Assembly (NCBI GenBank): GCA_030295235.1
Contig: AP026158.1
Span: 124,001-188,000, forward strand
DNA from: Fistulifera solaris
Lineage: Eukaryota
DNA: 64,000 nucleotides
Direction: 5' to 3'
The notes beneath the pieces were generated by a model that saw only the letters and a list, made by a program, of their open reading frames with translations, had not been told where the DNA came from and ran no database searches. This document shows positions 1 through 64,000 of this stretch, piece by piece. The translations under genes and the position numbers were made by a program. Positions within the stretch are counted from its first letter, which is position 1. Every line of letters starts with the position of its first letter.

Positions 1-2
1 TT

Positions 3-245
3 TTTGGAAATAACGGACCGAGGAATGATGATGAGGTCAATTGGCTTTATGGTGACGGTTTCTTTATTCAAATGTGTCAAAGGGATCTCCAGCATGAGCC
101 AGTGAATCTGTTACCGTCTCTAGTAGGTGAAATTTTGACCCAAAGTGCCAGTAACGACTTTCGGCGTTCCGCGCTTGTGGTGGCAACGCATGGGGGTGCT
201 CTCTGTGCGTTAGTACAAGATTCGTTGTATTTGTCCGAGCCCTAG
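3..245 (+). CDS. Probable 3' end of a gene entering from the left edge (unknown product)
   Basis: Stop-free frame from base 3 to TAG at 243-245 (FGNNGPRNDDEVNWLYGDG...YLSEP*); no recognisable motif. Confidence 0.35.
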   Translation, partial: FGNNGPRNDDEVNWLYGDGFFIQMCQRDLQHEPVNLLPSLVGEILTQSASNDFRRSALVVATHGGALCALVQDSLYLSEP

Positions 246-498
246 AAAGCTCACCACCATAACGCCTTACTCTAGAGAGCGAGTTTCGTTATCATTCAAA
301 CACAAAAAATACGTTTATTATAGGCAGAAAGTATTTTAGAATTATTGGTCGCCTTTCTAGAAACTGCTGTCTAACTAGGTCTTAGAATGAACGCTGACTC
401 TATTCTTTGTGACCCTACTATTTCGACGAGTGGAACTAGTCCAAGAATTGCAACAAAAGGCTCCGATTCGTGTACGATCGTTATCTTTGCGGTCTCTT

Positions 499-1507
499 TT
501 ACTCTGCATCGTGTCCCCGAACCAGATACACCGGATGCGATAACCGCGGGTTGGTAGTCCGATCCGTAGCGGTTTGAGCAATCACCACCAACGAATGCTC
601 GACCCGTAGTATATTCCCTGACGGATACGATTCACAAGTGATATTGTCGTCGGGAATAGTCAGAAACACTGTCGTTGGAGGAGCCATGACAGCTCCCGGA
701 TTCCCCGACAACCATTCTCGTCGTCCATTGACTTCCAAAGTGGCATCCGCGATCGTCCGTTCCGTTTTGTGCTCAATTTTGTCGCTTCCAACCGACTTCC
801 AGATTATCGTTTCCATTAAACGTACCACAAAATCTTTCAAATCGACTTGACTGCAATTCTCGCCTTGCAAGGTAATTTTAATGGTCGATCCGGTCGTTAC
901 AACGTCCGAAGGTGTACTCCAACCCCAATGAAGGATACCGCGCGGAAACACGACATTGGTGAGAATGTTAACTTTCCGAGGTGTCAAGGCAACGCTCTGT
1001 CCGGGGGGGAATGCAACGTGCGGCTTGTAAATGCAGCGGAACCGTCTCGTGAAAAAGCACTTGGCCTTGTGTAGATATAGCGCGGGCCGTGATTTGATAC
1101 GCAATTTCAAATGTTTGATGTGTCGTAGTGAAATGAAAACTACTGGGTAGAGAAGACGGCAATTCCCAGGCAAAGGGATATTCGTACGACAATTCGTTCT
1201 CCTCTTTCTCGATTTCTAGATCCTTTTCTTCGTTTGATGGTGCGTCCGATTTGTGAGCAAAGGAGTGAAGCGTGTAGGGAAATTTAACAAGAATCTCTTT
1301 TTCGATACGTTGCCTCGTAACAGGATGCAAATTGCCTTCCGTAACGGTTTCTGTCTCATTCGACGTAACTTGTTCGTATCCTAACAATTCGAGTTCAAGG
1401 CGACAGATGCTTTTTGACTCCTTCTCTGGCGTCCAGCTCACACATCCTTGAATCAATTGACCTGCCGTGCAGTGAGTATTTTCAACTTGCAAATGCATGG
1501 ATGACAT
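499..1507 (-). CDS. Arrestin-fold (alpha-arrestin-like) protein; frameshift at G7 run ~1003-1009
   Basis: ORF 968..1549 has arrestin_N-like features (GQLIQGCV, LELLGYEQV, YEYPFAWELPSSLPSSF, IAYQITA). ORF 499..1173 supplies an arrestin_C-like half (GSTIKITLQGENCS, SGNILRVEHSL). The frames switch at a homopolymer. Confidence 0.7.
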
Positions 1508-2184
1508 TTTTCCGCTTGCGTTTACTTGTAGACTTTCATTCAAGTTCAAATGAAAACGAAAATGAATACGATTGCGAGCTTTTCATTACCAGGTACCAGG
1601 TACGTACTGGTACTTTGTAATCCAGATGATTCATTCTCGTGTAATAAGGTTGTAACAGAGAGACACAACCACGGATCAAAATTATTAGCGTCAAGAAGTA
1701 CTCCGGGAGTACTGAGTAGCGGAAGGACGCAATAGCTCGTGACTTTGAAAGAGGGAAAATTATTCCGTCAATTCTGACTTTCTCCTTAGCTCTCTAGGTG
1801 TCCTGACTTAAATAACGTACCGTAGCTTTTTCTGTCACGTTTCCGAAATTATCAAAAAAACAGGTGGTACCGGTATTCACTGATCTCACATTATTTGGCG
1901 GCAATAACGCCAGAGTCACGCTACATAGATCTCATTCCCCTCTTTCTTTCGAATCACGCGGCAAAGAAACTATAACACAGGATCTCAAACAATGACGTTA
2001 TGACTTTACAACCGCGGCACGAACTATCTCGCAACAGTATGTGATGTTCTTACTGCGTGCAATTATCGAAATTTCCATACCCACGCGATTATAGCCAAGA
2101 GCTTACGTTTGCAATTTCTTGTTTTGTTTCGCGGAGTGCACACAATTGTTTCGCATATTCATTCTGTTACGAGTTTACTCAAAC

Positions 2185-3813
2185 ATGAAAAACTTCTTGA
2201 TAGCTTTGATCGTTTTGGCATGTTGGATAGGCAGCGCTATTGCCACGGATGCTGCCAATTTAGATCGTTTCAACTACGAGACAACCGTCCAAGCGAACGG
2301 TCAGAATGACTATGGCCCCCAAGATTGGGGGCGCGTTCAATGCCTCGACAAGGACGTTTGCTTGGGCTACCCAGATTCCTTTGATGAAGCTATCGGTTGG
2401 TCCTATCGCGAAAATTCGTGTCGTTGGTGCCCTCCCGGAAGTCGCGATTGTGGTGTGCATCACCAAAGTCCCATAAACCTCTATCGTCAAGTCACTCAAA
2501 CCAGTGATCCCTTGTACAACAAATGCATTGATGGACACAAGATGATCTTCTTTGATGGAACGTGTAGCTGGGATGATTTGGTGCGACAAAATGCGTTCTC
2601 GATCGAACGCCACGCACTCAAAATCATCCAACCCACCGAGCTCATGCCAGATGGAAGATATCGCATTGCGTGTCGAGATCCATCCATTGGACGTCGTTTC
2701 CCCCGATTGGATTACGCCAAAGGCTTTTCGCATTGGTGGCATTTAAGTCATACGGATTTGCACGTGCCTTCGGAACACACACAAAATGGAAAACGATACG
2801 ATGGTGAATTGCAGATGTATCAATTTTACTCTGTGTCTGGCTTAGAAGCGGGCGTCAACAATGAGGTAAGTCTGATGAGGTTTGTGCGTTTAGTTTGTAT
2901 GCTTCCCAACACCAGACTAACGAGTCTTATGCCTTCCCACACCAATATAGATGGGAACTGTCTCAGTCTTTCTGCAAGCCTACGACGATAGCCCTGATTA
3001 CGACATGTTAAATCGTGTCATTTGTCAATGGCGAGAGGTCGAAGAACAAACGCGTAGGGGCTGTGGGTTGCCCAGCGTCAGTGCCCCATACGACGGTTGT
3101 CACTCGTCCAGACGACAACTCCGCGCAACATCCTCCAGCGCTAACACAACGTTGCCGTCCAAGCCAATGTCGGTACACGATATTATATTGCATAATTATC
3201 TGAATCCCGACGACACAAAGATCATGGTGATGGAGGACGACGATATTACCGAGCCCAGCGATCAAGATGACATGAAGTGGGCCATCTTTGTCCAGCAGCA
3301 GGAAGAGGCGGAACACCAGAATCATCGTCGTCAATTGACGAATCATCATCACGTCCGTCCTTGGCACAACTACTGGCCTCTCGTTGGCGTCCAGACAGAG
3401 TATTATTACCGATACGGTGGCACCCAAACGGTCCCTCCCTGCTACGGTCGATTTGTGCGGGGCAACAATCGCGCCCAAACCAACAATTGGCGCGTCATGA
3501 AAGATCCGATTCGTATTTCCAAGAGACAATTGGCTGAATTGCACCGCTTGTTGCGCGAGCGTATTGCTCCCCCGGTGATCCTTTGGTGGCTTGTCAAGCC
3601 GATACGGCCGCCAAAGTCGATCCAGTCACCGGCTTTGTCGATGTAGCACGGCCTTTACAAGGCAATCAAAAAGCTCACCACATGGTGTATTGTGAATGCG
3701 AGAACTGGGGCAGTCAGTGGCAAGCCGATCAGGAGTGGTGTCGTACGTATCGCAACGACAAGGATGCTCGTTTGTTTCAGCATCCTTACAACTTTTATAC
3801 CGATGGGTTTTAG
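2185..3813 (+). CDS. Secreted alpha-carbonic anhydrase-like protein; intron 2866-2950; frameshift in C run ~3569-3573
   Basis: Signal peptide MKNFLIALIVLACWIGSAIA; alpha-CA motifs YGPQDW, HQSPINL, PSEHTQNGKRYDGE, YYRYGGTQTVPPC, ARPLQ; a GTAAGT...TAG intron joins ORFs 2119 and 2951 in frame. Confidence 0.8.
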
Positions 3814-4565
3814 ATGTTGTCCAGTAAAATCGCAGTGAATTTTATAGTAAGAAAAATACATGTTTTTCTTTCCCATCGTTGCTTGTGCGTGAAAGTGTGT
3901 TTGCAATATTCCGCCAGTCATCATTTGCTCCGTCGCCTCATTTATTTGCGCGCGAACCCGATCGGCCCACTCAGCAAAGAATATACGCCTCCCTGGCAAA
4001 ATAACGCATGAACCCCCCGTTTTCCAGCGTTTCGTTTGCGCCGATTGCCCAAACTTGTGTCGAGCATTATCGGTCGTTCCCTTTTGCTTTTCCCTCGACA
4101 TTGCTGTAGATTTGTTGCAAGGCTGCTGGCTTATTTGAAGCAGAAGCAAATGAATGCATTCTTATTCTATTGTTGTTATTATTTAATATTACGTAGTATA
4201 TGTTAGGGCAATTCGACATTCGACAACGAAAAAAAAACGCGGCTGACTTCGTCGTCATGACTGAAATCAAGTCGTGATAATGTCTTGCAGCACTTGGGAT
4301 GTACAGTATACGTACGGAAGAGAAGGTCCGCAATGCAGTTAGAGTTATAATAAAAACAAATGACCTTCGTAAGGAAGCAAAAACGACAATCGTTAGTGAG
4401 CATGAACTCGTACTCATGATTTAGCTTCAACACTTGCGATCCAGCAAAAATAAATAATATACCTCTCGACAAAGAGCTTTCGATAAAAATATTCAAGGCA
4501 TATGCCACTTCGAATTTTATTCAACCGTGATCTGTTTTAAAACAGGAAAGGAGTTGTCTTCTTTC

Positions 4566-5846
4566 TTATAAGCGGGTTCCCTTTCCTTTTCCATACACTC
4601 CCTCTTTTCCAGGCCGTGAACTTCCCTTTCCGGACACAGAAGAACTCCCTTTGCCGTAAGTTGCACCACCTTTTCCCAAACCACTATCTATTCCATTGCC
4701 TTTTCCCAAACCACTACCTTTACCAGAATTGTTACTTTTTCTTGAACTGGCTTTTTTCGGAACTGCTGCCTTTCCCCGAAATGCCTTTGCCGGAACTCCT
4801 ACCGTTGCCCGCACTACCCTTGCCGGACGGTTGGTGGCTCTTTTGGATTTCTTGCGGTATTCCGCCTCGTACAAATGGGTTGGAGAATCCGACATGGACG
4901 GTGTGTAGGTTGACGGTACAACCGTGGAGGTGGTTACGAATGGAATGGTGGGCTCTAAAGTGGGAACATCCGATGGCATTTCAGATAAGAGGGTGGGTAC
5001 CGATGAAGGCATGGTCGTAGGTATGGTTGTGACAGCCGGAACTGGTGTGACCAGTTTCGTGGGTGTTTCAGACGACACTAGGGTGGGTACTTCTGAACTA
5101 GCCACTACTGCAGTTGGAAGAATTGTTTCAGTTGCTTGGAACAGTGTTGGTAAATTCGTGGGCCGTGACGATGGTGGTGATGATACGGTGGGCACAGTCG
5201 TCGTTGGCTTGGTCGTTGTGAGTTCGATCGTTGTCGGTACCATCGTCATCGGCGGTGTCGTTGCATTACTGATTACTTCTTGTAAGCATAAATTATGAAA
5301 CGTCCATCCCATGGAAAGTGACCGAATCAAAATTGTGACCGTATTATTAGGGATGTTCGTCAAATTCAAGGACGTGGTGACGGGATGGAAGCTATTCCAG
5401 TCTTCTGTGACCGCCAACGAATCGACCGTCGCATAAATTTCTTGCGTCTCATAATCTTCGACGCGAAAACTCCCCTCGCCGAGTGGACTCGTGATACTCA
5501 TAGTCAAATTGTAAATTGTGGTGGTGGTGGTGTTATTATTATTGAGCGGAATCGAATACGCCAACCAATCGCCTTCATCCAACCATCCAATATGGTTGCA
5601 ATCGATGACAATGCCTTTAGATTGCATGAAATTACTGGCATTAAAAAAGACTTGACATTGACTGTGATTGTATTCATTTGTAGGCAAATTGTAGTCATCG
5701 ACGGCATCAGGTTGAAACATATCCGGAGTGACGAGTTTGAGTGTCACACCATTCTTTTCGACGTATTCGAGATTCCGACGGACTTGTTGTGCCCGAATTG
5801 GAGAAAGGAGGAGGAGGAGAAGGAACCAGGGCAGTGATCTCGACAT
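4566..5846 (-). CDS. Secreted protein: CBM6-like domain, Thr/Pro/Ser mucin-like stalk, Lys/Gly-rich tail
   Basis: Hydrophobic signal, RRNL (RxL) motif, IGWLDEGDWLAY...SPLGEGSF...DWNSF...GW pattern typical of CBM6, PT-rich region, GKG repeats at the C-terminus. Confidence 0.7.
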   Translation of the reverse strand: MSRSLPWFLLLLLLSPIRAQQVRRNLEYVEKNGVTLKLVTPDMFQPDAVDDYNLPTNEYNHSQCQVFFNASNFMQSKGIVIDCNHIGWLDEGDWLAYSIPLNNNNTTTTTIYNLTMSITSPLGEGSFRVEDYETQEIYATVDSLAVTEDWNSFHPVTTSLNLTNIPNNTVTILIRSLSMGWTFHNLCLQEVISNATTPPMTMVPTTIELTTTKPTTTVPTVSSPPSSRPTNLPTLFQATETILPTAVVASSEVPTLVSSETPTKLVTPVPAVTTIPTTMPSSVPTLLSEMPSDVPTLEPTIPFVTTSTVVPSTYTPSMSDSPTHLYEAEYRKKSKRATNRPARVVRATVGVPAKAFRGKAAVPKKASSRKSNNSGKGSGLGKGNGIDSGLGKGGATYGKGSSSVSGKGSSRPGKEGVYGKGKGTRL

Positions 5847-6390
5847 CGTCGTGTATGTGCTGTGTGCAGTTGCTTATGACATAATAATAATAGGAGTATC
5901 TGAAGAAGGTTTCCGAGAGACGATGATGTGTTGTTGGGCTTCCTGTCTTTTTTTTGTTCTGTTTGTAGTGGATTTTCGTTTGCTAGAAAAAGTCCCGAAA
6001 ATTCAAAATTTTGGATGAAACGCGGTATGACGAAATGTCAATCTTTACGAGCTCCTCTCCGATGCGACGGGTGACGAACGCACCACACACGTTAGTGCCC
6101 AAGAAAAAAAAAAGTGAACGCGAGGAGCGACAATAATCATACAAATTATTACTACCTGGTACTACGTAGCAAAGGAACGACAAAACGACAATGATAATAA
6201 AAGAGAAAAAAGACCTTCATCTTTCTCATTTGACCATTTGCTTCCGATTATCATTCTAGTTATGCAAGATGAGATGACTGCAAGGAGGAATATTCAGATT
6301 GAAAGCCTTCCTTTGAGGAGAAGAACAAGAAGAAGAAGAACAAGAAGGGAAAGGAAACGGCGACACGAGTATTCTTCCTCTTTTGTAATC

Positions 6391-7929
6391 ATGAAGAAAC
6401 ACTCCAATTTACTTTCCTTTCTTGTATCATTCTTTGCTTTCTTCATCCTTCTAGCACCTTTATCGACAACAAACTCCTTTCTTTTGACAACCAAAAACAC
6501 TCGACCCCTTCCATTCTTCATCGCTAGCATCTACCAAAGTGACGGCGCCTTGGATCAAACAGATACTTTATTGCAGCGTTATCAATACCAATTACCCTCT
6601 TGGTTATTACAACGATGTCAGGATTTGGGTTATATACATCCCACACGCATTCAAATAGCCGCTCTCGATGTTTTATTGCTAGACGAACACAAACCCGATG
6701 TCGTGATACAAGCCGAAACGGGTAGTGGCAAAACCTTGTGTTATTTGTTACCTACACTGGCAGCGATCGATCCCACGCGATCGACAGTGCAAGCCATCCT
6801 GGTGGTACCGACCCGAGAATTGGGACTCCAAGTCGCCAAAGTCGCGAAACGTCTCGTCGCGGCTTCTCCCCACAAAATCTATATCATGAGTGTGTTGCAG
6901 GGCAGTCAGAATCGTCGACAACGGGCTTGGGCCTGGGCAGAACCACCGCAAGTTGTGATTGGAACACCGGAAGAATTGTCAAAAATGGTTCAATTGGGTG
7001 GTATCAAACGTTACAATAGTATTGAAATGGTCGTCGTCGATGAAGTTGATGCTTGTTTGTTGAACAATGCCGGGAGTTTGCAACTAGCGGCCTCGCCATT
7101 GCACGAATTGTTATCGAAACAATTGAGTGCGACATTTTTAGACAAAGACGAAGTTGAAGATACAATGGGAGCTTTGTCGTCGACTCGTCCCAAACGACGA
7201 TTGCACGCCCGGCAAACGATCTTGTGCTCTGCTACCATTCCTCAACACAAACATTTTATCAAACAATGTGTCCAGAATCGATGGACGACGACTGAACCCG
7301 TTTTGGTGGCGCTACAAACGGGAGAGCAATTGTTACCACCGACCTTGGAACATGTGTATATGGTATGTCGTCCCGAAACCAAATTGGCGGCGTTGAAACG
7401 ATTTTTTCGCAAATTGTTATCCTCTCCGGTGCCTTTTAAAGTACTGGTGTTTGCCGAAGAACAACGGCCTTTGGAAGAAATGGCACTAGCGTTGGCGTGG
7501 GAAGCAGAACACGGTGTGTATTGGCAAGAATCCACGGCGAAAGCAGTGCAAGACAATCCAACAGACAAACCGATTCAGGCGATCACGGCAGTGTTGCGCT
7601 ATCAAGATAATCTGACGCAGCGTGCGGCAGCGATGGATGCCTTCACAAGATCGGACGACGACATTGTGCGTGTTCTCTTTTCCACCGATTTGGCAGCACG
7701 AGGTTTAGATGTCGCCAATGTCACGCACGTCATTCATTTCGATTTACCTCCGGATGCCGATACGTACGTTCATCGCGCGGGGCGTACAGGACGACTGGGT
7801 CGTTCAGGACAAGTTCTCAGTTTCGTGGCGCCGGAACAAGAATTTGTGTTGAATCGTTTGGCGAACAAACTGTCGCTCGACTTGCGATGCGTTGCGCGAC
7901 AAAAGAAGGCGACATCCAAAGCAAATTAA
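6391..7929 (+). CDS. DEAD-box RNA helicase, probably plastid-targeted
   Basis: Motifs AETGSGKT, PTREL, GTP, DEVD, SAT, ARGLD, HRAGRTGR; signal peptide followed by Phe (NS-F), as in bipartite presequences. Confidence 0.9.
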   Translation: MKKHSNLLSFLVSFFAFFILLAPLSTTNSFLLTTKNTRPLPFFIASIYQSDGALDQTDTLLQRYQYQLPSWLLQRCQDLGYIHPTRIQIAALDVLLLDEHKPDVVIQAETGSGKTLCYLLPTLAAIDPTRSTVQAILVVPTRELGLQVAKVAKRLVAASPHKIYIMSVLQGSQNRRQRAWAWAEPPQVVIGTPEELSKMVQLGGIKRYNSIEMVVVDEVDACLLNNAGSLQLAASPLHELLSKQLSATFLDKDEVEDTMGALSSTRPKRRLHARQTILCSATIPQHKHFIKQCVQNRWTTTEPVLVALQTGEQLLPPTLEHVYMVCRPETKLAALKRFFRKLLSSPVPFKVLVFAEEQRPLEEMALALAWEAEHGVYWQESTAKAVQDNPTDKPIQAITAVLRYQDNLTQRAAAMDAFTRSDDDIVRVLFSTDLAARGLDVANVTHVIHFDLPPDADTYVHRAGRTGRLGRSGQVLSFVAPEQEFVLNRLANKLSLDLRCVARQKKATSKAN

Positions 7930-8028
7930 AAAAGATACAATAAAGTTGATTTATGTATTACATCATATCATTGAATAAATTGGTTTATTACGAGACACAG
8001 GGCAGCGACTAGTCAGCAGATTTTTGAA

Positions 8029-9356
8029 CTAAGTCCAAAACCACGTGTCTGGATTCGAATCTGATCGAACGGGTGAAGACTGTGTCATTTCCTTGTCTCG
8101 TTGTTGTTGTTGTTGCTGAACTTCCGAGCGAGACACGACCGGCGCTGCTTGTTCTCGGGGTGCCCATGTGGGTGGCCTAACGGGAGCACGTGTCGGTTGT
8201 GCCAAGCGAGTGGTGGTCGGTGACAGCGTTGGCAGCAACGTTGGTCGAGCGCTTGGCTTGGACACGGGTGATCGTGTCGGTGTTCCGGTGGGGACTGGTG
8301 TTGCCAGCGTAGTTGGCCTATCGCTAGGTGCTTGCGAGGGATTGGCACTGGTCTTGATTTCTAGTAGCTCGAAGGATAACCACAGCATGTTCCAACCTTC
8401 TTGGACTGGTACGAGCCGCAACGTCAGGGCACCGCCGGGGAATTGCACAACATTACTGATAGTTTCCCAAATTTGCCAGTCTCCTGTTTTGGGGAATGAC
8501 GAAATTTTGCATAGATTTGCATGGTTTCATTGTTCATTATTTGAAAGGCACCCTGCCCCTCTGGACTCGATATCCGTGCTTTGAAATCATACGTTTCCGA
8601 ATACGGCAATTGAATGTTGTATATCACATAATCGGATGGATCCAACCATCCTATGTTCTCCAATCCCTCGGACGATGTTTGCAATTCAGCTCCGTGTAGA
8701 AGGACAAAGTTATCTGCCGCAATCATCGTAAAGTAATTGGGAGGAATCGTAGTAGTCTCCGTTGGAATGGCAGGAGCGAACATTGGTGCATTGACCGTGG
8801 TTTTTCCAAACTCGTTTTCTGATCGTGTCGGATCAAGCGGCTGGAATGAAAAATCCTTCAAATTCCAGCCACCTTGCAACGATCGAATTTCCAAGGGTAC
8901 ATCACCGGTAGGTAATTCCACTGTCACACGGATGGCTTGCCAGCGATTATTATTCCCGACAGAAGGTATACTAAAAATGGTCGCATATTTGGTGCGGGTT
9001 TCCGCATTCCCCACGACAAAGGATCCAGCACCAAAGGGACTAAAAACATTCAATTCCATAACATACCATCCGGCGACCGGTATATGCACATCGTATCGCA
9101 ACCAATCGTCCGCATCCAACGATCCAACGTAATCGGCTCCTTCTACCGTATCAACGCCGTACATGGATATATAATCGGTTCCATGAATAATAAAGATGTT
9201 GCTCGAATTGTGGCTATTCATGAGATACCACATGTTCGATCCACGCGTTTGCACGGACGTAGCATTGTGTGATGACAACGATAGTATTATTAGAAAGAGA
9301 GGCAAAGCCAGGATACGACTACATGGTCTGATAGAGCGTTTCTTCATCATCATCAT
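8029..9356 (-). CDS. Secreted protein with two CBM6-like domains and a Pro/Thr-rich tail; frameshift at ~8505-8508
   Basis: Two copies of the VGSLDADDWLRY / IGWLDPSDYVIY...SP.G.G.F...GGWN pattern. Adding one A restores YAKISSFPKTGDWQIW, linking ORF 8424..9356 to ORF 8029..8448. Confidence 0.7.
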
Positions 9357-9894
9357 CTTTGACGTTGAGATTCATTAGGGAATTTCGAAATGCGATCTAT
9401 GGGCGGAATGAATGGTGTTTGTTCTCCACTTTCATTGGAGATGATGAGAATTTTCATGGGACTTTCGTTTGTTGTATACCCTGCAGAATACGGGGAGTAC
9501 ATTACGAGACAATTTGCACTAGACGCAAACATAGCTCTTATCATAGTTCATTACAAAGTAGTCAGTTGACATTTTACGAGAAAACAAAGAATGTACAGGT
9601 TCCACGACCACAGACAATACGATAATACGATGTGCGTATTTCGCCTTCGCAATTTCTGACGCCACGATGTCACGCATCATTTTCATCACATACAAAGTAC
9701 ATCATCACTCCAAGTGACGGGAAAGGTTGAGAATGAAAAATAGGAAAAAGGGCTAAGGTCGCCAAAACTGCAAGGTAAACTAATGATCGCAATAATTACT
9801 CTAGCTCAGCTGCTATGCAACTTGAGTACAAAGTAGTAGGTTTTTGTCCATTACTCCTTATGTTACAGGAGCCAATATTCGAAAAGAATGTAGA

Positions 9895-10941
9895 TTAGTT
9901 CGCATCATTGAACAAAACAACGGGAGTGGAAACATCAATCAATGGCTCTAGTTGCAGCTCGAGTACGATCCACAACAAATTCCATCCGTGCGATAGAGCT
10001 CGTATTTCCAATGATAAGTCACCAGCTGGTAAATCAACGCTTGTTGTGATAGTTGCCCATGTTTGGAAGCTGCCGGTGGACGGTAGCTCGGTCACTGTAG
10101 CGTAGACTTCACCGCTGACTTGGTTGCGGATTTGAAAGGCCCCAATTCCTTCCGGACTCGCAATCCGAGCTTTGAACAAAAAGACGCCTCGTACGGGTAG
10201 ACTTAGTTGATAAGCGACATGATCACCACGATCAATCCAATAGAGATTTTTGAGACCCTCAATCGAGTCTTGTACTAGCATGCCTTGCATTTCACTGTAG
10301 GTAGCCGACGCAATCATGGTACGATAGGGTTGATTCGTCAGGTCACCTTGGCGAGCAGTATTGGTTCGGGTTATATTAACAAGGGGATTGACAGAAGGAG
10401 CAGCGTTTGTGGAATTGTTGAGGACAGGAGGTAGACCTGACGTAGCATCAATTTGTGCAACAGAAAGCCATTGGAGGCCCCAACCTTCCGCAACAACTTG
10501 CAAGGTTAATAGTACAAGACCTTTCGGCAAGGTTAGTTCAACTTTTACAGAGGTAAATTCGTCCCGAGCGGTCGCCATCGGCACTGTATTCGCACTCGCG
10601 TACACTTCATTCGTTACGCGGTTGACCACTTGGAAAGCGCCTTCTCCCAGTGGACTCGAAAGGCGAACCTCTAGCAAATACTGCCCAGCTTCCGGTAAAT
10701 CCAGGGCATATGCAACCCAGTCGCCTTTATTAAACCAGAATAATCCATTCGTCGCATCCTTCACAATCGCTCCATTCTTTTCGATGAAACTCGACGCTGG
10801 TATTCTCTTTTCGAACTTCTTGACACCATTTTCTGCCTGCAAAGTCCGCGCGCCCCGAAGTGTTGAGCGGCTTATTCTATCGGCCTTTGTGATGAAGAGA
10901 TAAAGTAAAAGAGAAAGAGTACTTGTTTTGAAAGATCTCAT
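9895..10941 (-). CDS. Secreted protein with two CBM6-like domains
   Basis: Signal peptide, ARTL (RxL), two repeats WFNKGDWVAY / WIDRGDHVAY...SPxGxGAF...GW; clear paralogue of the 4566 and 8029 genes. Confidence 0.75.
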   Translation of the reverse strand: MRSFKTSTLSLLLYLFITKADRISRSTLRGARTLQAENGVKKFEKRIPASSFIEKNGAIVKDATNGLFWFNKGDWVAYALDLPEAGQYLLEVRLSSPLGEGAFQVVNRVTNEVYASANTVPMATARDEFTSVKVELTLPKGLVLLTLQVVAEGWGLQWLSVAQIDATSGLPPVLNNSTNAAPSVNPLVNITRTNTARQGDLTNQPYRTMIASATYSEMQGMLVQDSIEGLKNLYWIDRGDHVAYQLSLPVRGVFLFKARIASPEGIGAFQIRNQVSGEVYATVTELPSTGSFQTWATITTSVDLPAGDLSLEIRALSHGWNLLWIVLELQLEPLIDVSTPVVLFNDAN

Positions 10942-11844
10942 GGTGATTTTTGTGTGATATGAGTTTCATGTCAAACGTATTCAAACGCGTCCTGCGGCCG
11001 ACGATTTGCCGATTGACATCTCGATTCAGGCAACGCGATTGGGTGGCCCAATCCATGTGAGAGTATCTTGCAGTTATTTTTGTACTGAAAAAGAATGAGA
11101 TCAAACATCAAACGCATCCAAGACATATTGGCTACATATAAGCTTAGATAAAAAATGAAAACAAAGTCTGATTAACCTAACTTCAGTAGTAAGTTGGAAG
11201 AAAATGTTTTGGGCAAATCCACCCGTACTATACAGCCCCATCTTTCTGCACTATAAAGTACGCGATGAAGCCTCAAGTGACGAAATTACTACTAGTCTGA
11301 CAAATTTTATAACTGAATTGATGGAATTCACGCCTACCGGACACCCGACAGGCGAGCAAAGTAAAAATCGTGGACGCGCATTTCTGCAATTCTGCACCCC
11401 GTTCACTTTTTTTGTCACAAGCCACGAGGTCGGATTCATTGCCGACCTTTCTCGCTTCTAGCGTTGATTATTATTTCTAAGCTTTGTCTTCATGAGATTG
11501 TGTCTCCTTAATGCTTTCTTTGTTAAACGGGCAAGTTGAAAGTTAGAAAAACTAACCTAGCCTATGATGCTTATCACATGAGTAGTGTTTCATACTAGCA
11601 AGTCGCGAGTCGTAAGCAGTTGATTTGAATCTAATCGTAGTCAACAGTAAGCAGCTTGCCAATTATGTTGCAGACAATTCTTTTGAGACATGGTACGTAT
11701 CGACCCTTCAGCTGCTCTCAACTTGACCTTCTCCAGCAGTTCAGCAAAGACCCGATAAAGGAGGGCAGTATCCAACAACCGTCAAACAAGTTATCCCATT
11801 CTTTATACCAGCAGACTACTTTGTTATGTTTCGACAACACCAAG

Positions 11845-12999
11845 TTATAGACTTCCTTCTAGCAGTTCTAGTTTCGCCGCTCGAACGTGATGCAATCTAC
11901 GCACTTCCAAAAACTTCGCCAAAAAGTCATCCACATTGCCTTGCTGATCAATCCAGTTATCAGCGAACTGTTCCGATTGATCAAACGCCTCTTTCTTTGC
12001 TTTGATCAAATCCTTAATGACTTTCTTCGAATCCACCGGACGGTATAACTGATCCTGTTGTTGCTCCAACGTTCGGAATGTGGCAACTTTTTCTCGTAGT
12101 TGTTGTTGAAGTTCGGTCGCTCTTTCGTACAAGCCATGCAGTTCACTTTTCTTTTCCCAATTTTGGCGCGCCAATGTTGCATTCTCATCCACGACGGATG
12201 TTACCATGGTCACTAGCGTTTTCACCGAATCTAGTTTGTTACAAAATGCTTGAAATTCCAATTCATCCGACAACAACGCGTCCAACTGTTCCCGATCCAA
12301 CCTTTCCAATTCCGGAAATTCTGTCGGTACGGCGGGCATTTCGACGTGGGTTTCATGGAGCAGGGACGAGTAAGAAGGAGGTTCCTCTTCCATGGGTTGT
12401 ATCGTCGTGGAAGACGTCGAAGACGAACTGCGCACACGATTTTGTTGATTCCGTTCCAGGGTCGGATCGGTAATTCTATGCAGGATCGGTGGATGCGTTT
12501 GCAATTCTTGTATAACGTGATGAACGGCTTGTCCCAACAAGAGCCGAGAATCGCGCCAGGCGGTTTCCGATTGGAGGGGAGCAAAACCTGTAATGCAGCC
12601 CTGCCGATCCACCCACGGGTGGGTCACTTCAACACCGTGAAGTATCATTTGAGGGACACGACTTTCATTGAAATGAACGCGTAAAACAAAGGTATCCCCG
12701 TTCACGCATCGAAAGAATGTGTGGAAGGTTTCATTGCCTGTCGACGAAAGTGAGTCTGTTATTTATTTTTTGTTTTCGTTCGTTGGATGCCTCGCACACT
12801 TACCCGGACCAACAACCTTCGTACTGGGCTTTAAGATTGCGTCTTCTAAATACGAATCGAGATGCTGTGCGTGCGTGTATTCGGAAGGAGGTCGTATCGT
12901 CCCCTGAATCGATTGTGCTGTGACGACGGTCGTGCGTTGCCCTGGATAACGCATCCGGTTGGTCGTCGCGGCACCATTGCTGCTGTTCCATTGAAACAT
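11845..12999 (-). CDS. VPS37: ESCRT-I subunit VPS37-like (UEV-like N-terminus, Mod(r) C-terminus); intron 12738-12803
   Basis: THPWVD and W..S.LLLGQAV UEV-like segment; C-terminal SEQFADNW...DDFLAKFLEVRRLHHVRAAK Mod(r) pattern; the GT-AG intron gives an in-frame join. Confidence 0.8.
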
Positions 13000-13678
13000 A
13001 TTTTTGTAGCGTTTTATAAACAGAGAGAGAGAGAGAGCTGGTTCTATGAATAAGGTAAATGAGATCACAATCACAACGAAGAATGACAACGGTGATTCTG
13101 CGGTCGTATTGCTTGCGCTTCGAACTTTCGAACCGCCGGAACATTCGGTTCGTGCAACGGCCGAAGTGCAGGCCGTTAACGACTGCCTTCAATCAGTCCC
13201 GAACGTGCATTGTTTTGAGCCAATCTGCTGCCTTATCAACGTTCCTTTGGGCAAACTTCTTATGCTTAATTTGTCTGAAATAGATTGCTACTCCTTATGA
13301 TGTTTTAGCAGCATTTTCATTGCACGCAGCATTTCAAAAACGGACGCAAATGCTTGCCTATCTTTGTTATTTTAGGGATAGGGCTCATCGCCAGCCGGTA
13401 CGGTGCCGCGAAACTGAACCTGTGATACCAAAATGTCGTTTCGTTGCTTGAGTAGGACTAAACAGTAAGCAGTCTTTTCAGAAGACTTTTTACAGATAGT
13501 TGTTCAGCGGACACGCGCGGTGCGCATCTCATTTATGCCGCAACCGACACGCGGTCACCAGCAGTCACAACATCAAGATGATCTTCGATGGCTAGATTTG
13601 CTGATGATGATTCTTTCATTCATTCGCTAAAGCAGCCATCAGAGAAAATTGGCAATAACAACAGCACCCTTTCTAGCC

Positions 13679-13844
13679 ATGAGTCTCCCAGAACAGTTAA
13701 ATATTCATTCTTTGTTTCAATCGATGACCCTATTTGAGGGTAGTGCCGACAACGAATATGCAAGTTGCGGCGAACATGTCCCTGATCTAGTTTGGTCCAA
13801 TCTCACTGAAAGTAATAGTGGCTTGGATGTTCACTTGCATGTAC

Positions 13845-13885
<41 letters not shown>

Positions 13886-15071
13886 GAGAGTAACATATCC
13901 GTTGATACCTCGTTAGATGACTCGTGCTCGGAGTCGCATTATGAATTACGTCTCAAGGCAACGCAGAAATTGATCAGTAATAATCGCGTGATTACTGGAA
14001 GAATCGAAGAAACGCTCGACAATCGCTCACCCTCGATGGAAGAAAAGACGTTCTCTCCGATCGAAGCCCCGGTCAGAGATCCTGTTCCGGACCCAATGGT
14101 CAGAACGTGCTTCGATTCCGTACACCTCTTGTCGCCGACCTATTTTGCTTATCCGGAACAAGAACAAAAGCCATCCACTACGACGTTATCACCTGTCAAT
14201 CAAGAAAAGCCTTCCACCTTATCTTCCATGATACATCCCATGAGTTTGGCGAGTTTGGCCCTTGTCACCCCTTAGTGGTCCAGCCGGTTCCGTGATCACA
14301 AGTGACACGCCCCGGACGGTGAAAACCATTCGTAGTTTGATACGAAAGGAAGAAAGTAATATTCGACAACACCCTCGACTCCAATCGGCTTTTAAATCAT
14401 CGGTGTTCAACGAAAGCATCGAGTATTACTTATCAACAGGAAAACAGGGGATGAGTCCGCATCTTCGGAGACAGAGCCGGAAACTACTTCCGGAAGATCT
14501 GACGAAACGCATGAGTGACGAAGAATCGACTACGTCAAAACAAAACTGCCGGTCGCGTTTATTCGATAGCAACAACGAACCGACACGCTCGCTCCATCTT
14601 GCACCAGATTCTCAAAGTACTCTCAGTATCCTGCTACTGGAATGCCATCAAAAAGTATTTGAAATCGTAGCGGTAGATTACGTTACGGCGGAAACGACCG
14701 TGGGGGATGTATTATGTCGGGCTCGATCTCAGGCAACGGATCCTAGACTGTCGCGTCAAACCTACATCAGTCTCTGCAATTCGGTCAACGAAATGGCGGC
14801 TATGATGCTGCCGGTCCATCTTATGATGGATATGGAACAATCTAGAGAAAAGAGAGAACGAAAACAGAGAGAACCGACGTTAAAGAAATATGACCGTTTG
14901 GAAGCCGCTCGTAAAAGCTGTGACGACCTGGGCCGACTGCTTGTGGCTGTTCCAGAGGGCTCTAGTGCAGAAATGGTCCGTGAAGTACAGAAAACACTAT
15001 GGTGTCATCCACGAGTCCAACGGTGGTGGCGGAAAGAAAACCGATACTCGGGAAAGAGGGAGAATCGATAG
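13679..15071 (+). CDS. Hypothetical protein with poly-Asp tract; probable frameshift at ~14259-14261
   Basis: ORFs 13649..14275 and 14262..15071 overlap at a CCC run; ordered-looking C-terminal segment LLLECHQKVFEIV...TVGDVL...ATDPRL. Confidence 0.55.
13846..13883 (+). repeat. (GAT)n coding microsatellite (poly-Asp)
   Basis: About 12 consecutive GAT units. Confidence 0.9.
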
Positions 15072-15296
15072 GTAGACTCTTGAAACATAATGCGTCCGCT
15101 CGACCGAGATTCTTTGGCTACGACGACGCTTCACGTTGTCTCGTTGCTACACCGTAGAGCAGCGCATGCTTATTTTTTTAAGAATATAGATGTATTATGA
15201 AACGCTACAAAGCTAATATATAAAAGTAATCACATAGGTAATGTCGAAATCATGCGGTGTAGAAGGTACATTCAAATGCACTCGAGCTGCTGCAAG

Positions 15297-16274
15297 TTAG
15301 CGAAAGTAATGCTGACTCTCCTTGGGCGAGAATGCGGAAGAACTCTGACCCAATTGAATGGTCTTGACAGGAGAAAAGAAAGGATTCTCGACCATGACAC
15401 GTTCGATGCGCGATTTGGGAGAGAGTTTGCGCTGGACGGGCACCGCCAATTTTTTACGCGGTGTAATCGGGATGGTCATATTAGCATCGGGATTGAAACG
15501 GACGCGCTTCCCAGCGGGTGAGTTCAATGGCGTCCCCGACATAAAATTCTTCTTATCATCTCCATACTTGCCACGTTTCGAAGATTCCGCGCCGTCTAGA
15601 TCCATCGAGAGTAGGAAGTCGATCGTCGACTCAATCAATCCGGCGCAGGGTTCACTCTCAGTCCAGGGAATAGGATCAAAATCGGAAGGCTCCCCGACAC
15701 GCGCCAGAGAACTATTCTTCTTCAAACAGGCAACAGGGGCAGGAGCTCCCATGAGCGTCGGAGACGGTGTGATCGAGTTGAGGTGACACTGTCGCTGACG
15801 TGGGATCGTCTGAATACCCTGACTGAGCGTCAAGCAATTCAACTCTTCTTCAATATCCTCTTCTTCCTCCTCTTCGTCCAGACGACTTGTAGGCTGCATG
15901 AGCTCGACAATGGGAATCGCGGGGGTGTAGGCAGGAGGCTTGCCATGGGAAGAGTCATCAAGCGACTTAAAGTCCGACACGTTCGGGTTGTGAGTGGTTT
16001 CTTCCGCCTTTACCGCAGAAAAAAAGTCCTCGTAGCTGTACGGTCCTGGCTTGTATGTCGAAACTCCCGTCGCGGAATCCGTGGTTTCCCAGAACGTCGC
16101 GACTTGGCGCACCAACTCAATCGGCTGCGGAGTCGATTCCTTGGATTCGGTAAGGAGAACACGACGTTTCTTGATCGGTTTACGATCCTCGGCGATGACA
16201 GGAGCACCCGACGGCGGGAGCGTCTCGTCTTGGGTGACCTTGGTCGGCGTTTTCGGGGCTGGTTCGATGTTCAT
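15297..16274 (-). CDS. Hypothetical low-complexity protein with KRVRF motif and S/T-P sites
   Basis: 325-aa ATG ORF, basic KKRR patch, acidic run, no known domain recognised. Confidence 0.65.
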   Translation of the reverse strand: MNIEPAPKTPTKVTQDETLPPSGAPVIAEDRKPIKKRRVLLTESKESTPQPIELVRQVATFWETTDSATGVSTYKPGPYSYEDFFSAVKAEETTHNPNVSDFKSLDDSSHGKPPAYTPAIPIVELMQPTSRLDEEEEEEDIEEELNCLTLSQGIQTIPRQRQCHLNSITPSPTLMGAPAPVACLKKNSSLARVGEPSDFDPIPWTESEPCAGLIESTIDFLLSMDLDGAESSKRGKYGDDKKNFMSGTPLNSPAGKRVRFNPDANMTIPITPRKKLAVPVQRKLSPKSRIERVMVENPFFSPVKTIQLGQSSSAFSPKESQHYFR

Positions 16275-16950
16275 CGTCGCAAAATGTCAAGTAGGTGCGC
16301 GTGTGCAAAATGTAGAAGTGATTGAAAGCGCGAGAGTGTGCAATGAACGATTTTTTAGGATAGCAATGAGCTTCTCGTTAGGAGAAAAGCTATTATGTGC
16401 TTGAATGGGAAATGGGAAATGTGTTGTGATGGGTTCTCGCGAAAATAAGGCGCGAGACGTTTCTTTTCCGCAGAACCGGGAAAGTGGGAACGTTGTGCCG
16501 CTTAACTTTCTGAAGCATATTTTGTAGAGTACAAAGTGGGAGACGAACGCTAGAAACACAAACGTGACTCAATCTGTTGTTGACTTACGTCTGACCGGTA
16601 CATTGTTCAATGTCGCAGTTCGTGGGGGTTCGCGTGTTGTTTCATTTTCTACTCATCGCGAATAGGTGCGCTTGACACTCAACATTATTGGCGTTCGCTC
16701 TTACATAGTGGCTGTATTCTGGAAAACGGTTGTTAAGACTGCGACATAAGACGATTAACATTGTTGTACCCGGGACCGAACCAAGCGATAGGCGAGCGTC
16801 AACTATTTTTGCCATCATTCTTGTGATGACCCAAAATTGAGTCGCGGAAGAGGCTTCTCTCTATCTTCCAACAGTTGCTTCCCAACTGGGTTTCTCGGGT
16901 TTTCCGGCAAGGCAAACCCTTTTCACGAAGCCACACTTTTGACGCTTCCC

Positions 16951-16978
16951 ATCATCATCATCATCATCATCATCATCA
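16951..16978 (+). repeat. (ATC)n microsatellite upstream of the cyclin
   Basis: About 9 ATC units. Confidence 0.85.
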
Positions 16979-17034
16979 TTTTCACTCGAAACGAACGTCC
17001 TCTGCTCAAGAACCTCGCATAAGGTGAAGCAATC

Positions 17035-17826
17035 ATGCATTATAATAATACACCAATGAATCGAACTAGCATGGACCAAGTCATAGACACGATCCACGCA
17101 CTGCGTCGACAAGAAGAGCACTATTTTGAAGCGTGTTCCTATCACTATCCGCCACGCGGTGTCGATTGGGAATGTCGCCAGAAAATGGCAGCGTGGTGCT
17201 CTCAAGTGATCCAATTTTGTGATCTTTCGCATGAAACAGCCGAGACGGCCATGGTTTTATTGGATTGTTTTCTCGCATCCCGTGGGGGCGAATCGGCGCG
17301 GACGTGTCGCGATCGGTATCGTTTGGCTTGCATGGCGTGTTTATATGCCTCGATTAAAAATACGGAAACACAAGCTTTGCATTCGAATACATTCAGTGAA
17401 TTGAGTCAAGGGGCCTATTCTGTCAAAGATCTAGAGAACATGGAATTGTCGATACTAACTTGTTTGAATTGGAGAGTCAATCCGCCCACGGCGATGGCGT
17501 TTGTGAGAGAAATGATGCATTTACTACCTCTAGAATTTGATCGAGAAAAGAAACGAGACATCTATGATTTGGCGGTTTTACAAACCGAACGCGGATTCGG
17601 TGCGGTGGTAGCATCGCCTTCGGTGGCAGCGTATGCGGCTTTGATGAACTCGATCGACATTGTTTTCAAAGACACTCACTGCTTGGCGTATATTGAGAAA
17701 ATGATGGCCGATCTACTGAAATTAGACGGTACATCGGATGAGTTGCGAGGCGTTCAGGCGAGCTTGTTTCACTCTTCTTCCCAAGCGTATCACATTCGTC
17801 TCGTCGGGCCGATACATCGAAGGTGA
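17035..17826 (+). CDS. Cyclin, diatom-specific (dsCYC) type
   Basis: Cyclin box: RQKMAAW..QV..FCDL..ET...AM.LLD.FL, YRLACMACLYASIK, MELSIL..LNWRVNPPT. Confidence 0.9.
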   Translation: MHYNNTPMNRTSMDQVIDTIHALRRQEEHYFEACSYHYPPRGVDWECRQKMAAWCSQVIQFCDLSHETAETAMVLLDCFLASRGGESARTCRDRYRLACMACLYASIKNTETQALHSNTFSELSQGAYSVKDLENMELSILTCLNWRVNPPTAMAFVREMMHLLPLEFDREKKRDIYDLAVLQTERGFGAVVASPSVAAYAALMNSIDIVFKDTHCLAYIEKMMADLLKLDGTSDELRGVQASLFHSSSQAYHIRLVGPIHRR

Positions 17827-18129
17827 CGACCGACACAACAATAAGTCTGCAAGTCTATCTGGCTTTCACTCGCCTCGCTCTGTTTCCGAATAACCATTCA
17901 AGACGTGACTGGGCACCCGAAACGTATCCCATTGTTCGAAACAACAGTTTCCGCCCAAGAACAAAAACTTCGAGACTTTGCTATGACCATATCTCGCAAC
18001 TTTATTAGCTTTCCCGAAGCTCTTATTACCGCTATGAATGCGCTAATTGTTAGATACTGTTGATAATGATAGATATTATAAGTAAAGGAGTCTCTTCTAG
18101 AGAGTTTTTTCACCTATAAAGCTTTTCTT

Positions 18130-18567
18130 TTACATAATGCAGCATCCTTTTTTCAATTGTTCTTTTTCTTCGTCCGTCAGTTCGGGCCAACTCTCGTAAT
18201 CTTCATCCCATTTGTCGAGTCGACCGCACACCGGATACTTCGTATCATAATACTCGGACCAATTCTTGGCTGAACTGTACATCTTCTCGTCCAACTTGAC
18301 AAACTTATCGAGCCACTTGTCGCCGGTGACGTGCGCCCCGATCGTCAACGTCATATCGTGACCGGCGTATTCTTTGTAAGCACCTTCGGGGCCGTAACTG
18401 TTGGCGGCGGCCGTAACATCGTAGATTTTTCCAAACAAACAGAGACAGCGACGATCGGGATTGTTGCAGTGATACTGATTCAATTCTTCCAACGAAATGG
18501 TACCGAGTTGTTCGACTTCCGGCAATTCGCCTTTGCCGGAAATCAGGGAAAGTGGATTGGGCATCAT
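18130..18567 (-). CDS. Cytochrome b5-like heme/steroid-binding (MAPR-type) protein with C-terminal CaaX
   Basis: LEELNQY, GKIYDVT, SYGPEGAYKEYAGHD, W..YY..KYPVCGRL; ends in CCIM*. Confidence 0.85.
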   Translation of the reverse strand: MMPNPLSLISGKGELPEVEQLGTISLEELNQYHCNNPDRRCLCLFGKIYDVTAAANSYGPEGAYKEYAGHDMTLTIGAHVTGDKWLDKFVKLDEKMYSSAKNWSEYYDTKYPVCGRLDKWDEDYESWPELTDEEKEQLKKGCCIM

Positions 18568-19117
18568 CTTGACAAGAAAAGGAGGGCTACAATTATTACT
18601 TAGTTGTGAGAGAAGAGACCGCCACAAATAGATATCTTTACAAAAAGGTTCTCCGCTTTGTAGGTGAGATTGAAGGTGATTTTTGTTGGGTCTGTTCTTT
18701 GGTTCTTTGCATCTTCGTCGAGGCGAAATTGCGGTCATTCGAATTCCGTCCAATACAGCCGAACCAGTGCGATAGTCAGCCGTCGTGATTCGTGACTTAA
18801 TCTAAGACCCCTGTCGCCAAAAAAGTTAACGTACCGGGAGTTGGTGAACGTATTTCGTTGCATATCTACAATGAGGAGAATCAATGAAATCCGACTACAG
18901 ACAGGATGCCACCGGATCAACTAATTTAGCTGCATGGCTACGGGTGAGTCATCGACACGACATGATGGTTCAAAGCGCTCTGTAGCAATCAGAATACCGT
19001 GAAACCGTTGAGCGAACTATGTGAATGAGAATGTGGACGCTAAATCTCCTAAATTGTTTTAGAACACTTTGGTCCTGGAGTTATGAGTAGATCAATTTGT
19101 TCTGCGTCGTGAAAGTT

Positions 19118-20932
19118 TCAGGAAACATGCATCTCATTTTGGCCTGCTCGTAGATTCGTCATTGTAAGGAATTTGGATAGGCTGGTGTTACTGCCATTTC
19201 TTCGAAGGTCACCTTCATTTCTTTTCTGGTTGCGATTCGCTCTAGTATCATCATGCCTAGAAGAAGCCAGGTCAATTAGCTTGAGATCGCTCTGGGTCCT
19301 TTCAGCGAGTGGCATTTTACTCTTCTCAGCCCCATCGACGATGAAAACGTCCATAATACTGGCTTTTCGAATATTATCTCCTTTATTCTTGTCGCTTCGA
19401 GTACTTTGTAGGTAGTCACGATCGCTCCAGTATTGGTCTGCGGAAAGATGTGGATTAACGTGACTTCTTCGATGAGCAGGCTTCACGTCGCCGTCGTCGT
19501 CGTCAGGACAGTTCCTTCTGCTTCGCCGCTGTCCCTTTACTTCATCATCGCCAAGTAGTAAAGCATTTGTACTTTTACTTTTTCGAATAGTTCCACCGTC
19601 TACTTTCTTGTCTTCGTTTTGTCGAAACTCATCCTCCGCATCAGATAATCTTGGATTGCTATGCGTCCTGCGAGGAGCAGGCTTCGCGTCGCCGTCGTCG
19701 TCGTCAGAACAGTTCCTTCTGCTTCGCCGCTGTCTCTTTACTTCATCATCGCCAAGTAGTAAAGCATTTGCACTTTTACTTTTTCGAATAGTTCTACCGT
19801 CTACTTTCTTGTCTTCGTTTTGTCGAAACTCATCCTCCCCATCGGATAACCTTGGATTGCTGTGCGTCCGGCGAGGAGCAGGCTTCACATTGAAATTGCC
19901 GTCAGAACCGTTCCATGGACTTCGCCGCGGTCTCCCTTCTTCCTCATCATCCACGAGTAAAGCATTCAAACTGCGGCTTTTTCGGATTTTTGTTTTGTTT
20001 TGCAGCTCTGAGACTAGAGGACTAGTCTCACTTAATTCTTTCGGATGTCTTTCACAACAGACCAAGTCGGACCAAAAGTTTGACCGTCCGTTGTCGTGGT
20101 GTTTCTCGCTCTGTCCGCTTCCGTGGTCCATCCATGTCATGGACGCCTTTGAAAATTTTTTTCTCATGGTTATCACCAAGTGACCAAGCATGCGAAAATA
20201 AAGACTGGGATGACCGATTTAAGGTTTGGACCTTCTGCCACAATAGGGGTGACCACTCGTTTTGTTGAGGTGAACATTCAACGACAACATGTGTTGCGGT
20301 AGGTGCAACGACTTGTCCTATCTTGGAACTGTTCCAGTTTGGATCCGCATGAAGTATTTCATCATTCAAGTAAGAATTGGCTCCCAGGCTTCCTCGGCGT
20401 TGTGCAGCTCCCGAGCGTCCTCCTGGGACCAGCTCTTTCATCGAAGACGAATGTCCAAGGCTTTTCCGGCGTTGACACGTATTGAAAATAAATGCATCAG
20501 CAGAGTCATTCGCTGAAGAAGAATCAAAAGGGCATTTTCAAAGCTAGCAAGGCGTTGGCGATGCTGACTTCCAAGGACTATGTCGCAGGTAGAAAGCGTA
20601 CTTCCCAAACTTGCACGGCGTTTGGCGGCTCCAGATAGTACGGGTTGTTGCTTCAAACTTTTCAAGTCATTGAAATGATGCTGCTTGTTAGTGGCATACT
20701 TTTCTCTGGTTCTGTGTGATCGGGTATTTCGATGTGCGCGTGGATTATTGTTTCTACGTCTTTGTTTAAGATGGAGTGATGATTTTGTTGATGAGCCGTG
20801 TCTAAGGTCATTTGTCTCGCTGTTCTCGACGAATCGATGATTATCATCGTAGCTATCCGACAAGGACGATGTTGAGGCAGTGAGTAAGGAAGTTTCGTCG
20901 CTGTTGCAGTTTGCACGTTCGACGTCTCGCAT
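19118..20932 (-). CDS. Hypothetical Arg/Ser-rich disordered protein; two homopolymer frameshifts (~20530, ~20160)
   Basis: ORFs 20438..20932, 20052..20441 and 19118..20191 join into one frame and share RR(A/K/G)SLG and RKSxS motifs. Confidence 0.55.
19455..19990 (-). repeat. 201-bp (67-aa) coding tandem repeat, ~2.6 copies
   Basis: GAGCAGGCTTC anchors at 19474, 19675 and 19876. Confidence 0.9.
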
Positions 20933-21523
20933 TATTCCTTTCTGTTGGTGAAACGGTGTCGCCGTCTTATCAACTTTGCTCCCTTTTCATTCATTGCAGA
21001 TTATGAATCAAACACTCTGATTGAGGTTCGTGTCCAAAACGATGCACACGGCTTCTTTTTGGGGAGAGAAACGAGAAAAGGGGTGATTAGTAATTAGTGA
21101 TGATGTGATGTCACAGAAAATGCAGTCGAATTCCTTCCCATAGTTCCTCCCTTTCTTCGCTGCAAAATATAGAGTACATAGTACCGGGGTAAAACTTGTA
21201 GTAGTAGTCTGACACTGACTGTACCAGGTACGGTACCGAGACAGCGGAGATCCATATCACAAAGAACGGGTCCGCTTTTATCGGAAAGGGTTAACCTAGC
21301 CTTATCTCTAATGGTTATGAATTCGTTTTTGTGTTTCCTTGCAAACGTTAGCCCTACACAATTTATTTTGGGTTTTAAGTGTTAGAGGTGTGTGTGCTAT
21401 CTCGCGTGCTATCGCGTTTATACTGGGTATAATGTCTTCAACGTACCATCATTGCCTTACTTCTTCTTGTTTACTTACTCTCTCTTTCGAAGAAGAAGAA
21501 GAGACACTTTTCAATACTGAGAA

Positions 21524-21903
21524 ATGGCCGAAAAGAGTGACGAAGAATACGCGGCGGCCTTGACCCGCGAATTGCAAGACCTGCAAGAACAACTGGCGAC
21601 GCTCCGACACGAACGTGATCAACGCAAACAAACCGTGCGGCAATTGCGGACGGAACAACTATTTTGCTGCGACAAAAAGACCAACGAGGAAAGTACCGTG
21701 ATTTGTGTCAACAACAAGATGTTTTGGTGCAACAATTAGAAGAAAAGAAACGACAAAAGAAGAAGGCGTTGCAACAGCTGGTGCGAGAGAAATCGGGTCA
21801 TTCGAAAGAAGATGAACAGGATGTTTCGGAAATCACGTTCCAGTGTGGTGTGGATGATACGGATATAGACGTGGAAGAATTCATGAAAGAGATCGACAAT
21901 TGA
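21524..21903 (+). CDS. Small coiled-coil protein, frameshifted
   Basis: ORFs 21524..21739 and 21664..21903 are both E/Q/K/L-rich and overlap across an A5 run. Confidence 0.45.
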
Positions 21904-22826
21904 AGTGTGAAGGGTGCAGGAATAAATGGAATGGGGCAGTGCGGTGTTTGCTCGGAAAAGGAACAAACTAGATCTTGTGTGCATGAAAAATGCCTATCTA
22001 GTCGGTTCACAACTTCTTTTGGTGAGGGGTGCTAAGGTGCGTTTTGATTCCGGGCACCCATTTGATCCAAAAGACGACAGGAATTTCCTCCGATTCACGC
22101 GTACGCTTGAGTCAAAATAGGAGCAACTTCTTGATTGATTCGAAGAACGTATAGAACCGAATACAGCTACGGCTATTATGTCAACAGAGAGAACCGAGAG
22201 TTGTTCGGGTTGTCCCTTCGCATCAGCTAACCTTGTCACGCTTCAGATTGTAGTATATCGGAGAAATGTTATTACAACTAATGTACCTCTCGCCTCAAAA
22301 TGAATCGATACTTATTTTTCGTTCCAATCATACATCAGCATGTCGCATTCCCGCAAAAAATCCAGACCTCATGACTCATGACTGAATACCAAGACTTTCG
22401 GGCTACGTTGTGAAAATTGGACGTGGTCGATCTGTGAAGATAATCGACACCAATGCTATCGGTGCTTTATCGCATATTCATTCATCATTGAAACACCAAA
22501 GGTAACACGATCCATCACATCGTTCATTCGAGAAACGATTAACGTTTGATTTCCAGTCTTGTCTAAAACAGACTACACTTCAGGACTATAGTGAAATCTG
22601 ACGTCAAAGTCGTCGGCACTCGGCACAAAACTTGGCAACAAAAATCGCGAGGTGCAAAAAGTGGAGAATCAATAGAAGCATGTTTGATTCATAAAGATAC
22701 TTATGCATCTATCCTGTTTCCGGACCTGGCGCTCTTTGTGAACCTAAGAAAGATTTTCTCTTCGATTTGAAGAAAACCCAAACAAAAACATTGTCACACA
22801 CACAGAGAGACGTGTCGTCCGATGAC

Positions 22827-23661
22827 ATGACATCGGAATCATCATCTAGCTTTCAGGAAGTTGCTGCGTCATGGGAATTGAGTGACGTCGAACAAAAAGA
22901 ACTTGTTGATTTGCAACAACGGCTGCACGATGTTTTACACTGTCCTCTCACCCGATGGCGCGATTTAGTGCGTTTTTTACGAGCCCGTCCGGGAAATGTG
23001 ACAGCTGCCGAAACCATGTTTCGTCAAATGGTCCAGTGGCGGACCGTCCACCAAGTCGATACTATCTTGTCAACGTACACTCCACCCCCCGGAAATGGTA
23101 CGCTATTATCCCGGTGCTTTGTTGGAAGGTTTTGATCGGGAGGGTGATCCAATCTTTGTGTCTCGTTTGGGTGTCACCGATGGTGTAGGCTTGCTGCAAC
23201 GTTACGGAAAAGACGAAATGATTCGACACGCGATTTGGATACGAGAATTAGTGGTACAGAAAGTGAAAGAAGTCGAAGAGAAACGGGGACGTCCCGTACG
23301 GAGAATTTGTCTGGTAGAAGATTTGCACGGCTTGAGCTTGAAAACGCACGGCCAGCGTGCTCTGGTCTCCGTGTATGGAGAAATCATGCGACTCGATCAA
23401 GACAATTATCCCGAAACCGCAAAAAAGTTACTAATCGTCCGTGCCCCTACTTTGTTTCGTATGATTTGGTCCATGGCCCGGCACTTTTTCGATCCTGGAG
23501 TCGTAAGGAAAATGGTGTTTTGTGGTGTCAGTGATTACCGAACTGTACTGGATCAGTATGTGGAGTTAGAGGTTTTACCCGAAGAAATTGTGTCGGGGGT
23601 AGGGCATGGTAAAGCTGTGGTAGGTATGCCATCCAATTTTTCGGGAGGTCGACTGCCATGA
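22827..23661 (+). CDS. CRAL-TRIO / Sec14-like lipid-binding protein; frameshift at C7 run ~23084-23090
   Basis: LVRFLRAR...A..MF....WR, GFDREGDPI, DLHGL, QDNYPET, IVRAPTLF...W..FFDP. Confidence 0.9.
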
Positions 23662-24260
23662 TATAGAGAGAATGAATGAATAGAGTAGAAGTGGGCGTGA
23701 GAAGTTGGGAATAGGGATAACGTTACCGGTGGAGCTATCGTTTCTTTCTTCTTGTTGTAGGTTTCATCAATTCGTCGAGCGCGGAACGCCATCTTGCCCA
23801 GGCCAAGGTTCAGAAAAAAAAAGTGCGAAAAGGCCAGATGAATTGTAGCAGTCTCCGAAAGATCCATTCTTGGATCTTAAAAGAATACTAGAAATGAGTT
23901 ATATCAAAGTCTATTGATTTGTATCTTCAACATTACTTAGACTATGGTCGCTCATTGATTCGTTTCGCCGTGGGTGTACAGATTATAGATACGAAAATGG
24001 CGTATGCTGTTTTCACCTTTTCAGAAAATCTGGGCGTTTGCTGTTTGCACATACCCAGAAAATCTGAAAATGTTTACCGGTGCGTTGTAGGTGCAAGAAG
24101 TGCGCGCGATGGATGATTGATGGCAAAATCTTTGTTTATTGTCATGATGGCATTCATTATTCTATCCGTCTTTATTCTCACACATCCTATTATCTATTTC
24201 GAAAAAGTCGATCGATTACGTGCTACGATAATATTCATTAACAAATAATAGAATGCACAC

Positions 24261-27200
24261 ATGACCGGAAGGACAGCCTTTTATACCTCTCTGTGGATAT
24301 CTTCTTTGCTTTCTTGGCCATTGGTGGCGTTTACTACCCCTCGCCCTCCTTGCCAGCCACGTACGACACCAACGTCCATGGCCCCCAATTTCATCGAAAG
24401 TATCCGCCAAACTCTTTTCGGAACCGAGAAAGAGATTCTTCTAAAAGACTTTCCGGTGCCGGATTCGGAAGCGGTACGACGAACACTTTCTCTCATCGCC
24501 GTCCATCCGCAACCAAAAGAGAACCAGAAAACAAAGAAGAACAATATCTTCCTCAAAAACATACAACAATGGTGGAACCAACAGTTACCCGCACGCGATG
24601 TCATTTTGCAAAAGATGTGGAAATTCTCAGTGCGGAGGAATACCTTTCCTTACGTCGGGAATTGCGACCCGATTTTCAAATTCCGAGCAACAATCCACCC
24701 ATCACTGTCGATGTCGAAGAAGAAGCTATCCAACAAGCAGAGATAAACCAGGATGTAATTCGACCAAAATCGGATTCCACACCATCTACCAATTTCGATT
24801 CATTCACCAAGGATCCACCACAGGTGATTCTCACGGAAACCGTTCCACAGACGACTCCAGCTATTGGGAATATGGATGCATTTCGTCCGCAAAACGATCC
24901 TACGACTGTACGTCCGATCTCCTTAGCGACAATTCTGGAAACACAATCGAATCAGCCCGGAAGGTCAACGTCACAGACGTCGTACTTGCAATCGTTGGAG
25001 GTTGCCGTATCTCGTCCGGAGGGAACTTCGCGACAGTTTACCTATTTGGAAAGTCTAGATGCATCCTTGGGCAGCCGCGTCTCTCAGGTACCACGTCGAC
25101 AAGTGTTGTTGGAAGAACCGTGGGTCACTGTCAGTGAATCAAGCAATTTAGACGGGGCAATGATGAAAGAGGAGTCGCTTGAAACGCTTCAAGTCTCATT
25201 TGTTGAGTTACCAAAGCCATCCGTTCCATCGGAAGTAACGACACGGACATCGCGGTCGTACTTGGAATCTTTGGATGTTGCCGTATCTCGTCCGGAGGGA
25301 ACTTTGCGACAATTGTCGTATTTAGAAGGCTTGGATGATTTGGATGCATCGGAATCTTTTGCCGGCCGCATGTCTCAAATTCCTCGTCAACAAGAGGCGG
25401 TGATTAAAGCAATGTCGACCCAACAGGGTTGGGGGACCAGAAAGGAGACCAAATGTTTGCTCGAAGAACCACGGGTCACTTCGAGTGATTCAAACTATTT
25501 GGACGGGGCAATGTTGAGAGAGGAGTCGCTGGAATCGCTTCCACCAGAAAAAGTACAAGAAAGTGTGCAATACTCACTGCCACGAGAGGTCGAAGAATTA
25601 TATGATGCTATCAATACTAACACTGATAATGATATCCGAAACCAACTCGATCAAGGCGGCACATCTGAGTTGACGCAGGACGATACACTCGCAGAAATAG
25701 ACCCAATTGCCTATGGAGTTTCAACACAGCAAGAATCGCTGTTCGCGATGGGCGAATCTGCCGCCGATTCTTACTATTCACAAAGCTCAACAATCAGCAC
25801 GGAAGAAACTGCCGCCAATGAATCCCGTTTCGGTTATCAAACAGAGTCTGCCAATCCAAATATACCACGAAGAGCATCTTTCTCGCCCGTTCGGTCAACT
25901 GTAAAAGACTACAACTCAACCAGTTCCAGCCCGTATCTCGCGTCGCTAAGAGGATTGAAAAACCGTCCATTCCAGTATGAAAAGGAACCAATTACTGATA
26001 CATGGAAGTCTAAGAAATCGTTTGAAGCGACAACTATCGGATCATTTTCACCCGTTCGTGCTTCTATCAAGAATGTAAATTCCACAAGCTCCAGTCCATA
26101 TCTTGATACTTTACGTGGGCAAGTAATTGCGCCATTCGATTTCAAAGCAGCAACGTTTGCTGCATCAGCGAAAAGATGAATCCGTAACGCCCAATAAAGA
26201 TGCCACTCCGCTGGCGGCTGTCACTCCGAATCAATCTGCAACACAAGAATCATTTGCGGATGACAAGTTGTGGTCAGCGCAACCCACAAAAGCTTCCTTC
26301 GCCCCCGTACGCCCAGGAGTTAAAAACGTCGATGCTACAAGTTCTAGTCTCTATCTCACTGCTTTGCGAGAAACAACGACACCACAGCCTCGCATGAAAT
26401 CAATAAAACCGAAAGTGACAGTCAATACGCAAGCAAATCTGTTACCAACTGTAGGATTAAAAGACGAGAATAAACGACCTCGACCCATGGGTGCATCCTT
26501 TTCGCCAGTGCGGTCTTCAATTAAAAAGATGAACTCAAAAAGTTCCAGTCCGTATCTCGACGCACTGAAAGGACGGACAATGAAGTCCTTCGAAGCGATG
26601 CCTGTCACTCCGCTCCCTGCAAATACCATATCAAAGTCCCCAACGCGTCCTCCCGGTGCTTCCTTCTCGCCTGTTCGCTCGACAATAAAGAATGTTGACT
26701 CGACCGGTTCCAGTCCGTATCTTGCCACGCTCAAAGGACGAACAATGGCATCATTCGAATCCTTGTATGGTGCCAACCCAACTTCGGACGAACCATTCAT
26801 GTCATCGGCAACAGAGACAGAACCATCTCGACCCATGGGTGCATCCTTTTGCCAGTGCGGTCTTCAATTAAAAAGATGAACTCAAAAGTTCCAGTCCGTA
26901 TCTCGACGCACTGAAAGGACGGACAATGAAGTCCTTCGAAGCGATGCCTGTCACTCCGCTCCCTGCAAATACCATATCAAAGTCCCCAACGCGTCCTCCC
27001 GGTGCTTCCTTCTCGCCTGTTCGCTCGACAGTAAAGAATGTTGACTCGACCGGTTCCAGTCCGTATCTTGCCACGCTCAAAGGACGAACAATGGCATCAT
27101 TCGAATCCTTGTATGGTGCCAACCCAACTTCGGACGAACCATTCATGTCATCGGCAACAGAGACAGAACCATCTCGACCCATGGGTGCATCCTTTTCGCC

Positions 27201-30200
27201 AGTGCGGTCTTCAATTAAAAAGATGAACTCAAAAAGTTCCAGTCCGTATCTCGACGCACTGAAAGGACGGACAATGAAGTCCTTCGAAGCGATGCCTGTC
27301 ACTCCGCTCCCTGCAAATACCATATCAAAGTCCCCAACGCGTCCTCCCGGTGCTTCCTTCTCGCCTGTTCGCTCGACAATAAAGAATGTTGACTCGACCG
27401 GTTCCAGTCCGTATCTTGCCACGCTCAAAGGACGAACAATTGCATCATTCGAATCCTTGTATGGTGCCAACCCAACTTCGGACGAACCATTCATGTCATC
27501 GGCAACAGAGACAGAACCAGCTCGACCCATGGGTGCATCCTTTTGCCAGTGCGGTCTTCAATTAAAAAGATGAACTCAAAAAGTTCCAGTCCGTATCTCG
27601 ACGCACTGAAAGGACGGACAATGAAGTCCTTCGAAGCGATGCCTGTCACTCCGCTCTCTGCAAATACCATATCAAAGTCCCCAACGCGTCCTCCCGGTGC
27701 TTCCTTCTCGCCTGTTCGCTCGACAATAAAGAATGTTGACTCGACCGGTTCCAGTCCGTATCTTGCCACGCTCAAAGGACGAACAATTGCATCATTCGAA
27801 TCCTTGTATGGTGCCAACCCAACTTCGGACGAACCATTCATGTCATCGGCAACAGAGACAGAACCAGCTCGACCCATGGGTGCATCCTTTTCGCCAGTGC
27901 GGTCTTCAATTAAAAAGATGAACTCAAAAAGTTCCAGTCCGTATCTCGACGCACTGAAAGGACGGACAATGAAGTCCTTCGAAGCGATGCCTGTCACTCC
28001 GCTCTCTGCAAATACCATATCAAAGTCCCTAACACGTCCTCCCGGTGCTTCCTTCTCGCCTGTTCGCTCGACAATAAAGAATGTTGACTCGACCGGTTCC
28101 AGTCCGTATCTTGCCACGCTCAAAGGACGAACAATTGCATCATTCGAATCCTTGTATGGTGCCAACCCAACTTCGGACGAACCATTCATGTCATCGGCAA
28201 CAGAGACAGAACCAGCTCGACCCATGGGTGCATCCTTTTCGCCAGTGCGGTCTTCAATTAAAAAGATGAACTCAAAAGTTCCAGTCCGTATCTCGACGCA
28301 CTGAAAGGACGGACAATGAAGTCCTTCGAAGCGATGCCTGTCACTCCGCTCTCTGCAAATACCATATCAAAGTCCCTAACGCGTCCTCCCGGTGCTTCCT
28401 TCTCGCCTGTTCGCTCGACAATAAAGAATGTTGACTCGACCGGTTCCAGTCCGTATCTTGCCACGCTCAAAGGACGAACAATGGCATCATTCGAATCCTT
28501 GTATGGTGCCAACCCAACTTCGGACGAACCATTCATGTCATCGGCAACAGAGACAGAACCAGCTCGACCCATGGGTGCATCCTTTTCGCCAGTGCGGTCT
28601 TCAATTAAAAGATGAACTCAAAAGTTCCAGTCCGTTTCTCGACGCACTGAAAGGACGGTCAATGAAGTCCTTCGAAGCGATGCCTGTCACTCCGCTCCCT
28701 GCAAATACCATATCAAAGTCCCCAACGCGTCCTCCCGGTGCTTCCTTCTCGCCTGTTCGCTCGACAATAAAGAATGTTGACTCGACCGGTTCCAGTCCGT
28801 ATCTTGCCACGCTCAAAGGACGAACAATGGCATCATTCGAATCCTTGTATGGTGCCAACCCAACTTCGGACGAACCATTCATGTCATCGGCAACAGAGAC
28901 AGAACCAGCTCGACCCATGGGTGCATCCTTTTCGCCAGTGCGGTCTTCAATTAAAAGATGAACTCAAAAGTTCCAGTCCGTATCTCGACGCACTGAAAGG
29001 ACGGACAATGAAGTCCTTCGAAGCGATGCCTGTCACTCCGCTCTCTGCAAATACCATATCAAAGTCCCTAACACGTCCTCCCGGTGCTTCCTTCTCGCCT
29101 GTTCGCTCGACAATAAAGAATGTTGACTCGACCGGTTCCAGTCCGTATCTTGCCACGCTCAAAGGACGAACAATGGCATCATTCGAATCCTTGTATGGTG
29201 CCAACCCAACTTCGGACGAACCATTCATGTCATCGGCAACAGAGACAGAACCATCTCGACCCATGGGTGCATCCTTTTCGCCAGTGCGGTCTTCAATTAA
29301 AAAGATGAACTCAAAAGTTCCAGTCCGTATCTCGACGCACTGAAAGGACGGACAATGAAGTCCTTCGAAGCGATGCCTGTCACTCCGCTCCCTGCAAATA
29401 CCATATCAAAGACCCCAACTCGTCCTCCCGGTGCTTCCTTCTTTTCTGTTTGTTCCAGCCCATATTTCGATGGGCTTAACGGTATTTCAACGAAATCATT
29501 TGAAGCGATGCCTGTCACTTCGGTTCCTGTAGATGCAGCAACAACAACAACACCAGCAAAAGCCATACATTCCCTTGCTTCCTTCTCCTCAGTCCATTCC
29601 TCGATGAAAAAATTTGATTCGACCGGTACTACTCCCTTCCTTGATGCGGTGAAGGGGCTTACCATGCCATCCGTCGGTCGTGAAGGATCATCTGTTTCAC
29701 TATCACGCCAAACAATCAACACGTCTCAACAGTCGGCTGATTTGCACAAGTACAGCTCAAATTCTGAAAAACAAGAACTTCGCAGTACAGATCAATCATC
29801 TACAATCAATGAGACTAGCAAACCCTGTTCTGTGGTTTTGACGAACCTGTCAGGCAATCGCCCCACACCAGAGAGTGAGGATTTCCGCGGGTTGTCCAGT
29901 TTAGAATATAAGGAGAATAATCAACCCGCTTCCCAGGACTTGAAAATTTGGCTAAATGAAGCTCGCAAGCACGCACCATTGCTTCAAGCAGGTCCTGATA
30001 AACCCGATTTGAAAAATAGAGTTCCAATGATGTCGTCGCCTATAGCGGGTCCGTACCTCGACAAGCTTACCTCGTCACCTCGTCAGGAATCACCCAAGCC
30101 ACAGGGTAGCTCTAAGGTTCACAAAACGAGCCGATGGTTGCCTAGAAACGGTGGAGGCCCCGACGCAGCTGACTTGAAACATAAAGTACTGATGTCTTCA

Positions 30201-30242
30201 TCTTCATCGAACCCTTACTTGGATAGCTTACAGCAAGACTGA
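24261..30242 (+). CDS. Giant (~2000 aa) plastid-targeted Ser/Pro/Thr-rich repeat protein with multiple apparent frameshifts
   Basis: Signal peptide ending LVA-F plus transit-like TTPRPP...; successive ORFs (24261, 24293, 26127, 26926, 27543, 28316, 28428, 28774, 29355) share the same motifs and switch frame at or beside homopolymers. Confidence 0.7.
24981..25533 (+). repeat. Dispersed internal duplication (~70-90 aa) in the giant protein
   Basis: SYL.SL.VAVSRPEGT.RQ..YLE.LD...LLEEP.VT.S.S..LDGAM..EESLE occurs twice (~24981 and ~25256). Confidence 0.85.
26481..29441 (+). repeat. 348-bp (116-aa) coding tandem array, 8 full copies plus a partial copy
   Basis: CGACCCATGGGTGCATCC starts at 26481, 26829, 27175, 27523, 27870, 28218, 28565, 28911 and 29257; copies are near identical. 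Confidence 0.97.
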
Positions 30243-30340
30243 ATGTGACCGACGAAGGCTACAATAGGGTTGTTAAAACGACCACTTTGTGGAACGATCA
30301 TGTACCAAAGGAAAGTCGAACTATTTCGCCACAAGTTACT

Positions 30341-33300
30341 CTAGTCTATGGCTTCTGTTTCGTAAGCATTTGTTTTGTATACTCCCATATCGTGATTGCA
30401 CCGGTGACGTGGACGTTCAGACTGCGAATTATACCGAACTGCGGTATTTCGACACATTCGTCCACAGCGTGGAGGTATTGAATTGGAATGCCTTCTTTTC
30501 CTTGCCAAGTAGAAGGACTGTCGGTCGATCGGGAAAGGAAAAATTGGATAGTTGGACGCTCGTTGAAGTCTGTTCAATGCCAAGAATGAAAAATCCTTCT
30601 TCTCGTTTCTTCGTCAACCATTTTAGTAGATTCTGTCAATGTTCACGTGCAAAATAAAATTAGACTGTGACACGATAGAATCGCGAGAAGACATACATAT
30701 CAACAAAAGACATCTCATTGTTTAATCGATATCCATCAAATGGCAATCGGAACAGATCTTGGTAATTTATAAAATAATCACGGATGTTGGGACAATAGCA
30801 GCAAAGAATACCTTTGACTCACCTTCTCTTTACATTCTTCGACGGTAATCCAGTCTCCAGCTCCAACACTAATACTCTTAAAATTATCCATTTTCGCAAC
30901 TTTCTTGTCAGGGATGACTAGGGAATCTACCCCAAATATTTCCGACGTTCGAGCTAATCCTCCTAGATTGGGCACTTTATCGATGAGACTAGCGCACACA
31001 ATCAAGTTTTGTTTCGTACGGCCGGCAGCTGTTCGAAGCCGGCGTTCAGCAAAGCTTTCGAGAGCCAAATTCAACGCGTCCAAAGGAATAATTTTCCGCT
31101 GAAAATTCACGGCGTCACAGACAGCGGTAGCGCTATTTTGCAAATCAATTGGTTCGTCTTCTTTTTCCTGCAATAGCTTCCATGTCGGCGCGTCACCGCC
31201 ACGAGACTCCTCATAAACCATTTGAAGCCCCTCTTTGATAACTTCAACTAAATGATTGGGAAAAGCTTCACCGCCTTCATCCACGGGAATGTCCAATATA
31301 CCTCTGACAGTGCATACTTCATTGACATGGTATTGGTTGAAAAAATCAACCTGCTTGGACCGTAAACGCTTCATTTCGGCGTTCTCATCCAAATGTTTGT
31401 ATATGGTCCTGAGATACCAAATGTTGTCAAAATTGTCTTCCACGCAAGTCACGTCAATTCTAAGCGGAATTAATTCGTAAACAAGTAACTGAGCAATTGC
31501 CCGGCTGAACCCTTGAGTGCTGCTGAGCCATGGTATGACCCCTGAAATGAGTGAATCCAACGTATTACTCGTGGAATCTGATGTTATAGCAGGCAAAAAC
31601 TCTACCTTGTGCCTTCCAACAACCAAGTTACCAGTAATTATCATAAATGAAGAAATCGTTTGCAGAGATAGAGCATGCCTTGTAATGTTGCTCACCAAAG
31701 AGTCTACGAAAAGCTGAGGGAAACGTCTCGCGCATTGAATGGCCAGAATTTCTATGAAGTACCGGATTTGTCCGTGAAGTGTCTCTTCAAGAGCCTCAAA
31801 GATACGATCACGCACAACTTCCACAAGAGACGGCGTCAAAAACTTAGATAGAACACATAATGCCTGCCATCCCCTCATCTTTGTGCAATATTCGGGACTG
31901 CCAATCATCACCATACTTGTAGTTTTCTTTGATCCTTTCTTCGCAGAAGGGCGCACTGCATCAAGCAATCGTATGACCAAGGGACTGATTAATGAAGTTG
32001 CCACATTCTCGGGTAGCTCTTGGTTTTCAGTCAACTCCGCAAAGAATGTAAGAAGGATCCCTCTGGTGACACTCTGATCGTGAGCAGTCACCGGAAGTCC
32101 AATACCCGTTTCTCCGGGAAATAACGGATTTTTCGTCGTATGAGATACAGCATCTTCTACAGCATCGTCTTTTTGTAAAAGCAGCTTTTCGAGATCATCC
32201 AAGTAAGGAATAGCAGCAAGCCCTTGGTTTCTTGCACTTTCTGTCCTCAGCCAGCCAACGACCGCGTAGGCCAACACAGTCCTGCTTATGAAAGACTTTT
32301 TTGTACCAGCCATTTCAATTAATTCACGAAACGTTGAGCGGATAGGGGTGGCAGTATTTTTGTTGTCCAGCAGCCTGGTGTACTCGTCCAGCATTAAATC
32401 AGATCTGAAAACAAGACGGCAAATTCCATCCAACATTTGTAGACTTTCTTTAGCAGTCTTGCATTCAGCCGTGACTTTAAGGAGAGTCTTAATCACCGAG
32501 CTCAAGCAATTTATATGCTGCTCTCCACCTTTACCGATAGTCAAAAGATATTTGCCGGCAGGAATAACACAGTCGAAAAGAAGGGTGATTGCCTCAGCAG
32601 GAGTGGCTTCAATGTCTTCGGCGGCAACAGAGAATAGTTTCTCCGAGGCGATTCGACGCTCGTCGTCATTCGTCGAAGCAGAGGCAAGGATAGAAAACAA
32701 GCACGACAAAGCACCCCACCGTGCAAAGTGAAACAAAGACCTGCAAGCTTGCTTGTCGTCTCTCGAAGGTATTCTGATTGGATTGAAATCCATTACAAGC
32801 AAAGCGTTCACTGCAGAAAGAGCTTGGGGTGTGTTTATTTCTACTCCGGCTAATAGGGCCCCATACAAAAGACAAAGCCCTTGCAATGTTTTCACGTCGG
32901 CCTTTCTGACGCCGACCAGAAGAGGCAAGTTTTTGTCAGCTATTGACGCGTTACCGCTCGAGAGAGCCATGCTGGACGGAAACGCTTTATGAATTATGCG
33001 AAATTGACGAATCAGCCCCGAGTAGGTCTGGGAAAGAATCCGTGCATTCCCTGACCGAAAGCTTCCTTCTCGGGTAACATCCTGGCCATCCTGCGCTATA
33101 AGCCCAATAATGTGGTGGTGAATAAAGTCAAAACCATTGGTGAGAACGCGCTCAACATTTGAAGGGGGTGGCATCATTTGATTGGCAGAGTCGACAACCA
33201 AGTCTCCGTTTCCCATTCCTGAAAGCAATTGTGCTTGACAGCCATATTCTAGCAACAGTAAAGCTCGAGCGACTCTATCAGCCATTGACCACGACGGAGT

Positions 33301-35337
33301 TGCTATTGCGACAGGTGCGTGGTTTATTCCTTTGTTAATGGCTGGCCATAACAGCTCACTTGATGTACTAGTTGATTCAGTTGCAGCCGAGGTTGCCAGA
33401 AAGCAAAATGAGACGGCCGCTTTAGCAGTCACTTTGTCCAAAGCCGAAGTACCAATCTTCGGATTCCATGATTCCTGTTGTGTTGACGAAAGAAGCATTC
33501 CATCTACAAAAGCCGTTGCAATAGGACCACCGGCACCAGCAGCCCATCCAGGTTTCTCTGAATTCAATCCTGTTTGAATCCATTCTCTCAATGCCGTATT
33601 ATCTTCGTCAACGAGAGGATAGAGACCAAGTACCGCTAAAATACTTTGAGGTGAAAGTGCTTGTTCCGCGACGGTATGATGCAGCACAACCGCGAAGTTT
33701 TCTAAGAGAGAGTCTTTGTACTTTTGCGCCACTGATCCCGAAGAGAACAGACTCTCAAAAGCAGTCGCAACATTCACCAAAACTTGTTGCTCAACAGGAA
33801 ACTTGACACCGCTCTTCGCCATGGCCGACGCCGAACATTCCAACAACTGAACTACCGTCTTGTGGTGCATCTGACACACCACCGCGTTGGACAATAGTCG
33901 CGACAGGAATTGTCCGCGAACTTTAGAATTGTCTAGCGTCAAAATGTATTCGTACAAAAAGTCGTGCATCATCTCCGCCATATCTTCGGCAGAATTCTTC
34001 TTTTGCCATCCTCTTCCATGTGCATAGTAAGACCTACCGAATCTGATAAAGAATCGTAAGACTGAAGGATAACATCAAATAGAAAGTCCGGATTAATACT
34101 GGCCAAAGGCGCACCCTTTTGTGGCGCCTGTCGGATGATCCCGCTTCACCGCGAAACAACCGGTACAAGGTGAGTTTGCGGACGACGGGTAAATCCGGCG
34201 AGACCAGAATGCGGGCCAACAAAAGAAACGTCCAACGAAACGAAACGCCGGGGGCATAGCCTTGTATGCCTCATTGTGACTCGCTTCCGCGAACAATTCT
34301 TGCACCGAACCCCAAATCTGATCCATTAAATGCGGTTCTTGTTCCATTTCCGCCGTTTCGAAGCATGCTACATACTTGTACCACGATTTATGGGAATGTT
34401 GCTCTTCCATGACACGCAGTAAATACAATCCCCGTCGTCGCAACAATTGCGAGTGCGATTCTTGTAGTGTCGTTTCCGCAGCGGCCTTACGTCGTAGGCC
34501 CGTATGTTTCATCGGCGTGACGTTTTGACAACCTTGTTGTAAGCATTGATAAATGAGTTCCCATACTTTGGCTTGTGTCCAAAGCGATGTACCCTCTTGT
34601 TGTGAGAGGAGGACCGGAAATAGTATACAAAGAACCGACGTGATCACCAAGAGTGATCGCGGAGATGAATCGGCCTCGTACAGCTCCCACATCAACTGTT
34701 CTACCGGTTCGCAATTCTTCGGCAACAATAAAGGAAGTAAGGAATGAATGATGGGACCCATCAAGGCCGCTCGTTCGGTATCATCGGTCACTCGGACGGC
34801 CTGTTGGACACCTCCCTTCAAGAGATCGAGACCCATGGTAGGACGTTGGAGTCGTTGCACCACGAGACACAGATTCTTCCATGGCTGATGAGAGTCTTGG
34901 ATCCGAATCGTTTCGTCGGTTTGCGTAATTTGCGGGGGCAAGGGAATCGTCTCGTCGTGTGCAACAACAACAACAACATCGAGTAACGCATCCAGTAATT
35001 CGTAAGATTCCTTCCAGCAAACCGACAAGATCATCGAGAAAGCATTGTTTTGACTGTTATGGTGTTGATGCCAAAAGACGAGTAACAGGAACAATTTGTG
35101 CGAATGAGTGTTCGTTTTCTTTCGGTTATTCCAAATGGAATTCACCCAGGAGCGATCTTCTTCATCAAAACCTTCAAAAAACGACACAATGTTGGTCGTC
35201 GTCGTCGTCGTCACGACTTTATTGTGTGACGACGACGAAACCTGCAACAAACATTGCAAGGCCGGAACGAGGGCTTTGAGTGACAGACTCTGCAACAGCG
35301 GTTCCACGGATTGAAAAAGTGATTGCAATTTCGTCAT
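30341..35337 (-). CDS. TRM3: tRNA Gm18 2'-O-methyltransferase (TRM3/TARBP1, SpoU family); intron 30633-30822; several frameshifts
   Basis: [50 protein letters not shown]; long helical N-terminal region as in TARBP1. Confidence 0.85.
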
Positions 35338-35811
35338 ACTCGACGCCTATTCCTTGTATCTGTGTGTCAAACAAATGGATGCTTTTCTGGTTGCATCTTA
35401 TCAGGATCTTCCTCGTTTGTCGTCACATTTTCGCGTTTCATCGTTGCAGTTCCATTACGGAGTTTTTTTTCTTGGTCGGCGTTACTATCCGCACATATGG
35501 CCAGACGAGGAGTCCTGGCATCTGGTAGTCTCCAAAAGTAGCTTGTTTACCATAGGCCCCGACTATACCACGACTAAATTCCAGTCATGAAGCATGCACG
35601 ATCGTCCCGTTTGTTTTCCTAGTAGGAAAAAAGTAAAATACGAGGCGCCATGGAAGTCCGTACAAGTAGTCGTTTCAATGCAATTACCTTTTACTATGCA
35701 ACCAGACACGGTAGCACTCGAATGAACACACAGCAATGCTACTGTCTCGTCAATTCATTTCGAGACGATCGGAACAACAGATCCTAAAATTGTCATTCAA
35801 ACTTTTATCCA

Positions 35812-36561
35812 TTATACATACGTAGCACTACTACTACTACTACTAGTACTACTTTGCACTCCCGTCAACATCGACAAGACGTTATGACGCATCATGGCCA
35901 TGGCCCCTTGTTGAGCTCCTTGTTGCATCATGCGTTCGAACCGCGCTTTTTGATCGGTACTGCACTTATAGTAGCCATACACATTCGCACCGGCCAACGC
36001 CAAGGCCAATCCATCCACCAACAACCATTCCCAATGAAACGATATCAAGGCCATGATAAAAAAGACACCCCACGTGAGGGGTGTGGCATATAACACGGTC
36101 CAAAAGACATTCTTATCAAAGGGATTGACTTGATAGCGTGGTCGTCCCCCCTGCTGTTGATATTGTTCGGCACTTTCAAAGATCCACGTTGTCGTATCAT
36201 TTTCAACTTTATTCCACCATCGTAATCCAACTAACAATCGTCCCGTGACATTTTTGACGACCCAAAAATCGGCCGCCAACAATAAAATGCAAACGACGGA
36301 CCAGGTAATGAAAGCACCTTCACTTTTGCCAATGAACCAATTCGCAAACAAATACAAGAGAACGGCGGCCGCTTTGAAGAGAATGTGGAAAATAATGACG
36401 ATAGGATGGGATGATTGTGACAATTGATTCAAGACAGAATCGACCATGTTGTTGGGTTGGGCGGTGCTTACGGGCAAAGGAGCATCGTGACCGGCGGGAG
36501 AAAAAGTACCGTCAGGATTTTGTACATGGAATTGCAAGTCGTGGGAATTATTATGGTTCAT
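35812..36561 (-). CDS. TVP23: Golgi apparatus membrane protein TVP23/FAM18
   Basis: SSHP...FH..FK, DFWVVKNVTGRLLVGLRWWN, WIFES, AN..GY.KC. Confidence 0.93.
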   Translation of the reverse strand: MNHNNSHDLQFHVQNPDGTFSPAGHDAPLPVSTAQPNNMVDSVLNQLSQSSHPIVIIFHILFKAAAVLLYLFANWFIGKSEGAFITWSVVCILLLAADFWVVKNVTGRLLVGLRWWNKVENDTTTWIFESAEQYQQQGGRPRYQVNPFDKNVFWTVLYATPLTWGVFFIMALISFHWEWLLVDGLALALAGANVYGYYKCSTDQKARFERMMQQGAQQGAMAMMRHNVLSMLTGVQSSTSSSSSSATYV

Positions 36562-37081
36562 TCTTCTTGTTTGTTCTGTATATATGAACTATTTCTTGTT
36601 GAAATTAGAACGAAGGAAAGAGATTGAAAAGGAAATGGGCAGTTACGAATGAATAAACGGCACCCAAATAGCACACGCCAAGGCACACGCGCGCCTTGTT
36701 GCGGCAGAGGCTGAGGGTCGTATGTGCTTTTGTGTACTACAGTTTCGGACTCAACAGTCACGAGCAGGATGACTTTCGCGCGAGCCAGCCTTCCGTTGAA
36801 GTCATTTCTTCTACTATTTGCGCTGAGTGTGAAAGTCACCTCCATTCACTCTGTGTGAAACTGTAAGCGTCCATTCAACGGACTCCGCCCTCCGCAGTCA
36901 CTCGTTTCGTTTTTTTTGTTGCATCTCCTCTGTCATTTCGGCTCTGTTGCAGGAGAAGGAAGTATAGAGCAGGTCATTCATCTCTTTATTGATACCGTTG
37001 TCTCTAAAATAACAGTATTCTTCTTCGATTCCTTTTAAAAGAGAGAACTCAACTACACTCACAAACAAACAAACAAACAAA

Positions 37082-40000
37082 ATGCCCTCCGCATTTCCCG
37101 CCACCGTCGCCGAACGGGAAGCCGAATTGATTGCGCTGCAATCGGCGTTTGATGAATACATTGCGAGTAGTCGGGAATTGGAAGAAGAACTAGATGCCGA
37201 ATTGGCCAAGATGCGTAAGTACTATTGAAAAGCAAAGGAAAGGAAAGCAAAGCAAAGGAAGAGTGACAGTTCGGTTCCTCTCTTTTCGAAGCATCACAAT
37301 CATTCATTTTTATGATTCATTCATTATTATTTGTTTCGAATGACTGCCATGATGAACTCACTCACTCACACATACTATCTATCTTTCCTACCCCGCAGAA
37401 GAAAAACTGGCGGAATCGACGGCTGCCAATGCCGCCTTATCGGCGCAACTCGAAAATATTTCTCCGCAATTGGCCAGTCTCGAGCAAGCGCTCACGGAAA
37501 GTCGTTCGAAATTACGAGAAGAACAAAAATTGCGTCGCGCCGCGGAGAATGCACAAGACGAAGCCGATCAACGCGTCCGCGAATTGGAACAAAGTTTGCA
37601 ACAGGCGCGGGAAGAATGTGATGATGTGCACGAAGAATTGGCCTTTCGAGAAAATGAATTGGAAGAAATGAAATTGGAATTGGAAGTCGAGAAGCAGCAG
37701 TTGATCAATGAATTGGCGGCGGCGCGGTCGTCCGCACCTACCGAAGTGACCGAGGCCGCGGATGAGAATTACACAAAAAAATTAGAAGAAGAATTGGAAT
37801 TAGTGACGGAACAATTGATTGATATGGAGAAACGTCTTTCCGAGGCGGAAGCGGATGTCGCCAACAAGCAGGCACAATTGGAGCGTCTGCAAGCTGAAGG
37901 TCGTCGGGAAGAAGATGAAGATTTGATCCGTACGTTGCAGACCGAAAATGCGGATCGACTGGAAACCGAAGAACGACTCCGGAACGAAATCTCCGTCCTT
38001 AAAGAAGAACTCGCTCTTTCGAAAGAAGAAGTGGCCTTGCAACAAGAAGAATTGCACGCGGCGGAAGAAGATTACAAGGCCACGACCATGGCTCTAGAAG
38101 AAGAACGCATGAAACACAAGGAAGAAGTCACACGATTGGGTATGCGCATCAAAGAAGCCGAAATGGCCACCACTAGTACTTTGGGAGAAGCTGCCATGGT
38201 GGCGACGACGGTCCAATCGGCCAATGAGGAGAACGCACAGCTTAAGGATGAACTTATATCTTTAGAGGCGGCCTTGGCCAACGCCAAGAAAGACTATGAG
38301 ACTGTCATGGAAGAATTAGAAGCCGTCAACGCACGCTTTGATGAAGCCCGGGAGGAAGCTCGTCGTGAGGGAGAAGAAATGGCACGGGAAAATCTCCGTA
38401 ACGAGCAAAAGAGTGACTCGTCACATGAACTACAGGAAGCGAGAGCACAACTGGATAAATTAATACAGGAGAATAAATTACTTCAAGAAAAGGTAGATGC
38501 GGCCGAAGTGGCACTGGCGGCTGCCAGTGATCGGGAAGGTGGTGATGCTGCAGGCGGTGGCAGTGAAGTCGTCAAGCAGTTGCAGGCTCAATTGGCGCGT
38601 TCCAAAGAAGAGTTGGTGCGCAAAAACAAAGAAATTTCCGAATTGTCTGAAATGACCGAGCAGCGTCTCAGTAAAGCAGAGGAGAATGTCGTTCAGTTGG
38701 AGAGTCAATTGAGAGCCACTAAGGCGAGTTTGGCTGAAGCGGAAGCTCGTATCATTGTTCTCAAGCGCGAAAAGGAACGAGCCGAAAACGTCATTCCTCC
38801 TCAATCGCCTCGTAGAGCAAAGGAGGTGATAGAGGGTGGCCCGTCACCGCCGACACTCAACGCAATGAGGTCTCGTTCGCGAAGCCCTTCCGCACCGGTC
38901 CGAGAGGAATTAGAAGATATGGAGGATGCCCCAACTCCCAGCAAAGGACGCCACCGGGCTCGTTCGAGCTCGCCCTCGTCTGTCATGCGCTTGGAGTTTC
39001 AGCTGGCAGAACAGAAAACAAAGTATGCCGAATTGGAAAAGGCACACAATGAGCTGCTGGATCAGAAGCGCATGAGTGAAGTCAGACTCAAGCGCATGGA
39101 AGAAGACTTACGCTTCCTTCGTAAACAAGTGTTTGAAAAGGATGGCGCGACCGTCACGCAGATGACACGTTTGAGTTCGCTCGCGAGTAGTCAGAAGGAC
39201 ACAGGACTAGGCGATGACAATGAAATGGGTCGTGTCAACGAGATCATTGAATCTCGTGATGTCAAAGCCATGGCGGCTGAGTTGATCAACCTAGAAAAGA
39301 AATGCAACAGTCAGCGTCTCTACAATGCCGAACTTCTCAGCAAAATGCTTCATTTGCAAGGTAATATTCAGGTTTATTGCCGTGTCAGGCCCATGTCGCT
39401 GGCTGAAATTGAAAAGGGATACAAGAGTGCCGTAGAGGCTCTGAGCGAAAACGAAGTGGGATGCTTCGACAGCCGTACTAACAAATGGAAAAGTTTCGCA
39501 TTTGATAGAGTTTGGGGACCGGATCAATCTCAGCAAAGTGTTTTCCAAGACGTGGAACCTTTGGCATTAAGTGTGGTGGATGGTTTTAATGCTTGTATTT
39601 TTGCGTAAGTAAATAGCTCGCGAGCGGTTGTTGTTGAAGACGCATCTAACTTTATTGATTTTAATTGGTAGCTATGGTCAGACTGGTAGTGGTAAGACCT
39701 TTACCATGGAAGGTGTAAGGGAGAACGGCCAATTTGGTATTAGCTACCGAACTATCCAGAAAATTTTTCACCTATTGAACCTCCGCGCTCAGCAGCAACG
39801 GGCGGCTGAGATGTTTGTTGGACAAGAAGCAGAAGACGACCCGGCAAAGGAAGTTTCATTTCAGTTCACAATCGAAGTCGGCATGTTGGAAATTTACAAT
39901 GATGAAATTTACGATTTGTTGGGAACTGCGGGTGCGTCGATGGCGGAGAAAAAGGAAGGCGCCATGAAAGCTGGAGGAAAGAGTTCATTGGATATTCGAC

Positions 40001-41328
40001 GCACTCCAGAAGGACGTATCGAAGTGCCCAACTTGACCAAGGAGAAAGTGAATTCCATTGAGGAGGTTATGGATTTGTTGAAGAGAGGTAACTCCAATCG
40101 CGCTACAGCAGCCACCGACATGAACACACACAGTAGTCGATCGCACATGGTGTTGATGGTAGACGTGAAATCTGGTCTTGACGATGCTCAGAGCAACAAT
40201 GGTACTTTGTACTTGGTCGATCTTGCTGGATCTGAGCGCGTACGAAAATCCAATGTAGAAGGAGATCAACTAAAGGAAGCTGGGTTTATTAACAAGAGTC
40301 TTTCCGCTCTCGGAAATGTGATGGAAGCTTTGGACAGAAAAGCTTCACACGTACCGTATCGCGATAGCAAGCTTACGTACATGCTACAGGATTCTCTTGG
40401 AGGCAATTCACGAACCATGATGGTTGTCGCTATTAATCCAGTTGACAATTCGTTTGATGAGTCTATCCATGCACTTCAATTTGCGACTCGTGTAAGACGC
40501 ATTCAAATCGGTTCGGCACAACGTAATGTCACCTCAAAGAACCTTGAAGAGACAGTGAAATCTCTCACGGAGGAAATGAGGGCGCTCACACGTGCTAAGG
40601 AGCGATCCGAGAGCCAGCTTCTTTCCCTGAAGCGCGATAACACTCGCGTCCAAGAAAAGCTACAGAACCTCAACAAATCAAAGCAGCAGAGCCGCTCCGA
40701 CAGTAAGACTCTTGAAGTGCTCCGCAAGAACAACGACGACATGGCCCAGCGATGGCAGAAGGAAAAAGCAGCTCGAGAAGAGATGGCAGAAGAATTGGAA
40801 AATGCTCGAAAAGAAATGAGGGCATTGAAGCAAAAGCTCAGCAAAGCTGAAATGAAAGTGGATAACTTTGAAAAAACGCTTGAAGTGAAAGAGCACGAGC
40901 TTGAAGTGGCGAGTAAGCAGCTCAGGGAGCAGCGCAGCAGTACCTCTGCGGCAACTGCTCGTGCGCGGCGCGACATGGTCCTCCGAAAACCGCCCGGTAC
41001 TGTATCGAAAACGTCTGTTGCATCAGCTTTGTCGTCCAAACCAACAACTCCGTCTCACATGAGCGCCGCATCAAGTGGTGCAACCGACGTCCGGGCGAAA
41101 GTTTTGACTCTCCTCCAAAAGCACGATCCAGTCAAGGCCGATCGAATTGATATCATCATGGAGAAATTTGCTGGCAAAGAGGATTTACTGCTAGAGAAGA
41201 TGACTCAAAGGTATGAGGGTAGTGCAGCGTCGAGCGTCCTTGACCGAAACAAGCTCTCCGTGCAGCGGCATCAGGAACGGATGCAACGCATTAGGGAAAA
41301 GCAAAACGCAAATAATTCTGGATCCTAG
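37082..41328 (+). CDS. Kinesin-14 family motor with long N-terminal coiled coil; introns 37215-37398 and 39605-39671
   Basis: Neck GNIQVYCRVRP, FAFDRVW, YGQTGSGKT, SSRSH, DLAGSER, HVPYRDSKLT; both GT-AG introns give in-frame joins. Confidence 0.93.
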
Positions 41329-41770
41329 TTTAGCTTTAACAACGGAAAGCGTGTTGTATTTCTTATGTCATAGTCGACCTGGCACTTCAATTCTTGTTGT
41401 TGTTGTACTCCGTATTTTTTTGAAACTTATCGTTGTTGTTGATGGACTTTATTATTATTTGATGACGACTACCTGGTATTCAAGGGAATGCGACGCGATT
41501 AATTCCGACTCGAACTGATTTCAGTCCCGCTTCAAACTATGCGTCCTTTCTGCTAGTCACTGGCCTCTTTCAACGAAAAAATGTATGTATTGTACGAAGA
41601 AACAAATGCAGAAATGTAAGCGAGTTTAAGTCAAAGTTTGACAAAGAGTCACGCAATTGCAGTCAAACAAGAGTCGTACCCGGCTCATTGATTGGTAGAA
41701 CATATAATTAGGACAGCGCGTAATAATGCAACTATATGTAACTTAACTCTCCACAACCCTTTTGAGTAGA

Positions 41771-43141
41771 TTACCCACTAGCCTGCTTCAATTGTTGCTT
41801 AAAGGTTTGTACTGCTAAGATTTGGCTGGCCATCGGTGTGCGGACAAAATCACCATAGTGGGCTTGCCAATTGTGGTTTTTCTTGAGCTGGTCAGCTTTT
41901 TTGGGGCGTCCGTATTCATCACTCTCCACAACGCGAGCATGCTGGGCTTTCACAAAGTGGTCAAAGTAGTGTCTGTACAAAGCGTCATCGTGATTCACTC
42001 CCAACAAATTGTCCAACGTGGTTTTAGTGAAGGGGACACTCTCATTGATAGCATCCAAATCTTCTGGGTTGGAAGCCGCTATCAATGAGCAAATCAGCCA
42101 GAAGCCCTTAGTAAAGGGCAAGGCCATTCCCCTGATCACGCAAGACTTCCGCAGCCTCGTTAGCAAAGTCATCACAAGCAGAGCAATACGGAACCACCTC
42201 TTCGATGTTGTTCATCCATTCTACTTCGACGTCGGTGTTAGAACAGATCAAAAATGTCATTGGGTTCTGCGCTGGATTCTGGCGATTGAACAAGAGTCTA
42301 GTAATCCCTTCCTCAGCGAGAAGACCCCCTTGGGTGTACCGTCGCAAAAGAGATAACGCGCAATGCTTCGATTCGCCCCCATTGCAAAAGACTCTTGCAG
42401 TTTTTCAAACACCGGCGTGCCTCCCATGGGCATTCTATGAAAGGCAGCATCAATTCGACGATGCGCGTCAACCAAAAACGACTTTGGATCCCGACCTTGT
42501 CTCTTCAACACGACCCGATCTGGGCGATTAAGAAAACAAACTTGAATTTCCTGAAATGGAACGTACGCCAAGATGTCCAGCATCTCCTTCAACCGAGCTT
42601 GTGCTTCTTGCCAGCGTGTTTGCGTCTGTTTCGTGGCCGTCACTGCATCCGATAAAAGCGTCATCAAGCCGCTGTCATCAACAATGAATTCCAAGCAGTC
42701 AAATTCACTCAACATCATGAGTTTGTTCATCAATCCCATCGGAACTTCGTATTTATCCTATACACTTCCAAGTTCATCGACCATAGTATCCGGTTGCATC
42801 CCAGCTTCCATGCATATTTCCGGTTCTTGCATCATTTCAACTGTAGCGTTCACGCTTTCACTAGAAGCAAATATCTTTCCGCCCCACGCAACGCTTGCTT
42901 CATTGAGGGCTTCATGATCTTCCATGTTCGTGACGACAGGCAGAGCTACGTTAGCGTTCGCTAGCGTGGTCGCCGGCTTTCCCTCCGTGGCTTCTTTCCA
43001 ATAGTTGTACGCAGGGTTCAACTTCATGACACCATCCATACGAATGTACTTTTTCGGGGGCGATTCGGGAGGATTGCTTGTCGCCCACGGAGAAGGATAT
43101 TGAAGAGCTTGTGGAGCTTGCGAGAAGGAATGGCATATCAT
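41771..43141 (-). pseudogene. VWA-domain protein, disrupted (in-frame TAG plus two frameshifts)
   Basis: FIVDDSG.M, TRWQEA, FLN, GGTP, LFCDG motifs; in-frame TAG at 42758-42760 (ELGSV*DKYEVPMGL); frameshifts at ~42328 and ~42130. Confidence 0.55.
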
Positions 43142-43667
43142 CTTTTCGTTGCTTTGAATATGCTATGCGGGGTAACGAAAAAGTGTTGTTTTCGTTAAAA
43201 ACGGATGAGGTTTGGTGTTTGGTGTCATGATTTCATGTAGACTGACTACCAGTACAGTATCCCAGAGTGTCGTGTGCTTCCGAATGGCCTGCCGTGGACC
43301 TGCTAGGAGCTAGGAGCCAGCTGGTACTGGAAAAGATCGCGGCAGAATTGCCAATCTAGGATCCGAAATCCAAGGCTTGTCCATACTCCATTCACCATTC
43401 ACCCAACATAGGGAAAATGACAAGATCAGAATCTTTTGGATTCTCATTATTTCTCATGCTACCTGGTACCGGTACCGGTACCATACCAGTACCAGATTCC
43501 ACCGCGTCATGTCCCATTGGACAGACACCAATCGGTACTGTAGAGTGAAACGTTTTCGCCCAAGATCTAAGGTCCTTGTTTCCTTCGACTCTAGACATCG
43601 CCTAATTTGCTTCTCTACCACTCAATGGCCGGCCTCTTCACGTCACCATCATCAACCCGTATCCTTT

Positions 43668-43985
43668 CTATTTGTTTCTGAAAGAAACCGCCGTCGCCGC
43701 TTCATTTTTTCCTTCGAAATGTTCGACATCAGACGAGATCTTCTTCAAATATTCATTCTCCCTTTTGATTACTTCCTTTGCCGAATATATGCCCAGGCCA
43801 GCGCCAGGAATGAACGATGCCGCTAAAAACAAACCACATGAGAATACACCTTTCGCGTTATGTTGTTTTATAGAATACTCATGCGCGTCTTCATGAGAAG
43901 CGTCCAACAAAGATTCCATGTTGTTGACGGAAACAATTGTGTAACCTTCGTCTTCCCGCGGCAAGCCGGCACATCTTTGATTCAC
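43668..43985 (-). pseudogene. Truncated remnant of a secretory SET-domain gene
   Basis: SCGLFLAASFIPGAGLGIYSAK matches SCGLYLAESAIPNSGLGMFTAK of the 45666..47541 gene; no continuation found. Confidence 0.55.
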
Positions 43986-44414
43986 CCAATAGACCGAATC
44001 ATACTGAGAAGGAATGTCTCATTTTTCATTATTCACGCTATTAGCCCTTTCAACTTTGTTGTTATTGGTGATACCTTTAGTGGTGCGAATTGCGTACCTG
44101 GTACGGAGGATACTTTCACGTCAAATCTTTACTATGGCGTAAAGTGAAGGCATGACGACTTTCGACCCGACTTGATTGTCAGTCCCAGGACCCGGAAATG
44201 TCAACCCGTATAAAAAAAACCAACTTTCTTGCTTTTGAGTGGATGTGCGAGGTAAGAAATAACGTATTGTTCTTCTTGACAATGGGAATGATGAGTTGAA
44301 AGGCAAAAATTATAATTATAATGGAGTAACGAGTAACGAACGCAGATCAAACTACTTTCGGACGCTCGTTGTCCTCAACAGAGAAATGCAGTGGACAAAG
44401 AAAATTTATATTAC

Positions 44415-44462
44415 AACTGACAAGGAACATCGAAAACTGACAAGGAACATCGAAAACTGACA
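44415..44462 (+). repeat. 20-bp direct tandem duplication
   Basis: AACTGACAAGGAACATCGAA x ~2.4. Confidence 0.9.
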
Positions 44463-44615
44463 TCCGCCATCTTACGTGTTGGAACATCACTGTGGATCGA
44501 TCATAGCAGGGATTCCGTCAATCCAACTTTCGCAGCGAATCACACTCAAAAGCAACGTGGCAAACGACTACCACAAAATACAAAGGAAATTTGTAAACTT
44601 TTCCTCATAGAGTTG

Positions 44616-45007
44616 TTAGTCACAGGCATAGCACTCTGTAATCGAACCATTTTCGCTACTGTCTCGGATAGGACCTTTTCCCAACAACGGAGTGCTCGTC
44701 GGGTTGAAATTAGCGGGACAATTGAAGGCCTTCGTCGCATCATAAAGAATCAGACATTCGCCTACTGTAAATTCCAACCCAATCGCGTCGATGGCGTTCG
44801 AAGCCGCTTTCTGACATTCTTCCAAAGAAATCAAAGCCGCGTTCGAGCAGTACGGGTATTCTTCCTGACTCTCATCGAGGCAAAGTCCAGGACCAACCAA
44901 GCTTGTACATCGGTTGATGAAAGTTGTTGGCTCCTTCTTATTGTCGCACAAAAATAAGTGGCGTGAAAACATCGGTTGAGCCGTCCCGATGGTCGAACCT
45001 GCTTCAA

Positions 45008-45040
<33 letters not shown>

Positions 45041-45055
45041 CGGAAAACACGCATT
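44616..45055 (-). CDS. Small Cys-rich, probably secreted protein (start uncertain)
   Basis: Hydrophobic N-terminus encoded by a (GTT)n repeat, SRHL (RxL), nine Cys in the mature part; the nearest ATG needs a 1-nt correction. Confidence 0.5.
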
Positions 45056-45665
45056 GAGACGAGATCAAGAAAAATGCAAAAGTTGCGTCTTGTTAAAAAG
45101 TCAACTGACCAAAAATGAAAGAAAGAAGAAAGCAAGTACGACATAACATCATGGGGTTTAAGTGTTTCACAGGAAAACAGATTGTCGACACCAAATAATA
45201 GGAGATGCGGAGTAGAACGATTTTTTTTTATAAAAATGAAAAAGCGAAAAAGTGGACTGCTCGTGGCGCTGGGCTGTTTTTGTTATTACAAAGCACGTAG
45301 TATTTGTGCTTCCGGCGTGCAGTGTGCAGTTCTTCTTCAAGAGCTCTGAGCAGTTTTTGCATTTAAGATCTCTTTTGGACTTCACGGTCGATTGTCTATT
45401 GTACATGCATAAAAGAAACAGAGAAAAGCTATTTTTGAGTTTTATTTAACCCCATCGACCATGGACCAATAATAAAATATGAAGTAGAAAACTCGGAACT
45501 CTGTTTACCGGCAACGGTACTTGTACCTCTATTATTTCTATTCAATACCAGGTACATCGTACCCTACAATTTTGACAGCTCTTTCAATAAACCGCGGGGG
45601 TCTACATTCCTCTCCTACTCGTTCGTTAGGAAGAAATAATCACTACAACGAAATCGGTGAGATTA

Positions 45666-47541
45666 TTATTTGCGGATAAAAATATCGCGCCAAGCTTCTG
45701 GAACCATGCTGTCGGGCAAAGCCATCTCGTGTCGGAACGCTGATCGAAGGAACATATCGGATGTGTACATGACATCAAAATACTGAATTGCCTCTCGTCG
45801 AATATTCTTCACACGCCATGTTTGGTTTTCTTCTTTGATAACTACATCGTACAGGTCATTGTTGTGTTTCTTCACCACGAAACACTCGTGAAGGTCATTC
45901 ACATCAAATACTTCCTCGGTAGAGGGTGCCCAGGTGATGGCGGTTGTGGCACCTTCTTCACCCGCGTCATCAAAGGGTAATTCTACGAAACAGCCCAACA
46001 AAACGTTTTCGTAGGATGGATCTTTCTCCATCTCCGAATCCAGCAGCAGCGGCTCATTACGGGCATTTCGATCCGCCGCCGAAATGTAACTCTCAGCAGG
46101 GGGCTGCCATTCGCTAACATAAGTCTGCCAAGCCTTTTCCCATTCGTCACCATAGTCCAAAAACACTTCCTCACCGGCTTCAATATCCCGCGTGGCCACA
46201 ATCTCCATTATCAAGCCCGCATACTTTTCCACATCCAAATCGGCTGGGCTTCGGTCGAGCCAATCCTTGCGATGATTGGCGTGGTTTGACCATCTCAATT
46301 CGGCGTTCTTCAATGTTTGGTTGTGATTGAGATAGTTGACAGCTGGCGAATACGGGTAAAGGAGCAGCGAGCTTTGCGGATGTCCGAAACAATAATTCAG
46401 GAGGAGCTGCGAACCAATTCGAAATACTTGATCTTCTTCCTCTTCGTCGTCATTGTCAGATTTGGCAACTGCACGAAGTTCGTATACTCTCCATTTGGTA
46501 GCGACGGAGCTGAACGACAGGCAAAGGCGCGATCACGGACCCTTTTCGCGAGACGTCGCGTCGCGAACGCGCCACGACCCGCCTGTCGAATTGTGGACAT
46601 TCCTGGACGAATGTTGTCGAGACACATCCCATTCTCTTCCAACCATTCTTTCGTCTTGACTCTTCCCGGCAACAGAGTCTTCGCCGCTCCCTCATCGAGT
46701 GCTTTGGGGACGTCACGAACATCGTCGGGGAGAGCATTCTTCATCCGGGGTTCTAGTTTCACAGCAAATTGTAGTAGCTCGTACATTTCGCGTCCAATTT
46801 TCGACTGATAGTCACTATCCATGATCTCGTAATACTTTTGAGTACTTCATTTGCGTGTTTCCAGTGACGAGACAGAGGTATATCTCCAATATATTTACGA
46901 CGATCCCGAAACCACGTATCACCATACTCGACAAAGAGTTCCGCCCCCGCTTCAATATCACCATCGGCCACAAAGTGCACATCGTGAAAATGCGTCGAAG
47001 CCCCCGTACCAGGATCTTTTGTGCGATGCAAATCCGCGACCCGCTGCGGGGGTCGTTGAATGGCATTCACCAAACCGGGATGACTGTTGGCCAACATGCC
47101 CAAGCCCGGAATGACACTGCTGACTTCTTCCGCTTCGAATTCCGCCAGGGCATTGCTGGGGGACCAGTAATAACTATCGAGCAGCCACGAAGGAGTTCCT
47201 TTGTTGTTGGATCTTGACAAAAATTGTCGACGGAGTCTCATATTTTCTTCGAAATCTTCAATGTTACAAACAATCTCACCGTAGAAAATGCGTTCGTTGT
47301 GTGAAATGGGTTTGGCCGTAAACATCCCCAAACCCGAATTGGGAATGGCTGATTCGGCTAAATAGAGACCGCACGAGGAATTGTCTTCTTGTGTTGATGG
47401 TTCGGTGGAAACCGTCCCATCAACATTGACGGTGTATTCCGCAGAAGGATTGTTGTCGGCGCTTTGGCTCTCCGACGAGAGCGCCCCCGACAAACTGATC
47501 AATAGTAGCACGGAGGAGAAACGACTAGTCCTCAGCCGCAT
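45666..47541 (-). CDS. Signal-peptide protein with two SET-like domains (diatom-specific secretory methyltransferase type); frameshifted
   Basis: Signal peptide; CGLYLAES.IP..GLGMF, GMLANSH, DIEAGAELFVEYG..WF; second unit AGRGAFATR, NYLNH, ATRDIEAGEEVFLDYG.EW. Confidence 0.8.
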
Positions 47542-47979
47542 TGTAACCAGTTAAGAGAATAGTCGGGTTGGTTGATAAATTTTTGTAACGAATGAATGGC
47601 TTGTGCGATGAGAAGTGAGCATGTGAACGCGATTGTTTTGGAGATTATTCTGCATAGAGCCGTTAGCGATGATGATTCCTAACACTAGCTGACCTTATAG
47701 ACAAATATCATAGCATGACTGAATTTATATAGCAGAAAACATCATCTATTAGGCACTCACATATACGGGTTTTTAAGTCGTACCGGTTTCTTTTGCTTAA
47801 GTCTGAAAGCGGATGCTACTATTGTCGTCACACTAAGTCACAAGAATGATTGTGGACGTTTTTTCTGCCGTGCACGGGACTCACCTCGCCACAATTGGGC
47901 GCATCCTTCCATTCATTACCATCAATACATTCGTTAGCTTTCTTCAGAAGCGCAAAGTCCGGCAACAATACATACCATC

Positions 47980-48822
47980 ATGAAACTTCTTGTGTTATCC
48001 TTATTGATTAGCAGCTCGGCTGCCGCGCAATTACAAACGCAACAGCAACCCAGCAGTCGTCCGCGTTGGGGGCGTCAACTCCACCAGGCGCTACCGCTCC
48101 AACGACAGCTCCGAGACGATGGCTGCACCTTTGATAAACTCATGAACCAAACGTGTCATTTATGGGAATTTTGTGTGGATTTGACGTTTGATTCCAACGT
48201 TGAAGTCCGATGTGGTGGTAACATTGATGCCGATTGGTACATTTTTATGGACGCGGAAGAAGTGTGTTACAACGATCTTCCAGAAGAACTGGCTCAATCG
48301 ACTGGATCATTGAACTATTGTTCTAGGGAGCAGGGCTATTTGAATTTCACGAAAAGTGCTTTGGTGTACTCGGAAGTGACAGAAATTATCACGGCTCCCG
48401 TCCAAGGGACACTTCACGAAGTTTATCGAATTTCGGAATGCGACAGCAGTCCCGCCGATTACTACTTCGGACGGGCGTTCTGCAATGATCCTTGTCCCTA
48501 TCTAATGAATGTAGGAGGGATAAGTTGCAACGGAGTTTGTCAAGAATGTTCCGATGGAAGGATGGTTCTCAATTGTGCCGACATTAGCCCAGGTCTCGTC
48601 GAACGATGCGATGCTTCCGACAACATGTACATCTATCAAGAATACTTCAACTTCTTCCAAGAAAAGATTCTGCTGGAAGAACAGCGTATTTCGGAAGAAG
48701 AGAACACCTCGGAAGAAACGGAATCAAGCGAAGTGGCCGACGAGGCATCAACAGCAACAGTAAGAACAAAATCGTGGATGATGATTTCGGTGGTCATCGC
48801 CGGATTTGCTCTTTGTTGCTGA
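47980..48822 (+). CDS. Cys-rich secreted surface protein, putative GPI anchor (paralogue 1)
   Basis: Signal peptide, RQL motifs, 14-Cys domain, S/E/T linker, hydrophobic C-terminus. Confidence 0.8.
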   Translation: MKLLVLSLLISSSAAAQLQTQQQPSSRPRWGRQLHQALPLQRQLRDDGCTFDKLMNQTCHLWEFCVDLTFDSNVEVRCGGNIDADWYIFMDAEEVCYNDLPEELAQSTGSLNYCSREQGYLNFTKSALVYSEVTEIITAPVQGTLHEVYRISECDSSPADYYFGRAFCNDPCPYLMNVGGISCNGVCQECSDGRMVLNCADISPGLVERCDASDNMYIYQEYFNFFQEKILLEEQRISEEENTSEETESSEVADEASTATVRTKSWMMISVVIAGFALCC

Positions 48823-49082
48823 AAGGTGATGTTCTGTATCGATTCCGATGTATTGCAATTATATAATAGTCTACTTAGGCCCCCAGGGTCACTACTTTTT
48901 GTCTGGCTCTTAGTATGCAGTCCCTTTAGCTTAAGTCCGCAAAAGGCATAAGGTGGAATTTTGGTTGATGCTACGCTACAAATCTATCAAAGATTACTTG
49001 CCACTACATCATTCTTGAACGAAAAGGTCACAACTCCTTGCTTACCGCGTTACTTCCTAATGTCTGTTGCCAAAGAAATAAA

Positions 49083-49424
49083 ATGAAGGTTTCATACTTG
49101 TCCATGGTACTCTCCCTGTCTATGGGTGCCTCAATCCGGCACCAACACAGCAAAGGGCTGACTCGTAAACTGGAAGAAAATTTGTCGACGATTTTGCCAG
49201 GTACTCCAGTGCCTACGACTGCGCCCACAACGGCATTACCGACGATCTTGCCTGCCATTGTTGATACTGGAATGCCAACGATTTTTCCTACCATCGTGGA
49301 CACAGGGCCTCCCACGACGGAAGATGACTTCCAAACCGAGGGTCCTACGCCAATCGTATCGTCAGGGTCACTTGTTTGCGATAGTGCACGAGCTGCCATT
49401 GCTATTGTCGCCGTTCTTTTTTAA
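49083..49424 (+). CDS. Small Pro/Thr-rich secreted protein, putative GPI anchor
   Basis: Signal peptide, TRKL, PTI.P.IVDT repeats, SSGS then a hydrophobic end. Confidence 0.7.
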   Translation: MKVSYLSMVLSLSMGASIRHQHSKGLTRKLEENLSTILPGTPVPTTAPTTALPTILPAIVDTGMPTIFPTIVDTGPPTTEDDFQTEGPTPIVSSGSLVCDSARAAIAIVAVLF

Positions 49425-49791
49425 GCTTAACGGTACGAACGGAGCATAATGGTTGATATATGTAGAGTCTTATATTCATCGAAGCCAATTCCTTCTTGTT
49501 GTCGTCGCGTTCACTGTGCGAAGGTAGAGATCGTCGTAGCGTTCACTGCGCAAAGAAATAGCTCGTCTCATGTAGGGTAGTGCTAGCGATCGAACTGCTT
49601 TGCTTATAATAAACCCTCGAAACATTACCACCAGGATCAGCAATTGAGTTGCGCATCCCGGCAATAACTCCGGCGACCATTTTTCGGACGAAAAGCCAGT
49701 CACATGTTCACTTTTCTATCAAATGACGAACTCATTTCGGGTGCATGTACCTTTAAGAATGTAATTTTTCCTTATCTGGTAGTTTCCAAAA

Positions 49792-49875
49792 CATAGTTGC
49801 CTGGCGATGTCCTGTGCCCTCTACCCGTAAGCATAGTTGCCTTGCGATTTCCTGTGCCCTCTTTCCGTAATCATA
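49792..49875 (+). repeat. 40-bp imperfect tandem duplication
   Basis: CATAGTTGCCT.GCGAT.TCCTGTGCCCTCT..CCGTAA at 49792 and 49832. Confidence 0.85.
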
Positions 49876-50183
49876 CCATAATATTATTATGAGCTCGCCC
49901 CGACCGACAAAGTCACGTTTCACGTAGATTCAGCCGATGCATTTCATCGTCTTGTTGCGGCAGGACATTGGCTGTGCATTAGATAAAAACCATAAAACGA
50001 GAAGTTTGGTGATTTCCGGCACTCCGAGTCGATGGTATGTCACGTCTTGCTTTTTGGAACAGGGTATTCTCATCTTGAATGAAAGGAAGGCGACAAGAAG
50101 ACTCCTTTTGTTTCTCTCACAAAGGAATCCATTCCGTATTCGCGACTTTTGCACATACTTTTCGAACACAATAAACCAAAACC

Positions 50184-50636
50184 ATGAAGACAGCACTCGC
50201 ATCAATTTTGTTTCTCGCCATGAGCGCACAGGGCCATTTCATCCATGATGATTCACGTGATTTACAAGATAACGTCACCGATGCTACTCCTACGATCGTT
50301 CCAGCGATTGTTGATACGGCGGAGCCTACCGTGTCTCCCACTGTCGCCCCCGATCCCACTGTCGCACCCACGGCACAAGACACTCCGGAACCGACGATTG
50401 CTCCCAATATTCCTCCCACCGTTCCTCCCACGGTGACACCAACCATTGCCCCCACCACACCGGCTCCTACCGTAGCGCCGACGGTGGCACCAACCGTCGC
50501 ACCGACGGCCATTGAAGTGACGATTGAAGTGAATGGAACCGAAGTACCGGCGCCGGCTCCGACGTCAGGATCGTCTTGGGTTGACGGAGTGCAGCCATTT
50601 TTGGTTCTCTTGGGCGTTACCGTCTTGTTTCTTTAA
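50184..50636 (+). CDS. Pro/Thr-rich (PTVAP) mucin-like secreted protein, putative GPI anchor
   Basis: Signal peptide, SRDL, PTVAP repeats, TSGSS plus hydrophobic tail; shares PTI.PAIVDT with the 49083 gene. Confidence 0.8.
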   Translation: MKTALASILFLAMSAQGHFIHDDSRDLQDNVTDATPTIVPAIVDTAEPTVSPTVAPDPTVAPTAQDTPEPTIAPNIPPTVPPTVTPTIAPTTPAPTVAPTVAPTVAPTAIEVTIEVNGTEVPAPAPTSGSSWVDGVQPFLVLLGVTVLFL

Positions 50637-51456
50637 AGACAACGATGGTAGATTGTGCGGATCGACATTTTTTCTCCAGGGAAAACGCAATGAACCAAAA
50701 AGACGTTTGCTCTGACTGGTCCCCAACACTTCGGAGTCTCTCTTGGCTGTTATAGAAAATTGAGTCTTGTTTGTGTATCGTATCTTTCATCAAAATCTTT
50801 TCAAAATTGAATTGTTAGACAGCATTTCGTCTTTATTACCGCAAACGCGCAATGTTATGACTCTGGCTGGGGGTATTTTGGCACTCTCGTCGTCCACGCC
50901 GTGTTACCAGGTATTGTTTTGCACAAATAATAATACTCCATTTTGAAATGGGGAGTGGTTGACAGACGAAAATGAAGCGCGTAACGTACAGAATGTAAAC
51001 AACCAGTTCGACACCAAGGGGGGACCGAGCTCCCACTTGCGGGGAGGACGCAACAAAGCAAAGATCTTTCTACAGCATGCTCATCGCTACTACTTTGTAT
51101 AACGTAGATATTATATTATACTGATATTTATTCCTAATTCCTAATTTCAAGGTTTGTTATAGCCTGTTTGTTCGGACCGTCCCGGCGATTATCGTTAGCT
51201 CGCAATAAGGTTAATGTCAGTCATCAAACGCTGCCACGGTCATTTGATCATGCTACACTGCAACCTAGTCATAACCTATTCTATAGAACCAAGTGTAGTG
51301 CGCGTTTCACTTTTTGGCGCACCGTTCGTTCGATCCAAGAAGCTCGTAAGAGATGCGAGCAACAAGATGCCGCCAAAAGCCATTCTCTGTGAATCGGAAA
51401 ACTTGAATAAAATTCATTGTAAAAGTAATCTATTCATTTCGCTTAGAACAAAAAAG

Positions 51457-52428
51457 ATGAAAGCTGTTACTCTCGTTCCCCTCCTGACGGCTCTTGCGCG
51501 AGAAGCACAATCGCAGTCACTTATGAAACCCACATTGCCGTCGGCACGCCGACTCGGTCGTCGTGCCTTACAAAACAGCAGTGCCTTGTGCACGTTCGAT
51601 GCCTTCATTGCAGGTGACTGTTCCTACGAAGAATTTTGTCTTCCGACCGAACCCAACAGCGCCGTGTCTTGTCAGGGTCTCCCGACTTCGACGTGGACGG
51701 TCGAATTAATTTACTTTGAATTGTGTTACGATGACTTTGATGACTTGGAAGGTGACTTGTACAACGCGTCGATTCCTCTCCCACCCGATGGATACTGCTC
51801 TACCGAGCGGGGGCTTTTCACTTTTACACAAGACGTCTTGACCAGCGTTTCGTTGAATCACACAATTACAGCGCCCTTTCAAAGTGCCGTTTTGGAAGAT
51901 TACAATGTCGTGGCGTGTCCCGACAGTGAGTTGCCCGATTTTGTGTTTGGAATAAACTATTGCTACGATGGTTGTCCACTTATGGCGTCGATCGATGGTA
52001 CCACTTGTACGGGAGAGTGTACCGTTTGTTCCGATGGTGTAGGATTGCTCAATTGCAGCAATCTGGATCCGACCTTTGTGTATGAATGCTCACCCGACTT
52101 CACCGCTGATGATATTTATCAAGAACTCTTGTCTTACTTGGGAAAGGAAGAGGAAACACCGAACGCAGTTCCGGTGACGTCGCCTGTCGAAACTCCAGTG
52201 ACATCGCCTGTCGAAACACCTATTGCAACTCCGGCCGATACTTCTGCGGGAACGCCGGTCGCAGAACCTCCCGCGGTGTCACCAACGACCAGTGAAGAAG
52301 GAGAAGAACCCATCGCACCCGTCAGTCCTTCCAATACTACCAATAATACCTCATCGTCGTCGGCGGGAATGAGTGGTGGATTTGCTGTTGCGTTGGCCTT
52401 TGCCGGGTACTCCTTGTTGGTCTACTGA
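51457..52428 (+). CDS. Cys-rich secreted surface protein, putative GPI anchor (paralogue 2)
   Basis: Signal peptide, RRL and RAL, 14-Cys domain, PVTSPVET stalk, SSSSA plus hydrophobic tail. Confidence 0.8.
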   Translation: MKAVTLVPLLTALAREAQSQSLMKPTLPSARRLGRRALQNSSALCTFDAFIAGDCSYEEFCLPTEPNSAVSCQGLPTSTWTVELIYFELCYDDFDDLEGDLYNASIPLPPDGYCSTERGLFTFTQDVLTSVSLNHTITAPFQSAVLEDYNVVACPDSELPDFVFGINYCYDGCPLMASIDGTTCTGECTVCSDGVGLLNCSNLDPTFVYECSPDFTADDIYQELLSYLGKEEETPNAVPVTSPVETPVTSPVETPIATPADTSAGTPVAEPPAVSPTTSEEGEEPIAPVSPSNTTNNTSSSSAGMSGGFAVALAFAGYSLLVY

Positions 52429-52897
52429 TGAAATAAAAAAAACAACAACCACAACTAAATTGTTTCAATTCAAAGCTACCCTTCTAGTCCGTTTAACAAA
52501 AGCTAATAGCTTCAGTCGCCATGCACCCCCCTCAGTCGTTGATTATAGTTTTCCATGATTTTAGCACAGCAAGTCGACTATATCCCTAAAGCGTATGTTG
52601 AAATTGACCACGATTGGTTTTCAGTCACGATGTCGAAACTCCAACCAAAAACATTCTATCCTCCAAAACCAGTCATTATTTCCGTTGCAGCTCATAAATG
52701 TCGGTTGATTGGATAAGTCGCTAAGTCAAAAACATGGTCATTCGCCATTCGTACATTCCACATCCAACGAGAAGCCGTGGAAACGTGCTACCACTTTACA
52801 AGTACTGTACGCCTCGAACCGCATCTCGATCGCATCCGCAAACAACGAAGCAAGCAGCACCATTCCATTATCATCTTCTTTCTTTTATAGACCAATC

Positions 52898-53698
52898 ATG
52901 AATTTCCTTACTCTTATCACGGCACTACCAGTGATTGTTGGTGCCTTGGATGAATCCACGAGTTTTTTGTACGACAAGGCGTATCGCCGACATTTTCGAT
53001 TGCTACAACGACAACAACATCATCACGTCGTTCGCAAACTTGAAGTGTGTGACTTTTTTACTGCCTTGCAACTCAATTGTTCGATCGAAGAATTTTGCGC
53101 CATTCTCAATGACGACGAAGATGTTTCGACATACGAATGTGGTGGTGATCTGGAAGGTGCCGGAACGTTCTATTATCGAGTCGAAGATCCTTTGAGATGT
53201 TACGAAAGTTTTCAAGACGAAAATGGCACCATCGTCGAAGATGTGCCTCTCGAGGGCGCCGCGTATTGTTCCCGAATGATAGGATATTTCAATTTCACGG
53301 GAGATTTACTCACCGTATCCAATGTGACAGAGGAAGTCACCGCTCCGGACGAATTACAAGGCGTTGTGCGTTTAGTGTTACCGGTTGCGGCCTGTACTAT
53401 GGACGAATCGGACTTCTTTATCAATCAGCCCTATTGCATTGGGAAATGTCCGGATGTGATCGAAATCAATGGCGTCCAATGTGAAGGCGATTGCGTGGAA
53501 TGTGACGACGGCTCTCGTCTACCGAATTGTGGGAATATTGATGCAAGTTTAGTGGGGGATTGCGCGGCACCGGAATGGGAGGACGATGATTTTACCGAAG
53601 AATTTCTAGTTTACTTCAACAAGACGAATACGGGCTCGTCAGCCGTGGCACAGGGCGCGTTAATTGGTGTCTTGCTGTCATTCGTGGCGTTCTTTTAA
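52898..53698 (+). CDS. Cys-rich secreted surface protein, putative GPI anchor (paralogue 3)
   Basis: Signal peptide, RKL, 14-Cys domain, GSSA plus hydrophobic tail. Confidence 0.8.
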   Translation: MNFLTLITALPVIVGALDESTSFLYDKAYRRHFRLLQRQQHHHVVRKLEVCDFFTALQLNCSIEEFCAILNDDEDVSTYECGGDLEGAGTFYYRVEDPLRCYESFQDENGTIVEDVPLEGAAYCSRMIGYFNFTGDLLTVSNVTEEVTAPDELQGVVRLVLPVAACTMDESDFFINQPYCIGKCPDVIEINGVQCEGDCVECDDGSRLPNCGNIDASLVGDCAAPEWEDDDFTEEFLVYFNKTNTGSSAVAQGALIGVLLSFVAFF

Positions 53699-54306
53699 AA
53701 TGATCTGTCGTTGATTGCGATTGTGACTTCAATTCTTCGAGATAAGGTGGCAAGTACGGAGATCAATTACGAAATAGGGTCGAGCCTTTCATTTCTTTTG
53801 CACAATAATATGTCACGCCCATTTTTTCTGAATTGTCAACCTACTCCGTTTATAAGACTATGTCTTATTTTCTTCAGCATAATTTGAAAGAATTTTTCAT
53901 TGCTTTTCATTCATCGACAATTTCTGTCGAGTTTGTATAGCAATTAGGTCTGCTCGTGTACCTCAGGGCGCCCAAATGAACAAAGAGAGGTTATTTTTGA
54001 GTGTCAACGGAAACTAGGATTAGTGGGTAGAAATCAAATGACGTACAATATTACATCGGTATAAGTACCGTTTGTTACGCACTATAGCATTGAAAGTGGT
54101 GCGATGATCCACGTCAGTCTCCGTGATACACGGAGTAAACACAGTCAATTCACGATTTGCCGAAGAGAGCTTTTTTCATCCTCACAAAAAAAAAACTCAC
54201 AACAATATCACAACCTTTCTCGTGGTCATCCATCGGGCTCTTGTTGACTCCCTCTCTCGAACTTGTTTTCTTCCACAATCGATTTTCTTTTTTACCAAAA
54301 AATACA

Positions 54307-54731
54307 ATGTGCTTTCCGGATCAAAAAGCGTCGACGAACGCCCCTCGCGCTCCGTCAACAAACGACGCAAAGTCTCGTTCGCTCCCGCCATTTTGGTCCA
54401 CGAAACTGACACCTCATCGGAGACGTGGTATCAAGCGGTGGATTACTCGACATTTGAACGCGAACGTCGTGAAACGATCGTCGCTTTGTCGACCGAAGAC
54501 CGTTGCCGCCCGCGGGGGCTGGAAGGGACGCGACAAGAAATTATGGATCGTAAACGAAAATCCTTGCAGTGCAAGAAAGCCGTACTGGAACAACAAGAAT
54601 TACAAAAATCGTTGGGATACTTCAATCCGGAATTGTTGGAAGAAACGTACAGGAAATTTTCAGACGAAGCGGCACACTGTGCGAGACAACGGGCGATGAG
54701 TCTGGAACAAGAATCATCATCGCCATGCTAG
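54307..54731 (+). CDS. Small protein with KVSF...WY...RGLE motifs; frameshift at A5 run ~54323
   Basis: RKVSF, TWY...DY, RGLE, AVLEQQ..Q motif order; the ATG at 54307 joins after a 1-nt correction. Confidence 0.6.
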
Positions 54732-55199
54732 TGTTTTTAGAATGAATATATAGAGAGAGATAAAATTCGCACAACTCACACAGAATAGTCTCGTGGCACA
54801 GGTTTTTCCCGAATCTGCCATTTTGTAAATTGAATGATGACTGACCTGAGGAACTGGAAAGACTTTTCTAATTATGACCATAGAGGAACTCACTACTACA
54901 GCTCTACCACTTTCTTTTGTCACTTTATTCTTTTGAAATGTTCTAGAGATAACATTTAATCTCATTTTAAGCGAGCTAAGGTAATGCGATGACATTGACG
55001 CTCTTCTTACAATCCGGTCATGAATGACGTCACATAGATGTTCGGAGGAGAGCTTCGTCGAAACATCATGCAGTCGTGAATCGGTCGCGTTCTCGATCTC
55101 AAGTTTTTTAGTAGTATTATTTCATATTGTTGCCGCTCTTATTGCCTCTTCATTACATTGATTCATTCTCGACTCTCATTCAGTTGACATTTAGCATTA

Positions 55200-56030
55200 A
55201 TGTTAGTTATTACACCCCTCGAAGGACGCGTCGCGGTCGTGACGGGAAGTAACAAAGGCATTGGGTATTTCATTGCTCTGCAATTGGGGTTGTCGGGCTT
55301 GTTTCAACACATTTGTCTCGCGTGTCGCGATCTCCAACGCACTATAGAAGCCGTCGAATCATTGAAACAGCAATTACCTCCCGAAGTACAAGTGTCGAGT
55401 GCTCCCTTGCTGTTGGGAGACATTGCAAGTCACCAAACATTGGCGCAAACGTTGCAAGAACGCTATGGCAAAATCGATGTCCTCGTCAACAATGCCGCCA
55501 TGGCGTACAAACAAGCGGATCCGACACCGTTTCGTGAACAATGTAGTCCTACACTGAACGTCAATTTCCGTGGTTCCTGTGATTTGACCGAACAATTGTT
55601 GCCTCTTCTCAGAAAAGGCACCGACGCACGCATCGTCAATGTTGCCAGCATGTCGGGACGACTCGGACAAGTTTCATCGGAAAGACAAGCCCAGTTTGCA
55701 GCCGACGATTTGACCATGGAACAATTACATGCCCTGATGGATGAATTCGAACACGATGTTCTGGCGGGACATCATCGCGAAAAGGGATGGAGCAATTCGA
55801 ATTACGGAATGAGTAAATTGGCGGTGATTGCCGCCACCAAAGTTTGGGCTCGCCAAGAACCTTCCATCAAGGTCAATTGCTGTTGTCCGGGATATTGTAA
55901 GACGGATATGACCAGTCAGAAAGGATTGCGGGATCCGGCGGACGGAGCGAAGAATGCAGTATTGCCGGCGACTATGGAGCATCCCCCGACGGGAGAATTC
56001 TTTGCCGATTACAAAGTAGCGAGTTGGTAA
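55200..56030 (+). CDS. Short-chain dehydrogenase, carbonyl reductase (CBR1-like), copy 1
   Basis: TGSNKGIG, ACRD, NNAA, NVAS, YGMSK, CCPGYCKTDM. Confidence 0.92.
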   Translation: MLVITPLEGRVAVVTGSNKGIGYFIALQLGLSGLFQHICLACRDLQRTIEAVESLKQQLPPEVQVSSAPLLLGDIASHQTLAQTLQERYGKIDVLVNNAAMAYKQADPTPFREQCSPTLNVNFRGSCDLTEQLLPLLRKGTDARIVNVASMSGRLGQVSSERQAQFAADDLTMEQLHALMDEFEHDVLAGHHREKGWSNSNYGMSKLAVIAATKVWARQEPSIKVNCCCPGYCKTDMTSQKGLRDPADGAKNAVLPATMEHPPTGEFFADYKVASW

Positions 56031-56671
56031 GAACCAGAGCACCAAAAACACAAAAATATATGTGGTTAGTTAGAGTGTAATTATGTTCTTCGTTCCTTAA
56101 TGTTAGACCTCATCGGACTGTGCTTTTATCACGACACACTCTCTCCAGGACTCAGCCCCTTTGCATCGTGATTGCGAAAGCTCTGTGGAATGCCATGTGG
56201 AGGAGATAACAATAAACCTTTGTGTGGCTGTCATCGCAAACTGAAGTATTCCATAGTTAGCTGCGATATTTCTAGCCCCCGGAGTAGTTTTTTTGCAATG
56301 TTCGATGTGTAGCCGAACGACTCCTTCTTCAATAGCCGTTGGGGTCTCGAAAGAGTTCTGCTGTATATCTGTGCTTGCACGCCTTTTGACAACCGGAGTT
56401 CTCGTTCTCTACCGAACCATTCGCAAAACAAAGAGGGTCGAAACGCTATTTTTCTGTACGCTCACGAGTGACATCGGGTGATTTCATGATTCTCATGGAA
56501 TCATATCTACGACGTAAGAACAATCGGTGAACCTCGAAAATGGAGAAGCCGTCGTGTAAAGTGATCGCCCTATTCGTGCGTGCACCACTTTTTCTCACAA
56601 AATTTCATTTTCTTTTTGAAAATTGAACGATCCATTTTTACAAAACAAACAAACAAACAGATTATCACCAT

Positions 56672-57490
56672 ATGTCGAACAAAGGACGCGTTGCGGTAGT
56701 CACCGGCGGTGACAAGGGAATCGGATACCACATTGCGCTGCAATTGGGATCCTCCGGTCTGTTCGAGCACATCTGCATCACGTGTCAAGATCACAATCAG
56801 GCACAATCGGTCGTCGATGAATTGCAAAACCAAATGCCCACGGGTGTGAACGTTTGTTGCAGTGAATTGGTGTTGGGAGACACGATGAGTATGGCCGGAT
56901 TCGCGAAAATGGTGGAAGAGCGCTACAGCAAGATTGATGTTTTGGTGAACAATGCTGGCATGGCGTTCACGCATTCGGATCCCACGCCCCTTGAAGATCA
57001 GTGCAAAACCACCATGAACATTAACTTTCGCGGAACGTGCGAATTGACGGAGAAGTTGTTGCCCTTGCTCCGTCAAGGAACAGATCCTCGTCTCATCAAT
57101 GTGATCAGTGCGGAAGGTCGTCTCAGTCAGCTATCCGAAGATCGTCAAATGCAATTTACCGACGATAACTTGACCATGGATCAGTTGTACAGTCTCGTGG
57201 ATGAATACGAACGCGATGTGTTGGCCCGCAATCATTTGGAGAAGGGCTGGGGCAATTCGTGTTACGGCATGAGCAAATTGGCCTTGATTGCGGCCACGAA
57301 AGTGTGGGCCCACCAGGAACCAGGCATCAAAGTCGATTGTTGTGATCCGGGCTATTGCAAGACGGATATGACCCATATGAAAGGCGAACGTGATCCGGCG
57401 GATGGTGCCAAGTGCATCGTAATGCCCGCGACCATGGCGAATCCTCCGACTGGTCAGATCTTTTCGGATTACATGATTGCCAGCTGGTAA
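56672..57490 (+). CDS. Short-chain dehydrogenase, CBR1-like, copy 2
   Basis: TGGDKGIG, NNAG, NVIS, YGMSK. Confidence 0.9.
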   Translation: MSNKGRVAVVTGGDKGIGYHIALQLGSSGLFEHICITCQDHNQAQSVVDELQNQMPTGVNVCCSELVLGDTMSMAGFAKMVEERYSKIDVLVNNAGMAFTHSDPTPLEDQCKTTMNINFRGTCELTEKLLPLLRQGTDPRLINVISAEGRLSQLSEDRQMQFTDDNLTMDQLYSLVDEYERDVLARNHLEKGWGNSCYGMSKLALIAATKVWAHQEPGIKVDCCDPGYCKTDMTHMKGERDPADGAKCIVMPATMANPPTGQIFSDYMIASW

Positions 57491-58737
57491 AAAAGTCGGG
57501 GATGAAAACAGGTGCATATTCGTATAGACATATATATGTAGTCCATGGAGGAACTGGAAATGGATATGTATGACATTGCATTTGGAAAAAGTCGCTTCAA
57601 AATTCATTCTTTATAAATAAAAATTCGATTTCCTTTGAAAGGCAGTTTCTTGTTTGATTGTAGAAGGCTTGGGCGGGGGCTTCGTCCGTCGAGCAAATGA
57701 TACTTTGTTAGTTGTTTCGTCTTTCATGATACGGTAGAAGTACTTTGTATGCTACTTGGTATTTGTTGAAATGGAAAAAAAAGACACTAGAAACAAGGTA
57801 ACATGTGTATGGTGTTTGCTCTTTGCCTCGCTCTCGCATTTGTCATCGTCGTCGTCGTGGATGCGGGGGACTTTCGGCCTACTTCATGACTGAAGAATGA
57901 TGCAGTCGAGGCGAAATACGAACAACACATTCTAGCGCGCTATGTATTAGTCCAAGAAGCAGTCACGAGAAAAGCGCCCCCGACCAATTGAAAAACAGTA
58001 ATTTAAAGGCAAACTACGATATTTGTCTTGAAGATAATTATCCAGAGAGGTAATGCTTACGCTGCTGCATTTTATATTATCATGTACGAGATGTGAAATG
58101 CGGAACGGAAGCAGAGACTTGTCATGGCAGTTGCGAAACCTCAAAACGTCTACTCCTTTCTTCAATGATGAAACCTTAGTACTGGTAGATACGGAGACGA
58201 AGGATTCTCTCGACAAACAATGACCGATGTGTGCATGTCATTACGTGTTAACATAGATTCATGACTGAGATTCAGTCGTGGGTTCATTTCGTGTACATGA
58301 ACTGACTATGGTAATTGGCGAAAGCCAGAAGATTTTGCAAAGGATCCAAAAAAAATGAGAGGGGGTGCATTGCATTCAAAATAAGCATGAATACAAAGTA
58401 CCGGTACTTCTATTTCATCCAACTAGGCACGAGTTCCATTCGAGATATTCAAATTCTTTTGAAAACTTTTATTCCTAGCCGGATGGGAAAAAAAGAAATT
58501 CATTCGCCGCGAAGAACCAAAATAATGAGATCGCGAACGCTTTCCCTTTCTTTTTTCCAAAGAAAAATCGTCGAACTTCGAAATGATTGAGATTCTGTTC
58601 TCCTGCTTTCCATTGATTTGACAACGCAAAGGATAACCTCACAATTTCCTAAAGCTTCTCACAAAAATACGATTGATGGGTATTTCATTGATTCGAGAGC
58701 AATGGATCACAAGAACAAGAAACAAAAAAGAACCACC

Positions 58738-59610
58738 ATGTCGTCGTCGTCGTCCTCGCCGCAAACCAAAATTCTCATGTCCAGTAACGAACGCGTCGCC
58801 GTCATTACGGGTGGTGAAAAGGGGATCGGCTACAATATTGCGGTGCAATTGGGACAATCGGGTCTCTTCCAGCATATTTGTGTCACTTGTCGTGATGAGA
58901 GTCAAGTCGAATCGACGGTAAATTCGTTAAAAGAGAAACTATCGCCCGATATCAAAATCTGCTGCAGCCCGATGGAGTTGGGCGACACGAGAAGTCACGA
59001 AGATCTAGCCACGACCTTGAAAACTCTGTACGGGAAGATTGATGTCCTTGTCAACAATGCGGGTATGGCGTACGATGTAGATGATGATGATGATGATGAT
59101 TCGACGCCCGAGGAAGAACAGTGCAGCAATACGTTGAACATTAACTTTCGCGGAACGTGCAGTTTAACGGAAGAATTGCTGCCGTTGTTGCGTCAAGGCT
59201 CGGACCCTCGTATCATCAATGTCGTCAGTGAACAAGGACATCTCAAGCAACTTTCGAAAGAACGTCAGAAACAGTTCACGGCGGATGACTTGACGATGGA
59301 GAAGTTGTTTGATTTGATGGAAGAATACGAGAATGACGTTCAAGAGGGGAATCATTTGGACAAGGGATGGGGCAAATCGTTCTATGGGATGGCCGATTTG
59401 GCCTTGGTGGCCGCCTCGCAAGTTTGGGCCCACAATGAACCCGACATTACCGTCGATTGCTGCGATCCAGGCTATTGTCAGACGGATATGACCCACCAAA
59501 AGGGAAATCGTGATCCGGCGGAAGGTGCCAAGTGTGTGGTGAAGCCGGCAACTATGGAGAATCCGCCTACAGGGGCATTTTATGCCAATAATGAGATTGC
59601 AAGCTGGTAA
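58738..59610 (+). CDS. Short-chain dehydrogenase, CBR1-like, copy 3 (catalytic Lys replaced)
   Basis: TGGEKGIG, NNAG, NVVS, but YGMAD instead of YGMSK; poly-Asp insert. Confidence 0.88.
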   Translation: MSSSSSSPQTKILMSSNERVAVITGGEKGIGYNIAVQLGQSGLFQHICVTCRDESQVESTVNSLKEKLSPDIKICCSPMELGDTRSHEDLATTLKTLYGKIDVLVNNAGMAYDVDDDDDDDSTPEEEQCSNTLNINFRGTCSLTEELLPLLRQGSDPRIINVVSEQGHLKQLSKERQKQFTADDLTMEKLFDLMEEYENDVQEGNHLDKGWGKSFYGMADLALVAASQVWAHNEPDITVDCCDPGYCQTDMTHQKGNRDPAEGAKCVVKPATMENPPTGAFYANNEIASW

Positions 59611-59768
59611 AAAAAGCAATCGTCCATTATCAATAGTCCGGCCATCCGGCTCTACGAATGCATAAGAAATACGTACATAATGTATAATCTTTTCTATGGT
59701 TCAGCAATTGTGTGTAGATTATGTGAAAGACGATTATTAGATCGATTGAGCATTGTTTCCGTTATAGA

Positions 59769-60745
59769 CTATATAGTGACCTTACTTTTTCGTAGACGTG
59801 TAAAGGAGAATTTGAGAACACACATAAAGATGAAATGCGTGACGGGAAAGGCCAATACAAAGGTAGCCGCTTTGCCGGCATCCTGTTGCAACAACGGATT
59901 GGCCAAATTGCGCAACACGAAACATCCCGACATGAGTGTCGCGAGCATCAGCAGTATCCACTGCATCAGAGACCACCACGGCATCCAGAGCAAACTTGTG
60001 ATTGCCACATAAGGTACCAAACAATATCCATAACAACAAATCCACATAACCCAGGGTACTTTCGTCATGCCCATGCAAATGGTCGCCAACCAAAAGAAGG
60101 TGGGCAATCCGAACGCAAAAGTGGCCACGACACTGAGTGCGTGAATCAAATGCGTGAGATCGTATTCCATGGCTTGAAAGTCTCCTGCTGCGGAGGATGG
60201 ATTCGTCGTATTGGTCGTAGTAGACGAATGATGATGTTGGTTCGTAGTAAACTGTTTCCAGTGATCAAAATAGAGCAACATGTTACTCGTCACGGCCAAC
60301 GTAAATACCAACGTACAGGCAATCCACAAGGGTCCATACAAATCGGGACCTTTGCGCAAAATGGGTGTTTCCTGATTGTTATCGGTGTCGGACGTTTCGG
60401 ACGTGACAACGACATTCCGATCATCCCCCAAGGTATCGACGCGGAAATAATCGGGCAAATGAAAAAACAACAAGGCCGCCTTGAGTCGTCCAGCGACATC
60501 AGACGTATCGACATCAAAGTAAATTTGATAAGTATCCAAGCGGATACAATTGAGACAGCCAGCGAAGGAAAAGAAAGATGAAGCGGGCGTTTGGTTGTTG
60601 TAGTTGTGAGGAGCCGCATTTTGATCCATCGTTCCGGACAAGTACTGGACGTTGCCTTGGGGTGGTGGTGGTTGTTGCATACCATAAGGCTGTTGCTGCT
60701 GCATATTGTATAACTGTTGTGGTTGTTGCTGCATATTATTATAAG

Positions 60746-60776
<31 letters not shown>

Positions 60777-60875
60777 TTGTTGCTGCGGCGCTGGCTGGGC
60801 ACGAAAGGGATTCGGAGCAAACGGATCGTCTTCTTCGTCGTAATTACTATTCATACCGTACGAGGATTGCATCAT
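59769..60875 (-). CDS. Yip1-domain protein (YIPF1/2-like) with poly-Gln N-terminus
   Basis: YFDVDT..V..RL, PDLYGPLWIACTLVF, ICCYGY, several transmembrane segments; (CAG/CAA)n tract. Confidence 0.88.
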
Positions 60876-61319
60876 CTTGTTTGTTGCAATTTTAAAAGAT
60901 AAGAAGAACTTGAAACGCTTGCAAGAGAATGGAATGGAAAAAATGAAAATAGGATAAAAAACAGTTCGTCCTCTCAATGCTTTGTTGCAGCTTGCAGAGC
61001 ATTTGCGCGTGTCGTCGTCGTTGCCGGATGCGGCGAAAATATAAATAATAGAGCGTCTTCCTAACGTCTGAGTGTCGTCCGTCAATGACTCCACTCATGA
61101 CACAAGACAAAAGACTCACGACTCCCTCGACAGACTTTTTTGCACCTCATCGTCCACGTCAAATGTTTGTGTTGGCACTTACTAGTAGTGGCACACGTAC
61201 CAAAGCACGGACTGACTCGGCATCTCCTACAACGATGTTGGAGACACTCCATTTTTTGAAAAATTCTACTCCGGAGTATAACAAATCACCATCATTATTT
61301 CATTCACAACAAGGCCATT

Positions 61320-61930
61320 ATGCGCGTTGTATTGCTCTTGTGGCTCTCCTGCTACTCGTGGGCTTGGAATAATCCAATTCTAACACGACGTGCGTGGGCT
61401 ACTTTCACAGCCAGTAGTAGTAGTGGTAGTTTGTTTCTGCCCCTCGCGGCCTCAGCAGCCACAACACCCCCAGTATTACTACTGGACGAATTGAAAGAAT
61501 GCAAAATCAAATTAGAACCCATTCCGGAAATGTTGGAACAAATGGAATGGGATAAAGTTCGATCCATTCTCAAGGTACCACCCGTGAACAAATTATGGAA
61601 TCTCGGTGATGTAAGTATTTTTTGTTGTTGTTATTGTAGTAGTAGTGTAATCCCAACCCACCCACTCCCACTCACCTTTATCTTTTGAAAAAGTCCCAAA
61701 ATACCGTCGTCCAATTGGCCAAACAAGCCGGTAGTATTGAATTGTTGGAACTCAAAGATGATTTGGCGTTGACGTTGCAATTGTGTGATCAATACACGTA
61801 CAACAATGCCTTTGTTTACTTCCAACCGGGCAATGGCAAATACAATATTAAAGAACCACAACAATTGGCCCGGAAAGCGATGCAACAAATTCAAGAGATT
61901 GTGGATTTGGTGGAAACCGATGGGTCTTGA
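61320..61930 (+). CDS. Probable thylakoid-lumen protein (signal peptide, twin-Arg, AxA); intron 61611-61693
   Basis: Signal ending SWA-W, TRR followed by a hydrophobic stretch and ASA; helical mature region (WDKVRSIL); in-frame GT-AG join. Confidence 0.65.
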
Positions 61931-62503
61931 AAATTCTCGTCAAAGACATATCAACCCCGAAAGGTTGAACGAACGAAGGCAGTCACGATCACTGTCTTGT
62001 CGTTGTATCTGGCAAGGCTGTAACTTTGTTTTGCTGGGTTTATAGAAATCTTGGTCTTGAAATGAAGTAAAACACAAAAGAATAATGAAAGAATTATCGA
62101 CCTAATACCATGCTACTCCGTAATCCGTAGTCCGTAATAAATTATAGGGTACTTGTACCAGGTATCTTGTATAGGGTTCAAGATTCTTCTCATTTATTTG
62201 GTTTTTGGTTCGTACTACGTACGTACGTAGATCGTTCCGAGTTCCAAGCTGACGTCTCCCATGGAAATTCGGATCCTCTCGGGAATGCTGAGTCCCGGTA
62301 GACAGTGACACAAGGAGTAGAGTCGCCGTAGCGTCGTTTTTTTGTTCTGTTTTTCGGTTCTGTTCGGCCGAAACTCATTTTCTCGTTTTTGAGCGAACCG
62401 TGACAATAGCAGTGAGAAGCTTTTGCCTCATTCTATTCTTCTACTTCTTGTTTTTCACACCTCTTTTGCTTCCATTCATTGAATCATTCCCTTTTCCTTT
62501 ATA

Positions 62504-64000
62504 ATGTTCAAGTTGATTACTCTACTACGAGTGTTAAGTGTGTTGATTGTTTCGCTGGAACCAGTGTCGACGTTTCCGACGCAACATCGACGACACGGAA
62601 TTCTTCCAAATAATAACGTAAGAAAAGGAACCAACGATTTCCTTTTACTACAGTAAGTTCGCTCTCATGTTTCGAAGAATACGCTCTGGTATGATTGTCT
62701 CACCTTTGTTTTTTATTTATATATATATATATGACGACGCCAGACCTTGGACGACACGGCTGCAGAATTCGAACGACAATGACCACGACAACGAATCATC
62801 ATCATCATCATCATCATCACCGCTTCCCATATTACGATTCTCCAACATCACACTATCGACGACGAAACAATACTTAACGACAACCTGGAATGACCGCATT
62901 GTACCGACGTGGGATCGCGTCAAAGTATCCGTCTTTTCCTTTGGTGCTGGTTTAGTCTTTGCCACGTTTGCGCTCTTTGTCCCCATTTGGACTTCCACGC
63001 CTTTCAGCGACAACAAACTCTTTCAACCCGTCACCTTGTTTGAAACCATTTTGAGTGATTTGGAAACCACCTACGTGGATCCCGTCGATACACAACAATT
63101 GTTTCAAACCGGTATTCAAGCCATGTTGCAATCCTTGGATCCCTATACGGAATTTGAAGCCAATAAGGAAGAAGCACAGAATGTTATGGAATCAATTGAT
63201 GGAAAGTATGGAGGAGTCGGATTGGTTATTGCGGGCACGACCAAGTCGGGGGCGGCGGCGGCGGCTACCTCGAACAGTGGCGCAGACACCCAATCAGCCG
63301 ATGATGTCGTACGGGATGTCAGCAGTACTACGGTGGGGACTTCTTTATTACAAGACGACGACGACGACGAAATGGACGAAGACGAGGATGAATTTGATTA
63401 TCAAGTGCGTCAACAAGAAAAACGGCGTTACGAACAAGCTGCTGCGAAAGGAATTCGCGTCGTGAAAGCGTTTGAAGGATACGCGTTCGATTATGGCCTA
63501 CGACCCGGGGATCGATTATTAGCGGTCGATGATCAAATTTTAGACGATAAGACGGTCGAACAAGTCCGCAACGTCCTCCGTGGAACACCAGGGAGTCCCG
63601 TGACGATTCAATTCCAACGAGATGGTGTCGAAGGAATTCAAACCGTCACCATGCCACGACAAGTCGTCCGTATCAATGATGTCAAGTTGGCGACCTTACT
63701 GCATCCGAACGACAATGACCCATCGGTGGGTTACATTCGCGTCAGTGCCTTTTCGAGTGACACAGGCGCCGAGGTCCGTCAAGCCATCTTGAACTTGCAA
63801 CGGGCGGTGGAAGACGCCTCGCACGGCGAGCGCACTTTGGAAAACTTGATTTTGGATTTGCGCGGCAATCCGGGAGGCTTGTTGACGTCAGCTGTCGATG
63901 TGTGCTCGTTGTTTGCTCCCAAGGGGAGTGACATTGTCAGTGCCAAAGGACGGGGCTTTCCGGGTATTTTGTACCGCAGTCGCGTGGATCCCCTCGTCGA
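62504..64000 (+). CDS. C-terminal processing protease (CtpA-like, S41 with PDZ), partial; intron 62653-62743
   Basis: Signal plus ST-F; MLQSLDPYT, YGGVGL, GLRPGDRLLAVD (PDZ), VGYIRV..F, LILDLRGNPGGLL; runs off the window end. Confidence 0.88.

Follow-up and report, generated by a model that had tools for sequence, protein, structure and literature searches.

The question raised by this locus is whether a reading frame that the assembly shows as broken belongs to a real gene and, if so, what kind of protein it specifies. In the 64,000-nt stretch of Fistulifera solaris DNA analysed here (the window), the coding sequence of the gene at 24261-30242 (+ strand) is spread across three frames, with 11 single-base indels disrupting it. 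After mending these breaks it is an intron-less single exon of about 1990 codons, running from ATG 24261, the first ATG of a frame opening at 24252, to the stop codon at 30240-30242. Reading through with X at the 11 breaks gave 1985 residues and no stops, and the expected motif resumes behind every break. The first 739 residues equal those of GAX23114.1 ("hypothetical protein FisN_33Lh001, partial", Fistulifera solaris) at 737 of 739 positions, the remaining two being X placed at breaks, and on this identity the gene is FisN_33Lh001. The deposited model of this same gene is unannotated and ends where the tandem array begins (...GLKDENKR); its continuation into the array and on through the last ~1250 residues is seen in this window only. 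There is also an intact ortholog of 1487 aa, P0001, which aligns from Met1 through the last residue (E 1.3e-191). These sequences bear out the proposal of a first-pass annotation that this is a single real gene.

Eleven frame breaks within 6 kb could also mean that the frameshifts are real, so that the locus would be a decaying pseudogene or would code only for the first 161-628 residues. Both breaks that could be checked argue against this. At the first, an A4 run (24610-24613, +) that should be A5 makes a false stop at 24744-24746; a run X1 contig inserts an A behind 24609 (depth 11.5 of 11.5), and GAX23114.1 reads uninterrupted across the site (...DVILQKDVEIL...). At the second, an A4 run (26171-26174, +) that should be A3 makes a false stop at 26177-26179; here a run X1 contig omits one base at 26171 (depth 35.1 of 48.1), and GAX23114.1 is again uninterrupted (...AASAKDESVTPNK...). 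The stops at 24746 and 26179, at which it had been allowed that translation might end, are absent from both sources and are assembly errors. The run X1 unitigs reach the array in patches only, and its nine breaks are without independent contig cover, which leaves some room for real frameshifts there. It speaks against them that each of the nine is a gap of 1 nt (near 26851, 26885, 27545, 28274, 28607, 28620, 28953, 28966 and 29312), which in the unit alignment are confined to three recurrent sites of the 348-nt unit; seven are A5 runs read as A4 and two are the loss of a C in TTTTCGCC, with no insertion, multi-base event or stop among the nine. The same defect is seen in two conserved neighbouring genes, both broken at homopolymers: a CRAL/TRIO gene at a C6 run (23085-23090), and a SpoU domain in which profile positions 63-109 and 105-141 lie in different frames, with the break at an A run. 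Furthermore, the orthologs are intact, and a second copy of the gene in run X1 (C-terminal region, 29934-30239) differs at 19 of 295 nt with a preference for third codon positions (13 of the 19; 9 synonymous and 8 non-synonymous codons). We consider real frameshifts very improbable. Judged from these comparisons, F. solaris, a pennate diatom, has here a functional nuclear gene without introns, and the locus looks broken because the assembly carries single-base indel errors.

The tandem array (26479-29442, +) comprises 8.5 copies of a 348-nt (116-aa) unit, as found by Tandem Repeats Finder (period 346, 8.5 copies, 98% matches, score 5724) and by unit alignment, in which units 1-8 measure 348, 346, 348, 347, 348, 347, 346 and 346 nt. 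The three units of 348 nt keep the frame, and all others are short by 1-2 bases at one of the three sites. The unit number varies between orthologs, with 8.5 in the window versus about 3 in P0001. Each unit holds two modules, one of A type (...SSIKKMNSKSSSPYLDAL) and one of B type (...STIKNVDSTGSSPYLATL), in agreement with the two related halves described in the first-pass annotation; the recurrence it had put at every 55-60 aa was measured as 55 and 61 aa alternately, which falls within the 20-120-residue range of a published linker search, as described in PMC11570498.

The same annotation had treated FSP and YLxxL as independent stickers. This did not hold up, as the two are the ends of one conserved 24-residue module, at a fixed distance of 19 residues, with the pattern S-F-S-P-V-R-x-x-I-K-x-x-x-S-x-S-S-S-P-Y-L-x-x-L and an S-F often about 12 residues further on. 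The protein has 22 starts of the form SF[SAFX][PST]V, of which 21 pair with [YF][LF]xx[LIVF]. Strict YLxxL occurs 25 times, where 1000 shuffles averaged 0.23 and never exceeded 2, and 8 times beyond the array versus a shuffle mean of 0.17; the earlier count of more than 25 is reached only when PFLDAL, PYFDGL and PFLDAV are included. Across 65 unique modules the anchor positions carry 3-4.2 bits of information versus about 1 bit in the flanks. The distance from SF/SY to YL is 19 in all modules of P0001 (11/11), P0002 (11/11), P0003 (17/17) and P0007 (5/5) and mostly 19 or 22 in P0005 and P0011, and the modules are spaced 55-75 aa apart in most family members. From this conservation pattern we take the module to be a selected unit. 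A literature search found no print record of the protein or the motif, and the 24-residue module is previously undescribed.

A profile built from eight window modules and run against 1.84 billion representatives gave nine matches. Seven contain the module, namely GAX23114.1, which is the window's own, and six other clusters; P0008 and P0009 have none. The module-bearing clusters other than the window's are unnamed proteins of differing architectures. The window protein, P0001 and P0002 share a soluble giant architecture, P0005 and P0011 have extra hydrophobic segments at the N-terminus and match helical, coiled-coil-like Pfam families at the C-terminus, and in P0007 the segment 132-156 is strongly hydrophobic. 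We infer that the module-bearing proteins form a diatom family.

Outside the array several regions can be recognized. The most conserved N-terminal region (residues ~41-142; 24381-24685, +) reads MAPNFIESIRQ...ILLKDFPVPDSEAVRRTLSLIAVHP...DVEILSAEEYLSLRRELRPDFQIP, has long runs identical to P0001, and is given short low-confidence helices by AlphaFold2 (42-52, 70-77, 95-108 and 125-135). It is followed by an acidic part (24965-25549, +) with two internal repeats of ~90 aa in the translation, both containing SYL(Q/E)SL...(T/S)YLE(S/G)L...(SNLDG/NYLDG)AM; P0001 has a single copy, as seen from an alignment gap. Residues 1-560 together have a pI of 4.60 and a net charge of -28. Three diverged modules, SFSPVRSTVKDYNSTSSSPYLASL, SFSPVRASIKNVNSTSSSPYLDTL and SFAPVRPGVKNVDATSSSLYLTAL, precede the array (25877-26372, +; beginning at 25877, 26042 and 26295) and are kept in P0001, and two degenerate ones, SFFSVCSSPYFDGL (with an internal deletion) and SFSSVHSSMKKFDSTGTTPFLDAV, lie behind it (29436-29657, +; unit 9 alignment). 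Finally, a conserved C-terminal region (29934-30239, +) with the two half-modules GPDKPDLKNRVPMMSSPIAGPYLDKL and GGGPDAADLKHKVLMSSSSSNPYLDSLQQD is kept in P0001, P0002 and P0006. The protein ends 3 residues past YLDSL, and P0007 similarly terminates in ...GGYLDDL.

The description of the product as ~2000 aa of S/P/T/K-rich sequence without a folded domain fits the 1985 residues found (S 16.2%, P 9.9%, T 9.2%, K 5.7%), and no Pfam family scored above cutoff in the four segments scanned, nor did a PDB sequence search yield a relative. The module region (1240 residues) is basic, with a pI of 9.96 and only two Trp. AlphaFold2 gave a mean pLDDT of 32.9 with no residue at or above 70 for 739 aa, and a mean of 44.3 for 242 aa of the array, where no structured element was confidently placed at the motifs and the sole element was a 4-residue helix (residues 134-137). 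The ESM Atlas model of GAX23114.1 has a pLDDT of 0.38. The protein is predicted to be disordered throughout, as had been anticipated.

The N-terminus reads MTGRTAFYTSLWISSLLSWPLVA/FTTPRPP (the slash marks the putative cleavage site). It consists of a putative 23-aa signal peptide ending in LVA (24261-24329, +; visible in the sequence and as an AlphaFold2 helix at 5-17), with a Phe at +1 (codon 24330-24332) that opens a transit-peptide-like stretch, FTTPRPPCQPRTTPTSMAPN (24330-24389, +). The h-region is only moderately hydrophobic, with no 19-residue span at Kyte-Doolittle 1.5. The signal peptide and Phe +1 had already been pointed out, and the A/F junction recurs in P0001 (VVA/FAP) and P0005 (TQA/FLLP), that is in all three complete N-termini of the family. 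In each, the 20 residues past the junction have no acidic residue and 5-8 S/T (D/E, K/R and S/T are 0/2/6 in the window protein, 0/3/5 in P0001 and 0/2/8 in P0005). By the ASAFAP/ASAFind rule for diatoms, such a junction and following stretch mean plastid import, and the protein is probably chloroplast-targeted.

A signal peptide would also suit a protein that is secreted or sits at the cell surface (mucin-like, adhesive or frustule-associated), in which case the Phe would be coincidental. F. solaris belongs to the raphid pennate diatoms, in which S/T/P-rich secreted proteins are common, and a very long S/P/T-rich disordered tandem-repeat sequence whose repeat number differs between species is in line with such material. 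This reading has to treat as chance an A/F junction with an acid-free hydroxylated stretch that extends to the distant P0005, and what is conserved is a precisely defined motif of 24 residues rather than a repeat in composition. The protein has only 4 Cys, and with five KxxK motifs and at most 4 Lys per 11 residues it has no silaffin- or cingulin-like lysine clusters; nor did the Pfam scans find domains of known diatom wall or adhesion proteins. We therefore regard secretion as improbable.

The explanation that we prefer is a multivalent motif scaffold in the plastid, and taken as a whole this mechanism seems to us just on the probable side of even. The signal peptide would lead the protein into the ER, and Phe +1 with the transit-peptide-like stretch would then direct it to the plastid stroma, where the mature protein would remain disordered. 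Each of the ~22 motifs would dock onto a single site of a partner that is oligomeric or lattice-like, probably through folding on binding. Spacers of 30-40 residues would allow adjacent motifs to reach separate partner molecules, so that the partner would be cross-linked or coated, and the acidic N-terminal half of one molecule might in addition attract the basic array of another. We infer the plastid location, the binding and the identity of the partner alike; for the last, a pyrenoid component (Rubisco or its shell) is our leading guess, held at low probability. A pyrenoid or Rubisco role is plausible, with a chance well short of even, and the protein is a testable candidate organiser of the CO2-fixing pyrenoid. 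Overall, the interpretation in the first-pass annotation is partly supported.

In its most specific form the pyrenoid proposal makes the protein a Rubisco-condensing linker, or a pyrenoid matrix/shell tether, of F. solaris, analogous to EPYC1, CsLinker and PYCO1, with the 24-residue module as a diatom motif for binding Rubisco or PyShell. Of the three FLIPPer features described in PMC11570498, two are present (mostly disordered, and repeats at 55-61 within 20-120 residues), and the pI of the array, 9.96, compares with 10.03 given for PYCO1 in PMC10288592. According to the latter source, its authors' BLAST searches found no PYCO1 homologs in other sequenced algae, and a later preprint (10.1101/2023.10.26.564148) states that PYCO1 is not widely conserved and is missing from centric diatoms; other diatoms therefore need something else, and our literature search found no further diatom linker in print. 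A figure legend lists F. solaris among the species with Shell proteins. The module is common to soluble and possibly membrane-anchored relatives, in the manner of the Rubisco-binding motif shared in Chlamydomonas (described in 10.1101/2023.10.26.564148). The lack of a repeating structured element in the AlphaFold2 prediction (242 aa of the array) counts against a linker, but it is not fatal because the motifs of Ulva SUPA1, as described, fold only upon binding. Against the linker stands also that, of 13 Chlorella proteins with such generic features, only one was the linker, as described in PMC11570498. The protein is 3-6 times as long as known linkers, its N-terminal half is large and acidic, and none of the 26 matches from a PDB sequence search at E<=10 is a PYCO1, EPYC1 or CsLinker chain (GAX23114.1 had no match). 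Among T. pseudonana pyrenoid proteins none with a repeat of ~60 aa was found (10.1101/2023.10.26.564148), where a general family should have shown up, the family's presence in that species not being established. KWSP, GTGYNP and W[RK]xx[LIVA] each occur zero times in the protein, and so does plain WSP. The suggested analogy of FSP with WSP covers about 3 residues only, and neither Ser-Pro is kept in relatives, which have SYAPTKP or SFAPTKP. We consider the linker possible but doubtful.

Among known systems, PYCO1 of Phaeodactylum tricornutum (Phatr3_J49957), which binds Rubisco (PMC10288592), is as described likewise a plastid-targeted, mainly disordered and basic tandem-repeat protein of a pennate diatom (PMC10288592, PMC13655443). 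Both proteins have conserved short motifs with an aromatic residue and spacers between them, and an aromatic-Ser-Pro-basic element that reads F-S-P-V-R here and K-W-S-P-R in PYCO1. There is no sequence similarity between them by the PDB search above, and whereas PYCO1 is described as about 590 residues long with 6 repeats of ~80 aa each, the window protein runs to about 1985 residues, with 22 modules spaced 55-61 aa and an acidic 560-residue N-terminal part. With EPYC1, CsLinker and SUPA1 it shares disorder, basicity, repetition and a ~60-residue spacing within the FLIPPer range of 20-120 (PMC11570498), and SUPA1 motifs that fold on binding would suit a motif left unstructured by AlphaFold2. 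Unlike that class, to which it has no homology, it lacks a predicted helical sticker, its valency is about 4 times higher, and a Rubisco partner would be of the red type (form ID) and not that of the green-lineage linkers. The W[RK]xx[LIVA] motif missing from it is that of Chlamydomonas. The last comparison, made by published description (PMC13655443), is with AaPPAP28 of the chlorarachniophyte Amorphochlora amoebiformis, a large pyrenoid-associated protein that as here carries many short repeats mid-polypeptide; it is described with 90 repeats of 5 residues, 2-23 apart, versus 22 modules of 24 residues, 55-61 apart, in the window protein.

The frame of FisN_33Lh001 is opened by the ATG at 24261 on the plus strand, and open reading frames are found in all three frames across 24261-30242. 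Two frame breaks lie 5' of the repeat array, one between the ATG frame and the frame of 24242-26176, and one between the latter and the frame of 26127-26876. The array itself, at 26479-29442 (+), was reported by Tandem Repeats Finder with a period of 346, 8.5 copies, 98% matches and a score of 5724. When the nine unit starts were aligned, units 1 to 8 measured 348, 346, 348, 347, 348, 347, 346 and 346 nt. The frame is kept in the three units of 348 nt. In the rest, one or two bases are missing, and the losses fall on three recurring sites: the C of TTTTCGCC (two cases), the A5 run of TTAAAAAGATG (two cases) and the A5 run of CTCAAAAAGTT (five cases), giving nine gaps in the unit alignment. Reading through all 11 breaks, with an X placed at each, yields 1985 residues without a stop, and the repeat motif picks up past every break.

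The first-pass annotation had left room for translation to stop at 24746 or 26179. Both underlying breaks are contradicted by contigs from a 2015 public run (X1) and by GAX23114.1, a deposited partial model of the same gene that was found by profile search. The X1 contigs have one A more after position 24609 (depth 11.5 of 11.5) and one base fewer at 26171 (depth 35.1 of 48.1), which are exactly the changes joining the three frames, and GAX23114.1 is identical to the read-through at 737 of 739 residues, the remaining two being the X marks at these breaks, showing that the gene reads through. Since X1 and GAX23114.1 were possibly built on the same data, we count them as one line of evidence, independent of the present assembly. 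The cover of the array by X1 is patchy, with the uncovered bins falling on the window's gap sites, which is not counted as evidence, and a further contig set (X2, organism B) gave a single 295-nt contig inside the array with 2 differences, too little for interpretation. Because one X1 contig, of 2753 nt, spans part of the gene together with intergenic DNA upstream of it, X1 is unusable as evidence of expression.

Two neighboring genes are broken in a similar manner. In the Sec14-like CRAL/TRIO gene at 22767-23661 (+) (Pfam E 6.1e-29) the frame changes within the C6 run 23085-23090, where ...STYTPPP resumes as EMVRYYPGALLEGFD once the next frame is read. The shift probably stems from a further single-base error of the assembly rather than from an intron. 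In the TARBP1-like SpoU methylase gene at 30778-33981 (-) the SpoU domain runs on into 30346-30635 (-) past a probable short intron and is split at an A run near 30495-30505, with profile positions 63-109 and 105-141 in different frames, which again points to homopolymer indels in this assembly. The ortholog P0001 is intact with 1487 residues (E 1.3e-191, 61% identity over the N-part). X1 moreover contains the 3' end of the gene a second time (record 8, window 29975-30269), about 94% identical as DNA, with 19 differences in 295 nt, 13 of them at third codon positions (9 synonymous and 8 non-synonymous codons). The amino-acid variants of this copy agree with the protein fragment P0006, and its presence is in line with homeology, the F. 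solaris genome being described as allodiploid in the accessible part of the literature. We regard the frameshifts as assembly errors, which for the nine array breaks, judged indirectly, is very probable, and conclude that the organism has an intact gene. Users of this assembly should be aware that single-base indels are frequent in its coding sequence.

Seven antisense open reading frames of 104-244 aa (MGRAGSVSVADD...) lie at 26351-29722 (-) and are interrupted by these same indels. They were rejected as genes, since they do not extend beyond the repeats and all relatives fit the plus-strand frame, and we interpret them as a side effect of the scarcity of stops in the antisense frame. The presumed promoter region holds a 34-nt direct repeat (GCGTATGCTGTTTGCACATACCCAGAAAATCTGG) some 200 nt before the ATG, in two copies with 81% identity at 24000-24066 (+). 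The low-CO2 cis-element TGACGT, known from work on P. tricornutum, has 36 sites in the window and none in 23000-24700, a distribution that is uninformative.

Residues 1-23 of the protein (MTGRTAFYTSLWISSLLSWPLVA) constitute a putative signal peptide, read from the sequence with its cleavage site placed by eye. Phe follows at +1 in all three complete N-termini (LVA/FTTP in the window, VVA/FAPR with FAPRSP... in P0001, and TQA/FLLP with FLLPSSSS... in the distant relative P0005), and the truncated model of the relative P0011 retains GFLLP, so that the layout proposed in the first-pass annotation holds up. In the window, the 20 residues past the junction are free of acidic ones and include 2 Arg and 6 Ser/Thr, and in all three complete N-termini D/E is 0, K/R 2-3 and S/T 5-8. 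Import into diatom plastids follows the rule of an ASAFAP motif at the signal peptide cleavage site, as implemented in ASAFind. By this rule the A/F junction together with the acid-free hydroxylated stretch predicts stromal import, and we consider it likely that the protein is imported into the plastid.

Alignment with P0001 places the best conserved non-repeat part at residues ~41-142. The stretch that ends at residue 560 is acidic (pI 4.60, net -28) and contains two internal repeats of ~90 residues bearing motifs of the SYLxSL type. It gives way to a basic region at residues 560-1800 (pI 9.96, net +55; S 17.7%, P 11.1%, T 9.9%), and the whole protein has a pI of 9.29. The C-terminal ~100 residues, ending in ...SSSSSNPYLDSLQQD, are kept in P0001, P0002 and P0006. 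No Pfam family was found in the window segments, and none was named for the relatives. Disorder prediction had been suggested in the first-pass annotation, and the chain indeed comes out as largely disordered: AlphaFold2 gave a mean pLDDT of 32.9 over the 739 aa of GAX23114.1 (2-row alignment) and of 44.3 over 242 residues of the array with four modules (shallow 9-row alignment), with no residue at 70 or above in either model and only one 4-residue helix in the array segment (134-137, on YLDA). The ESM Atlas model has a pLDDT of 0.38 and gave no usable feature match, all structure rows having a TM below 0.4.

The repeated element itself is sharply defined. The window protein has 22 SF-x-x-V starts, 21 of which are followed by [YF][LF]xx[LIVF], the remaining one being truncated where unit 9 has an internal deletion. 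For strict YLxxL the count is 25, compared with an average of 0.23 over 1000 shuffles; outside the array it is 8 compared with 0.17. The spacing is 55/61 in the window array and 52-101 across the 21 paired modules, where the values 52-54 are artefacts of the X marks; in most relatives the modules are 55-75 residues apart. A profile of eight window modules, searched against 1.84 billion representative proteins (E<=0.001), retrieved nine proteins, seven of them with the module; P0008 and P0009 contain none and were discarded as spurious. The seven are GAX23114.1 from the gene itself, P0001, the C-terminal fragment P0006, P0002 (11 modules by pattern; the profile search matched 16 stretches), P0003 (SYAPTKPGVKNLSSTSSGAYLDDLKG, 17 by pattern), P0007 (RSYAPTKPSVKN.SSTSSGSYLD.L, 5 modules) and P0005 (SFAPT.P.VK..S..S..QAGGYL..LK.AV.GLSSFA, 18 by pattern), and P0011 came from a follow-up search.

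Every module of P0001 (11/11), P0002 (11/11), P0003 (17/17) and P0007 (5/5) has S[FY] and YL at a distance of 19, while in P0005 and P0011 this distance is mostly 19 or 22. In 65 unique modules of distance 19, the positions S, F/Y, P, K, S, Y, L and L carry 3-4.2 bits of information, which drops to ~1 bit beyond positions -19 to +4. The fixed distance and the information content thus define one conserved unit of 24 residues, which reads S-[FY]-[AS]-P-[TV]-[KR]-x-x-[VI]-K-N-x-x-S-x-S-S-x-x-Y-L-x-x-L (with N also given as x). The first-pass annotation had described recurring FSP and YLxxL motifs in a giant repeat gene. The gene and the recurrence are confirmed, but the two motifs are not separate, being the ends of one unit at a fixed distance, and neither of the window's two Ser-Pro is conserved in the wider family. 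No mention of the motif strings or the gene identifiers was found in the literature searched, and the gene's identifier does not occur in a supplement of PMC5935921, which uses fso:gNNNN identifiers.

The array has 8.5 units in the window versus about 3 in P0001, near-identical within each species. Unit numbers that vary between orthologs, together with near-identity within species, point to rapid gain, loss and homogenisation of units. Other relatives carry the module in different surroundings. P0005 and P0011 carry N-terminal segments of weak hydrophobicity, and their C-terminal parts match helical, coiled-coil-like Pfam families, mostly below the cut-offs; the two make up a distinct sub-family, possibly membrane-anchored. 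P0007 has a strongly hydrophobic segment at 132-156. P0011 scored 35.1 bits against NPV_P10 (cut-off 29.8) and P0003 33.1 bits against SasG_E (cut-off 25), and since no single stretch passes in either case no family is named. When searching for homologs, the N-part retrieved P0001 alone among longer proteins, and P0005 residues 430-1900 retrieved P0005 itself and P0011 alone. The family-alignment search returned only its own first row, missing known members, and was thus ineffective, and word-indexed protein searches were swamped by low-complexity words and so do not discriminate between presence and absence in P. tricornutum and T. pseudonana. Scans of metagenome contigs with one unit and with P0001 gave no confirmed locus. 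As separate observations, a second recurrent motif, APKMTTVPMG, stands before every other module in P0005 (2147 residues) and P0011 (2225 residues), and both have a conserved C-terminal region.

The locus is a real gene for a giant, disordered and probably plastid-targeted protein with a new motif family. A disordered chain with ~22 precise motif copies, variable spacers and a shifting copy number is the signature of a multivalent scaffold, and a multivalent motif scaffold in the plastid is the best explanation overall, one that we hold with slightly better than even confidence. Each motif copy would dock onto a site of a multimeric partner.

A more specific candidate role, that of a pyrenoid linker or scaffold, is suggested by analogy, and we give it a rather low probability. 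Spacing and charge are similar to those of known linkers, the sharing of one motif by soluble and possibly anchored proteins recalls the arrangement in Chlamydomonas, and F. solaris is among the species listed with pyrenoid Shell proteins in the accessible text of the source. PYCO1 from P. tricornutum is the only Rubisco linker of diatoms that we found in the literature searched, its authors report no homolog outside that species by BLAST (in the available text of PMC10288592), and centric diatoms lack it according to a later preprint (10.1101/2023.10.26.564148). However, the same generic features picked 13 proteins in Chlorella, only one of which was the linker (according to the available part of PMC11570498), no structured sticker was predicted by AlphaFold2 on a shallow alignment, and the protein, half of which is non-repeat, is far larger than any known linker. 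That the 24-residue module is a pyrenoid-targeting motif binding Rubisco or PyShell in diatoms lacking PYCO1 is likewise unlikely. If it were so, the giant soluble form (this gene, P0001 and P0002) would be the matrix linker, P0005, P0011 and P0007 would tether matrix, thylakoid and shell to one another, and valency would be adjusted as tandem units are gained or lost (3 versus 8.5 in close species), an independently evolved red-lineage counterpart of the shared Rubisco-binding motif of Chlamydomonas.

Diatom pyrenoids account for about a fifth of global CO2 fixation, as stated in the accessible part of 10.1101/2023.10.26.564148, the same preprint noting that a tagging study in T. pseudonana gave no repeat protein of the expected period. 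The locus adds a concrete candidate in a diatom that is transformable and genome-editable (available text of PMC13276009). It also adds a full-length model, with the errors corrected, of a gene that is cut at the repeat array in the public annotation, a sharply defined and previously undescribed 24-residue motif that is searchable across algal proteomes, and evidence that this motif occurs in several architectures with fast evolution of copy number. A pyrenoidal protein would bring a new sticker chemistry for red-type Rubisco, and a protein located elsewhere would still be an unusually large disordered scaffold of the plastid.

With respect to known systems, diatom wall and adhesion proteins are characterized by lysine clusters (KxxK, pentalysine) and by Cys-rich or other named domains. 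The features of silaffins, cingulins, frustulins and trail proteins are not found here, with 5 KxxK in 1985 aa, at most 4 Lys per 11 residues, 4 Cys, and none of the named domains detected by Pfam. The Chlamydomonas-type motif W[RK]xx[LIVA] has no occurrence in the 1985-aa read-through. PYCO1 repeats a Trp sticker, KWSPR(GGS), and a Tyr sticker, GTGYNP, whereas KWSP, WSP, GTGYNP and GYNP all count 0 in the read-through, so that the window protein has neither. Searching PDB chains with the module profile (E<=10) gave 26 matches, all nanobody/antibody or FBXW24 and none a linker, in a PDB copy where a PYCO1 chain of at least 20 residues is unconfirmed, and GAX23114.1 gave 0 matches to PDB chain sequences. 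The matches reflect a chance likeness of ...SSPYLDALKGR... to the nanobody ...YADSVKGRF... (E 0.04-1.9). PYCO1 is itself inactive on form IC Rubisco (in the accessible part of PMC13655443). Further marks of the PYCO1 family are its place in the pyrenoid and its binding of the Rubisco small subunit, and those of sticker-spacer linkers are co-purification with Rubisco, abundance and condensation of Rubisco in vitro. Compared with the FLIPPer criteria for linker searches, as given in the available text of PMC11570498, the window protein is largely disordered (mean pLDDT 32.9 and 44.3, ESM Atlas 0.38) and has repeats spaced within 20-120 residues (55/61 in the array). As to structured elements at the stickers, one 4-residue helix is predicted in 242 residues, with a shallow 9-row alignment and pLDDT <70 throughout. 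Motifs that fold upon binding are known from SUPA1, according to the part of the literature available. By its sequence the protein appears to stand outside every known linker family, and by analogy its architecture would work like that of the sticker-spacer linker class, making it a putative non-homologous scaffold of the sticker-spacer type.
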